From positions 1-21,445 of IMG/VR virus record IMGVR_UViG_2698536428_000013: a stretch of DNA of 21,445 bases. One strand, written 5' to 3'. Made by a program: the position numbers and the translations under genes. The notes under the pieces are model-generated. The model searched no databases and had not been told where the DNA came from. It saw only the letters and a list, made by a program, of their open reading frames with translations. This DNA comes from a virus. Taxonomy: Duplodnaviria; Heunggongvirae; Uroviricota; Caudoviricetes. Numbering within the stretch: the first letter of the stretch is position 1; the number at the start of each line of letters is the position of its first letter. Below, piece by piece: positions 1 to 21,445 of the stretch.

Positions 1-1980
1 TTATGCTGATTCCCGGTTTTCGTTAACTTTGACTGTGACCGTATCAAGCAGTACCGGATACGTCGCTTTTGCCCCCGTGATATCTGTCAGCGTCAGCGTA
101 TCTGCTGTAAAGCCATCATTTGTCCACATCACAAGGTCAAACGCCGTCTGCTCTGTACCATCAATCACCGGAACGACTCTTTCGCTGTTATTTCCCGCAA
201 AGCGGAAAACAACCGTATGCCAGTTATGGTCAAACGCACCAAATGTACCCAGTTGTGCATTCGACGTGCCCTTGTGGTGCATAAGATTCAGATTTGATGC
301 ATCCGTCTGAAGGAAGAATGATGCCAGCATACTGTTTGCTGCCGCGCCTGACGCCCACTGCGACACCGGCCAGTAGAGACCAAAGACAAACTGTCCGTTC
401 ACCAGTTCGCTTCCATCCGGAATTTTGAACCGTACGGCAATTTCCCCCCCCTTGCTGAGAAAATTTTTTGCCTCCTCCACTGCAACAGTACGGAACATTT
501 TCCAGGACGTCAGTTTACCGGGCTGTTTTTCCAGTCGCAGCGCTTTCCGTCCACCGTCATCAGTCACAGTGCCTTTGCCGCCGGAAGCACCCCACTGCTG
601 CTCTGTCAATGCACCATTTCCACTGTTCGCATCATATTCAGCCACCGTCCTGGTACTGCTCACGGCCCCATCATGACCAGTACCAGCAACACCGCCATCC
701 TGCGGTTTCTCAACATCCGGTGTCCCCGGACTGACAGGAGTTGTACCACCCGACTGCGGTGCGCTCTGCCCGGTAAGGAACGATAATGTCCGCCCGGCGT
801 ACTGCAAAATGGCACCTGCCAGGCGGTCTGAAACAAGGCCTCTTCGCGCCCATGAACTGAAGTGCGTTTTACGATCGGCTGCCGTCCAGTTACTGGCAGT
901 GCGTGAGGCAGCGCCATAGTATCCCGCCGGGATAATGTCCGGATCTTCTGACGGCTCGTTTGTCGGCACATTCACACCATGCTCATCCGTCATCAACGGC
1001 ACAAAGTGAATATTCTGCGCAACTTTGCCTTTATACCCACCGTAAACCGCCTCATACGGCGCTGCATACCTTTCCTTCCAGTAGTACGTGGTATCACCGC
1101 AAATCCACGGGACGCTGGCCGTTGTCCCGCCAGTACACTGCTCTGCCACATCTGCCAGTTCCGTACGGAACTGATTTACCATGGCAAGGAAAAGCGCATT
1201 GTGTTCTGCATGTCTCCCCGAACTGACATCTTTTTCCCCCTGCATCCAGATCACCGACAACAGCACGTTTTTCGGATTTTTCTTCAGGGCTGCACGCGTT
1301 CTGCTGACCAGGTCACGATACAACGGTTTATCCACCCCCCACAGGGAAGATCCCGCTGTCGCACCCGACGCCTCATTAAACGCGCCCTCTGCTCCCGCAG
1401 TAAATCCCGAATCGCCACGTCCACACGGGACAAGAAGGATCCCCGCACGGGCAGGCATAAACGGCAGCAGTTTTTTGGCCACATGCAGGGCATGCCCCAC
1501 ACAGCCATACTGCCCTTTATTGAGGTCTGCTTTCGGGTGATTCAGATTACTCACGTCCTGCACATCATGCAGACAATGGTCTGCAGGAATAATGTCGTTA
1601 TATGCACAGGCCGCACCGCCCGGTGTCACCGTGCTGCGACGCGCCAGTTGCTTAATACGCGGGTCAGGACGATCATACGTATCCGGCAGCGGCAGCCCCT
1701 CGCCAAAAGACATCGAGTTGGACTGCCCGGCCAGCGCAATGACAAAGTAATATTCCGGTTCGCTGGTGGTGCTGATAACAGCGCCACCATCACCCGACGG
1801 TTGCACCACCACCGGTGTGGTGACATCACCTTCCGCCGCAATGGCCTGCATCAGGGTATAGGGCGTGATGGCCACCGGACTGCCAAATGGCTGCCACCCC
1901 TCCTTCAGTTTTTGAGTCAGTCGCTCCGCAAGGTCTGACGGCGACGCCGCCCTGACCACGTCATAGTGTTTAAATGTCAT
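1..1980 (-). CDS. NanS-p-like sialate O-acetylesterase (DUF1737-like N-terminus plus SGNH/SASA esterase domain), 659 aa
   Basis: Complete ORF with TAA stop at bases 1-3. SD GGGAGG lies 5 nt upstream of the ATG at 1980. GQSN motif (ALAGQSNSMSFGEG) is typical of SGNH hydrolases. The N-terminus (MTFKHYDVVRAASPSDLAERLTQKLKEGWQPFG) resembles the N-terminus of NanS-p esterases of lambdoid/Stx prophages. It sits late, downstream of Q. Confidence 0.6.
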   Translation of the reverse strand: MTFKHYDVVRAASPSDLAERLTQKLKEGWQPFGSPVAITPYTLMQAIAAEGDVTTPVVVQPSGDGGAVISTTSEPEYYFVIALAGQSNSMSFGEGLPLPDTYDRPDPRIKQLARRSTVTPGGAACAYNDIIPADHCLHDVQDVSNLNHPKADLNKGQYGCVGHALHVAKKLLPFMPARAGILLVPCGRGDSGFTAGAEGAFNEASGATAGSSLWGVDKPLYRDLVSRTRAALKKNPKNVLLSVIWMQGEKDVSSGRHAEHNALFLAMVNQFRTELADVAEQCTGGTTASVPWICGDTTYYWKERYAAPYEAVYGGYKGKVAQNIHFVPLMTDEHGVNVPTNEPSEDPDIIPAGYYGAASRTASNWTAADRKTHFSSWARRGLVSDRLAGAILQYAGRTLSFLTGQSAPQSGGTTPVSPGTPDVEKPQDGGVAGTGHDGAVSSTRTVAEYDANSGNGALTEQQWGASGGKGTVTDDGGRKALRLEKQPGKLTSWKMFRTVAVEEAKNFLSKGGEIAVRFKIPDGSELVNGQFVFGLYWPVSQWASGAAANSMLASFFLQTDASNLNLMHHKGTSNAQLGTFGAFDHNWHTVVFRFAGNNSERVVPVIDGTEQTAFDLVMWTNDGFTADTLTLTDITGAKATYPVLLDTVTVKVNENRESA

Positions 1981-2174
1981 GAATCCTCCCGGTCGGGATA
2001 ATGTTGTGAGTCAGATGAGGGAACGGGCTGAAGTCCGGAAGTTACAGGACAATGGCAGGAGGAAGACTACAGCCCGCAATACGAAAAAGGCCGCGCTATT
2101 GCGCAGAGTGATTACTGTCGGATATTATTCGCCAGCTGAAATATTACTTCACGTTTTGTTGTTTATTCCTTGCC

Positions 2175-2203
2175 GCCCGCGTCTCCCAGCGCGGGCTTTT
2201 TTT
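2175..2203 (+). terminator. Intrinsic-terminator-like hairpin (GCCCGCG / CGCGGGC, 8-nt loop) followed by T7
   Basis: A 7-bp GC-rich stem at 2175-2181 and 2190-2196, then TTTTTTT at 2197-2203, seen directly in the sequence. Confidence 0.4.
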
Positions 2204-2204
2204 G

Positions 2205-2233
2205 TCCATAAGAAAGCCCCTCCGGAGAGGGGC
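2205..2233 (-). terminator. Intrinsic terminator (GCCCCTC-CGGA-GAGGGGC hairpin, U-rich tail on the minus strand)
   Basis: A 7-bp perfect stem at 2216-2222 and 2227-2233 with a tetraloop. On the minus strand it is followed by TTTCTTATGG. It lies downstream of the TerB-like gene and small ORF. Confidence 0.45.
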
Positions 2234-2474
2234 TGGAGAGTGGCGCTATGTGCCATTGCATGGTGCCGGGTGCCTCCCGGTGAGTTCAGTATCAGCACCT
2301 GAACCCGCACAGAAAGGATAAGGGTCGGTGACAAAACACCAGTTGCTGATTGCCCCTCCGCACAGGGGGATTCACCATGCCAGTTTCTTTTAACAAACTC
2401 CCCGCAAACCAGACAACAGTCAACCGCCTGAATTGTGAGGTATTTAAAAATTTCAACGGGTAACTGATACCCTG

Positions 2475-2627
2475 CTAATCGCCTGATGCTTTCTTTTTCA
2501 GCAACGGGGAAGCAACAACCACCACACCCGCCACCAGCACACCGTCAGCCAGCACTGACATTATCCGGCTGCTGAAGTCCACCATCACCACCAGAAACAG
2601 CAGGAGCGCAACCACAGCCAGACGCAT
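2475..2627 (-). CDS. Small hydrophobic membrane peptide, 50 aa (MRLAVVALLLFLVVMVDFSSRIMSVLADGVLVAGVVVVASPLLKKKASGD)
   Basis: Hand translation of the minus strand. The ATG lies 8 nt downstream of the TerB-like stop, so translational coupling is possible. Two hydrophobic stretches and a KKK C-terminal tail. Absent from the ORF track, presumably because it is under 60 aa. No strong SD. Confidence 0.35.
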   Translation of the reverse strand: MRLAVVALLLFLVVMVDFSSRIMSVLADGVLVAGVVVVASPLLKKKASGD

Positions 2628-2635
2628 TTTTACCG

Positions 2636-3067
2636 TCACAGATGATTCTCCAGACGAAGGCCCAGAACACCGGCAATCTCTTCCAGCACCTTGCGCTCTT
2701 CCGGCTCTATTTCGCCGTCTGCTTCGGCAACGGCCACCGCCACATCCAGCACGTCTTCCGCTTCACGCGTATCGTGTTTCACATCCTCGATCTCACGTAA
2801 CGCCGCTCGACGACCAATTTTAAAGTTCGTATCCAGCTGACCGATAATGGTTGCGCTAATCGCATTAATTTCTGACGTAAACGCGGACAACGCAGGCTGG
2901 TTACGCAAGACCTGCTCGATCTTCGCTTTCTCTGAAGCCTCACATTCACCATCTGCATAGGCCACCAGATAGGCTGCATTAATAACCGCCTGTGCCAGAT
3001 CACGTTTCTCAAACTTTTTAATTTCCACTGCCGCTCGGCGGGCTTTTTTACCAAAAATACCAAACAT
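2636..3067 (-). CDS. TerB-like domain protein (tellurite-resistance TerB family), about 143 aa
   Basis: Start chosen at the internal ATG (MFGIFGKK...) with SD AAGGA about 8 nt upstream. Two ADG-containing acidic motifs (YLVAYADGECEASEKAKIEQVL and VAVAEADGEIEPEERKVLEEIAGVLGL) resemble the repeated motifs of TerB. It is the first gene after Q and the tR'-like terminator. Confidence 0.55.
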   Translation of the reverse strand: MFGIFGKKARRAAVEIKKFEKRDLAQAVINAAYLVAYADGECEASEKAKIEQVLRNQPALSAFTSEINAISATIIGQLDTNFKIGRRAALREIEDVKHDTREAEDVLDVAVAVAEADGEIEPEERKVLEEIAGVLGLRLENHL

Positions 3068-3197
3068 CGTGACGTTCCTTTGGGTGGGTGAGCCAACGCC
3101 CGGGAGCGATCTGCCCACAGAGAAAGTCACACTGACCACTCCGTAAGCTCACCCCCGAAAGGCTCTGTGGTTGATATGCGCCGGGCGTGGCGCAGAT

Positions 3198-3223
3198 ACA
3201 AAAAAAGCCCGCCGAAGCGAGCC
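3198..3223 (-). terminator. tR'-like intrinsic terminator (GCUCGC-UUCG-GCGGGC hairpin plus U7-8)
   Basis: On the minus strand GCTCGCTTCGGCGGGC forms a 6-bp stem (one G-U) with a UUCG tetraloop, followed by TTTTTTTT. It lies about 180 nt downstream of the Q stop. Confidence 0.6.
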
Positions 3224-3235
3224 TGATAATAAATC

Positions 3236-3310
3236 TGGAGCGGGTAGCGGGAATCGAACCACGATAAGAAGGTTAACAGCCTTCCGTAATGACCTTTATA
3301 CGACTGACCC
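3236..3310 (-). other. tRNA-sized, tRNA-like element (probable degenerate or chimeric tRNA; not a confident functional tRNA)
   Basis: Minus-strand 75-nt segment GGGTCAG..CTCCA with U8, A14, G18G19, A21, a 5-bp anticodon stem GAAGG/CCTTC with loop CTGTTAA (U33, GTT, A37) and T-loop GGTTCGATTCC. The acceptor stem and T-stem do not pair. Confidence 0.3.
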
Positions 3311-3349
3311 AAATAAAAAAAGCCACCGTTGCAACTTAAGAGTCACTAA

Positions 3350-3400
3350 CGGCAGCATATGCCAATAGTGTTGCTCATTTGCTCAATGATGTCAACACGT
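3350..3400 (-). promoter_or_regulatory. Putative late promoter PR' / qut region downstream of Q
   Basis: TTGACA on the minus strand (plus coordinates 3390-3395) immediately after the Q stop. The -10 element is not clearly identifiable. Placement is by analogy to lambda PR'. Confidence 0.3.
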
Positions 3401-3401
3401 C

Positions 3402-3890
3402 CTATGCTACATGTTTAATTTTCTCTACACGTTTCCGGTTTTTAAACGCACTATCCAGAACCGGGTAAATCATAAACAACGAGGCATTAAGGATTTCGTC
3501 AACTTCCCGTCGACAGGTTGCGAGCGATGGTTTTTGAATGCGCCCGCCGCCCCGGCATAACATCTTGCGAGGTCTTGCGACGCAATGATAGTAAGATGCA
3601 ATGGCGTGCCTGGAAGAACCATGAGCGTAGTAGCTGAGGAGGATGCCGAAGGCTTTCTTGTCAATGTACATGACGGAATCGACGACCTGAGAAATCAACA
3701 TTCCATCATCATCATTACACATTGGTCTTGTCATAACTCTTCCCGGCTCTACGCTCTCCATGAACTTCGCTATTACGCTGCTCATGCGCTTTTCCAGACG
3801 ACCTGAATAAACCCATGCGCCCCACAGTTCAAGCCAGCCATTCAGCCAATCGTGCTGTTCTTTGGTGAGGTTTAGTTCTCTTATGCCCAT
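3402..3890 (-). CDS. Q: Late antiterminator Q (phage 21/82-type Q family, not lambda-type), 162 aa
   Basis: Position directly downstream of ninG. Conserved WGAW and CNDDD-type motifs (LELWGAWVYSG, PMCNDDDGMLI) as in the short Q antiterminator family. Confidence 0.65.
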   Translation of the reverse strand: MGIRELNLTKEQHDWLNGWLELWGAWVYSGRLEKRMSSVIAKFMESVEPGRVMTRPMCNDDDGMLISQVVDSVMYIDKKAFGILLSYYAHGSSRHAIASYYHCVARPRKMLCRGGGRIQKPSLATCRREVDEILNASLFMIYPVLDSAFKNRKRVEKIKHVA

Positions 3891-3933
3891 GCGACTTCTC
3901 CCTTGTTATCTGGAATGGTTTTTACTGAGAGCG

Positions 3934-4539
3934 TCATGCGGCCTCACTTCTGCTGTTTCGCAGGTCTTTGAGTTTCTGTTGGTACTCTGCCTTGATGGCC
4001 CTGCACTCTTCGACAGTCCAGCGATGGCGGTTATGGTTTGATTCGATTTCATCTACTGCTTCCTGCCCGATGCGGCTAATCAGTTCGACGCGATACGGAA
4101 CGAGATTTCCGCTTTTGTGCTGGTTGCACACCACGCATTGCTTGTGAATATTGCGTTCATCAAATCGGAGTTGAGGTGCCGCAGCAGTTGTCCGGTAATG
4201 TCCGGCATCCCACTGAGCAGACGTGAGCGTTCCGCACGAGATACATGGTAAGTCGCGGTCTCTTTCTCTGATGAAGGCGTTTACGGCTTGTTGGGCTTGT
4301 TTAATCCAGTAACTGCGGGGCTTTAAGGCGAGTTTTCGAATCTTCAGTTTATCTTTCTGTTTCTGCTCCTCTCGTCGTCGTTTATTCTCTGCTGCTTTTT
4401 CCGCTTTTTCGCGTTCTTTACTTCGTCGTTCGAGTGCTAATTGAGTTCCGTGTTCCGGGCAGCACCACCACTGATTTGAGAATGCCGGGTGAAACCATTC
4501 CTTGCATATTTTGCATTTCCTTCGCGCTGGTTTAGCCAT
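3934..4539 (-). CDS. ninG: NinG / Rap recombination endonuclease
   Basis: 201-aa product with Cys-rich N- and C-terminal motifs ([22 protein letters not shown]) matching recalled lambda NinG. TAATG overlap with the upstream gene. Confidence 0.85.
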
Positions 4540-5267
4540 TAAGCAGCCTCCCCTGTTACTTTCAGCATTCCGTTATCGAGCAGCTTTCTGGTCAGCCACT
4601 GTTGACCACGCCCGGTGATTTTTGTGGTGAACGATATCTGTATTCCGTGATTTGTGTTGACCGCTGTTTCTTTCACTGTGAAATAGCCGCGCTCCATATA
4701 TTCCTGCATTGGCACATTGCGCCGGGCACCTGAAGTAATAAGGATTTTGTGATCGCGCATCCACGCAAACAGTTTGTTTGGACCAATTCCAACAACCTTT
4801 GCATAGTTTCCAATCAAAATTCCGCTGGCCTCGCCAACGCGATCGGCAAACTCAACTTTAGGTGCTGCGAGAGCAAGCTGTTTCTCCAGTTCAGCCTTCT
4901 GGTCTTCAAGGTCGGCCGCAAGGCGCAATGCCTCAGAAAAGGTTTGTGGTATTTTCGCGGTTGCCCCTTCGAGTTCTCGCCAACGGTCAACAAGACGAGC
5001 GGTGAACTCTGGCGACAACTGAGCAACGACAATAATGCTGTCGCGCTTACCTTGTTCGCCCTCAAAAACGTAAGCATCTACGCCACGAAGTAATCCTAAG
5101 TTATTGATTTTTTCGAAAACCACCATTGGGGGATTTCGGATCACACCTCGAACCGCCAGTCGTTCAATGGATTGTTTCACCTTGTCATGACGACTTCCCA
5201 CCAACTCAGCGATTTCAATGCTTGTCATTTTGATGACGTTGCTATTTATCAGCTCGTTCATTGTCAT
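4539..5267 (-). CDS. Rha/Roi-family phage regulatory protein (antirepressor-like), about 240 aa
   Basis: N-terminal Rha-like motif ([23 protein letters not shown]) and nin-region position as for HK022 Roi. The start may be the second ATG (5261), which has better SD spacing. Confidence 0.55.
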
Positions 5268-5293
5268 GCCCTCTCATATTGAAAATTCAGCAA

Positions 5294-5319
5294 TAAAAAA
5301 CCCAGCCGAAGCTGGGTTT
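5294..5319 (-). terminator. Intrinsic terminator between the ORF6N-like gene and the Roi-like gene
   Basis: Minus strand ACCCAGC-TTCG-GCTGGGT hairpin followed by TTTTTTATT. Confidence 0.55.
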
Positions 5320-5335
5320 GTTAAGTTGTCAATTG

Positions 5336-6013
5336 TCAGTAGCGATGCAGTGAAGGCGGCAACTCTTTGCTCTTAAGCCTTACCCATGCGGAAAGATTCG
5401 TTGGTCCATCTGGCTCATTAATATCAACATCTCGTGTGTGATTGATTAAAACGTCTCTCGCCATTCCAATAACATACGAGAACTCATGACCGTAGTTGTA
5501 GCACCTGTCAGAATAGTTCGATTGAATTTGCTTTAGCGCCGGATACAGTTCGCGGAATAATGCCTGTGAACGGTTAGCATAATCCCATAGCCATACAAGG
5601 CTGTCTGTTTCTTTTGCGGAAAGCCCGTTGAGCTTCTTCTCTTGTTTGCCAGTATTTTTCTCGCCCTGGCTGAAATAGCAGTCTTCCAGTTTTTCGAACA
5701 CTTCCCACGCCTGATCGGTTTCGAGCATTTTTGCATGACGGGCTGCTCCGCGTTCTGTCCAGAGGATGAGGGAGCGGGCATTTTTACCAACTAACCCGAT
5801 TGTTTCGGGTCTGTTCTTAAACTCGCGTAATTCGTTTTTTTCAATTTTAAAGTAATGCTTTCCGGGCATGAATCGCGTCGTGTTGTTCAGAAAGTTATCA
5901 GAAATGTTTTTGATTTTTGTTCCGTAAAGGTGAGCCAACAGTTCAGTAGTAATTACGGGGATCTGGTTATAGGTAACAGGGGAAAGGTTTTCGACAGAAA
6001 TTTGAACAGCCAT
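5336..6013 (-). CDS. ORF6N/KilA-N-like domain phage protein (antirepressor-like), 225 aa
   Basis: SD GAGG 5 nt upstream of the ATG. The N-terminal segment ([23 protein letters not shown]...[15 protein letters not shown]) resembles ORF6N/Rha-type domains. Assignment is by motif memory only. Confidence 0.45.
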
Positions 6014-6176
6014 AATGACCTCGCGTTTCGATAATTTTTACCTCGCCACCGTCAGGTGCTAATCATCGTGGTGGCGAACTGTGCGGGGTTAGCACTACCG
6101 GTCGAAACATCCGGCGAGCCTTTCGGCTCCCCCACACAGCCCGCCATAAATCGCGAATGTGACTGTGCTTAGCGCA

Positions 6177-6198
6177 TAAAAAAACCGCCAGCGCGGTT
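6177..6198 (-). terminator. Intrinsic terminator downstream of ninE
   Basis: Minus strand AACCGC-GCUG-GCGGUU hairpin followed by a T6-7 run. Confidence 0.5.
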
Positions 6199-6288
6199 AT
6201 GCACCGTTTCGATATCCGGGGTGCTAATCCCGACGCCAGATTTTGCTGGCGCGTGAGGAATATAGCCCCGAATAAATCATCGCGTCAA

Positions 6289-6471
6289 TCACCTTGTTTT
6301 CCTCGCACGATGTCTTAGCCACCGGATATCCCACAGGTGAGCCGTGTAGTTGAAGGTTTTTACGTCAGATTCTTTTGGGATTGGCTTGCGTTTATTTCTG
6401 GAGCGTTTCGTTGGAAGGTATTTGCAGTTTTCGCAGATGATGTCGGTGATACTTCGTCGCTGTCGCCTCAT
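6289..6471 (-). CDS. ninE: NinE
   Basis: About 60-aa product [60 protein letters not shown] matches the recalled lambda NinE. ATGA overlap with the upstream methyltransferase gene. Confidence 0.65.
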
Positions 6472-6995
6472 GCCGCCCTCCTGACGCCCTGCCCGATCGC
6501 CATCAATGCCGCTTTGGATACGGTAGTAAACATCCGTCGAGGACTGATGAACGGTCGCCAAATCAGCAGCATGGAGCCTTTGCTGTTTCCCTTCTTCTCC
6601 AGCCATGTCGATGGTTCGATAAAATTAATCCGTCCATCAGTGATAATGCGAACTTCGTCGACACTCTCCAGAGCCTTGCTGAACCATCCGACTGACATAT
6701 CCTCTGGCACAAGCATAACTACCGTCTGTCGCTGTTGTATGCACTGCTCAGCGGCTTTTTCCACCCACGGCCTGATATTGCTGTACGGTGGGTTATTCCA
6801 GATTGCACCGTGGCTTACCCACTCAGAATTGAGCGCGTCGTCGGCCTCAGTTAGCCAGTGAGCACACAGAGCATTTTTGTCGCTCGCTGCCGAATCCAGC
6901 CAGAATCCAAACTCAATATCCAGCGCATCAAAAAGCCAAAGCGGCGTTTGCCAGCAGTCCTTGTCGTGTGCTGGCGTATTTGATTTGATAGTCAT
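6468..6995 (-). CDS. Phage Dam-like DNA N6-adenine methyltransferase, about 175 aa
   Basis: NPPY catalytic motif (WNNPPYSN). Start taken at MTIKSN, overlapping the ninB stop. Occupies the ninC-ninF position. Confidence 0.7.
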
Positions 6996-7432
6996 GCAGC
7001 CCTGTCTCCCCATCGCGCTTTCCATTCGAGAGCCAGTCGCGCTTCGTCCGACCACTTAACGCCACGCTCTGTACCGAATGCCTGTATAAGCTCTAATAGC
7101 TCCGCAAATTCGCTTACACGCATTCTGCTGGTTGACTGGCCTATTACCACAAAGCCATTCCCGGCAAGGTTAGGAACAACGTCCTGCTGCTTTAATGCTG
7201 CGGTAAACACACACTTCCAGCTTTCTGCATCCAGCCAGCGCCCATGCCATTCAACCTGACGAGAGACGTCACCAAGGCAAGCCCAAAGCTTTCGATTCTG
7301 GTCTAAGCTGCGGTTGCGTTCCTGAATGCTTACTACGATTGGTTTGGTTGGGTCTGGAAGGATTTGCTGTACTGCGTGAATAGCGTTTTGCTGATGTGCT
7401 GGTGATCGAATTTCAAAGGTTAGTTTTTTCAT
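6992..7432 (-). CDS. ninB: NinB (Orf-family recombination mediator)
   Basis: 146-aa product starting MKKLTFEIRSPAHQQNAIHAVQQILPDP, near-identical to the recalled lambda NinB. Confidence 0.85.
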   Translation of the reverse strand: MKKLTFEIRSPAHQQNAIHAVQQILPDPTKPIVVSIQERNRSLDQNRKLWACLGDVSRQVEWHGRWLDAESWKCVFTAALKQQDVVPNLAGNGFVVIGQSTSRMRVSEFAELLELIQAFGTERGVKWSDEARLALEWKARWGDRAA

Positions 7433-7448
7433 GACTTCCCTCTCCCCC

Positions 7449-7480
7449 AAATAAAAAGGCCTGCGATTACCACCAGGCCT
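7449..7480 (-). terminator. tR2-like intrinsic terminator between ren and ninB
   Basis: Minus strand AGGCCTG-(loop)-CAGGCCT 7-bp stem followed by TTTTTATTT. Confidence 0.6.
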
Positions 7481-7505
7481 GTTATTAGCTCAGTGATGTA
7501 GATGG

Positions 7506-7796
7506 TCATCTTTTAACTCCATATACCGCCAATACCCGTTTCATCGCGGCACTCTGGCGACACTCCTTAAAAATCAGGTTCGTGCTCACCTTTCCTTCCC
7601 GTTCTTCCCTGGTAGCAAACCGGTAATACACCGTTCGCCAGACCTTACTATCAATGACCAGGATTCCTGCCCGCGCCATTTTAGCCGCAGCCTGATTTAT
7701 GCTGGTTACGGTTGCGCCTGTTACCGCGGAAACGTCCTGTGCACAGAAGTTCTTATGCGTCCCGAGGTAATGAATAATTGCCTCTTTGCCCGTCAT
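7506..7796 (-). CDS. ren: Ren
   Basis: 96-aa product matching the recalled lambda Ren. Overlaps the P stop. Confidence 0.8.
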   Translation of the reverse strand: MTGKEAIIHYLGTHKNFCAQDVSAVTGATVTSINQAAAKMARAGILVIDSKVWRTVYYRFATREEREGKVSTNLIFKECRQSAAMKRVLAVYGVKR

Positions 7797-8494
7797 ACAC
7801 TTGCTCCTTTCAGTCCGAACTTAGCTTTAATTTCTGCGATCTTCGCCAGAGCCTGTGCTCGATTTAGAGGTCTGCCGCCCATGACAGGAAGTTGTTTTAC
7901 TGGTTCAGGTATCATCTCACCACGGTTAATTCGTGCTGTCATACAGGTCAGTTCATCGGCAGCCTTGCGCCGTAATTCCGCGTCAGTCAGCGCATTGGCC
8001 CGCATGTTCTGGTACAGGTTGGTAACCAGCCAGTAGTGCGCGTTTGATTTCCACGGATAAGACTCTGCATCCGGATACAGGCCACGCTTCCGGCAATACT
8101 CGTAAACCATATCAACCAGCTCGCTGACGTTTGGCAGTCCGGCGATAACGGATGCTTCTTCCCGGCACCATGCAACAAACTGCCCTGGTGATGGAAGAAA
8201 TGGTCGATTCTGCCGACGGGCTACGCGCATTCCTGCGTTAACCTGTTCCATCGAGGTGATCCCGTTTTCCCGGAAAGCCAGAACCCACTGGCGGCGGATT
8301 TCATTCAGTTCGTTCTGGTCCCGGTTAGCCAGACTCGCCGGGAAAGTTGCCAGTAACTGGCTGAACACACCGTTGATGATCTGCGCTACCTGTTGTACCT
8401 GCGGCTTTTCGTCGTACTGTTCCGGCATGTTGTTGGCGATCCGACGCATCTGCTCACGGTCAAAGTTAACCATCTGTGCGGCGATGTTTTTCAT
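7793..8494 (-). CDS. P: Replication protein P (DnaB helicase loader)
   Basis: 233-aa product MKNIAAQMVNFDREQMRRIANNMPEQYDEKPQ..., near-identical to recalled lambda P. Confidence 0.9.
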   Translation of the reverse strand: MKNIAAQMVNFDREQMRRIANNMPEQYDEKPQVQQVAQIINGVFSQLLATFPASLANRDQNELNEIRRQWVLAFRENGITSMEQVNAGMRVARRQNRPFLPSPGQFVAWCREEASVIAGLPNVSELVDMVYEYCRKRGLYPDAESYPWKSNAHYWLVTNLYQNMRANALTDAELRRKAADELTCMTARINRGEMIPEPVKQLPVMGGRPLNRAQALAKIAEIKAKFGLKGASV

Positions 8495-9429
8495 AAATCC
8501 ACCCCGTAAATCCAGTCAGTGTTTGTCAGGTCGAGTTTTGGTTTTCCAGCTGTCACGCCAGCCTGTTGCTTGTTACGGTTGATTTCGAGTTGGGTCCACT
8601 TGTCGCGGAGTTTGGCCGGACTTAGCACGTTACCGGACCAGAAGTTGTCCTGGCATGCCCAGCGGAACAGCACGCACATGTCGCGGTGGTTACGTCCGTC
8701 ACGTTCACGCATCAGGCGGATATCGTTAGCCCACCCTGCAAAATTCGGTTTTCTGGCTGATGGTGCGATGGTCTTCACCATGTCAAACATCCACTCTGCG
8801 GCGGTCAGGTCTTCTGCTGTTCCCCACTTGCTGCCGCTCTGAATTGCAGCATCCGGTTTAACCACAGAAAGATCGTTTTCTGGCTGGTCAGAGGATTCGC
8901 CAGAATTCTCGGACGAATAATCTTTTCTTTTTTCTTTTGTAATAGTGTCTTTTGTGTCCCCCTGTTTTGAGGGATAGCAATCCCCTAATTTGAGGGATGT
9001 TTTATCACTCGTTTTAGGGGATTTTCCCTCGTTTTGAGGGATGTCCCTCATTTTAGGGGAACCTCCCTCGTTTTGAGGGATGCACCATTCTGAGGTGTTT
9101 TTATTTGGTCCAAACATGCCGCCTTGCTGCTTGATAATATTCATTCTGACGAGTTCTAACTTGGCTTCATTGCACCGTTTGACGGGTAACTTTGTAATCT
9201 CGCTAAGTTGAGAATCGGTGATTCTGTCCATTGGTTTATTCCACCCATAGGTTTTACGCAGAATGGCAAGCAGCACTTTAAACTGTCGCTTGGTCAGATC
9301 TGCGCCTGAATAAGCCTCAAGCAGCATATTTGATAGTCTGGCGTAACCATCATCGAGATCTGCCACATTACGCTCCTGTTCGGCAAAGTTACCTCTGCCG
9401 AAGTTGAGTATTTTTGCTGTATTTGTCAT
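8491..9429 (-). CDS. O: Replication initiator O
   Basis: 312-aa product MTNTAKILNFGRGNFA..., near-identical to recalled lambda O. Contains the ori iterons. Confidence 0.9.
   Translation of the reverse strand: MTNTAKILNFGRGNFAEQERNVADLDDGYARLSNMLLEAYSGADLTKRQFKVLLAILRKTYGWNKPMDRITDSQLSEITKLPVKRCNEAKLELVRMNIIKQQGGMFGPNKNTSEWCIPQNEGGSPKMRDIPQNEGKSPKTSDKTSLKLGDCYPSKQGDTKDTITKEKRKDYSSENSGESSDQPENDLSVVKPDAAIQSGSKWGTAEDLTAAEWMFDMVKTIAPSARKPNFAGWANDIRLMRERDGRNHRDMCVLFRWACQDNFWSGNVLSPAKLRDKWTQLEINRNKQQAGVTAGKPKLDLTNTDWIYGVDL
8880..9085. repeat. ori-lambda-type origin: iteron array (TCCCTCAAAACGAGGGA-type inverted-repeat iterons, about 8950-9085) plus adjacent A+T-rich segment (8880-8949)
   Basis: Repeated ccctcgttttgaggga / cccctaatttgaggga / cactcgttttagggga units seen directly. 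An A+T-rich run (tcttttcttttttcttttgtaatagtgtcttttgtg) lies next to it inside the O gene. Confidence 0.8.
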
Positions 9430-9442
9430 AATGACTCCTGTG

Positions 9443-9516
9443 GATTGATCCAGTAATTCCCTCAGAATTGCATATCAATTTGCTTAGAGTCCCCGGCGGC
9501 CACCGGGGATTTTTTC
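9443..9516 (+). ncRNA. oop: oop-like antisense RNA with intrinsic terminator (CCCCGG-loop-CCGGGG plus T6)
   Basis: Hairpin at 9491-9508 followed by TTTTTT at 9511-9516 on the plus strand, antisense to the 3' end of the cII-like gene. Sequence and position resemble lambda oop. Confidence 0.5.
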
Positions 9517-9758
9517 TTTGTGATTCCATCAAGCGCATACTTAAAAGCCCTACTAATCGGACTGATGTCTGATGCCATTCCGAAAGCACACAAGACCGAA
9601 GCAATAAATCTCCAGTCCGTTCTGCTTATCTTCGATTCATGACAGCCAATCATCTTTGCCAGACCGCGCTGGGTAAGCGTTGACAGGTTGATGAGTAAAT
9701 CAGTTTCAGCGCGATCAATTTCTCGCTGTGATAGTTTGCTGTAACTTGTTTGTTCCAT
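9462..9758 (-). CDS. cII: cII-like transcriptional activator (non-lambda allele)
   Basis: 98-aa product. The C-terminal third (GITKKKSPVAAGDSKQIDMQF) is homologous to lambda cII (...ILTNKKRPAATERSEQIQMEF). Position is between cro and O. Confidence 0.65.
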   Translation of the reverse strand: MEQTSYSKLSQREIDRAETDLLINLSTLTQRGLAKMIGCHESKISRTDWRFIASVLCAFGMASDISPISRAFKYALDGITKKKSPVAAGDSKQIDMQF

Positions 9759-9843
9759 TTCTTAAGATTTCCAATAGTGAATAGCTAGTTGAAAGGTATG
9801 CGTGGAAACGCATATGGCCTTAGTTGGTCAGATATATTGGGAC

Positions 9844-9890
9844 TCGCTTTGTCAGCGACGTAGGACGAATGTCCATTGTGAAAAGAGCGG
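9844..9890 (-). promoter_or_regulatory. nutR (boxA-like CGCTCTTTTCACAA plus P22-type boxB UCGCU-GACAA-AGCGA)
   Basis: Read on the minus strand between cro and cII. The boxB stem-loop has a GACAA loop as in P22-type nut sites. Confidence 0.5.
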
Positions 9891-9896
9891 TGTTAC

Positions 9897-10097
9897 TTAT
9901 GCAGTTGTTTTTTTGTTACTTGGGAAGGGCTTTATTTCTTCCGCATAAACGCTTCCATCAGCGTTTATAGTTAAAAAAATCTTTCGGCCTGCATGAATGG
10001 CCTTGTTAATCGCGCTTTGATATACGCCGAGATCTTTAGCCGTCTTGGTTTGCCCAAAGCGTATTGCATAATCTTTCAGGGTTATGCGTTGTTCCAT
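9897..10097 (-). CDS. cro: Cro repressor
   Basis: 66-aa product [66 protein letters not shown], lambda Cro with 2 substitutions. SD AAGGAGG upstream. Confidence 0.95.
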
Positions 10098-10121
10098 ACA
10101 ACCTCCTTAGTACAGGTAATC

Positions 10122-10192
10122 ATTATCACCGCTAGAGGTATAATAGTCAACACGCACGGTGTTAGATATTTATCCCTTGCGGTGATAGATTT
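10122..10192. promoter_or_regulatory. Right operator OR1-OR2-OR3 with divergent PR (minus) and PRM (plus)
   Basis: Operators are tatcaccgctagaggta (10124-10140), caacacgcacggtgtta (10148-10164) and tatcccttgcggtgata (10171-10187). PR has -35 TTGACT and -10 GATAAT on the minus strand. PRM -10 TAGATT lies just before the leaderless cI ATG at 10198. Confidence 0.85.
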
Positions 10193-10194
10193 AA

Positions 10195-10911
<717 letters not shown>

Positions 10912-10981
10912 TGAAGGGCTAAATGTCTCCTAATAAAAACAGCAATCATTTGAAATTATTAATAATTATAGAGGCTTAGTC

Positions 10982-11980
10982 TTGGAAATCAGCACGGCGG
11001 TTATTCATTCCGAAGAAGATGCTTTGCGTTTTGTTGAGATGTACATCGCTGGGCAAGATCTTCCTGATGGAATATCATTTGAAGGGTGGCCTAACTTAAC
11101 CTTCCGTCTTACTGGTGACAAATTTCATGGCAGTTTGACTCCTTCTGTCATGAAGGGTTTTGTTGAAATGCAGGCCCAAATAAACCGAGCTTATGCATTG
11201 TTAAAGTACGGAGTTCCTGACCCAAGAAAGCTTTCAAAAGAAGAGAAGGAAGCTATCGAAATTCAGGTGAATGTTGAGAATGGCTCGTCCTTGATAGAAG
11301 TTAATATGGATGGGTTCATGGGTGAGGTTATACAAACTGCGGTGAGTAAAGTGGGCCCTCAAGAGATCGTTATTACAGTTTTAGGGGTCGCTCTTATATG
11401 GGGCGGCGTCGTCCTATTCAAAAAATATCTAGAAGACCGCAAAGAGATTCGCATGGCAGAAGTAAAAAGCGAGTCTGAGCGTGAACACCTTGCGACCATG
11501 CGCTTCATGTCTGAGCAGGAAACAAAACGAAGTGAATTATTGACTCAGATTATTAGCGAAAAACCCAAGCTAGACAACATGGAAAGACTTGCTCATGACG
11601 CAAAAACCGACATAGTTAAATCATTTGTCAAGGCTGATACAGCTCAGATTGATGGCGTTGTATTGGATGCAGATCTATCCAAAACCCTCACTACAAATGC
11701 AAGGCGGAAATCAATGGAGATCCGCCTTGATGGAAATTATCGCATTGAAAAGGTTGACTCCACTGATCCAGAGAGCTTCAAAGTGCAAGTGAGAAATGTT
11801 GACTCCGATCTAAGAATATCGTGCATAGTACAAGATGTTTTTCTCGACGCATCCGAGCATAAAAAAGCTCTTCAGCAAGCTGAGTGGGATAGAAAACCAG
11901 TTCATTTGTCAATCAACGCAAAAGAACTAGATGGTGAAATAAAGTCCGCGATAATACTTTATGTCAAAGAGATAACATAA
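10982..11980 (+). CDS. Unknown single-pass membrane protein in the rexAB position (candidate exclusion or defense gene), 332 aa from the TTG start
   Basis: ORF 70 nt downstream of cI on the same strand. TTG start has SD AGAGG at 7-nt spacing; the alternative ATG is at 11039. One predicted TM helix (EIVITVLGVALIWGGVVLFKKYL), then a charged, probably coiled-coil segment. Followed by the t_imm-like terminator. No resemblance to RexA or RexB. Confidence 0.6.
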   Translation: MEISTAVIHSEEDALRFVEMYIAGQDLPDGISFEGWPNLTFRLTGDKFHGSLTPSVMKGFVEMQAQINRAYALLKYGVPDPRKLSKEEKEAIEIQVNVENGSSLIEVNMDGFMGEVIQTAVSKVGPQEIVITVLGVALIWGGVVLFKKYLEDRKEIRMAEVKSESEREHLATMRFMSEQETKRSELLTQIISEKPKLDNMERLAHDAKTDIVKSFVKADTAQIDGVVLDADLSKTLTTNARRKSMEIRLDGNYRIEKVDSTDPESFKVQVRNVDSDLRISCIVQDVFLDASEHKKALQQAEWDRKPVHLSINAKELDGEIKSAIILYVKEIT

Positions 11981-11987
11981 TCCTCAT

Positions 11988-12013
11988 CCCGGCCTCAGCG
12001 CCGGGTTTTCTTT
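11988..12013 (+). terminator. t_imm-like intrinsic terminator ending the cI operon
   Basis: CCCGGC-CTCAGC-GCCGGG hairpin followed by TTTTCTTT. Confidence 0.6.
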
Positions 12014-12162
12014 GCCTCACGATCGCCCCACCTAAAAACACATAACCAATTGTATTTGTTGAAAAATAAATAGATACAACTCACTAAACATCGCAATTCT
12101 GATCTCTCGCCCTCCAAAGCAATACCCCAATTCAAAAAATAAATTCATATAAAAAACATACA

Positions 12163-12235
12163 GATAACCATCTGCGGTGATGAGTTATCTCTAGCGGTGT
12201 TGACACAAATACCACTAGCGGTGATACTAAACACA
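12163..12235 (+). promoter_or_regulatory. Left operator OL3-OL2-OL1 with PL promoter (rightward in this window)
   Basis: -35 TTGACA at 12200-12205 and -10 GATACT at 12223-12228. Operators are taccactagcggtgata, tatctctagcggtgttg and aaccatctgcggtgatg. Near-identical to recalled lambda PL/OL. Confidence 0.8.
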
Positions 12236-12296
12236 TCAGCAGGACGCACTACTCACCAGGGCGGTGAATATACAACGATTCGAATATGAATCTACG

Positions 12297-12311
12297 GCGC
12301 TGACAAAGCGC
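12297..12311 (+). promoter_or_regulatory. nutL boxB (P22-type GCGCU-GACAA-AGCGC)
   Basis: Perfect 5-bp stem with GACAA loop about 60 nt downstream of the PL start. No clear boxA was found upstream. Confidence 0.5.
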
Positions 12312-12440
12312 AATAACCAAAGTGAACTTTGGGGTGAATGCAGAAGCTAACCTTCTCGGCGGAGGCGCTTTGCAATGATTACGCGACCGGAGTTAGTCGC
12401 CCGGCTGTATTCACCGCCAAAGTTCATCAGGAGGTTCCAT

Positions 12441-12824
12441 ATGACACGCAGAACTCAGTTCAAAGGCAATTCACGTTCTCGTCGTCGTGAGCGTTTAAAG
12501 GCAAAGGCATTAGCTAACGGCGTGCTGGCCCGCGAAGAAGCAATAAGTTCAGAAGTATTACACCGCCCTACTCTAAGCAGAGCGCAGATTCAGGCTAAAG
12601 GTACTCACGAAACGCCTGAGCGCATAGAAGACGCTAAGCCAATTAAGTTCATGGCACAGGACGTGATCTGGCAACAGAAAGAATACAGACGCAATCTGGA
12701 GCGAGCGGCCATTGTGTACGCGAATGAGTTTGGACATAAGCAACCAGAAACTGGTGTATGTCTTCCAAACGTAGCCATTTACGCGGCAGGCTACCGGAAA
12801 TCCAAACAACTGACGGCAAGGTGA
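12441..12824 (+). CDS. N: N-family antiterminator (P22 gp24-like), 127 aa
   Basis: Start at ATG 12441 with SD AGGAGG at 6-nt spacing. Arginine-rich N-terminus (MTRRTQFKGNSRSRRRERLKAKA). C-terminus AIYAAGYRKSKQLTAR resembles recalled P22 gp24 (..ALYAAGHRKSKQITAR). Confidence 0.7.
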   Translation: MTRRTQFKGNSRSRRRERLKAKALANGVLAREEAISSEVLHRPTLSRAQIQAKGTHETPERIEDAKPIKFMAQDVIWQQKEYRRNLERAAIVYANEFGHKQPETGVCLPNVAIYAAGYRKSKQLTAR

Positions 12825-12885
12825 CTTGTGTTGGTCGCCAGAAAATGAAATTAGGCAGCAAACCACTTATTTGAGAGGAATTAAT

Positions 12886-13509
12886 ATGTCATCAATCCGC
12901 TTAACTACGAGAATGAAAGAGGAAATCGCTCGTAACGCTTTAATTAAGTCCGGGGTGTTCACTGAACTTGAAGAAGTAACAAAGTTAAAGAACCAGCTTG
13001 CACTTGACGCCAGAGTTATTGCGTTTGGCGGTAAAAAGAAAACTGAGGAAGTGGATCAGTTATCATCCAAGTTGGTAGCTATAAGTGAAGAACTTGGAAA
13101 GATGGGATGTTCATTTTACTCATACGATGTTAGTTCTACTTCAATTTATCTGACTGTATCTGGCAGAAGGGTTGGATGGCATTCATATGGGAAAGACGGC
13201 AACGGCAAAGATATATTGCTCCCTACTCCGATCAAAGATAAATGCATGTTTGACGCAGAACACGAAATAACAAAAAGGTTTGATGAAATCTGCGCATTGC
13301 AACAAAAACTTGAAGCCAAGAAAAAGGATATCGAATCAAATGTATGGGCTGCTTTGAAATCAGTCACAACAGTTAAGCGACTTATTGAAGTTTGGCCTGA
13401 AAGCAAAGAATTGCTACCAAAAGAAGCAGATAAAGCAAGTACAGCACTTCCTGCTTTACGGGTAGAAGATTTGAATAAGATGATTGGACTTCCTTCCGAG
13501 GCCGCATAA
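12886..13509 (+). CDS. Hypothetical early-left protein, 207 aa, in the ral/sieB/ea10 position
   Basis: SD GAGAGG 6-7 nt upstream of ATG 12886. No recognisable motif; charged, probably helical. Confidence 0.55.
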   Translation: MSSIRLTTRMKEEIARNALIKSGVFTELEEVTKLKNQLALDARVIAFGGKKKTEEVDQLSSKLVAISEELGKMGCSFYSYDVSSTSIYLTVSGRRVGWHSYGKDGNGKDILLPTPIKDKCMFDAEHEITKRFDEICALQQKLEAKKKDIESNVWAALKSVTTVKRLIEVWPESKELLPKEADKASTALPALRVEDLNKMIGLPSEAA

Positions 13510-13643
13510 TCGGCCTTTATTTTTGGCATAAACAACAGAATAAACACTGCACTGTGTATTCATTCCAACGAGTGAATACACGGAGCAATGTCGCTCGTAA
13601 CTAAACAGGAGCCGACTTGTTCTGATTATTGGAAATCTTCTTT

Positions 13644-13668
13644 GCCCTCCAATGTGAGGGCTTTTTTA
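13644..13668 (+). terminator. tL-type intrinsic terminator (GCCCTC-CAATGT-GAGGGC plus T6)
   Basis: Perfect 6-bp stem followed by TTTTTTAT, between the 207-aa gene and cIII. Confidence 0.6.
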
Positions 13669-13733
13669 TATGCATACCAATAACGCTTCACTAGAGGCGT
13701 TTTCGTTATGTGTAAATAAATAAGGAGCACACC

Positions 13734-13874
13734 ATGCAATATGCCATTGCAGGGTGGCCTGTTGCTGGCTGCCCTTCCGAATCTTTACTTGAACGAATCA
13801 CCCGTAAATTACGTGACGGATGGAAACGCCTTATCGACATACTTAATCAGCCAGGAGTTCCCAAAAATGGATAA
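13734..13874 (+). CDS. cIII: cIII (FtsH/HflB inhibitor), 46 aa
   Basis: MQYAIAGWPVAGCPSESLLERITRKLRDGWKRLIDILNQPGVPKNG matches recalled lambda cIII, shorter at the C-terminus. SD AAGGAG upstream. Confidence 0.85.
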   Translation: MQYAIAGWPVAGCPSESLLERITRKLRDGWKRLIDILNQPGVPKNG

Positions 13875-13980
13875 AACACTTATGGCTATCCAGACTAAAT
13901 TCACTATCGCCACTTTTATTGGTGATGAAAAGATGTTTCGTGAGGCCGTCGAAGCCTACAGGAAATGGAGGTCAAAATGA
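13867..13980 (+). CDS. kil: Kil (host division inhibitor), 37 aa
   Basis: MDKTLMAIQTKFTIATFIGDEKMFREAVEAYRKW matches the recalled lambda Kil N-terminus. Overlaps the cIII 3' end as in lambda. Confidence 0.7.
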   Translation: MDKTLMAIQTKFTIATFIGDEKMFREAVEAYRKWRSK

Positions 13981-14165
13981 TTCCGGTAGAACTGGCGAAA
14001 ACTCCAGAGTTAAGTCGATTAAAAAGAGAATATCACATTGCTGAGGCTCGTTACTGGCGTAAAGCGGGAGATAAATCAAAGAAACAACTTTGCTTATGGC
14101 AGGCGCAAAGAGAGCGCATGAATGAGCGCGAGTTTCTTTCCTCCTCATCCGAATTACCATTCTGA
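13977..14165 (+). CDS. Hypothetical small protein, 62 aa
   Basis: ATGA overlap with the kil stop. SD GGAGG 5 nt upstream. Lies where gam would be in lambda but bears no resemblance to Gam. Confidence 0.45.
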   Translation: MIPVELAKTPELSRLKREYHIAEARYWRKAGDKSKKQLCLWQAQRERMNEREFLSSSSELPF

Positions 14166-14173
14166 GGTGAATT

Positions 14174-14854
14174 ATGGGAACTGCAACATTAATACTCGGT
14201 GAATCTGGCACCGGAAAATCAACCAGCATGAGAAATATCAATCCAGAGGAAGCAATACTTATAAAACCAATAGGCAAGCCGCTACCATTTAAATCAAAAG
14301 AATGGCTGGCATGGGATGCCAGAGCAAAAAAAGGAACCGTAGTTACCACTGACAAATGGGACGTAATAGTTGCCGTAATTAAGCGTGCTCACGAATACGG
14401 GAAAAGAATCGTTATTGTTGATGACTTCCAGTATGTGATGAGCAATGAGTTTATGCGCCGCTCAGAAGAAAAATCGTTTGATAAATTCACTGAGATAGGC
14501 CGCCACGCATGGGAGGTGATTAAGGCTGCACAGGATGCACCTGATGACCTGAGAGTCTATTTTCTTGCACACACCGAAGAAACCCCTATGGGGCGTGTGA
14601 AAATGAAAACTATCGGCAAAATGCTGGACGAGAAAATCACTGTCGAAGGCATGTTTACTATAGTTCTTCGCACCCTTACCCGTGATGACCAGTTCTTTTT
14701 CACTACAAAAAACAACGGTGCAGACACTGTTAAATCCCCAATGGGAATGTTTGATTCCAATGAGATTGATAACGATCTCTCTTTCGTCGATGCCACTGTT
14801 TGTGATTACTACGGCATCAATAATGTTCATCAAATTAAGGAAAACGCCGCATGA
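14174..14854 (+). CDS. Sak4-like RecA-core ATPase (AAA_24-type phage recombination protein), 226 aa
   Basis: Walker A GESGTGKST and Walker B RIVIVDDFQ. SD GAGGTGA upstream. Occupies the recombination-module position in place of Red. Confidence 0.6.
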   Translation: MGTATLILGESGTGKSTSMRNINPEEAILIKPIGKPLPFKSKEWLAWDARAKKGTVVTTDKWDVIVAVIKRAHEYGKRIVIVDDFQYVMSNEFMRRSEEKSFDKFTEIGRHAWEVIKAAQDAPDDLRVYFLAHTEETPMGRVKMKTIGKMLDEKITVEGMFTIVLRTLTRDDQFFFTTKNNGADTVKSPMGMFDSNEIDNDLSFVDATVCDYYGINNVHQIKENAA

Positions 14855-15438
14855 GCAACGTGATTTTTACTTATAACGAAGAAGCAGCACTGACCGCAGG
14901 GCAAGGTGGTTTTATTAACGAAACTGGCGCTCATATCATTACCATTACTGAAGCAGAACTAAAGCAATCAGAAAAAGGAGCCAAATTTATTGAGTTTTCT
15001 GGCGAATCCGACGACGGACGTAAAATCCAGTATCTTAGCGTTTGTGTTCAGAAAAATGACGGAACGGAAAACAAGTTTGGTGCAAATGTCGTTCATGCCA
15101 TGATGGGGTGTGTTGGGATTAAGCAGTTAACGCAACATATGGTTTCCGCCAGTAAATTTGTTGCACCTGAATTTCATGGAAAGAAAATCGGGTTAGTGCT
15201 CCAGAAAGTATTAACCACAAACAAAAGGACTGGTGCAGACAGCTATCAGATGGAAATACGCATCCCGTTTATTGCACAAACAGGTCAAACCCTTAAAGAA
15301 AAGGCAGAAGGCAAGCAACCAGAAACTATCACCAACATGGTTGCCCATCTCAAAGATAAAGACAATCGCTCTAAAAACGTAAGCCAGAATCATGCAGATG
15401 ATTATGGTTACAGCCAGAACGATTACCCTTCTTTCTGA
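14851..15438 (+). CDS. Hypothetical protein, possible Sak4-associated ssDNA-binding partner, 195 aa
   Basis: ATGA overlap with the Sak4-like gene. Functional guess is from synteny only. Confidence 0.45.
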   Translation: MSNVIFTYNEEAALTAGQGGFINETGAHIITITEAELKQSEKGAKFIEFSGESDDGRKIQYLSVCVQKNDGTENKFGANVVHAMMGCVGIKQLTQHMVSASKFVAPEFHGKKIGLVLQKVLTTNKRTGADSYQMEIRIPFIAQTGQTLKEKAEGKQPETITNMVAHLKDKDNRSKNVSQNHADDYGYSQNDYPSF

Positions 15439-15461
15439 TTACTGAAAATAAGGCTCCCATT

Positions 15462-15758
15462 ATGCCAGCGCCTCTGTATGGTGCGGATGACCCGCGCAAC
15501 TGCTCCGGTAGCTCCAAGGCGGAGGTGCTGGAAAATATCAAAAACAATTTCGACGCGTTTCTTGCTCTGACACCAGAAACAAAAGCAGAACGGATGTACC
15601 GACGCGATATACAACTCGCAGAAAAACAGGAAAAAGACCGAATAAACGAAACATCAATCCGACCATTCCGCAAAGCCACATATACCAACTTCCCTGAATA
15701 TATCGACCCGCGCCTGCGTAATTACCGCTCACGCTATGGCGCTATCAGTAATGACTGA
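15462..15758 (+). CDS. Hypothetical protein, 98 aa
   Basis: ORF in the PL operon with a weak SD. No recognisable motif. Confidence 0.4.
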   Translation: MPAPLYGADDPRNCSGSSKAEVLENIKNNFDAFLALTPETKAERMYRRDIQLAEKQEKDRINETSIRPFRKATYTNFPEYIDPRLRNYRSRYGAISND

Positions 15759-15768
15759 GGAATTAACA

Positions 15769-16059
15769 ATGAAAACAATGAAGCTAAACATCGACCTCGG
15801 AAAATACGTTATTACCGGAACCAAACACGATCTGATTCTTAGCGAAAGAGGAATTATCAAAGAAGGTGAGAATGCAGGGAAAGAAACACTAAGTCGTATC
15901 GGTTATTACAGCAAGTTTGAGCATCTGGTCAAAGAGTTATGCAACCGTGAAATCCTGTTATCTCAGGCGCAGACGCTACAGGATATTCAGCAGCATATCA
16001 AGACTTTAGGTGTATCACTTAGCATGGCTATTGACCAGTTCGTGGAGAGTAAATCATGA
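15769..16059 (+). CDS. Hypothetical protein, 96 aa (start at MKTMKLNID)
   Basis: SD GAGGAA 6 nt upstream of ATG 15769. The upstream in-frame extension has no SD. Confidence 0.45.
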
Positions 16060-16223
16060 GAGGACTTGCATGCAATCCCGGCATTCTTCCGGCAGAAATG
16101 ATTATTCGCCAACGCGTAAAGCCAATGCCATCGAGAGAGGAATTGCTTAAGAGAAAGAGTTTCGGTTCTGTTAATGACAACAAATATCTGAATGCGATGT
16201 GGCGTAAAGGAGGCAACCAGTGA
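16056..16223 (+). CDS. Hypothetical small protein, 55 aa
   Basis: ATGA overlap with the upstream gene and overlap with the downstream GTG start. Hand-translated; absent from the ORF track. Confidence 0.3.
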
Positions 16224-16771
16224 GCGAGATTAATTATCAGACACTGCGTGAAAAGGCAGAGAAAGCAACTAAAGGAAGCTACATCGTAGGGCATACATCT
16301 GTTAACCAGCACGGCAATTTAACAGGAGTTTTTGTTTGTCAAAAATGGAAAGGAGAACCCGGTGGCGTGATTGCAGAATGTCATGTTAACTGCCTGGTTG
16401 AAACAGATGCTCAGGCTTATGCAAACGCTGAATTCATAGCAGAGGCTAACCCGGCTACCGTGCTGGAACTGCTGGATGAACGGGAAAGAAACCTGCAATA
16501 CATCAAACGCCGTGACCAGGAGAACGAGGATATTGCACTAACGGTAGGGAAGCTGCGTGTTGAGCTTGAGGCAGAAAAACAGCGGGCAAAGGATCTGTTT
16601 ATGGAAAATGCTCGGCTTAAGTCAGGTATAGCCGGTCTGATACACCTCGGTATTCGATATGCAGATGTTGAGGTCATGAGAATTGCTGGAGATGCCCAGC
16701 TTTCTACCCCATGCACTGACAGCATCATAAACAGCATTGCAACAGGCATTCGCATCAAAGGAGGTGAGTAA
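16220..16771 (+). CDS. Ead/Ea22-like protein, 183 aa
   Basis: GTG start with SD AAGGAGG at 6-nt spacing. N-terminal region ([26 protein letters not shown]...[18 protein letters not shown]) resembles Ea22-like family proteins common in E. coli prophages, from memory. Confidence 0.55.
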
Positions 16772-16947
16772 TGCGTGTGGCATGTATCGGCTTGTTACCG
16801 TACCCGACTCGTTTTTGGGCTTCTGCGCTAATTGCAAAGCCACATGTCCTGATGGCTGACAACATCATCCCGGCACCAAAGCGCCGCCATACCGGTATTG
16901 CAGCGGCACGACGAGCAGCAAAGAGACGCAGGAGAGCAAAGCGATGA
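16771..16947 (+). CDS. Hypothetical small basic protein, 58 aa
   Basis: TAATG overlap with the Ea22-like stop. Arg/Lys-rich C-terminus. Hand-translated. Confidence 0.3.
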   Translation: MRVACIGLLPYPTRFWASALIAKPHVLMADNIIPAPKRRHTGIAAARRAAKRRRRAKR

Positions 16948-17132
16948 AAAACCGTAAAGCAAAGATTCTGTTAGTTCGTAGAAACGCTCCTGGCGTCTGG
17001 CAGTGGGTGAGACTCAGCAACCGACGGATGGGGTTGATGAAATATTACGGGATGATGGATTGTGGTTTTTGCAAAAAGCCCAGCGCGGCGCAAAACCTCT
17101 GGAAAAACCACTTGCGCACTAAAGGAGAGTGA
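16944..17132 (+). CDS. Hypothetical protein, 62 aa
   Basis: SD GGAGAG upstream. Overlaps the previous small ORF. Confidence 0.4.
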   Translation: MKNRKAKILLVRRNAPGVWQWVRLSNRRMGLMKYYGMMDCGFCKKPSAAQNLWKNHLRTKGE

Positions 17133-17133
17133 T

Positions 17134-17649
17134 ATGGCGTTAACACACCGCGAACTCTGTCAGATTGCGTACAAGTTCCTTAAGCGCAACGGGTTCAAGG
17201 TTTGTTTTCATGACCGCTTTATAGCTGTAACCAGTACCGGAGAACAGCCAGATGCTATGGGATTCAGAAATTCAGCATCATGCCTGATAGAGGCGAAGTG
17301 TTCTCGTGCTGACTTGTTGGCAGATAGAAAAAAGCGTTTCCGTAAAAATCCCTCACTTGGCATGGGCGACTGGCGATTCTTTATTAGTGAGCCGGGAATT
17401 ATTTCAGTTGAGGATTTACCTCTCGGCTGGGGATTACTTCACGTTGTTAACGGAAGAGTACGGAAAGTACATGGGTGGCCCAAGGGGAATTGCTGTTGGG
17501 GTAACCCTGAAGATAAACCTTTTATTGGGAATAAGCAGGTTGAATGCGATTACATGTTATCTGCATTAAGGCGCATGGAGTTGAGAGGGCACTTTAATGA
17601 AATATATGACGGTGTAATTGTTAATAAGAAAGAAGGAAACGCGGCATGA
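17134..17649 (+). CDS. Putative PD-(D/E)XK nuclease-superfamily protein, 171 aa
   Basis: SD AGGAG upstream of ATG 17134. Candidate motif GEQPD...LIEAKCS (PD then E-x-K spacing). Confidence 0.5.
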   Translation: MALTHRELCQIAYKFLKRNGFKVCFHDRFIAVTSTGEQPDAMGFRNSASCLIEAKCSRADLLADRKKRFRKNPSLGMGDWRFFISEPGIISVEDLPLGWGLLHVVNGRVRKVHGWPKGNCCWGNPEDKPFIGNKQVECDYMLSALRRMELRGHFNEIYDGVIVNKKEGNAA

Positions 17650-18155
17650 TCACTATTACCAAAGAGCGACTGCAATGGCTGGCTAACATTTCTGGCCGTG
17701 ATGACATTGACGATATAGACGGCGGTGAGATTCGTGAGCTGGCACGGATTGCACTGGCATCACTGGAGCAGAATGTACTATCGGGCAACTCTACGGTAAT
17801 TCCTGGTGAGGTGTTGTCCGCAATCCGGGAGGTTGCCAGGATTCGCGCCGATTTCGATGATTTTGATGGTGACAGGCGAGGTATCGGTGATTGTCTGGAT
17901 GAGGCCGAGCAAGAGCTTATCGTTACCATTAACAAATATGCCAGTCAGTTGGCAGTAGAGCCGGTAGTACCTGATGACGTTCGAGTGCAGACAGCCGTTC
18001 CGCCAGCTCCGGTAATACAGGCTGATATCGCGCAATCAATTGAAAATCTCAAGCAGAAGTTAGTGGAATGCAATCGCTATAACTACTGCGCAGATGCAGT
18101 TAAGGGCGTAGAGGATGCCTGCCGCGCTGCCATGCTTAAGGGAGATAAATCATGA
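17646..18155 (+). CDS. Hypothetical acidic protein, 169 aa
   Basis: ATGA overlap with the upstream gene. No recognisable motif. Confidence 0.5.
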   Translation: MITITKERLQWLANISGRDDIDDIDGGEIRELARIALASLEQNVLSGNSTVIPGEVLSAIREVARIRADFDDFDGDRRGIGDCLDEAEQELIVTINKYASQLAVEPVVPDDVRVQTAVPPAPVIQADIAQSIENLKQKLVECNRYNYCADAVKGVEDACRAAMLKGDKS

Positions 18156-18514
18156 TTAATCGTACCAAGCTGGAGCACATCCTCGAATATGCCAGACAGC
18201 AGAGGCATACTGGTCAGCATTGTAAAATTCCACCAGGGGATATGGTTGAAATCATGGAGATTGCCATGCGCAAGGCTGGCAATTCTCCGGTAACTACGGA
18301 TGGCTGGATAAGCTGTAGTGAGCGAATGCCGAACGATAAACAGTATGTTTGGTGTTGGGGTAAGTCTTACGGCTGGACTGAGTGCGATACCTTCGAAGGG
18401 TATTACGATTGTTCGAGAAACAAATGGTGGGCAGTTACTGACAATGGGGAAGAACCGGCATCGAAAGTAACCCACTGGATGCCGCTACCGGAGCCGCCGC
18501 AGGAGGTGAAGTAA
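18152..18514 (+). CDS. DUF551-like prophage protein, 120 aa
   Basis: Trp/Cys-rich C-terminal motif (WISCSERMP..YVWCWG..WWAVTD..VTHWMPLPEPP) typical of DUF551 proteins, from memory. Confidence 0.55.
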   Translation: MINRTKLEHILEYARQQRHTGQHCKIPPGDMVEIMEIAMRKAGNSPVTTDGWISCSERMPNDKQYVWCWGKSYGWTECDTFEGYYDCSRNKWWAVTDNGEEPASKVTHWMPLPEPPQEVK

Positions 18515-18708
18515 TGAACAACTTAATGACAACTAAACAAGTCGCTGATTTCTGTGGCGTTTCAGTATCGACAGTTCTTCGCTGGAACAGCGTAAACAGG
18601 AGAACTGGCCAGAAATACAGGCCTGACTTCCCAGATCCTGATATTAAATCCTGCCCAAATAAATGGGCATCACGCAAGATATACAGGTTTGCGGGAGTTA
18701 TTGAGTAA
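18514..18708 (+). CDS. Excisionase-like HTH DNA-binding protein (Xis/AlpA family), 64 aa
   Basis: TAATG overlap with the upstream gene. HTH-like segment TTKQVADFCGVSVSTVLRW. Last gene of the PL operon. Confidence 0.5.
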   Translation: MNNLMTTKQVADFCGVSVSTVLRWNSVNRRTGQKYRPDFPDPDIKSCPNKWASRKIYRFAGVIE

Positions 18709-18917
18709 TGAGAGTTAGCCAAGAGGTGAGATAATATCCATCTATGGCACAGAACTAAACATAATCTGACTATATGCTCTGTGCCAAAAACAGATGTTAT
18801 ATCATGTATTGTATGCTCATCCTGCAAAATATAAATTCCGCAGATACCCCTTACCTCTGAATATTAATCCACAATGGATGCGACAAAAAAGATTTTGAGT
18901 TGGCATCAGGCGAAATA

Positions 18918-20051
18918 TTAATAATTATAATACCCCATGCACAATGCCATCTGAGTCATCATATCCTGGTCTCTATCAATATTTATCTTGCCATCAGAAA
19001 AATCCAACACAAAGAAATGATGAAATTTCGGCGGAACAACTTTAGAGTAAAAGCAGAAATACTCATTATTCCTTTCATATTGAAAATTAACGTATATTTT
19101 TTTAATTTTTTTATTTTCCACTAGGTCCATAAACATTTTATTTAAATCTGACCTTTTACTTTCCTTGTCATCATCTTGAAGCTTAGGATCAAAGTAACGT
19201 ATTAAGCAGTTTTCAATAACTCTCCCCTCATTATCAACATCAATTTCATCCAGTAGAGAATTTGAAATATTAAAGACCACATTACATTTATTATTCAGAG
19301 ATATAATCCTTGGATTAAATATACTAAAACAAACAAAAAAATCATTATCGTCATTTGAAACGCTATACAGCATCTTTGATAAGCCACGGTGAATAAAATC
19401 AACAGGGCGCCGATGCGGATGACGTGTATATCCTACGTAATGCACTTCTGTATGAATTCCTAAATCAATATAATGTCCGTTTACGAAATCATGAACTGAC
19501 ATCACACATAAATTGCCATTTTCATATTCAATGTAGAGAAACTTCTCAGTTACTCTAACATTTGGAGTTACCTTCACTACCCCATTCTGCGTAAACGTGC
19601 AAAAGGAATATTTTATCCGAAGCTTTCGCTCTTCTTTGCCAATCAACAGAGTGAATACTATATTTTTTGTGAATGGGTTATACCTAGGCTGTTTCTTGGT
19701 TGAAAACCTCACTTTTTTTCTTGAACCTAAGAAATAAATAAATCTCTTTTCACAGCTTTCCCTCGTATATTTTTCCATAATTCTGAGATAGTTCTTTATT
19801 ATCTTATTTGTTCTTATATCATCAGGAGGATTAATTATCATATCATACCAAATACAATCGGTGTTAATGAGATCAATCCACAATGACTTATCGGCTTCTG
19901 AGAAAACCACGTTAGAGTTTATAAAATCAAAGTTTCCGCGAGTCATAAAACACTTCATCACATTAAAAATCACCTGCACATAATAAATTAAGTAGCAGAA
20001 GGTTCGCAAACCCTTACTTCTGTTTGTGCTATGATATTTTTCATAATTCAT
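18918..20051 (-). CDS. A+T-rich hypothetical cargo protein, 377 aa
   Basis: Long minus-strand ORF. Sampled 60-nt lines count about 18-30% G+C, against about 45-58% for neighbouring phage genes. Lies between the excisionase-like gene and the integrase. No motif recognised. Confidence 0.6.
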   Translation of the reverse strand: MNYEKYHSTNRSKGLRTFCYLIYYVQVIFNVMKCFMTRGNFDFINSNVVFSEADKSLWIDLINTDCIWYDMIINPPDDIRTNKIIKNYLRIMEKYTRESCEKRFIYFLGSRKKVRFSTKKQPRYNPFTKNIVFTLLIGKEERKLRIKYSFCTFTQNGVVKVTPNVRVTEKFLYIEYENGNLCVMSVHDFVNGHYIDLGIHTEVHYVGYTRHPHRRPVDFIHRGLSKMLYSVSNDDNDFFVCFSIFNPRIISLNNKCNVVFNISNSLLDEIDVDNEGRVIENCLIRYFDPKLQDDDKESKRSDLNKMFMDLVENKKIKKIYVNFQYERNNEYFCFYSKVVPPKFHHFFVLDFSDGKINIDRDQDMMTQMALCMGYYNY

Positions 20052-20209
20052 CGATTGGCATCCCTACATCCTTAGTCCCACAGTAACCCAATAAACCATC
20101 AAACTCCTGCCGACACCCCAAATACTGAAGCTACCGGTTAACGTAGTCTGGCTAAAAACCCAGTACACAAGGTATCCGCAGCGGACTGGCAGATATGATT
20201 ACGCTCTGG

Positions 20210-21445
20210 CTACGCAAACTGTCCGTTGGAGATTAAGTCAGTACAAGTAACGATCGATTCAACCCTCTCCCACCATGCCCAGTAAGCTTTACGCTGTTCT
20301 TCTAGATAATCGCTCTTATCATAAACTTGCCATACACCTGGCAGTTTATGACCAAGCATTATTTCAGCAATATGAGGAGCAGTAAGATCAGAAAAGTTTG
20401 TTCGTGCTGTTCGTCTCAAATCATGAAGAGACCAATGAGGAAATTGATACCCCAAACGTCGCCATGCGAACTGCATTAAATTGTAAGGCAGCGACTGCAA
20501 TGATGTCCGACCAACTGGCTCCCTGCTTCCTTCCTTAGTAAAAAGCATATCGGAACCGTTGTTCATAGAGATAACGTATTTTATAAGCTCTTCAACCGGT
20601 TCAATAATGGGCCGCTTTAGCGGTTCGCCTGTTATGTCCCCAGTCTTATGTCGTTCTGGTGGTACAGTCCATACCTTATCTATGAAATCAAAATCATCCA
20701 CCCGGGCAGTAATTAGCTCTGAACTACGGCAACCAAAATGCAGCAATAGTTTAATGAAGGCCCGGTATTTAGGAACCATTCGAGAACCATCGATCGCAGC
20801 ATAAAGGATTTTAATTTCATCATGTGTCAGAAACCGTTTCTTCTGACCTTTACGGATATCCATATCTTTACCCGTGATATCCGACAGCGGGCGAGTTTCA
20901 ATGAGCTTTCTCTTATACGCCCAGACATGGGCCTGCTTTGCGTTAATTAGCAATCGGTCTGCTATTGCTGGAGTCTTAGTGCTAAGAGGCTCCAGGACCT
21001 CTAACCAATCATGCAATGTAGCTACATCGTGAGGGATACTCCCGATTTTAGAGAACAGGTGCAGCTCAAATGAGCGGAGTATCTGCTCAGAACCTTTTTT
21101 ATTTTTTACACAATATGCTGCATACCAGGCACGGATCACAGACTCCACCGTCATGGCTTCAGTAGCTTTGCGTTTTTCTACCTGCTTGACCAATCGTGGA
21201 TTGCGGTTTGACTCGAGTTCACCACGAAGACGGATAACTTCTTCTCTGGCCTCTTTTAATCCAGTTGCCGGGTAAGTTCCGATATCAAGGCGCTCGCCTT
21301 TCCCTGCCCATTGATAACGATATTGGAACACTACGCGACCTTTCGGTGATACTCTGACAGACAAACCATCACGATCGGATTTAACCAAAACCTTATCACG
21401 TTCCTTTCCAACGACTGAACGCAACCACGCATCAGACAACGCCAT
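20210..21445 (-). CDS. int: Tyrosine integrase (P4-type, N-terminal arm-binding domain), 411 aa
   Basis: N-terminus MALSDAWLRSVVGKERDKVLVKSDRDGLSVRVSPKG is typical of P4-like integrases. C-terminal catalytic motifs HDLRRTARTN and Y in VYDKSDYLEEQR. The start codon is the last 3 bases of the window. Confidence 0.85.
   Translation of the reverse strand: MALSDAWLRSVVGKERDKVLVKSDRDGLSVRVSPKGRVVFQYRYQWAGKGERLDIGTYPATGLKEAREEVIRLRGELESNRNPRLVKQVEKRKATEAMTVESVIRAWYAAYCVKNKKGSEQILRSFELHLFSKIGSIPHDVATLHDWLEVLEPLSTKTPAIADRLLINAKQAHVWAYKRKLIETRPLSDITGKDMDIRKGQKKRFLTHDEIKILYAAIDGSRMVPKYRAFIKLLLHFGCRSSELITARVDDFDFIDKVWTVPPERHKTGDITGEPLKRPIIEPVEELIKYVISMNNGSDMLFTKEGSREPVGRTSLQSLPYNLMQFAWRRLGYQFPHWSLHDLRRTARTNFSDLTAPHIAEIMLGHKLPGVWQVYDKSDYLEEQRKAYWAWWERVESIVTCTDLISNGQFA

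Follow-up and report, generated by a model that had tools for sequence, protein, structure and literature searches.

The window analysed here is a stretch of 21,445 nucleotides of viral DNA (IMGVR_UViG_2698536428_000013:1-21445), and the genes of interest lie on its minus strand, so that they are read from higher to lower coordinates. The late antiterminator gene Q is of the phage 21 type (3402..3890, minus strand; Pfam Phage_antitermQ, PF06530, E=1.5e-24), and the Q region shares about 97% nucleotide identity with that of phage 21 and SfI. The late promoter PR' (3360..3395, minus strand), whose coordinates were taken over from the alignment with the phage 21 annotation, has its -35 element TTGACA at 3395-3390, its -10 element at about 3372-3367 and its transcription start at about 3360, and the same alignment places the Q-binding element ATTGAGCAAATGAGCA at 3387-3372 (minus strand). 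The intrinsic terminator tR' (3311..3358, minus strand), which aligns to the annotated phage 21 terminator, folds into a hairpin that is followed by a U7 run. Every base of PR', the Q-binding element and tR' is identical to the annotated phage 21 elements in the alignment.

The next element is a degenerate, chimeric tRNA (3241..3310, minus strand; Rfam tRNA, 32.6 bits versus a cut-off of 29), in which the 5' part of a tRNA-Asn (GUU) is fused within the T-arm to the 3' end of a tRNA-Gly. Alignment with the Asn-Thr-Gly cluster of phage JLK-2012 revealed that tRNA-Thr and most of tRNA-Gly have been deleted in the window, and this origin as a deletion chimera explains both the marginal Rfam score and the fact that ARAGORN called no tRNA at 3310-3241. 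A second intrinsic terminator (3198..3224, minus strand; stem at 3224-3205 and U7, from a terminator scan and folding) occupies the interval between the tRNA remnant and tciA; it is homologous to the terminator that precedes the stx genes in phage 933W.

The first gene of the pair, tciA (2636..3067, minus strand; ATG at 3067, stop at 2636), encodes a stand-alone, all-helical and acidic TerB-family protein of 143 amino acids. A TerB-like protein had been proposed for this slot in the initial annotation, and the HMM search bears this out: the protein matches Pfam TerB (PF05099) over residues 26-138 with 59.6 bits (cut-off, 24.4; E=4.7e-16), PHROG 632 with E=6e-69, and the solved TerB 2JXU over residues 15-137 with E=4.4e-8 (36.8 bits in phmmer). 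The AF2 model (pLDDT 88.9) has a TerB-like all-helical fold, and the structures ranked highest by Foldseek were the same as those of the sequence match to the solved TerB (E=0.02). Two conserved acidic DG..E motifs are a feature of the TerB family. Both are present in TciA; E46 of the motif D39-G40..E46 is invariant among 21 homologues, while D39 and G40 are kept in at least 90% of them, and all three residues of the motif D117-G118..E124 are invariant in this set. Weak profile matches were also obtained with DjlA (E=6e-7) and DUF533 (E=4e-5), i.e., with the TerB-like parts of membrane proteins. The dN/dS values of 0.01-0.05 versus homologues indicate purifying selection on tciA. Judged from these matches, TciA is a soluble acidic protein with a TerB fold. 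As far as its sequence goes, this kinship does not imply tellurite resistance; the terZABCDE neighbours are absent at the locus, where tciA is instead accompanied by Q, the tRNA remnant, the DUF3927 gene, STnc100 and the esterase gene.

The second gene, tciB (2475..2639, minus strand), encodes a small hydrophobic protein of the DUF3927 family, which comprises 54 amino acids when read from a GTG at 2639 and 50 amino acids when read from an ATG at 2627. The initial annotation had described a 50-amino-acid reading frame located 8 nt after the TerB gene; a frame of this size does begin at ATG 2627, 8 nt past the tciA stop, but this codon is devoid of a Shine-Dalgarno sequence, and a stronger candidate is GTG 2639, which shares 4 nt with the end of tciA (GTGA) and has GGAG 8 nt ahead of it. 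Since homologues moreover retain an N-terminal M-x-x-K-x-R that is present only with the GTG start, and since RefSeq annotates the 54-amino-acid form, GTG 2639 is most likely the start of tciB. The overlap of this start with the tciA stop suggests that the two genes are probably translationally coupled.

The small frame is matched far above chance by Pfam DUF3927 (PF13064; 66.9 bits versus a cut-off of 25, E=1.6e-18, residues 5-51) and by PHROG 1470, "TciB-like" (E=3e-24), and on this evidence it is a real gene; public records label it "DUF3927 family protein" or tciB. Its conservation across relatives was confirmed by the homologues found, with dN/dS values of 0.19-0.44 that indicate purifying selection. 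TciB is almost entirely hydrophobic with basic ends, among them the C-terminal tail ...LLKKKASGD, and its invariant residues are R6, D21, F22, S28, L30, D32, G33 and P45, of which the two aspartates fall within the hydrophobic stretch. AF2 modeled the protein as one continuous helix of 51 residues (residues 2-52, pLDDT 90), with no hairpin in the model. The tryptophan that precedes P45 and is nearly invariant in the family is replaced by serine in the window copy.

Downstream of tciB, the window carries a full-length gene for the small RNA STnc100 (2204..2409, minus strand; 206 nt), which matches Rfam RF02076 over model positions 1-206 with 143.2 bits (cut-off, 47) and begins 66 nt past the tciB stop. 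Two terminator hairpins had previously been placed behind the small reading frame. Both exist, but neither has the role that was assumed: the hairpin at 2234-2215 is the terminator of STnc100 itself, forming the 3' end of the sRNA gene, and the second, a GC-rich hairpin with a T7 run (2175..2203, plus strand; stem at 2196-2175, from a terminator scan and folding), is oriented to terminate transcription of the plus strand. The presence of STnc100 in the same slot therefore means that the hairpin after tciB should not be taken as an operon terminator. The sRNA gene had been overlooked when the hairpin at 2234-2215 was first read. A further terminator-like hairpin (2091..2106, minus strand; terminator scan and folding) lies upstream of the gene for a NanS-p-like sialate O-acetylesterase of 659 amino acids with DUF1737, SASA and DUF6645 domains (1..1980, minus strand; Pfam).

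The placement of the pair in the slot that holds the Shiga toxin genes in Stx phages, which had been the starting point of the earlier reading, is well founded, because both flanks of the cassette are homologous to the flanks of stx2AB in phage 933W. The 933W locus has the order Q, PR', tR', tRNAs, terminator, stx2A, stx2B and esterase, with stx2AB at positions 963-2203 of the locus. On the upstream side, BLAST aligned window positions 3261-3189 with 933W locus positions 847-920, which comprise the argO 3' end and the terminator upstream of stx2A, at 83% identity; on the downstream side, window positions 2438-2257 aligned with locus positions 2249-2426 at 70% identity, beginning 46 nt past stxB2. 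The esterase gene of the window shares 72% nucleotide identity with the esterase gene downstream of stx2 in 933W. In Stx2 phages, the distance from stx2 to the STnc100 gene behind it is 75 nt (PMC12370729), similar to the 66 nt found here. The homologous flanks, the esterase alignment and the similar position of STnc100 together identify tciAB and stx2AB, at the level of sequence comparison, as alternative cargoes of one cassette site. Such nucleotide-level evidence for cassette exchange bears on the question of how Stx phages gain and swap toxin genes.

No minus-strand promoter was detected between 3205 and 3067 in a consensus promoter scan, which is a crude one. The late control region has kept PR', the Q-binding element and tR' unbroken, two terminators stand before tciAB, and the scan gave the pair no promoter of its own; we infer that transcription of tciAB would require RNA polymerase modified by Q to pass tR' and would therefore be confined to lytic growth. 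This expected timing bears on the possibility that TciAB shields a cell, once infected or induced, from superinfection by other phages, from colicins that form pores and perhaps from tellurite, acting like the ter operon with a minimal TerB and a membrane peptide, as the name "tci" given in P1 implies. Such an exclusion or protection module would be in keeping with the homology to TerB from the ter operon, an operon that has tellurite resistance and phage inhibition among its phenotypes, with the PHROG category "moron, auxiliary metabolic gene and host takeover", and with a moron slot that is otherwise home to stx. However, the location of tciAB behind two terminators, with a promoter of its own undetected, suggests that the lysogen, in which exclusion genes usually do their work, would not produce the pair. 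Furthermore, ter phenotypes need TerC, TerD and TerE, all of which are absent here, and the pair also occurs in virulent phages; we therefore regard a protective role of this kind as unlikely. The "tellurite/colicin/cell division" label of the tci genes in P1 was assigned by homology only, and it is the sole place where colicin resistance and cell division effects are mentioned.

The window pair is, by its sequence matches, the catalogued phage gene pair tciA/tciB, which was already known and annotated. RefSeq uses the names "tellurite resistance TerB family protein" and "DUF3927 family protein", whereas the names tciA and tciB are used in phage JLK-2012, after the operon tciA-tciB-tciC of P1. 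Among 5426 complete E. coli genomes, the 593-nt segment that comprises both genes was matched in 2189, with up to 8 matching places in one genome, and the match covered at least 80% of the segment in 803; by this measure, the whole pair is carried by at least 803 of the 5426 genomes. In many cryptic prophages of E. coli, TerB is missing and a truncated DUF3927 stub beside iraM is all that is left of the pair, and this could mean that the pair is a decaying passenger without a current function in the present prophage as well. The internal stop in the TerB gene of E. coli PM4-5, the deletion in the tRNA cluster of the window and the serine at the position of the TciB tryptophan would all accord with decay. 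Nevertheless, both reading frames are intact in the window, dN/dS is well below 1 for both genes, the start of tciB keeps its Shine-Dalgarno sequence and its overlap with tciA, and PR', the Q-binding element and tR' have remained intact, which makes decay extremely unlikely.

The distribution of the gene order was surveyed from 127 records of phage TerB homologues, in which the downstream DNA was inspected for ORFs; a tblastn search of the phage records with TciB gave no match, probably due to the low-complexity filter. A DUF3927-type ORF of 50-60 amino acids located -8 to +3 nt after TerB was found in 11 of 14 diverse phage loci, namely, the window, JLK-2012, two P1 records, two Klebsiella lambdoids, an Erwinia jumbo phage, an Actinobacillus phage, the N4-like Salmonella phage SP-076, Pantoea phage Nafs113 and Pseudomonas phage Nican01. 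The small ORF has been left unannotated in some of these 11 records. Bacterial loci with a TerB at least 42% identical, among them Pantoea, Serratia, Pectobacterium, Oceanisphaera and a Bilophila MAG, gave the same picture, with a DUF3927-type ORF -8 to -1 nt after TerB in 14 of 15 cases (50-79 amino acids, 13 of them 50-57 amino acids), and the adjacency was also seen in Salmonella contigs. Exceptions are the phage TerB homologues of PMBT3 and BUCT194, which lack a small partner, and those of Pseudomonas phage Zuri and P. juntendi, where the partner is a non-homologous 67-amino-acid protein with a single transmembrane segment. The pairing of TerB with a tiny membrane peptide had been considered unusual, but lambdoid, P1-like, N4-like and jumbo phages as a rule carry DUF3927 directly behind TerB. 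The DUF3927 family itself is small, with 162 clusters at 50% identity among 1.84 billion representatives (910 at 90%), and its members are nearly all stand-alone proteins of 45-70 amino acids. No natural fusions of TerB and DUF3927 were found among the longer proteins of the family; the long DUF3927 proteins P0127, P0185, P0256, P0291, P0301 and P0347 proved to be frameshift or chimeric artefacts. A mobile cassette of tRNA-Asn/Thr and tciAB common to P1 and lambdoids was also considered and found unconvincing, as only the tRNA-Thr aligns (77%).

The genomic context of the pair differs among these phages. Klebsiella prophages of a very common type have Q, TerB, DUF3927, two holin genes and an endolysin gene in succession, and in N4-like phages the pair is placed among DNA metabolism genes; the timing of expression is thus not conserved. 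A position between Q and the holin genes, which is found in lambdoid prophages of E. coli, Klebsiella and Actinobacillus, and the small size, hydrophobicity and charged C terminus of TciB are what might be expected of a lysis pair, in which TciB would be holin-, antiholin- or toxin-like and TciA a regulator or antidote that sets the timing of lysis. A toxin-like or holin-like peptide had indeed been suggested for the small ORF, but this suggestion found no support. Searches of Pfam, PHROGs, NCBIfam and PADLOC with TciB retrieved DUF3927 and PHROG 1470 only, with no family of holins or toxins among the matches, and the lambdoid phages concerned already own complete holin/endolysin cassettes. 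Moreover, P1, N4-like and jumbo phages keep the pair far from their lysis genes, and tciA, tciB and tciC were all non-essential in a CRISPRi screen of P1 (PMC10695390), so that a role in lysis appears very unlikely.

Regarding function, no experimental role of tciA, tciB or DUF3927 was found in the literature searched. Published descriptions of TerB speak of a membrane-associated or amphitropic protein. The reading that we favor, and to which we give an even chance of being right, is that tciAB is a coupled, membrane-linked TerB module that acts on membrane or ion status during lytic growth. TciB would be an integral inner membrane partner that recruits TciA to the cytoplasmic side, and the two proteins together would represent a split version of membrane-anchored TerB proteins such as DjlA and DUF533/YebE. 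The two invariant intramembrane aspartates of TciB and the DG..E motifs of TciA would probably handle a cation or sense the state of the membrane, and the most likely physiological role would be to keep the membrane and ion status of the infected cell under phage control until lysis. The pair may be regarded as a non-essential accessory function, and the tci operon has been lost from about half of the P1-like plasmids of subgroup 1 (PMC9603915). The non-homologous single-transmembrane partner in phage Zuri and P. juntendi fits a generic role as a membrane partner, and virulent phages of the N4-like and jumbo groups also have the pair, which speaks for a role in infection rather than in lysogenic conversion. 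Copies from Pantoea and Franconibacter share about 90% identity with the window in TciA but only 45-59% in TciB, and this uneven divergence argues against a tightly coevolving interface. The unbroken AF2 helix of TciB, the phage TerB homologues that lack a small partner and the unconserved timing of expression also count against the favored reading.

An infection function shared by virulent N4-like and jumbo phages and temperate phages would equally be expected of an anti-defense decoy, i.e., a phage TerB held by TciB that interferes with host TerB-based immunity or stress systems (ter operon, Shango, Bunzi and Dionysus), e.g., through dominant-negative mixing or by hiding the membrane signal that these systems monitor. 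TerB domains occur in the validated defense systems Bunzi, Shango and Dionysus, for which "membrane surveillance" has been put forward as an idea without a mechanism. The patchy, accessory distribution of the pair, which lies in a hypervariable region of P1-like plasmids (PMC9603915), and its position next to a Tad2-like anti-Thoeris gene in Salmonella phage-plasmids would suit a decoy, but the latter hint comes from this one context only. Furthermore, TciA matched none of the PADLOC Shango and Bunzi models and no defense TerB significantly, the best match being the candidate system PDC-S48 (E=0.0021), and anti-defense activity was unreported in the papers found; a decoy is accordingly of low probability. 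The broader proposal that TerB-DUF3927 is a widely shared phage countermeasure, which silences membrane surveillance immunity or abortive infection triggers of the host at the inner membrane, must be considered quite unlikely; if true, it would explain the occurrence of the pair in four unrelated phage lineages and in the lambdoid stx slot.

Overall, the genes of the window are widespread and already catalogued, and public genomes annotate them correctly; the hairpin downstream of tciB belongs to STnc100, within the same slot as tciAB. The TerB-DUF3927 module is kept in lambdoid, P1-like, N4-like and jumbo phages alike and would lend itself to a simple genetic study, and interest in it is raised by the TerB domains that are turning up in anti-phage defense systems.

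The known system that most resembles the window is the locus of JLK-2012, a prophage of the O55:H7 strain DEC5E, which has the same succession of a Q21-type Q, PR', tR', tRNA, terminator, tciA, tciB, STnc100 region and esterase, and whose TciA and TciB are 98.6% and 98% identical to those of the window; it differs in having three intact tRNAs (Asn, Thr and Gly) in place of the single chimeric remnant. The closest complete genome is that of E. coli PM4-5, which is 99.7% identical over positions 2475-3067 and is set apart by the internal stop in its TerB gene. Phage 933W has in common with the window a tRNA 3' end and a terminator upstream of the cargo, an STnc100-like region and an esterase downstream of it, and an expected dependence on Q; the Q protein is of the 933W type in one and of the phage 21 type in the other, and the cargo is an AB5 toxin in 933W versus an unrelated pair of cytoplasmic or membrane phage proteins in the window. 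In P1, a TerB-family protein is likewise followed by a DUF3927 protein of 54 amino acids with overlapping or abutting stop and start codons, and tRNA genes lie close to the tci operon, as they do here; identities to the window amount to 41-52% for TciA and 44% for TciB. The P1 operon is located outside a Q-dependent late slot and includes a third gene, tciC, for a single-transmembrane protein of 36 amino acids, and no tciC-like ORF is present in the window, where the tciB stop and STnc100 are just 66 nt apart.

More distant comparisons concern the TerB domain itself. TciA shares the domain family, the fold and the acidic DG..E motifs with the TerB of terZABCDE (2JXU), but at low identity, and it is encoded by a stand-alone gene that lacks terC, terD, terE and terZ and is paired with DUF3927. 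The N-terminal region of DjlA and DUF533/YebE, to which TciA has its weak profile matches, provide examples of a TerB-like helical domain at the inner membrane; unlike in these anchored proteins, the membrane segment of the window is a separate product of 54 amino acids, and there is no J-domain. Finally, a TerB component is shared with Bunzi, Shango and Dionysus, but the helicase or ATPase genes that accompany TerB in such defense systems are absent beside tciAB, as is a pore-forming partner, and the TerB of the window is joined to DUF3927 instead.

The two proteins of the pair have diverged out of step, as seen when six comparison loci (L018-L023) were set against window positions 2475-3067. 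TciA shares about 90% identity with the copies in Pantoea, Franconibacter and Pseudescherichia, whereas the TciB identities there are just 45-59%; in Klebsiella phage 5 LV-2017 the relation is reversed, with 58% for TciB and 44% for TciA. This discordance suggests recombination between tciA and tciB. Within the W-P motif of the window's TciB (2475-2639, minus strand), residue 44 is Ser instead of the nearly invariant Trp, and the same residue is Phe in phage JLK-2012 and in some other E. coli copies.

Decay of the pair is found in E. coli itself. Many prophages carry a truncated DUF3927 stub of 38-43 aa and lack TerB, e.g., those of E. coli SCU-484 (locus L040, 2486-2617) and CREC-629 (locus L041, 2524-2640), and such stubs account for many of the partial matches among the 2189 matching E. 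coli genomes. They are preceded by a different Q type and tRNA-Ile, and iraM lies downstream on the opposite strand. The closest complete genome, E. coli PM4-5 (locus L003, 3721-4152), is 99.7% identical across the tciA-tciB pair, but its TerB gene has an internal stop and is flagged as a pseudogene, whereas the window copy is intact. PM4-5 also shares an identical tRNA deletion: comparison with JLK-2012 revealed a chimeric tRNA in the window at 3241-3310 (minus strand), which switches within the T-arm from the 5' two-thirds of tRNA-Asn to the tRNA-Gly 3' end, a fusion that removes tRNA-Thr and most of tRNA-Gly. The chimera is probably dead.

Between tciB and the esterase gene lies a full-length STnc100 sRNA gene (2204-2409, minus strand; Rfam, 143 bits). 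The first of the two hairpins that the initial annotation had placed behind the pair is the terminator of this sRNA gene. In Stx2 phages, STnc100 is located immediately downstream of stx2 (PMC12370729), and a relationship to PasD sRNAs has been described (2026 preprint). Within 1974-2203, a promoter-like site (1974-2002, plus strand) and a strong terminator on the same strand (2175-2196 followed by T7) could delimit an RNA about 200 nt long that would be transcribed divergently from the esterase gene. Rfam gave no match above threshold for this interval; at the equivalent place in JLK-2012, a small hypothetical ORF is annotated.

Further regulatory elements were recognized by Rfam elsewhere in the prophage. 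A minus-strand segment at 6067-6265, which immediately precedes the antirepressor genes at 5336-6013 and 4539-5267, matches C4 antisense RNA with 75 bits, the a1/b1 targets of C4 with 51 bits and IsrK with 77 bits. The arrangement resembles an immI-like region for antirepressor control of the P1/P22 type. On the plus strand, a lambda cIII thermoregulator element (13721-13779; 88.5 bits) shows where cIII starts; the early-left genes are therefore oriented against the late genes of the tciAB region.

tRNA genes adjoin the TerB-DUF3927 pair in four phage types, i.e., lambdoid, P1, Erwinia jumbo phage and Pseudomonas phage Nican01 (loci L001, L004, L005, L006 and L015). This does not demonstrate a shared mobile cassette of tRNA and TerB-DUF3927, because the alignment is limited to the tRNA-Thr genes of P1 and JLK-2012 (77%). 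In Pseudomonas phage Zuri (locus L010, 1943-2146) and P. juntendi (locus L029), TerB is followed not by DUF3927 but by an unrelated 67-aa single-TM protein (motif ...YGxQTERxTK...PRNELR), as if the small membrane partner had been exchanged for a non-homologous one. Salmonella P1/D6-like phage-plasmids (loci L044-L047, 4881-5456) carry a Tad2-like (anti-Thoeris) gene downstream of tciA-tciB(-tciC), at a distance of about 700 nt; in P1 this place is occupied by tRNA-Ile and ban.

Follow-up and report, generated by a model that had tools for sequence, protein, structure and literature searches.

A hybrid Asn/Gly tRNA pseudogene, the probable scar of a 159-bp deletion in a phage 21-like late-operon tRNA cassette

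Late-operon tRNA cassettes and the position of the element

In phage L, Sf6 and phage 21 the late operon begins with tRNA genes, and supplementation of the tRNA pool has been discussed in connection with them (PMC8022706; PMC9119081). The original prediction for the locus studied here had remarked that lambdoid and Stx phages often carry tRNA genes at this position, and phage 21, Sf6 and JLK-2012 indeed do (PMC8022706). Phage 21 and Sf6 have annotated Asn-Thr arrays, and a longer Asn-Thr-Gly array is found in JLK-2012 and in prophages of E. coli O55:H7. The ileZ-argN-argO genes downstream of Q in the Stx phage 933W presumably occupy the same niche, which extends from the late promoter and terminator to the first late genes, and we take them to be intact and of other species and sequences. 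The cassette as such is already known (phage 21, Sf6, JLK-2012), and tRNA pseudogenes that arise when part of a tandem array is deleted are a familiar class.

The window analysed here is the whole stretch of 21,445 nucleotides of IMG/VR record IMGVR_UViG_2698536428_000013, and the element of interest is a 75-nt segment of its minus strand at 3236-3310. Like phage 21, the window has a Q21-type antiterminator, a Q-binding element (QBE), a transcription start and tR' (PMC8022706; PMC9119081); the element starts at the same base after tR', and its first 57 nt are those of the tRNA-Asn of phage 21 and Sf6. Unlike in those phages, however, the Asn gene of the window is cut in the T-loop after nt 57 and fused to the tail of a tRNA-Gly, tRNA-Thr is absent, and TerB and DUF3927 genes follow the cassette, whereas in phage 21 and Sf6 the lysis genes follow directly. 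The Asn-Thr-Gly array of JLK-2012 and the O55:H7 prophages represents the direct parental layout, with identical flanks that include the downstream terminator and the TerB gene; compared with it, the window lacks an internal 159 bp and has one hybrid in place of three genes. We read the element as a hybrid tRNA pseudogene, a deletion scar in a phage 21-like late-operon tRNA cassette directly 3' of tR', and put the probability of this reading at about 0.88.

The late-control signals were placed with the help of the curated phage 21 record OL657228, which annotates the promoter, QBE, transcription start, pause element and terminator as well as tRNA-Asn and tRNA-Thr. Annotation transfer was used for pR' because the -10 element of phage 21 pR' is weak (AACACT); a simple sigma-70 scan of 3000-3500 returned no promoter. 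The features of this region are as follows.

3402..3890, minus strand: Q antiterminator of phage 21 type, 162 aa, 159/162 (98%) identical to phage 21 Q; Pfam Phage_antitermQ E = 1.5e-24
3360..3395, minus strand: phage 21-type late promoter pR', from the phage 21 annotation mapped by alignment
3395-3390, minus strand: -35 element of pR', TTGACA, mapped from phage 21
3387-3372, minus strand: QBE, ATTGAGCA/AATGAGCA, read directly in the window and identical to the phage 21 QBE
3372-3367, minus strand: -10 element of pR', mapped from phage 21
3360, minus strand: transcription start, mapped from phage 21
3359-3353, minus strand: sigma-dependent pause element, mapped from phage 21
3311..3358, minus strand: tR' homologue (phage 21 late-leader terminator), hairpin 3356-3322 and U-tract 3321-3311, mapped from OL657228
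3198..3224, minus strand: second intrinsic terminator-like hairpin (3224-3205) with T-run, from a terminator scan; -12.3 kcal/mol, z = -3.5

The phage 21 terminator is annotated from experiment, cited in OL657228 to PMID 1704887. Its homologue in the window begins 2 nt past the transcription start, folds at -18.4 kcal/mol (z = -2.4), is identical in loci with three different upstream contexts and forms the conserved 5' edge of the tRNA cassette. The second terminator lies at the 3' edge and follows tRNA-Gly in all intact arrays. These assignments change the position that had been proposed for the element. It had been placed between the Q stop and tR', inside a short pR' leader, with the hairpin at 3224-3205 taken for tR'. 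That hairpin is instead the second terminator, downstream of the element, and tR' lies upstream: transcription starts at 3360, tR' ends at 3311 and the element begins at 3310, directly 3' of tR' of a Q21-type pR' and outside the leader RNA between the late start and tR'. Because the hybrid starts right after tR', it would be transcribed only by Q-modified polymerase, outside the short leader, within the late transcript that is made once Q21 lets RNA polymerase pass tR'. It is therefore extremely improbable that the element is a tRNA-derived structure inside the pR' leader, part of a constitutive RNA ending at tR'. A good intrinsic terminator does follow the element, and a leaky tR' would let some transcripts end there, but the experiment-based phage 21 terminator maps to 3358-3311, and the interval that holds the element is occupied by ordinary tRNA genes in relatives.

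Two single-base details of this region deserve mention. The pause element is TATGCTG both in the window and in E. coli PM4-5, one of the genomes that carry the same hybrid, and TAAGCTG in phage 21 and the loci with intact arrays; the single A-to-T change brings it nearer to the -10 consensus. Downstream of the cassette, where the TerB-family and DUF3927 genes of the window are both intact, the TerB-family gene (2636-3067, minus strand) encodes 143 aa; in PM4-5 an internal stop interrupts the copy (L002 1854-2285), which is annotated as a pseudogene. The window and PM4-5 differ at 2/800 downstream positions, and the window is hence not from that strain.

Composition of the hybrid and remodelling of the arrays

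The minus-strand segment 3236-3310, GGGTCAGTCGTATAAAGGTCATTACGGAAGGCTGTTAACCTTCTTATCGTGGTTCGATTCCCGCTACCCGCTCCA, has the core of a tRNA. The U8, A14, D-loop GG and A21 reported in the original prediction are all found where it had put them on the minus strand, as are a perfect 5-bp anticodon stem (GAAGG/CCTTC) around the 7-nt loop CTGTTAA (CUGUUAA in the RNA) with anticodon GTT (GUU), the T-loop box GGTTCGATTCC, which includes GTTCGA, and a 3' CTCCA (CUCCA). The D arm and the anticodon arm are both present. The segment divides as follows.

3236..3310, minus strand: hybrid Asn/Gly tRNA, probable pseudogene, 75 nt; Rfam RF00005 match and exact split into two parental genes
3254..3310, minus strand: Asn-derived part, nt 1-57 of phage tRNA-Asn(GUU), 57/57 identical to L001 (E. 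coli O55:H7), phage 21 and Sf6
3270-3284, minus strand: anticodon arm of the Asn part
3254..3260, minus strand: 7-bp microhomology GGTTCGA that holds the deletion junction, the overlap of Asn prefix and Gly suffix
3236..3253, minus strand: part from phage tRNA-Gly(UCC) only, nt 58-75; with the overlap, a 25-nt suffix that is the tRNA-Gly 3' end (L001 1769-1843)

In a scripted comparison, the Asn prefix (57/57) and the Gly suffix (25/25) were identical to their parents and overlapped by 7 nt in GGTTCGA. This sequence is the conserved T-loop box of both tRNA-Asn and tRNA-Gly and the longest stretch common to the two genes, and the hybrid retains one copy of it; ATCGTGGTTCGATTCCCGCTACC spans the junction. 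The Asn part supplies the 5' strand of the acceptor stem, the D arm, the anticodon arm, the variable loop, the 5' strand of the T-stem and the early T-loop, and the 18 nt that come from Gly only supply the end of the T-loop, the 3' strands of the T-stem and acceptor stem, the discriminator U and CCA. Alignment of the window with intact loci gives a single clean 159-bp gap with identical flanks on both sides. The original prediction had offered a chimeric tRNA as one option, and this is the option that the comparison bears out; the alignment that it had proposed, to tRNA genes 3' of Q in related prophages, found the exact parents.

The parental array occupies the same position. The intact Asn-Thr-Gly array measures 234 bp in L001, L003, L007 and phage JLK-2012, and all three genes are annotated in E. 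coli O55:H7 USDA5905 (L001), 2013C-4830 (L003) and JLK-2012. When the region was compared by megablast with 5426 complete E. coli genomes, many prophages proved to carry annotated tRNA-Asn, -Thr and -Gly just 3' of Q. An ancestor of the window would thus have carried tRNA-Asn(GUU), tRNA-Thr(UGU) and tRNA-Gly(UCC) within 234 bp. A 159-bp deletion between the GGTTCGA direct repeats in the Asn and Gly T-loops, probably by replication slippage or short-homology recombination, would have taken out the 3' end of Asn, the whole of Thr and the first 50 nt of Gly (its 5' three quarters), leaving one gene-sized hybrid of 75 nt. Both processes are well known to delete sequence between short direct repeats that are separated by a few hundred bases. 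Because the same mechanism would predict sister hybrids, we looked for Thr/Gly (10-bp T-loop homology) and Asn/Thr fusions and found none in IMG/VR.

Other sources of the element were rejected. Chance resemblance to a tRNA is ruled out, as both halves are exact copies of real phage tRNA genes. The host tRNA-Asn genes, which the original prediction had named as a second set to align, are not the source: the alignment with K-12 asnT shares little beyond generally conserved tRNA positions. Finally, the 7-bp repeat is too short to collapse an assembly and the junction is present in four complete genomes and five IMG/VR contigs, which excludes an assembly artefact.

The hybrid is one of two examples of lambdoid late-operon tRNA arrays remodelled by recombination inside conserved tRNA boxes, the second being the tRNA-Thr of the intact array. 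Both are products of recombination inside tRNA genes, but in the Thr hybrid the same isoacceptor was joined, the cloverleaf was kept and PGAP calls a tRNA, whereas in the Asn/Gly hybrid unrelated stems were brought together and the fold was lost. The recombinant tRNA-Thr(UGU) (L001 1690-1765) is identical to phage 21 tRNA-Thr (L013 1032-1107) over nt 1-26 (26/26), and its nt 27-76 match the Thr gene of Thr-Gly cassettes at 47/50 positions (IMG/VR loci L021 and L015) and that of phage 21 at 31/50. Because its halves match different cassettes, the Asn-Thr-Gly array looks like the product of a crossover inside Thr between Asn-Thr and Thr-Gly cassettes. Its acceptor stem contains two G.U pairs in L001 and three in L007 and L017, and ARAGORN misses the gene at default settings.

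Arrays that end in tRNA-Gly(UCC) are modular with a fixed slot spacing, as judged from the 600-nt IMG/VR segments ending at tRNA-Gly (L015-L134). Among the matches listed, the forms were Thr-Gly (about 72), Met-Lys-Thr-Gly (14), Asn-Thr-Gly (9), Met-Lys-Lys-Gly (5), Gly alone (4), Lys-Thr-Gly (3) and Met-Arg-Thr-Gly (2). The Thr slot of L045 holds a tRNA that equals the L015 Thr except for one base and an anticodon changed from TGT to TTT, an apparent shift from Thr to Lys, and the Lys(TTT) and Arg(TCT) tRNAs of the neighbouring slot resemble each other. The phage tRNA-Gly(UCC) region (L001 1769-1843) is ~89% identical to an annotated chromosomal tRNA-Gly, the query being matched in 5418/5426 E. 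coli genomes; by this comparison the phage tRNA-Gly looks host-derived and the AT-rich phage Asn does not.

Folding of the hybrid RNA

The hand folding in the original prediction had left the acceptor stem and T-stem unpaired, and our results agree with it. In the register fixed by CCA, only 3/7 acceptor pairs and 2/5 T-stem pairs can form, so that the hybrid has neither a 7-bp acceptor stem in register with its discriminator and CCA nor a 5-bp T stem closing a 7-nt T-loop. In the parents, the T stem is fully paired (5/5), and the acceptor stem has 6/7 pairs in Asn and 7/7 in Gly. The coexistence of a canonical D arm, anticodon arm and T-loop with unpaired stems arises because Asn 5' strands face Gly 3' strands; the anticodon stem (5/5) and D stem (3/4 pairs), by contrast, are the same as in the parental Asn gene. 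The cloverleaf in the CCA register comes to +0.5 kcal/mol, against -19.1 and -25.4 kcal/mol for the parents, and the minimum free energy of the hybrid is no better than that of shuffled sequence (z = 0.04), compared with z = -4.1 for the intact Gly gene.

Gene-finding models gave a divided answer. The Rfam tRNA model matches 3241-3310 on the minus strand with 32.6 bits and so passes the gathering score of 29 (E = 0.0021 when the whole window is searched, 3.4e-05 locally), whereas the intact Asn, Thr and Gly genes score 55.3, 49.0 and 55.4 bits, placing the hybrid 23 bits below its parent gene. ARAGORN at default settings calls no tRNA anywhere in the window. Relaxed thresholds had been recommended in the original prediction. 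With -ps95, which lowers thresholds to 95% of default, ARAGORN returns a 72-nt tRNA-Asn(gtt), but its fold is aberrant, with a 6-nt T-loop and an acceptor stem of 5 bp that has unpaired bases to either side. PGAP/RefSeq gives no annotation for the element in any of the four complete genomes with the allele (PM4-5, SCU-104, LZSFT34 and EC100).

These matches raise the question of whether the hybrid could work as an aberrant tRNA-Asn, read in a shifted register, trimmed after a G, given its CCA by the CCA-adding enzyme and charged by AsnRS through its GUU anticodon. The main identity elements for AsnRS are the anticodon GUU and G73, and in the Rfam alignment, whose register is offset by 2 nt and whose acceptor and T stems carry a single bulge each, GGGU.AG forms a helix with CU.ACCC and a G takes the discriminator position; this acceptor-like helix has 6 bp, one bulge and pair probabilities of 0.74-0.93. 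The relaxed ARAGORN call also favours a working tRNA. However, the T stem of the same register consists of only 4 pairs around a bulge with a pair probability of <=0.02, in a fold 4.5 kcal/mol above the minimum, and the shifted discriminator is followed by CUCCA rather than CCA. A tRNA without a T arm offers no elbow to RNase P, EF-Tu or the ribosome. Together with the distorted model that ARAGORN needs, the 23-bit deficit and the lack of PGAP annotation in four genomes, these features make a working tRNA very unlikely.

We therefore favour the pseudogene reading, against which count the Rfam score above gathering, the shifted 6-bp helix, the ARAGORN -ps95 call, the persistence of the allele in at least three prophage backgrounds and its frequency, which is not very low beside that of its direct parent. 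Judged from its predicted structure, the hybrid is most likely non-functional: it would most likely not be processed, charged or used in translation, and would have no function of its own. For annotators, the hybrid deserves a tRNA-pseudogene label, and it illustrates that the Rfam gathering threshold on its own lets a broken tRNA through.

Distribution of the allele and the lost tRNAs

The exact junction occurs in 4/5426 complete E. coli genomes (PM4-5, EC100, SCU-104 and LZSFT34) and in 5 IMG/VR contigs, and GTDB representative genomes contain no exact match to it. Among complete E. coli genomes, the intact Asn...Gly arrangement was found in 13 records, with many more in which Asn has other partners, and the Thr-Gly cassette in about 152 genomes. 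An intact Gly gene is present in at least 120 IMG/VR contigs, and 9/109 analysable Gly loci among the IMG/VR matches listed have the Asn-Thr-Gly array. Relative to its direct parent, the hybrid is thus not very rare (4 genomes versus 13 records, and 5 contigs versus 9 among the IMG/VR matches listed). We found no annotation of the hybrid allele in the database records examined and no description of it in the literature, and a literature search for phage tRNA hybrids that had arisen by T-loop deletion turned up no direct precedent.

Carriers of the allele differ upstream of the cassette. The window, PM4-5 and EC100 have the Q21-type pR', SCU-104 and all five IMG/VR contigs have an Sf6-type Q and pR', and in LZSFT34 an HNH endonuclease gene separates Q from the cassette. 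In all carriers the mosaic boundary coincides with the start of the tR' hairpin. Over the 800 bp downstream, carriers and non-carriers are 99.4-99.8% identical with only 8 variable sites, by which the carriers fall into two haplotypes, one of them nearer to an intact-array locus than to the other carriers. With so few sites, the allele may have had a single origin and spread by recombination or may have arisen by repeated deletion, both being compatible with the pattern. The HNH endonuclease gene between Q and the tR'-tRNA cassette is found at L005 1959-2471 (LZSFT34) and also at L006 959-1471 (E2348/69). In every case the first base of the tR' hairpin (GCTGCCGTTAG...) marks the mosaic boundary of the cassette, which suggests that terminator and tRNAs move as a single unit.

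The real consequence of the deletion would be one of loss, the prophage being left without intact genes for tRNA-Asn(GUU), tRNA-Thr(UGU) and tRNA-Gly(UCC). The deleted tRNA-Thr(UGU) is the counterpart of phage 21 tRNA-Thr, with only the first 26 nt in common. P2 Old is a nuclease that destroys the tRNA-Thr(UGU) of the host, and phage 21 tRNA-Thr(UGU) protects cells against it (PMC12445682). The PARIS effector AriB cuts the host tRNAs Lys(UUU), Thr(UGU) and Asn(GUU) beside U36AAU39, between positions 40 and 41, and variant phage tRNAs restore growth against it (bioRxiv 10.1101/2025.02.04.636281). The phage tRNA-Asn reads U36AACCU where K-12 asnT (L135 1050-1125) reads U36AAUCC; the differences, at 39 and 41 to either side of the AriB cut site, would fit a nuclease-resistant variant tRNA-Asn. 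Intact-cassette and deleted-cassette carriers provide a natural comparison for asking whether the Asn and Thr tRNAs shield temperate phages from PARIS or P2 Old. In the literature we found no link of PARIS or P2 Old targets to lambdoid late-operon arrays beyond phage 21 tRNA-Thr.

The Asn part that survives in the hybrid raises the question of a non-decoding role for its RNA, as a decoy for nucleases such as PARIS AriB, as a structure that processes or stabilises the 5' end of late mRNA, or as a source of tRNA fragments. The D arm and anticodon arm of phage Asn are intact in it, the anticodon arm having a probability of about 0.86; the arm differs from host asnT at 39 and 41, around the AriB cut site; the allele is present in three upstream contexts; and competition by viral tRNAs has been raised as a possibility for AriB (bioRxiv 10.1101/2025.02.04.636281). 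However, the perfect conservation of the hybrid is uninformative given that its flanks are 99.4-99.8% identical in carriers and non-carriers alike, with no sign of selection, and the hybrid is a minority allele. AriB also contacts distal parts of the tRNA, and a decoy without a tRNA body would probably go unrecognised (bioRxiv 10.1101/2025.02.04.636281). A non-decoding role is consequently a slim prospect, and there is equally little chance that the hybrid is not inert, whether as a decoy for tRNA-cleaving defence nucleases or as a processed, stable tRNA-derived fragment. In a related scenario, the T-loop heptamer could be a hot spot at which deletions recur, so that prophages lose their anti-defence tRNAs repeatedly.

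Several features of the intact prophage arrays touch on the same nucleases. Their Asn(GUU), Thr(UGU) and Lys(UUU) species are reported AriB targets, and P2 Old likewise acts mainly on Thr(UGU). In the array Thr of L001, positions 27:43 and 28:42 are mismatched, which shortens the anticodon stem, and the CNG motif of the 3' strand is altered; resistance to P2-OLD has been reported for each of these two changes (PMC12445682).

Elsewhere in the window, other Rfam models match above their gathering scores: the STnc100 sRNA at 2204-2409 (minus strand, 143 bits), the C4 antisense RNA at 6067-6151 (minus strand, 75 bits), isrK at 6178-6252 (minus strand, 77 bits), the a1/b1 targets of C4 at 6213-6265 (minus strand, 51 bits) and the lambda cIII thermoregulator at 13721-13779 (plus strand, 88.5 bits). 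The presence of C4, isrK and a1/b1 beside antirepressor genes indicates a P1/P7-type, immI-like antirepressor control module in a lambdoid prophage.

Follow-up and report, generated by a model that had tools for sequence, protein, structure and literature searches.

Introduction

The interval between cI and N of lambdoid phages is a classic site for lysogen-expressed exclusion genes, and most of the cargo carried there has never been tested. Superinfection exclusion (Sie) proteins, such as P22 SieA, T4 Imm and Sp, HK97 gp15 and lactococcal Sie2009, are non-enzymatic membrane proteins, each the product of a single gene that is carried by a prophage or expressed early; those known are small, fast-evolving and specific to phage lineages, and the classical sie genes often lie beside the repressor or in moron slots among the tail genes. 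In CBASS Cap15 and NfeD-type proteins, a membrane helix or helices are followed by a small ligand- or partner-binding domain, either a beta-barrel or an OB domain. BstA, from the Salmonella prophage BTP1, has a KilA-N DNA-binding domain and is not known to be a membrane protein.

The known abortive-infection cargo of the slot includes rexAB in lambda and bstA in BTP1 (PMC8585504), and the same paper, citing Degnan 2007, presents the cI-to-N slot as a cargo hotspot. The abstract of PMC11077077 describes RexB as a multi-pass membrane protein and RexA as a DNA-binding dimer. SNIPE, a membrane-bound nuclease active at genome injection, is held by a single-pass anchor helix with its N-terminus periplasmic and the rest cytoplasmic; where the phage enters the cell, the cytoplasmic domain binds both its DNA and the tape-measure complex (PMC13190303).

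Here we analyse a 21,445-nt stretch of phage DNA (IMG/VR record IMGVR_UViG_2698536428_000013), hereafter called the window, in which a gene for a 332-aa protein occupies the place of rexAB. This gene is a new cargo family within the already known hotspot.

Results

The cI-to-N interval

The interval and its flanks carry the following features, in window coordinates.

9897..10097, minus strand: cro of lambda type, an ORF divergent from cI, with 96% nucleotide identity to lambda across cro-cI
10098..10197, no strand assigned: OR/PRM/PR control region, collinear with lambda OR1-3, with PRM function assigned from lambda
10198..10911, plus strand: cI repressor, 237 aa, lambda immunity type, from the ORF and the lambda alignment
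10912..10981, plus strand: 70-nt AT-rich spacer, read from the sequence, the first part of the swapped cassette
10982..11980, plus strand: 332-aa ORF with a TTG start (stop codon 11978-11980), a PHROG 6191 member, RefSeq WP_000406300.1
11988..12015, plus strand: intrinsic terminator, a homologue of lambda t_imm by its hairpin and lambda homology, at the right edge of the swapped cassette
12180..12267, plus strand: OL/PL region (the left edge, 12180, is an estimate), within the lambda-homologous block 11988-12267, with lambda OL1-3 in the matching part of lambda
12441..12824, plus strand: ORF for the N antiterminator, 127 aa from MTRRTQ, similar to N of HK97 and mEp234 and not to lambda N

Homology to lambda falls into a left block (window 9883-10912, lambda 38255-37226, 96%) and a right block (window 11988-12267, lambda 35824-35550, 90%). 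Because of where these blocks end, we conclude that lambda 35825-37225, which holds rexB, rexA and the cI-rexA spacer, is replaced by window 10913-11987, a cassette of 1,075 bp with breakpoints at 10912/10913 and 11987/11988. The initial annotation had placed an uncharacterised ORF in the position of rexAB, 70 nt downstream of cI on the same strand and ahead of a clean terminator; the coordinates agree, and the lambda alignment makes the replacement an exact swap between the cI stop codon and t_imm. On the cI strand, the 332-aa ORF is the only one of at least 40 aa that lies wholly between these two points. The flanking genes have annotated counterparts: near-identical E. coli prophages label the cro counterpart as Cro/CI family, the 127-aa N peptide is annotated by PGAP in a related prophage, and similarity to HK97, mEp234 and HK106 runs through N at ~96%. 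Promoter scanning found a PR-like sequence, TTGACT-17-GATAAT, at 10150-10122 on the minus strand and a PL-like sequence, TTGACA-17-GATACT, at 12200-12228.

The RefSeq coding sequence WP_000406300.1 covers the same 999 nt as our ORF, and an AGAGG ribosome-binding site lies in the spacer at 10970-10974, 7 nt before the TTG. Since homologue alignments begin at residue ~4-11 and E11 is nearly invariant, the TTG, and not Met20, is the right start. The gene is real and under purifying selection: dN/dS against a 98%-identical copy is 0.019, and all nine copies in E. coli genomes are intact, whereas a frameshift or stop would have suggested decay. Those nine come from 5,426 complete E. coli genomes, so that its presence is both patchy and rare. 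A full-length lambda-type cI is found in 618 of the same genomes, and seven of these (~1%) carry the gene.

Co-transcription with the repressor from PRM had also been proposed. The layout part of that claim holds, as scans of the 70-nt gap between cI and the ORF found no terminator-like or promoter-like site, and the t_imm-homologous hairpin (CCCGGCC-TCAG-CGCCGGG and a T-run, with six G-C pairs and a 6-nt loop) begins 8 nt after the stop codon; expression from PRM itself we infer from lambda. By this arrangement the ORF would be the last gene of the cI transcript, running from PRM/PRE to t_imm, as rexAB are in lambda. Scanning for promoters ahead of the gene, both in the window and in the Q-lysis slot described below, gave scores no better than those of shuffled controls.

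Relatives and their genomic contexts

Clustered at 50% identity, the family comprises at least 1,551 clusters, nearly all of ~330 aa, and scanning of its longer members (350-430 aa) found no fused domains. We found the loci of relatives with an alignment of the closer family members. At least six different repressors have a member, at 33-100% identity, immediately or almost immediately downstream. In four loci (L001, L019, L021 and L023) the gene is 100% identical and comes after a different S24 repressor, and in L001 the same spacer has moved with it. In L024/25, a 155-aa HTH repressor has a 98% copy behind it, and S24 repressors precede copies at 86% (L026), 69% (L028/L079), 64% (L077) and 57% (L080) identity, as well as 45% members in L095 and, one gene further on, in L094. 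Further afield, a 33% member begins 31 nt after the S24 repressor of Moraxella phage Mcat17, and in a Pasteurellaceae prophage cI and the gene for a BstA-like KilA-N protein of 283 aa precede a 47% member. The seven repressor-adjacent contexts inspected (the window and six loci) all have a terminator hairpin after the gene.

At least five distinct slots are occupied by the family. In 47 of 80 IMG/VR loci, the gene lies antisense between Q and the lysis genes; elsewhere, it is found beside an integrase, in Mu-like prophages and at a P2-like tail end. One group of prophages has it among tail-module genes, beside a DUF6246 gene, and in L084/L086 the tape-measure gene lies downstream of it. Mu-like phages carry the gene in the same orientation as their lysis and late genes, in one case directly upstream of holin and SLT genes, and lysogen expression is therefore not universal. 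Outside prophages, one member is a lone chromosomal gene and another, with a Type ISP restriction enzyme and a GmrSD_C fragment next to it, sits on a mobile island. In the neighbourhoods seen there was no cyclase or SPFH partner gene.

Pasteurella phage Pmp14 encodes a full-length family member (hhalign 99.4%) near a type VI retron (RT_VI 2e-88, HTH_VI 2e-32), with a toxin-repressor gene pair ~3 kb upstream. An Rfam scan of this locus gave no retron ncRNA model, only a tRNA and a sub-threshold sRNA. Because HTH_VI and RT_VI presumably already make up a type VI retron, we take the Pmp14 family member as a neighbour of that system and not as a demonstrated effector.

The interval itself carries other genes in related prophages: a survey of E. 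coli prophages of lambda immunity found hicAB, KilA-N, NYN, DUF3024 or DUF2335 genes as alternative cargo in the same slot.

Protein architecture

The AlphaFold2 (AF2) model of the protein (pLDDT 87) is partitioned into an N-domain (1-122), a hydrophobic helix (126-146), further helices (143-217) and a beta-rich C-domain (219-332). All parts are encoded on the plus strand.

10982..11347, plus strand: N-terminal acidic alpha/beta domain, aa 1-122, AF2 elements E5-8 through H110-121
11360..11419, plus strand: hydrophobic, small-residue-rich helix, aa 127-146, QEIVITVLGVALIWGGVVLF, a predicted inner-membrane anchor from its hydrophobicity
11420..11635, plus strand: charged helical stalk, aa 147-218, AF2 helices 143-160, 164-171, 178-193 and 195-217
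11636..11977, plus strand: C-terminal OB-fold domain, aa 219-332, from the predicted structure

The order and boundaries of N-domain, hydrophobic helix, charged stretch and C-domain given in the initial annotation agree with this model, and the region that it had labelled as probably coiled-coil is modelled as four helices.

The single strongly hydrophobic helix that had been described is borne out by calculation. The Kyte-Doolittle 19-mer mean of its core, EIVITVLGVALIWGGVVLF (aa 128-146), is 2.33, and the second-best window of the protein reaches 0.65, i.e. there is a single hydrophobic segment. The helix has an approximate Hessa dG of +0.5 kcal/mol, compared with 5-13.6 in eight other proteins encoded in the window. 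In 52 of 54 homologues the most hydrophobic segment is at this position, and Enterobacterales members conserve G135, W140, G141 and G142. Across the family, the median approximate dG is +2.5, with values up to 6 in some members, and in some homologues the segment contains a Lys; this marginal hydrophobicity in part of the family argues against membrane anchoring. Most homologues have four or five K/R after the helix and one or two before it, a charge bias by which the stalk and OB-fold are predicted to be cytoplasmic and the acidic N-domain to be outside. Such an N-out/C-in topology, which we infer from sequence, is unusual in that it would demand export of a folded 125-aa domain (10 K/R) that has no signal peptide.

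The N-domain has a net charge of -9 and a pI of 4.6 (family mean 4.8). Q64 and G101 are invariant in it and W36, P37, G45, T53, P54, S102 and S103 nearly so; in the stalk, L150 is invariant and R153, E180 and R183 are nearly invariant. The C-terminal domain is, in the predicted structure, an OB-fold, a five-stranded beta-barrel with a helix between strands 3 and 4. OB-folds are too generic for any ligand to be implied, and the acidity of this one (family mean pI 5.5) weakens its reading as a sensor of DNA or other nucleic acid. The PDB and BFVD structural matches listed were either to the OB domain or weak and whole-length, with none for the N-domain. Three weak whole-length BFVD matches (E about 1e-5, TM-score 0.26-0.33) were to a DUF6575 protein, a Myoviridae metagenome protein and the Leptospira phage LE1 protein Q6NE06.

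Database searches

The only significant PHROG match of the protein was to phrog_6191 (1e-137), annotated as 'unknown function'. It had been called uncharacterised pending a profile search, and the searches are in keeping with that description: Pfam and NCBIfam gave no match, the 5,027 defence-protein models of PADLOC-DB v2, candidate systems included, gave no family at E<=1, and a PDB sequence-profile search returned a chance match alone (E 0.94). For the members from Mcat17 and Pmp14, PADLOC-DB v2 likewise gave no family at E<=0.01. The earlier failure to recognise a kinase, nuclease, ATPase or RexA/RexB motif was repeated with domain scans, which were empty; the Pfam scan found no KilA-N, NfeD, DUF4041 or nuclease domain, and no Pfam or PHROG model annotated as superinfection exclusion (SieB etc.) was matched. 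Homology to RexA or RexB was rejected by hhalign, in which a 54-sequence family profile gave probabilities of 0.08% and 0.18%, respectively. A Pfam match to aRib, seen when scanning at E<=1, was dismissed as sub-threshold (17.9 bits against a cut-off of 27). WP_000406300 and phrog_6191 are absent from the full texts searched, and WP_000406300 is absent from the DefensePredictor supplements.

Discussion

The best explanation of this locus is that the 332-aa ORF is an accessory, or 'moron', gene of the prophage, predicted to be expressed in the lysogen. Its presence is patchy, alternative cargo takes up the same site in other prophages, the gene brings its own terminator, and the family has several insertion slots. 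A membrane-anchored exclusion or abortive-infection function had been proposed from position only; recurrence beside repressors, the moron slots and the defence neighbours now carry that hypothesis beyond position, and it is strengthened. We lean towards an anti-phage exclusion or defence function of some kind, and consider a Rex-like abortive-infection version of it possible but doubtful. The strong constraint on a gene so patchy and rare speaks for exclusion, as does the known abortive-infection cargo of the slot; the lack of a PADLOC match and the absence of WP_000406300 from the searched full texts and the DefensePredictor supplements speak against it.

We suggest that a single polypeptide may serve as a membrane-anchored phage-exclusion protein, with the central small-residue helix as its inner-membrane anchor, and that it would stop another infecting phage at the membrane. 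The stalk together with the OB domain would recognise a ligand from the invader, a protein more probably than DNA, and recognition could lead to oligomerisation of the Gly/Ala-rich helices, a leak and the collapse of membrane potential. Two points count against the abortive version: the abortive-infection membrane effectors known so far are usually multi-pass, and self-immunity at induction would be required, of which none is evident. A bolder form of the same idea, which we think unlikely, is a new and widespread single-gene anti-phage system of unprecedented architecture, in which the OB domains of a bitopic protein form a ring that gates a viroporin-like bundle of Gly/Ala-rich single helices. 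The OB domain resembles the ring-forming B subunits of AB5 toxins, and one polypeptide would do the work of RexA and RexB together, sensing the invader and depolarising the cell, carried by temperate phages of many lineages in lysogeny-expressed slots.

The likeness to RexAB lies in the slot, from the cI stop to t_imm, in the geometry of the transcription unit and in membrane association (co-transcription and membrane anchoring being predicted here), the 332-aa protein being proposed as both sensor and membrane effector. However, there are two genes in lambda and one here, sequence and profile similarity are absent, and in place of a two-gene sensor and multi-pass channel we find one helix, an N-domain with no match and an OB-fold. 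BstA shares the format of a single-gene cargo directly downstream of the repressor with its own terminator, and in the Pasteurellaceae prophage one slot holds both a KilA-N gene and a family member; the 332-aa protein differs in having no KilA-N match, and we identified no aba-like self-immunity element. SNIPE offers a model for an anchored protein that meets the incoming phage, but it combines DUF4041 with a GIY-YIG nuclease and carries its helix close to the N-terminus, whereas scans of our protein found neither DUF4041 nor a nuclease and its helix follows a 125-aa domain. With Cap15 and NfeD-type proteins it shares the logic of a membrane helix plus an OB domain, but not a PADLOC or Pfam NfeD match or a cyclase or SPFH neighbour.

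Among the alternatives, non-suicidal superinfection exclusion survives best, and we rate it as less probable than not by some distance. Here an inner-membrane protein would block genome entry and the cell would survive, as with P22 SieA, T4 Imm and HK97 gp15-like proteins, by binding a host channel component or the tape-measure or ejection proteins of the invader. A single gene with one membrane helix and no detected enzymatic domain fits this well, an acidic OB domain suits protein binding over DNA binding, and a block at entry poses no self-immunity problem at induction. The placement of the gene among tail-module genes or upstream of the tape-measure gene, and in the orientation of the lysis and late genes in Mu-like phages, is also in keeping with it, as is the precedent of SNIPE, a single-pass N-out/C-in protein active at the injection site (PMC13190303). 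However, the known Sie proteins are much smaller and lineage-restricted, whereas across many proteobacterial lineages this family keeps a 330-aa three-domain architecture, of which two domains are globular and conserved, together with invariant residues, and it has members outside prophages.

It is also conceivable, but improbable, that the gene is a lysogenic-conversion or host-fitness factor of the bor or lom kind, unrelated to phages and acting in the envelope, stress or virulence, or that it modulates the lysis-lysogeny switch or lysis timing of its own phage. Non-defence cargo is also found in accessory slots, Q and a holin gene adjoin the family gene in most loci, published abstracts report that RexA biases the lambda switch, and no PADLOC or other defence model was matched. 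However, in the Q-lysis slot the gene is antisense to the late operon and therefore not part of the lysis cassette; its presence in only ~1% of lambda-immunity prophages means that it does not belong to the core components of switch or lysis; and it recurs beside restriction, retron and KilA-N genes. Finally, the protein might be a soluble or peripheral oligomer whose buried helix inserts on activation or never, as the missing signal peptide, the 125-aa domain ahead of the helix and the high dG values and Lys residues of some homologues would allow, but this too is unlikely given a hydrophobicity far outside that of the soluble controls, the constant place of the segment and a positive-inside bias in most members.

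Membrane-acting phage exclusion thus remains the reading that we favour. The breadth of the family is notable, as it extends over lambda-like, Mu-like and P2-like prophages, a mobile island and a lone chromosomal gene while being absent from Pfam and PADLOC-DB v2. If phage exclusion is its function, the mechanism would be a new, single-gene and membrane-based one, and a single protein would then serve as a simple model of the coupling between sensing and membrane action in Rex-type systems. Otherwise, this would still be a broadly conserved prophage membrane protein that is worth defining as a family.

Organization of the prophage and the exchange next to cI

The window is a lambdoid prophage, oriented opposite to the usual lambda map. 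Its outer genes include Q, NinG, two antirepressor-like genes, a TerB-domain gene, a NanS-p-like esterase, an Nmad5 gene and an integrase.

1-1980, NanS-p-like esterase (DUF1737, SASA and DUF6645)
2636-3139, minus strand, TerB-domain protein of 167 aa (Pfam TerB, 1e-15), between Q and the esterase
3402-3890, Q
4539-5267, minus strand, ANT/Rha antirepressor-like gene of the nin region
5336-6013, minus strand, ORF6N/P22_AR_C antirepressor-like gene of the nin region, adjacent to the preceding gene
8491-9429, minus strand, O
9462-9758, minus strand, cII
9897-10097, minus strand, cro
10198-10911, plus strand, cI
10982-11980, plus strand, the 332-aa ORF
12441-12824, plus strand, N of the HK97/mEp234 type
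12826-13509, plus strand, Nmad5 (nucleotide-modification-associated domain 5) gene, directly after N (Pfam E 1e-70)
18918-20051, minus strand, 377-aa ORF adjoining the integrase
20210-21445, integrase

The initial annotation placed the 332-aa ORF on the strand of cI, 70 nt past its stop codon, in place of rexAB, and the ORF map and BLAST comparison with lambda support both statements. Window 9883-10912 corresponds to lambda 38255-37226 and window 11988-12267 to lambda 35824-35550, so that lambda 35825-37225 (rexB, rexA and the cI-rexA spacer) has been swapped for window 10913-11987, with breakpoints immediately past the cI stop codon and at the foot of t_imm. The RefSeq CDS WP_000406300.1 is the same 999 nt, and AGAGG lies 7 nt 5' of its TTG start, the correct one, since homologue alignments begin within a dozen residues of the N terminus and E11 hardly varies.

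The clean terminator described before OL/PL was found as a G+C-rich hairpin and T-run at 11988-12015, 3' of the ORF, and a PL-like promoter lies at 12200-12228. Since a scan of the gap between cI and the ORF gave no promoter-like or terminator-like site, and t_imm follows the gene, the layout supports co-transcription with cI. A t_imm-like hairpin (CCCGGCC...GCCGGG) is present at 11988-12005 and directly 3' of the gene in L024, L026 and L028, loci with copies of 98%, 86% and 69% identity, and is kept even where the flanks are otherwise unrelated; it either moves with the cassette or marks the recombination joint.

Other cargo was seen in the same prophage. The TerB gene lies in the Q-downstream slot, the site of stx in Stx phages, and so represents another accessory cargo. 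The 377-aa ORF occupies a typical int-adjacent slot, has no Pfam match at E<=0.001 and is a candidate second uncharacterised accessory gene. An Nmad5 gene is also found one small ORF past N in the related E. coli prophage PD7.

A variable slot and a constrained gene

A full lambda-type cI was found in 618 of 5,426 E. coli genomes, and the 332-aa ORF stood behind it in only seven. The survey of the cI-to-OL interval in related prophages that the initial annotation had proposed revealed varied alternative cargo: rexAB, hicAB, HK97 gp48/49, an NYN-domain gene, a KilA-N gene, DUF3024 with two unknown genes, DUF2335 and other unknown genes, all in lambda-immunity phages or prophages. The cI-to-N interval has already been described as a mosaic hotspot housing abortive-infection genes (Degnan et al. 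2007; PMC8585504, discussion). Cargo in the rex slot is a known kind of thing; no description of this protein family or its architecture was found in the libraries and literature searched, a coverage excluding Brenes & Laub 2025.

The gene is real, constrained and part of a large family. The 5,426 complete E. coli genomes contain nine copies, every one intact and with an identity of at least 99.9%, and comparison with the 98%-identical copy (93.6% nucleotide identity) gave dN 0.006, dS 0.341 and dN/dS 0.019. A word-indexed search returned 122 full-length relatives, every one named hypothetical, from sources including Enterobacterales, Pasteurellaceae, Pseudomonas, Oceanospirillaceae and Caballeronia. 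Searching exhaustively with a profile gave at least 1,551 cluster representatives (50% identity) at E<=1e-3 and 599 at E<=1e-30; among the 150 matches listed, nearly all were 320-360 aa and matched end to end. Ten longer members (348-430 aa) had no recognisable extra domain. Several E. coli entries of a 63%-identity sister clade (P0057, P0059 and P0050) lack the first 38-65 residues, and P0045 of the same clade is a contig-end partial. Such entries may reflect decay in cryptic prophages, or else annotation or contig-end artefacts, and no comparable N-terminal truncation was seen in the window protein's own clade.

Profile HMM searches, also proposed initially, agree that the protein is uncharacterised and unlike RexA or RexB: there was no significant match in Pfam, NCBIfam or PADLOC, the sole PHROGs match was phrog_6191 ("unknown function"), the family profile found no solved relative in the PDB, and profile alignment to lambda RexA and to RexB was negative.

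Predicted architecture and membrane topology

An AlphaFold2 model built with a 54-sequence alignment (mean pLDDT 86.7, pTM 0.69) bears out the proposed order of N-domain, hydrophobic helix and C-terminal domain, as follows.

aa 1-122, alpha/beta N-domain
aa 126-146, hydrophobic helix
to residue 217, four further helices
C-terminal (OB) domain, five-stranded barrel in which a helix separates strands 3 and 4

The single strongly hydrophobic helix was likewise recovered, with a Kyte-Doolittle mean of 2.33 and a position-independent Hessa estimate of +0.5 kcal/mol (5-13.6 for other window proteins). Hydrophobicity peaks at this same alignment position in 52 of the 54 homologues. Across the family the Hessa estimate has a median of 2.5, with some members reaching 6. 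That the helix is not a resting membrane anchor strikes us as improbable; this reading concerns anchoring only and is compatible with every functional reading. Most homologues carry 4-5 K/R on the C-side of the helix and 1-2 on the N-side, a bias that predicts a cytoplasmic stalk and OB domain and would therefore leave the 125-aa acidic N-domain outside, an unusual location for a domain of pI 4.6 without a signal peptide. The OB domain is also acidic on average (pI 5.5), which counts against a simple nucleic-acid-binding role. The helix is rich in small residues, and G135, G141 and G142 are conserved in Enterobacterales members.

Genomic contexts of the family

The genomic contexts of the family are the main new evidence. 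The 100%-identical gene also lies behind a different S24 repressor (L001 and three IMG/VR loci), the 98% copy behind a 155-aa HTH repressor, and copies at 86%, 69%, 64% and 57% identity behind S24 repressors. Members of 45% identity directly follow an S24 repressor (L095) or an endonuclease I gene (L094), in a Pasteurellaceae lambdoid prophage a 47% member stands behind cI and a gene for a 283-aa KilA-N protein, and 31 nt separate an S24 repressor from the 33% member that follows it in Moraxella phage Mcat17. A terminator hairpin lies 3' of the stop codon in the window and in all six repressor-adjacent loci inspected.

At L094 (3590-6960) the order is S24 repressor, gene whose product has endonuclease I and Excalibur domains, family member, the last two sharing the repressor-downstream slot. 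In the Pasteurellaceae prophage (L100, 4367-7002) cI (S24), the KilA-N gene and the family member lie on a single strand, and another KilA-N gene is found at 10334-11107. The 283-aa protein resembles BstA in carrying a KilA-N domain, and this rex slot has two candidate exclusion genes stacked one behind the other.

The slot separating the Q antiterminator from the lysis genes, which carries stx in Stx phages, contains the gene on the opposite strand at 47 of the 80 IMG/VR loci, often with an orphan DNA methylase beside it. In this slot at L031, and at some 15 IMG/VR loci like it (4245-5675), a 350-aa orphan N6/N4 DNA methylase and a 75-aa ORF separate the family member from the holin. Other prophage sites adjoin the integrase or have a tail-module or antirepressor context, and members also occur just 5' of the lysis genes in Mu-like prophages and at a P2-like tail end.

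In Pasteurella phage Pmp14 (L014), the gene directly behind a type VI retron encodes a full-length member (hhalign 99.4%), and a toxin-repressor gene pair lies about 3 kb upstream. This cluster, at the phage genome end (888-6032), runs from the pair through a tRNA and the retron (HTH_VI and RT_VI) to the family member; Rfam models gave no retron ncRNA match there. Outside prophages, a mobile island carries a member beside a Type ISP restriction enzyme and a GmrSD_C fragment, and others lie beside an IS element or alone among housekeeping genes. Directly upstream of the member on the marine island (L003-L005, 3564-4586, plus strand), adjoining the Type ISP enzyme, is a protein of 331-340 aa that matches nothing in Pfam or PADLOC and could be another uncharacterised island cargo.

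Possible functions

We lean towards the 332-aa ORF being defence or exclusion cargo, because the family recurs in lysogeny-expressed or insulated accessory slots, has restriction, retron and KilA-N gene neighbours, and is patchy in distribution yet constrained. Tentatively, the protein may be a Rex-like sensor-effector in one polypeptide, in which the OB and stalk module would sense some component of the invader and oligomerisation of the small-residue helices would make the membrane leaky. Nearly as likely, and still doubtful, is a non-suicidal block to genome entry, which would suit a protein with one helix, an acidic OB domain and no enzyme domains, and would pose no self-immunity problem; SNIPE is a precedent for an anchored protein that acts at the injection site (PMC13190303). 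A non-defence role, in host fitness or in modulating the switch or lysis, seems unlikely. No partner gene is conserved across the contexts described, which argues that the family member acts as a single-gene module.

Follow-up and report, generated by a model that had tools for sequence, protein, structure and literature searches.

The first gene after N in the PL operon of a lambdoid phage encodes a full-length Nmad5 family (PF18757) protein

The Nmad5 family (Pfam PF18757; in full, 'Nucleotide modification associated domain 5') owes its name to the M6/YuA-like Pseudomonas phages, in which Nmad5 adjoins aGPT-Pplase1 in a thymidine hypermodification cassette; the name was reportedly given in Iyer et al. 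2013. The M6-like cassette sits within a polymerase A replication region, upstream of DNA polymerase A, and gene order suggests that the M6 Nmad5 is gp56. The M6 pathway to 5-NedU has been rebuilt in vitro with the gp51 transferase, the gp52 PLP decarboxylase, the gp53 radical-SAM isomerase, and the gp54 kinase, and Nmad5 is absent from the proteins used in this reconstitution (PMC8989533).

Nmad5 has also been encountered in genetic work on the Tmn defence. All Tmn-escape mutants of Dhillonvirus carry a substitution in Nmad5, K216E in phage SM_A8 or K296E in phage SMS22; reversion of the mutation restores sensitivity to Tmn, whereas deletion of the gene gives no escape (Yamashita et al., PMC11846954). 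Wild-type Dhillonvirus Nmad5 gives no protection from Tmn, and the gene proved uncloneable and is apparently toxic (PMC11846954). A 2026 preprint describes direct triggering of Tmn by T2 RIIB, called an early replisome factor, and a variant of RIIB that can bind Tmn without activating it (PMC13001434).

The gene considered here lies between N and cIII in a PL operon, the slot that holds Ral, SieB, and Ea10 in lambda, where SieB is encoded on the other strand; none of these three lambda proteins shows sequence similarity to the Nmad5 protein. The window, the whole stretch of viral DNA that was analyzed (21,445 nucleotides of a Caudoviricetes record), contains the following features.

6468-7055, other strand: phage Dam methyltransferase, in the nin region; the sole modification gene of the window, 6 kb away from the Nmad5 gene and in another operon.
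12200..12228, + strand: PL-type promoter TTGACA-17-GATACT, predicted by a promoter scan to drive N and the Nmad5 gene.
12441..12824, + strand: antiterminator gene N, 127 aa (open reading frame list), immediately 5' of the Nmad5 gene.
12825..12885, + strand: 61-nt spacer from N to the Nmad5 gene, holding the Shine-Dalgarno site.
12873-12879, + strand: Shine-Dalgarno sequence GAGAGGA, 6 nt ahead of the ATG of the Nmad5 gene.
12886..13509, + strand: Nmad5 family gene, 207 aa, with ATG at 12886 and TAA at 13507-13509.
13498..13527, + strand: terminator-like hairpin 1, GAGGCCG-CATAAT-CGGCCTT plus a T run, G+C-rich, overlapping the stop codon (terminator scan, RNA fold).
13554-13562 (GTGTATTCA) and 13573-13581 (TGAATACAC), + strand: inverted repeat with perfect 9-bp arms, in the lambda-homologous spacer.
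13644..13671, + strand: terminator-like hairpin 2, GCCCTC...GAGGGC plus T6, with the hairpin at 13644-13661 (terminator scan, RNA fold).
13682..13701, + strand: terminator-like hairpin 3, just 5' of the cIII leader (terminator scan, RNA fold).
13721..13779, + strand: lambda cIII thermoregulator RNA element (Rfam RF01804, 88.5 bits).
13734-13874, + strand: cIII coding sequence (open reading frame list, lambda homology).

The open reading frame at 12886-13509 is a genuine gene, as judged from a dN/dS of 0.31 across 64 alleles and from the 855 clusters at 50 % identity that make up its family. A first-pass annotation of the same DNA had described a 207-aa gene directly after N with a good Shine-Dalgarno sequence, and the arrangement listed above agrees with it. 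The N of the window is 99 % identical to the 'antitermination protein N' annotated in phage PhiR12_1, and the oL/PL region (window 11988-12267) is 90 % identical to lambda 35824-35550. In the 61-nt spacer between N and the Nmad5 gene, a terminator scan found no terminator-like site, and the RNA fold is ordinary compared with shuffled sequences (z = +0.4). Because N and the gene have no terminator between them, the gene is very probably made early from PL, as the first-pass annotation had proposed. Since the first terminator-like hairpin sits at the stop codon of the gene, the gene is most likely co-transcribed with N from PL as soon as infection or induction begins.

The terminator and 9-bp inverted repeat previously placed between the gene and cIII are both present: the hairpin at 13498-13527 is followed by the repeat at 13554-13581 and then by two more hairpins, with cIII beginning at 13734. 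The inverted repeat forms part of a 14-pair RNA stem, and the hairpin-bearing 236-nt stretch at 13485-13720 has a far stabler fold than its shuffles (z = -6.7). Window 13512-13672 shares 97 % identity with lambda 34082-33920, the ral-ea10 spacer, and window 13672-13969 matches lambda 33522-33228, which carries cIII and kil. The gene is therefore in the slot where lambda keeps ral and sieB, as had been supposed; since 13512-13672 equals the ral-ea10 spacer, sequence comparison indicates that in the window the Nmad5 cassette stands in for lambda sieB-orf28-ral, and ea10 is absent. We take the lambda ral-ea10 spacer to be the site of the tL2 terminator cluster, which Luk and Szybalski reportedly described in 1983; in that case the hairpins would be ordinary lambda sequence lying outside the gene cassette. 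Further 3', within 2 kb, are genes for a Sak4-like annealase (14174-14854), a phage SSB (14851-15438), and Abc2 (15462-15758).

The product itself had been called unrecognised and without a motif, and this part of the first-pass annotation is overturned by profile searches. Residues 4-203 align with positions 1-206, the full length of the PF18757 model (E 8.6e-71; 238.7 bits, the cut-off being 27), and the protein also matches PHROG 1965 (E 4.8e-83, 279.8 bits), whose annotation is function unknown; a 100 % identical gene in E. coli LZSFT34 carries the RefSeq/PGAP name 'Nmad5 family putative nucleotide modification protein'. NCBIfam and PADLOC searches gave no match. The gene product is thus a full-length, stand-alone member of the Nmad5 family and has been catalogued already. 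It has the length (about 200 aa), the stand-alone architecture, and the C-terminal signature of the family at large, from which it differs in context only, there being no modification genes in the window.

All of the family signature residues are present: R5, L6, A18, R43, G48, G49, G93, T162, L166, W170, P171, E172, N197, and G201. The N-terminal signature (RLT...NA..K.G and R..LGG) and the C-terminal signature (SVTTVK[K/R]LLExWPExxELLP...LPAxxVxDLNxxIGLP, with N197 invariant) concentrate conservation at both ends of the protein. The invariant residue types are R, L, A, G, T, W, P, E, and N, and the family alignment has no conserved set of His, Cys, Asp, or Lys of catalytic type. An exhaustive search puts the size of the family at the 855 clusters mentioned above, nearly all of about 200 aa, and none of the best 120 profile matches carries a fused domain, these being proteins of about 200 aa with PF18757 only.

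The AlphaFold2 model, built from a 143-sequence alignment (mean pLDDT 92, pTM 0.83), is a soluble helical bundle with a hairpin and no hydrophobic segment. It has helices at residues 8-22, 24-47, and 50-72, a long helix at 127-158, short helices at 163-169 and 171-176, and a last helix at 194-200; the beta hairpin spans 86-100, and 185-189 form a disordered linker. Profile and structure homology searches had been suggested as a check on the gene, and the two halves of that check ended differently: the profiles identified PF18757 and PHROG 1965, but no solved structural relative was found. A Foldseek search of the model against the PDB gave nothing better than E = 1.4, searches of PDB chains by sequence and by the 143-sequence profile gave nothing meaningful, a BFVD search of the model returned family members only, and no DNA-binding or known protein-binding fold was recognised in the structure searches. 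The family-only BFVD result and the lack of a catalytic-type set among the invariant residues argue that the protein is probably not an enzyme; the model and the alignment together suggest a binding protein devoid of catalytic activity, in which one part is conserved and the middle varies. The protein has a pI of 8.3 and a charge of +1.7 at pH 7 (family median pI 7.7); a DNA mimic of the Ocr or ArdA type is ruled out on charge, and the structure searches gave no match to one.

The gene is carried by 211 of 5426 complete E. coli genomes, and copies at 97-100 % identity occur in PhiR12, SH2026Stx1, Stx1a-converting phages, and HK542; plasmid copies are rare (6 records). Named hosts within the phage collection are Proteobacteria throughout. 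A profile scan of contigs with a smaller alignment yielded 12 loci, and literature searches on PhiR12, PF18757, and lambdoid anti-defence gave nothing useful.

Behaviour of the gene in lambdoid phages was followed in 80 close-relative loci from IMG/VR. In these loci the 61-nt upstream spacer, the gene, and 131 nt downstream form one travelling unit; copies of the spacer occur in 82 loci, and most of the 80 have it immediately before the gene (at -61). The cassette is joined to differing N alleles, with insertions of variable small genes on either flank. Other phages can carry Ral and Ea10 together with the gene, arranged N-ral-Nmad5-...-ea10: Ral is found between N and the Nmad5 gene in 11 of the 80 loci and Ea10 downstream in 15, whereas lambda-type SieB is found in none. 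Abc2 accompanies the gene in 47 loci and Gam in 7. In loci with sufficient sequence, the recombinase gene on the 3' side was Erf (19 loci), RecT type (12), Bet (5), or Sak4 (5), with none detected in 18. The co-occurrence with Ral, Abc2, and Gam and the variety of recombinases indicate, on gene content, that the lambdoid Nmad5 gene is an independent mosaic module and no substitute for Ral or for a RecBCD inhibitor.

These data also dispose of more specific assignments. A link to one type of recombination module is ruled out, as Erf, RecT, Bet, and Sak4 are all found downstream. A RecBCD inhibitor or modulator of the Gam or Abc2 type is unlikely: homology is lacking, Abc2 or Gam co-occur with the gene, and Abc2 is present in the window. 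The position of the gene, where lambdoid phages had been noted to keep anti-restriction genes, raises the question of restriction alleviation, and this role fares poorly: the protein has no Ral Pfam match and no Ral similarity, Ral accompanies it in the 11 loci noted above, and it is not acidic. Superinfection exclusion of the SieB type does not suit a protein with a soluble model whose gene lies behind PL and N and is repressed in the lysogen.

Selection on the gene in the lambdoid loci is purifying but relaxed (the dN/dS of 0.31 refers to the 64 nucleotide alleles among the 80 loci); internal stops occur in 3 of the 64 alleles, and substitutions pile up at residues 51-125. In an O157 Stx2a-converting phage, the one phage studied in detail for this feature, an IS element (orfA of 108 aa and orfB of 296 aa) has broken the gene in two after approximately codon 35, and the pattern of partial matches is the same in 48 Stx2a records. 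The IS split and the alleles with stops show that the gene is dispensable in lambdoid phages; in Dhillonvirus, a deletion mutant was constructed and spot-tested. More distant prophages keep part of this arrangement. In Proteus prophages (about 45 % identity) an N-like gene once more precedes Nmad5. In those of Klebsiella (58 %), Nmad5 comes first after the repressor; downstream are Kil, the second annotated gene 3' of Nmad5 past one small open reading frame, and int, and the early-left operon that Nmad5 heads has no recombination module and no phage recombinase or polymerase.

The neighbourhoods of more distant relatives were compared in 94 diverse loci, with neighbours called by a simple longest-ORF rule and then clustered. 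A recurrent module consists of an unknown 300-aa protein, a DUF2800 PD-(D/E)XK nuclease, an Enc34-type SSB, Nmad5, DNA polymerase A, and then VRR-NUC; it is complete in 36 of the 94 loci, and polymerase A lies within 8 kb in 50, in a sample biased towards one subfamily. When the loci are grouped by Nmad5 identity, 11 of the 31 clusters formed at 70 %, and 6 of the 20 formed at 50 %, show the polymerase A context. Where order was scored, the module genes are co-stranded with mostly short gaps. In N4-like phages (Pollock, KpCHEMY26) Nmad5 lies between thymidylate synthase and a gp42-like exonuclease, and primase, a Sak4-like annealase, and SSB come just after this region. Further contexts include a ParB-like protein with a helicase; RecT with a PD-(D/E)XK exonuclease and SSB; and the nin region, where Nmad5 adjoins dATP/dGTP pyrophosphohydrolase, DUF1367, and NinG. 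The head gene modules of Dhillonvirus and Vibrio phage P23 contain Nmad5 as an insert on the opposite strand. The strongest comparative signal from gene order is that Nmad5 is linked to genes of replication and recombination, and not to counter-defence islands.

The M6/YuA-like Nmad5 shares family membership and a position upstream of DNA polymerase A with the polymerase-A-module relatives. On its two sides lie aGPT-Pplase1 and a gene of the dUMP hydroxymethylase type, both of which are missing from the window, and tblastn aligns it with the window protein over the C-terminal 40 % only. The 21-kb window contains no aGPT-Pplase, 5-hmdU kinase, radical-SAM, PLP enzyme, or glycosyltransferase gene. 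The absence of hypermodification genes from the window, the reconstitution of the M6 pathway with four other enzymes, and the neighbours of Nmad5 in distant relatives, most often SSB and polymerase A on its two sides or else nucleases and recombinases, undercut the 'nucleotide modification' label; the family name is a neighbourhood-based prediction, the RefSeq name is probably misleading, and it is very unlikely that Nmad5 is a nucleotide modifier in this phage.

The Dhillonvirus proteins (SMS22 CDS6 and SM_A8 CDS7) belong to the same Pfam family, that of SM_A8 being a bona fide PF18757 member (E 2.8e-55). They differ from the window protein in size (254-334 aa, with a large insertion in the middle), in sequence (about 24-25 % identical), and in location (opposite strand, head module). 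SM_A8 K216, the residue substituted in escape mutants, aligns to R165 of the window protein in the signature helix, where 109 of the 143 family members (76 %) have K or R, so that the escape residue corresponds to a conserved basic residue here. RIIB of T2/T4 is early and replisome-linked, and for it, as for Dhillonvirus Nmad5, a single substitution alters the Tmn outcome; unlike Nmad5, RIIB is a 312-aa protein with an N-terminal HTH domain. Homology between Nmad5 and T4 RIIB, a relative of the T2 trigger, is ruled out by an hhalign probability of 0.3 %. There is also a 16-residue resemblance of Nmad5 to the RIIB HTH recognition helix, which is mentioned as a weak idea. By analogy with RIIB, we infer that Nmad5 could be another early replication-linked phage protein contacted by Tmn-type sensors, and K-to-E Nmad5 may be a non-activating Tmn binder; such a binder would explain why a point mutation aids the phage and deletion does not.

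Our preferred reading, held tentatively and with somewhat less than even confidence, is that Nmad5 acts early and non-enzymatically as an accessory of phage DNA metabolism, that lambdoid phages can do without it, and that some defences can see it. The protein would be an adaptor in early phage DNA replication or recombination. Its conserved part, made up of R5, L6, R43, and G48-G49 in the N-terminal segment together with the C-terminal signature, would bind a partner that many proteobacterial hosts share, either DNA or a host replisome or repair protein, while the variable middle (residues 51-125) would be lineage-specific. Defence sensors such as Tmn may then be affected by Nmad5 as an early, replisome-linked protein, by analogy with RIIB. 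On the other side of this reading stand the Klebsiella prophage operon, which lacks a phage recombinase or polymerase; the free combination with Erf, RecT, Bet, or Sak4 modules, which means that Nmad5 cannot rely on any single phage partner; the opposite-strand insert in Dhillonvirus and P23, which is more moron- or accessory-like; a dN/dS that is relaxed for a core function; the failure of the structure searches to recognise a DNA-binding or known protein-binding fold; and the subfamily bias and simple gene calling of the neighbourhood sample. A broader proposal, that the family has no part in nucleotide modification and consists of widespread early adaptors docking a host replication or repair component, or DNA via an HTH-like C-terminal element, and that Tmn-type membrane NTPases monitor them, is speculative and on present evidence unlikely. 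Were it true, the first PL gene after N, present in about 4 % of E. coli genomes, would decide visibility to defence.

The first-pass annotation had favoured a counter-defence or host-takeover factor. That idea gains indirect and partial support from where the gene lies, from its probable early expression, and from the Tmn genetics known for a distant homologue, and its restriction-alleviation component finds no backing. In its counter-defence form it would make Nmad5 a dedicated protein that is produced first from PL and that binds and so blocks an immune protein of the host, such as a Tmn-like (YobI/KAP) NTPase or another abortive-infection sensor, with the closeness to replication genes incidental, as with T7 gp5.9 or lambda Gam. 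The N-to-cIII slot is the home of ral and sieB in lambda, the cassette is mobile beside varied N alleles and variable small genes, the insertion in Dhillonvirus and P23 is moron-style, and sequence variation is centred on residues 51-125; the escape of Dhillonvirus from Tmn by point mutation but not by deletion also fits a Tmn-binding protein, comparable to the non-activating RIIB variants. However, wild-type Dhillonvirus Nmad5 does not shield from Tmn, and the signature is near-invariant over more than 800 clusters from many hosts, whereas inhibitors of fast-evolving defences usually vary more. The synteny with polymerase A and with the N4-type module is kept over long evolutionary distances, no defence-related model is matched, the protein is not acidic and hence no DNA mimic, and Ral, Gam, and Abc2 co-occur with it and are not replaced, so that a dedicated counter-defence role is doubtful. 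The host-takeover form, in which an early protein, toxic to the cell, stops a host process, or one that occupies the lambda sieB slot excludes other phages, is improbable. It accords with the uncloneable, apparently toxic Dhillonvirus homologue, with a gene that lies behind PL and is repressed in lysogens, with the absence of lambda-type sieB from all 80 lambdoid loci with the gene, and with the nearby Kil of Klebsiella prophages; yet the toxicity is a cloning failure of a homologue about 25 % identical, SieB-type proteins are prophage-expressed membrane proteins whereas the Nmad5 model has no hydrophobic segment and the gene is not placed for lysogen expression, and the conserved placement in the replication modules of virulent phages is left unexplained.

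Least credible, and very improbable, is an accessory of nucleotide modification that would, for example, target or scaffold a modifying enzyme. The naming of the family from the M6/YuA-like cassette beside aGPT-Pplase1, the thymidylate-synthase-like gene next to Nmad5 in phages of the N4-like and Yua-like groups, and the Dam methyltransferase in the window can be cited for it. Against these, the window lacks a kinase, aGPT-Pplase, radical-SAM, or glycosyltransferase gene, and Dam is 6 kb off in another operon; the M6 pathway was rebuilt from gp51-gp54 only; most members, hundreds of lambdoid prophages included, have no modification genes nearby; and the protein has neither an enzyme-like fold nor conserved catalytic residues. 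Insertion of the M6-like cassette in the polymerase A replication region explains the association of the family with modification genes.

Returning to the accessory role that we tentatively prefer, Nmad5 is a very common early protein, found in Stx-converting, HK542-like, N4-like, and polymerase-A-module phages, and few other phage proteins have a genetic link to Tmn. The identity of its partner would clarify a step of early phage DNA metabolism and could explain Tmn-type sensing of phages outside the T-even group.

Within the variable middle of the Nmad5 protein, residue 116 (window 13231-13233) is occupied by T in 34, N in nine, E in eight and I in eight of 60 closely related lambdoid alleles, four residues that are very unlike each other; residues 71, 83, 99 and 123 are also polymorphic in this set. 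This is a local hot spot of variation. Nearer the C-terminus, residues 159-174 (window 13360-13407), SVTTVKRLIEVWPESK, are similar to residues 36-51 of T4 RIIB (sequence L192), SVDTIRRVLKNAEEAK, a segment that falls inside the N-terminal helix-turn-helix match of RIIB. The alignment of the Nmad5 signature with T4 RIIB is not significant (hhalign probability 0.3 %), and it is on this resemblance that the suggestion of a helix-turn-helix-like signature helix is based.

The cIII protein of the window has 46 aa (54 aa in lambda) and is overlapped by a kil-like ORF of ~37 aa (MDKTLMAIQ...; both within 13734-13980, plus strand); the C-termini of the two products are shorter than those of lambda. Where lambda has exo-bet-gam, the window instead encodes a Sak4-like annealase, a phage SSB and Abc2; the Sak4-SSB pair is held in common with N4-like phages, which also carry Nmad5. 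Further annotated features of the window include a C4 antisense RNA and three genes, for the NanS-p-like esterase, the TerB-domain protein and the Dam methyltransferase, a gene content typical of Stx-phage-like lambdoid prophages:

1-1980, minus strand: NanS-p-like esterase (DUF1737, SASA and DUF6645), downstream of Q and running past the window edge
2204-2409, minus strand: STnc100 sRNA (Rfam, 143 bits)
2636-3139, minus strand: TerB-domain protein
3241-3310, minus strand: weak tRNA-like match (Rfam, 32.6 bits), not confirmed by ARAGORN
6067-6265, minus strand: C4 antisense RNA with a1/b1 targets and isrK, in the antirepressor gene region (Rfam)
6468-7055, minus strand: phage Dam methyltransferase, in the nin region
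14174-15758, plus strand: recombination module of Sak4-like annealase (PHROG 2872, AAA_24), phage SSB (PHROG 743) and Abc2 anti-RecBCD

Between cI and PL, the position of rexA/rexB in lambda, is a 332-aa ORF (10982-11980, plus strand) that matches PHROG 6191 (unknown function), and has no convincing domain in Pfam. In phage PhiR12 it carries the annotation 'T2SS GspM containing protein'. Its product may serve in exclusion or defence, with expression from the prophage.

Around distant Nmad5 homologues, an unannotated family of ~300 aa without a Pfam match is conserved at L146:5164-6066 and some 35 further loci, where its gene directly precedes that of the DUF2800 nuclease. This family is another uncharacterised member of the DUF2800-SSB-Nmad5-PolA replication module.

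In the Stx2a-converting phage Stx2_EH1965 from O157 (LC616032.1; L182:1029-3025), the Nmad5 gene is split after approximately codon 35 by an IS element whose orfA (108 aa) and orfB (296 aa) read from the opposite strand. All 48 Stx2a records of the phage collection share this partial-match pattern for Nmad5. The IS-split gene of this Stx2a-converting phage is a natural knock-out of Nmad5.

What the first reader, a model, noticed from the sequence alone, without database searches (positions are those of the whole stretch)
18918..20051. Strongly A+T-rich 377-aa cargo gene between the excisionase-like gene and the integrase
By hand count on sampled lines this ORF is about 18-30% G+C, while the flanking integrase and early phage genes are about 45-58%. 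That marks it as recently acquired foreign DNA. It sits in the int-proximal accessory slot where prophages often carry morons, abortive-infection genes or virulence cargo. It is transcribed like int and opposite to the PL operon, so it could be expressed in the lysogen from its own promoter. The protein has no motif I recognise and is rich in N, K, Y and F. A phage-defence or other lysogenic-conversion role is inference from context.
Basis: partly seen in the sequence, partly recalled or inferred. Interest (0 to 1): 0.8.

Follow-up and report, generated by a model that had tools for sequence, protein, structure and literature searches.

The report
Unannotated GIY-YIG-like nuclease in prophage defence slot
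The A+T-rich gene between the excisionase and the integrase is real swappable prophage cargo that encodes a previously unannotated protein with a hidden GIY-YIG-type nuclease core, and it sits in a slot where sister prophages carry known anti-phage genes, so it is most likely a new single-gene phage-defence nuclease, although this has not been tested.

Summary
Homologues in other genera start at codon 36, so the likely CDS is 18918-19946 (342 aa).

The gene is the only content of a roughly 1.4-kb cassette (about 18,800-20,190). In eight sister prophages with the same integrase, this cassette is replaced each time by different genes. Three of the eight are known defence genes: Dsr1, a dGTPase and Borvo BovA.

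The protein has no Pfam, NCBIfam or PADLOC match. It belongs to a family of about 215 clusters of free-standing proteins of about 335 aa. Four results place a divergent GIY-YIG nuclease core at residues 140-262:
- 7 of 97 relatives give sub-threshold PF01541 hits.
- hhalign gives 88% probability (P 3e-6), with clean controls.
- Y170, G172, R180 and E245 are conserved.

Homologues elsewhere lie beside Bil, reverse-transcriptase genes, type I and type II restriction systems, and toxin-antitoxin genes.

Best reading: a new single-protein nuclease defence candidate. Function, trigger and expression are untested.

The parts
18918..19946 (-). Most likely CDS of the cargo gene (342 aa plus stop); a member of phrog_7779 and of an unannotated family of about 215 clusters at 50% identity
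   Evidence: ORF list. phrog_7779 matches residues 36-377 of the long ORF at E 2e-246. The RefSeq model WP_225092812.1 is 342 aa. The 34-sequence alignment shows all homologues starting at M-x-R-G. In-frame stops lie 1-5 codons upstream of the conserved start in 5 of 8 other loci. The representative search found 215 proteins at E<=1e-3, all about 320-345 aa when complete.
19947..20051 (-). In-frame 35-codon upstream extension of the maximal ORF; probably 5' leader or promoter region rather than coding sequence
   Evidence: Absent from all homologues in other genera. It contains the only minus-strand promoter-like match upstream of the conserved start.
19980..20009 (-). Candidate sigma-70 promoter (TTGCGA-18-TATTAT) 34 nt upstream of the ATG at 19946; weak evidence
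   Evidence: Consensus scan, 9 of 12 matches. The region holds 8 promoter-like sites against 7.6 expected from shuffles, so there is no statistical support.
19530..19946 (-). N-terminal basic, beta-rich region (aa 1-139, pI 9.8) with the conserved patch E-K-R-F-I-Y-F-x-x-S-R-K-K-V-R-F; proposed nucleic-acid-binding or sensing module (inference)
19161..19529 (-). Divergent GIY-YIG-like nuclease core (aa 140-262): S-V-H152-D-F, then H-Y170-V-G172-Y-T-x-x-P-x-x-R180-P-x(5)-H186, then I-E245-N-C-L-I-R-Y-F
18921..19160 (-). C-terminal subdomain (aa 263-342) with conserved S301, H310 and F312; packs against the core; function unknown
   Evidence: AF2 secondary structure. Conservation. The domain-only model loses the strands that flank the motif, which suggests the sheet is completed by other parts of the protein.
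18800..20190 (.). Variable cargo cassette between conserved xis and int (borders approximate to +/-40 bp)
   Evidence: blastn of the window against eight sister prophages: homology ends at window 18708-18812 and resumes at 20180-20239.
18514..18708 (+). Excisionase (left conserved flank of the slot)
   Evidence: phrog_1553 excisionase at E 8e-36; HTH_17.
20210..21445 (-). Tyrosine integrase (right conserved flank); found in 700 of 5426 complete E. coli genomes, next to yjjG in all nine annotated loci examined
   Evidence: Pfam Phage_integrase, Arm-DNA-bind_3 and Phage_int_M. Genome survey. Annotated loci.

Best explanation
The gene encodes a soluble, free-standing protein of about 342 aa whose central part is a highly divergent GIY-YIG-type endonuclease domain. 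That core is wrapped by a basic N-terminal beta-rich region and a small C-terminal subdomain, both without annotated relatives. The gene is carried as a one-gene cassette in the xis-int hotspot of a lambdoid prophage. It most likely acts as a single-protein anti-phage defence nuclease. Expressed from the prophage, it would cut the DNA of superinfecting phages, or DNA in general once triggered, through the Tyr/His-Arg-Glu metal-dependent GIY-YIG chemistry. The non-catalytic regions would supply target recognition or autoinhibition. Shown here: the cassette nature of the gene, the hotspot, the family, and the GIY-YIG-like fold and motif. Inferred: nuclease activity, the defence role, expression in the lysogen, and the way self is spared.
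Confidence: 0.55

Rival explanations
1. A free-standing homing-endonuclease-like selfish gene. The GIY-YIG nuclease would cut the empty xis-int junction of related prophages and spread its own cassette by recombinational repair, with no benefit to the host.
Against: The domain order differs: the nuclease is central, not N-terminal. There are no hits to NUMOD or HTH DNA-binding modules. Homologues occur at unrelated chromosomal sites beside restriction systems, Bil, reverse-transcriptase genes and toxin-antitoxin genes rather than at one cognate site. The same slot holds many unrelated cargos, including Dsr1, dGTPase and BovA, which fits a general hotspot better than homing.
Confidence: 0.1
2. 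A nuclease that serves the phage itself or acts as a toxin. It might degrade host or competitor DNA during lytic growth, as T4 EndoII does, or be an addiction or abortive toxin that stabilises the prophage, rather than a dedicated immune gene.
For: T4 EndoII is among the best structural matches. One homologue lies next to CcdAB and PIN toxin-antitoxin genes. The gene is in an induced, plaque-forming phage, PhiR63_1.
Against: It is transcribed opposite to the early operon and next to int. No antitoxin-like partner is conserved in any context. Many homologues lie on chromosomes outside prophages. Lambdoid phages have unmodified DNA, so host-DNA degradation in the EndoII manner would also hit the phage itself.
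Confidence: 0.1
3. The GIY-YIG resemblance is convergent, or the site is no longer catalytic. The protein would then be cargo with a non-nuclease function, for example a binding or decoy protein or a superinfection-exclusion factor.
For: Every sequence-to-profile search with this protein is below threshold. Foldseek finds nothing. The GIY Tyr is His and the Asn is Asp in this protein. 14 of 97 relatives have lost two or more core residues, which shows the scaffold can persist without them.
Against: Independent sequence-profile and structure searches converge on the same superfamily, with the catalytic residues in register and clean negative controls. The putative catalytic residues are among the most conserved positions of the family.
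Confidence: 0.15
4. A decaying or silent remnant of foreign DNA with no current function.
For: Very low G+C, which in E. coli often means H-NS silencing (established knowledge, not tested here). No promoter support above chance.
Against: The reading frame is intact in 61 of 62 genomes over at least 80% of the query. The family spans about 215 clusters across several proteobacterial groups and a campylobacterium (Arcobacter), with strongly conserved motifs and a confident fold at pLDDT 89.6.
Confidence: 0.03

Closest known systems
CMoRE / PD-T4-3 (single-protein type IV restriction enzyme with a GIY-YIG domain; PDB 9u75; PMC12923530)
   Different: CMoRE has the nuclease at the N-terminus and a C-terminal 5hmC-sensing domain, is 248 aa, and has a GIYxY-YIG motif. 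Here the core is central and flanked on both sides, the first motif residue is mostly His, and a long beta-hairpin is inserted before the Glu helix. No PADLOC PD-T4-3 model matches. Specificity for modified DNA is unknown here.
SNIPE (membrane-bound DUF4041-GIY-YIG nuclease that cleaves phage DNA during injection; PMC13190303)
   Same: A single-protein GIY-YIG defence nuclease from E. coli that acts against lambdoid phages. It comes from the same research setting as phage PhiR63_1, which carries this gene.
   Different: SNIPE has an N-terminal transmembrane helix and a DUF4041 domain, with the nuclease at the C-terminus. This protein has no transmembrane segment in the 342-aa form (the Kyte-Doolittle maximum of 1.46 lies in the doubtful N-terminal extension) and no DUF4041 hit.
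GIY-YIG homing endonucleases and T4 EndoII (I-TevI 1ln0; EndoII 2wsh)
   Same: The best structural and profile matches for residues 140-262. The Y-x-G ... R ... E spacing and register are shared.
   Different: Those enzymes are small or have the catalytic domain at the N-terminus with separate DNA-binding modules, and they belong to lytic phages. Sequence identity here is only 14-18%, and Pfam PF01541 is not reached.
Prophage-encoded defence hotspots (P2/P4 hotspots; bioRxiv 10.1101/2021.01.21.427644)
   Same: A fixed position in a family of related prophages, bounded by conserved genes, in which unrelated defence systems replace each other. Here that position lies between xis and int.
   Different: This hotspot belongs to lambdoid and yfdPQR-type prophages that share one integrase and are integrated next to yjjG. 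I found no description of it in the searchable literature.

Membership tests
GIY-YIG nuclease superfamily (Pfam PF01541) | Sequence match to the PF01541 model at its gathering score (22.6 bits) | tested here: not met
   The window protein has no PF01541 hit at E<=1. 7 of 97 relatives hit below threshold, best E 1.8e-4. My five reference GIY-YIG sequences all pass.
GIY-YIG nuclease superfamily (Pfam PF01541) | Profile-profile similarity to bona fide GIY-YIG domains | tested here: met
   hhalign of A3 against a 124-sequence GIY-YIG alignment gives Prob 88.3%, P 2.9e-6, 84 columns. The reversed template, 20 column shuffles and the N- and C-terminal segments score 7.9-16.9 against 37.0. A smaller 7-sequence profile gave 54%.
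GIY-YIG nuclease superfamily (Pfam PF01541) | The GIY-YIG alpha/beta fold | tested here: met
GIY-YIG nuclease superfamily (Pfam PF01541) | Second motif Y-I/V-G followed by the catalytic Arg about 10 residues later | tested here: met
   Y170-V-G172 and R180 are invariant in 34 sequences and kept in 86%, 90% and 84% of 97 sequences. They align to I-TevI Y17, G19 and R27.
GIY-YIG nuclease superfamily (Pfam PF01541) | First motif G-I-Y with the catalytic Tyr on strand 1 | tested here: inconclusive
   The candidate is S-[IV]-H152-D-F, with H in 78% and Y in 13% of members, 18 residues before Y170. hhalign does not cover it. The assignment is my inference.
GIY-YIG nuclease superfamily (Pfam PF01541) | Metal-binding catalytic Glu on the helix after strand 3 | tested here: met
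   E245 is kept in 85% of 97 members and aligns to I-TevI E75.
GIY-YIG nuclease superfamily (Pfam PF01541) | Conserved structural Asn after the Glu helix | tested here: inconclusive
   The aligned position 260 is N in 50 of 97 members but D in the window protein.
GIY-YIG nuclease superfamily (Pfam PF01541) | Metal-dependent nuclease activity | not testable with these tools
   Needs purified protein and mutants.
Anti-phage defence system (generic) | Reduces phage plating or yield when expressed | not testable with these tools
There is no mention in the searchable literature or in the DefensePredictor supplements. Brenes & Laub 2025 could not be read.
Anti-phage defence system (generic) | Co-localisation with known defence genes or occupation of a defence hotspot | tested here: met
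   The same slot holds Dsr1, dGTPase or BovA in 3 of 8 sister prophages. Homologues lie beside Bil and reverse-transcriptase genes, type I R-M and McrA-like HNH, Dcm R-M, CTD6/MC2, and CcdAB/PIN. The samples are small and were not tested statistically.
Anti-phage defence system (generic) | Match to a catalogued defence family (PADLOC-DB v2.0.0) | tested here: not met
   0 families at E<=1.
CMoRE / PD-T4-3 | N-terminal GIYxY-YIG nuclease plus C-terminal 5hmC-binding domain; sequence homology | tested here: not met
   No PADLOC hit. The domain order differs. There is only fold-level similarity of the core.
SNIPE | Transmembrane helix, then DUF4041, then C-terminal GIY-YIG | tested here: not met
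   No DUF4041 hit. No hydrophobic segment in the 342-aa protein.
GIY-YIG homing endonuclease | N-terminal catalytic domain tethered to C-terminal DNA-binding modules; a cognate insertion site | tested here: not met
   The catalytic core is central, with no NUMOD or HTH hits. Homologues lie at many unrelated sites.

The most novel reading that the evidence does not exclude
This is the founding member of an undescribed single-protein immune nuclease family. A cryptic GIY-YIG active site (His in place of the first Tyr, and a hairpin insertion) would be gated by two flanking domains of unknown fold relationship that sense a phage cue not yet identified, such as a DNA modification, a replication intermediate or a phage protein. 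Prophages would trade it through a previously unreported xis-int defence hotspot next to yjjG in E. coli.
Probability: 0.35. Interest if true: 0.7.

Novelty: new variant of a known kind. Interest (0 to 1): 0.55.

Why it matters
If the prediction holds, it adds a defence family that is invisible to current annotation: Pfam, NCBIfam, PADLOC and PHROGs all give either 'unknown' or no hit. It is present in about 1% of complete E. coli genomes, including Stx-type lambdoid prophages, and in Klebsiella, Salmonella, Serratia, Proteus, Cronobacter and more distant bacteria. It would give a third architecture for GIY-YIG-based immunity, besides CMoRE and SNIPE, and a compact 342-aa protein that is easy to test. 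Independently of the gene's function, the survey defines a clean xis-int cargo slot in prophages that share one integrase (700 of 5426 genomes). Five of the eight sampled occupants of that slot are uncharacterised, so it is a ready source of further candidates.

Tried and rejected
Direct HMM searches gave nothing useful.
- Pfam returned only a chance NNH2 hit at E 0.06. NCBIfam and PADLOC returned nothing.
- Family profiles searched against PDB sequences returned nothing, both for the full length (only a chance hit at E 0.97) and for the core domain.
- Foldseek of the full model against PDB gave no hit better than E 0.055.

Some resources failed or gave little.
- The afdb50 library was unavailable.
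- Two look-ups of encoding contigs failed on the first try.
- The first attempt to collect GIY-YIG references with I-TevI alone returned only 9 close relatives. The 7-sequence profile built from them gave just 54% probability over 26 columns. A 124-sequence profile was needed.

Literature searches for the accessions, the phage name and the PHROG id found nothing. The DefensePredictor supplements do not contain the sequence or accessions. Brenes & Laub 2025, the source of phage PhiR63_1, is not held, so I cannot exclude that the gene was assayed there.

Readings I considered and rejected:
- A membrane protein, suggested by the hydrophobic stretch in the 35-codon extension. Rejected because that extension is absent from homologues.
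- A two-gene system or toxin-antitoxin pair. Rejected because no neighbour is conserved.

Full report
**Observation.** The window holds a 377-aa ORF at 18918..20051 on the minus strand. Its G+C is 31.9%, against 46.6% for the window, 45.1% for int (20210..21445) and 43.1% for xis (18514..18708). It is the lowest of all 1134-bp windows (mean 46.5%, sd 5.1) and the only trough in the 1-kb profile. The protein is rich in N, K, I, F, V, D and Y.

The 377-aa length is the maximal ORF. phrog_7779 (342 positions) matches residues 36-377. RefSeq annotates 342 aa. Every homologue from other genera starts at the equivalent of M36. In 5 of 8 homologous loci an in-frame stop lies 1-5 codons upstream of that start. 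I therefore take 18918..19946 as the CDS.

**Setting.** The window is part of a lambdoid prophage. It carries:
- a cI-like repressor (S24 peptidase plus HTH, 10198..10911);
- the lambda CIII thermoregulator (13721..13779);
- Ead/Ea22, DUF551 and excisionase genes, and then the cargo gene;
- a tyrosine integrase with an arm-binding domain.

The early genes and xis are on the plus strand. int and the cargo gene are on the minus strand, with int upstream of the cargo gene.

**It is a swappable cassette in a hotspot.**
- The 1.5-kb segment 18700-20210 occurs in 62 of 5426 complete E. coli genomes. It is always chromosomal, the annotation under every listed hit includes a tyrosine integrase, and 52 copies are at least 99% identical.
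- The integrase itself occurs in 700 genomes.
- I took eight integrase-positive genomes spread down the ranking. In all of them, and in a ninth carrying the cargo gene, the prophage lies next to yjjG. Homology to the window covers DUF551/xis up to window 18708-18812, then resumes at 20180-20239 at the int stop codon.
- Between those borders each genome has different content: a 515-aa protein; two proteins of 160 and 150 aa; Dsr1; a CHAT-domain protein plus a 260-aa protein; a 183-aa protein; a 239-aa protein; a 331-aa protein; and a dGTPase-family protein.
- PADLOC recognises Dsr1, dGTPase and BovA (Borvo; the CHAT pair) among these, which is 3 of 8.
- The segment from xis through the cargo gene to int (window 18497-21445) is shared at 98.5% with a different prophage type, the yfdPQR type. 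That type includes the induced phage PhiR63_1.

**The protein family.** Pfam, NCBIfam and PADLOC give nothing for the protein. The word-indexed search found 37 clusters, all 'hypothetical', in Escherichia, Cronobacter, Salmonella, Serratia, Klebsiella, Proteus, Budviciaceae, Robbsia, Arcobacter, Psychrobium and Pseudomonadales. The exhaustive profile search found 215 representatives at E<=1e-3, 121 of them at E<=1e-30. All complete sequences are 300-350 aa with one architecture and no fusions. AlphaFold2 with the 34-sequence alignment gives a confident single compact model, with pLDDT 89.6 and pTM 0.87.

**A hidden GIY-YIG core.** The invariant block H-Y170-V-G172-Y-T174-x-x-P177-x-x-R180-P-x(5)-H186-x-G188, followed later by E240 and E245, looked like the 'YIG...R...H...E' half of the GIY-YIG motif. 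I tested this in four ways.
1. Scanning 97 diverse members against Pfam gave PF01541 as the most frequent family, with 7 members and a best E of 1.8e-4. All of these hits are below threshold.
hhalign of the family's residues 140-262 against it gives Prob 88.3% and P 2.9e-6 over 84 columns. It places Y170, G172, R180 and E245 on I-TevI Y17, G19, R27 and E75, and position 260 on N90. A reversed template scores 11.7. Twenty column-shuffled queries score at most 16.9. The family's N- and C-terminal segments score 11.7 and 8.1. The real comparison scores 37.0.
4. The four core residues are all present in 73 of 97 members.

Caveats:
- The window protein itself passes no curated threshold.
- HMM searches against PDB sequences and Foldseek found nothing.
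- The 'GIY' tyrosine is not covered by hhalign. My assignment to S-[IV]-[H/Y]152 (H 78%, Y 13%) is inference.
- The Asn equivalent is Asp in this protein.
- A long beta-hairpin (about residues 201-228) is inserted between the Arg helix and the Glu helix.

**Context of homologues elsewhere.**
- Robbsia andropogonis: BrxR, BilA-D, the homologue, then two RVT_1 reverse-transcriptase genes.
- Klebsiella variicola: HsdR/M/S, the homologue, Tlde1/Hcp, then a ScoMcrA-type HNH protein.
- Salmonella Carmel: a TraC-bearing element, with the homologue beside a Dcm methylase, DUF4928 and Vsr.
- Proteus mirabilis: CTD6/MC2 conflict-system genes, the homologue, then an IS, near smpB.
- A Pseudomonadales genome: beside CcdAB and a PIN protein.
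- Arcobacter, a Budviciaceae genome and one metagenomic contig: uninformative.

No neighbour is conserved across these contexts, so the gene acts alone. In all seven loci tested the gene is 7-21 G+C points below its surroundings.

**Mechanism proposed.** I propose a single-protein nuclease defence. The prophage would express the protein, either from a promoter of its own or by read-through from int. The GIY-YIG-like site (H152/Y170 as proton acceptors, R180 stabilising the transition state, E245 binding the metal, by analogy with I-TevI and UvrC as established knowledge) would cleave incoming phage DNA. The basic N-terminal region and the C-terminal subdomain would supply DNA binding, target choice or autoinhibition, as the extra domains do in CMoRE and SNIPE.

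The steps shown here are the cassette nature, the hotspot, the family, and the GIY-YIG-like fold and motif. Activity, the defence role, the trigger, how self is spared and expression are all inferred. The promoter-like site at 20009..19980 is no more than a consensus match, because the region has 8 such sites against 7.6 expected.

**Comparison with known systems.** The protein works most like the single-protein GIY-YIG defence nucleases CMoRE/PD-T4-3 and SNIPE, but it is a member of neither. There is no PADLOC match, the domain order is different, and it has no transmembrane helix or DUF4041. It also does not have the architecture of a homing endonuclease. Membership of the GIY-YIG superfamily is supported at the profile-profile and fold level but not by Pfam's own threshold. 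Two of the classical motif positions (the GIY Tyr and the Asn) are unresolved.

**Novelty and verdict.** I found no publication, curated family or defence catalogue that names this protein. One directly relevant paper could not be read. I rate it a new variant of a known kind: nuclease-based single-gene defence in a prophage hotspot. Interest is 0.55. The candidate is well supported and easily testable, and the hotspot is well defined, but there are no functional data and many such candidates exist.

Noticed in passing
window 10982-11980 (+): A 332-aa ORF (TTG as first possible start) lies immediately downstream of, and co-oriented with, the cI-like repressor gene (10198-10911). This is the position that rexAB occupies in lambda. 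It has no Pfam or PADLOC match, so it may be a second cargo gene expressed in the lysogen.
   Followed up: partly
family alignment A2 (distant members such as P0102, P0110, P0121, P0138, P0139, P0160, P0166): 14 of 97 family members, all among the most divergent, lack two or more of the four core residues (Y170, G172, R180, E245). This may be a catalytically dead subclade or misalignment at high divergence.
   Followed up: partly
L013 2224-4355 (E. coli O121:H19 strain 16-9255): The Borvo gene bovA that occupies the same xis-int slot is split into two ORFs. The 260-aa ORF matches BovA positions 3-263 and the 433-aa ORF matches positions 286-715. It is probably a frameshifted or otherwise inactivated copy.
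   Followed up: no
window 18497-21445 against L001 and L002: The segment from xis through the cargo gene to int is 98.5% identical between this lambdoid (Stx-phage-like) prophage and yfdPQR-type prophages such as phage PhiR63_1. The rest of the genomes differ, so the integration module and its cargo move as a mosaic block. The xis ORF is not annotated in those records.
   Followed up: partly
window 6067-6265 (-), 2204-2409 (-), 3241-3310 (-), 13721-13779 (+): Rfam gathering-level hits: C4 antisense RNA with its a1/b1 target and isrK (a P1/P7-type antirepressor control region), sRNA STnc100, a tRNA, and the lambda CIII thermoregulator.
   Followed up: no
window 20210-21445 (-) and the window end: int is transcribed towards xis (convergent) rather than co-directionally as in lambda. 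The window ends exactly at the int start codon, so the att site and the int promoter lie outside the window.
   Followed up: no
L003 3969-13129 (Robbsia andropogonis): A compact defence island: a BrxR-type WYL regulator, BilA-D, the homologue of the cargo gene, and two adjacent reverse-transcriptase genes (661 and 430 aa), all within 9 kb next to groES/groEL.
   Followed up: no
L010 2778-4325, L011 3431-4407, L014 3770-4321, L015 3502-4221, L016 3122-4117: Five further occupants of the same xis-int slot are hypothetical proteins without a PADLOC match (515, 160+150, 183, 239 and 331 aa). They are additional uncharacterised candidates from the same hotspot.
   Followed up: partly
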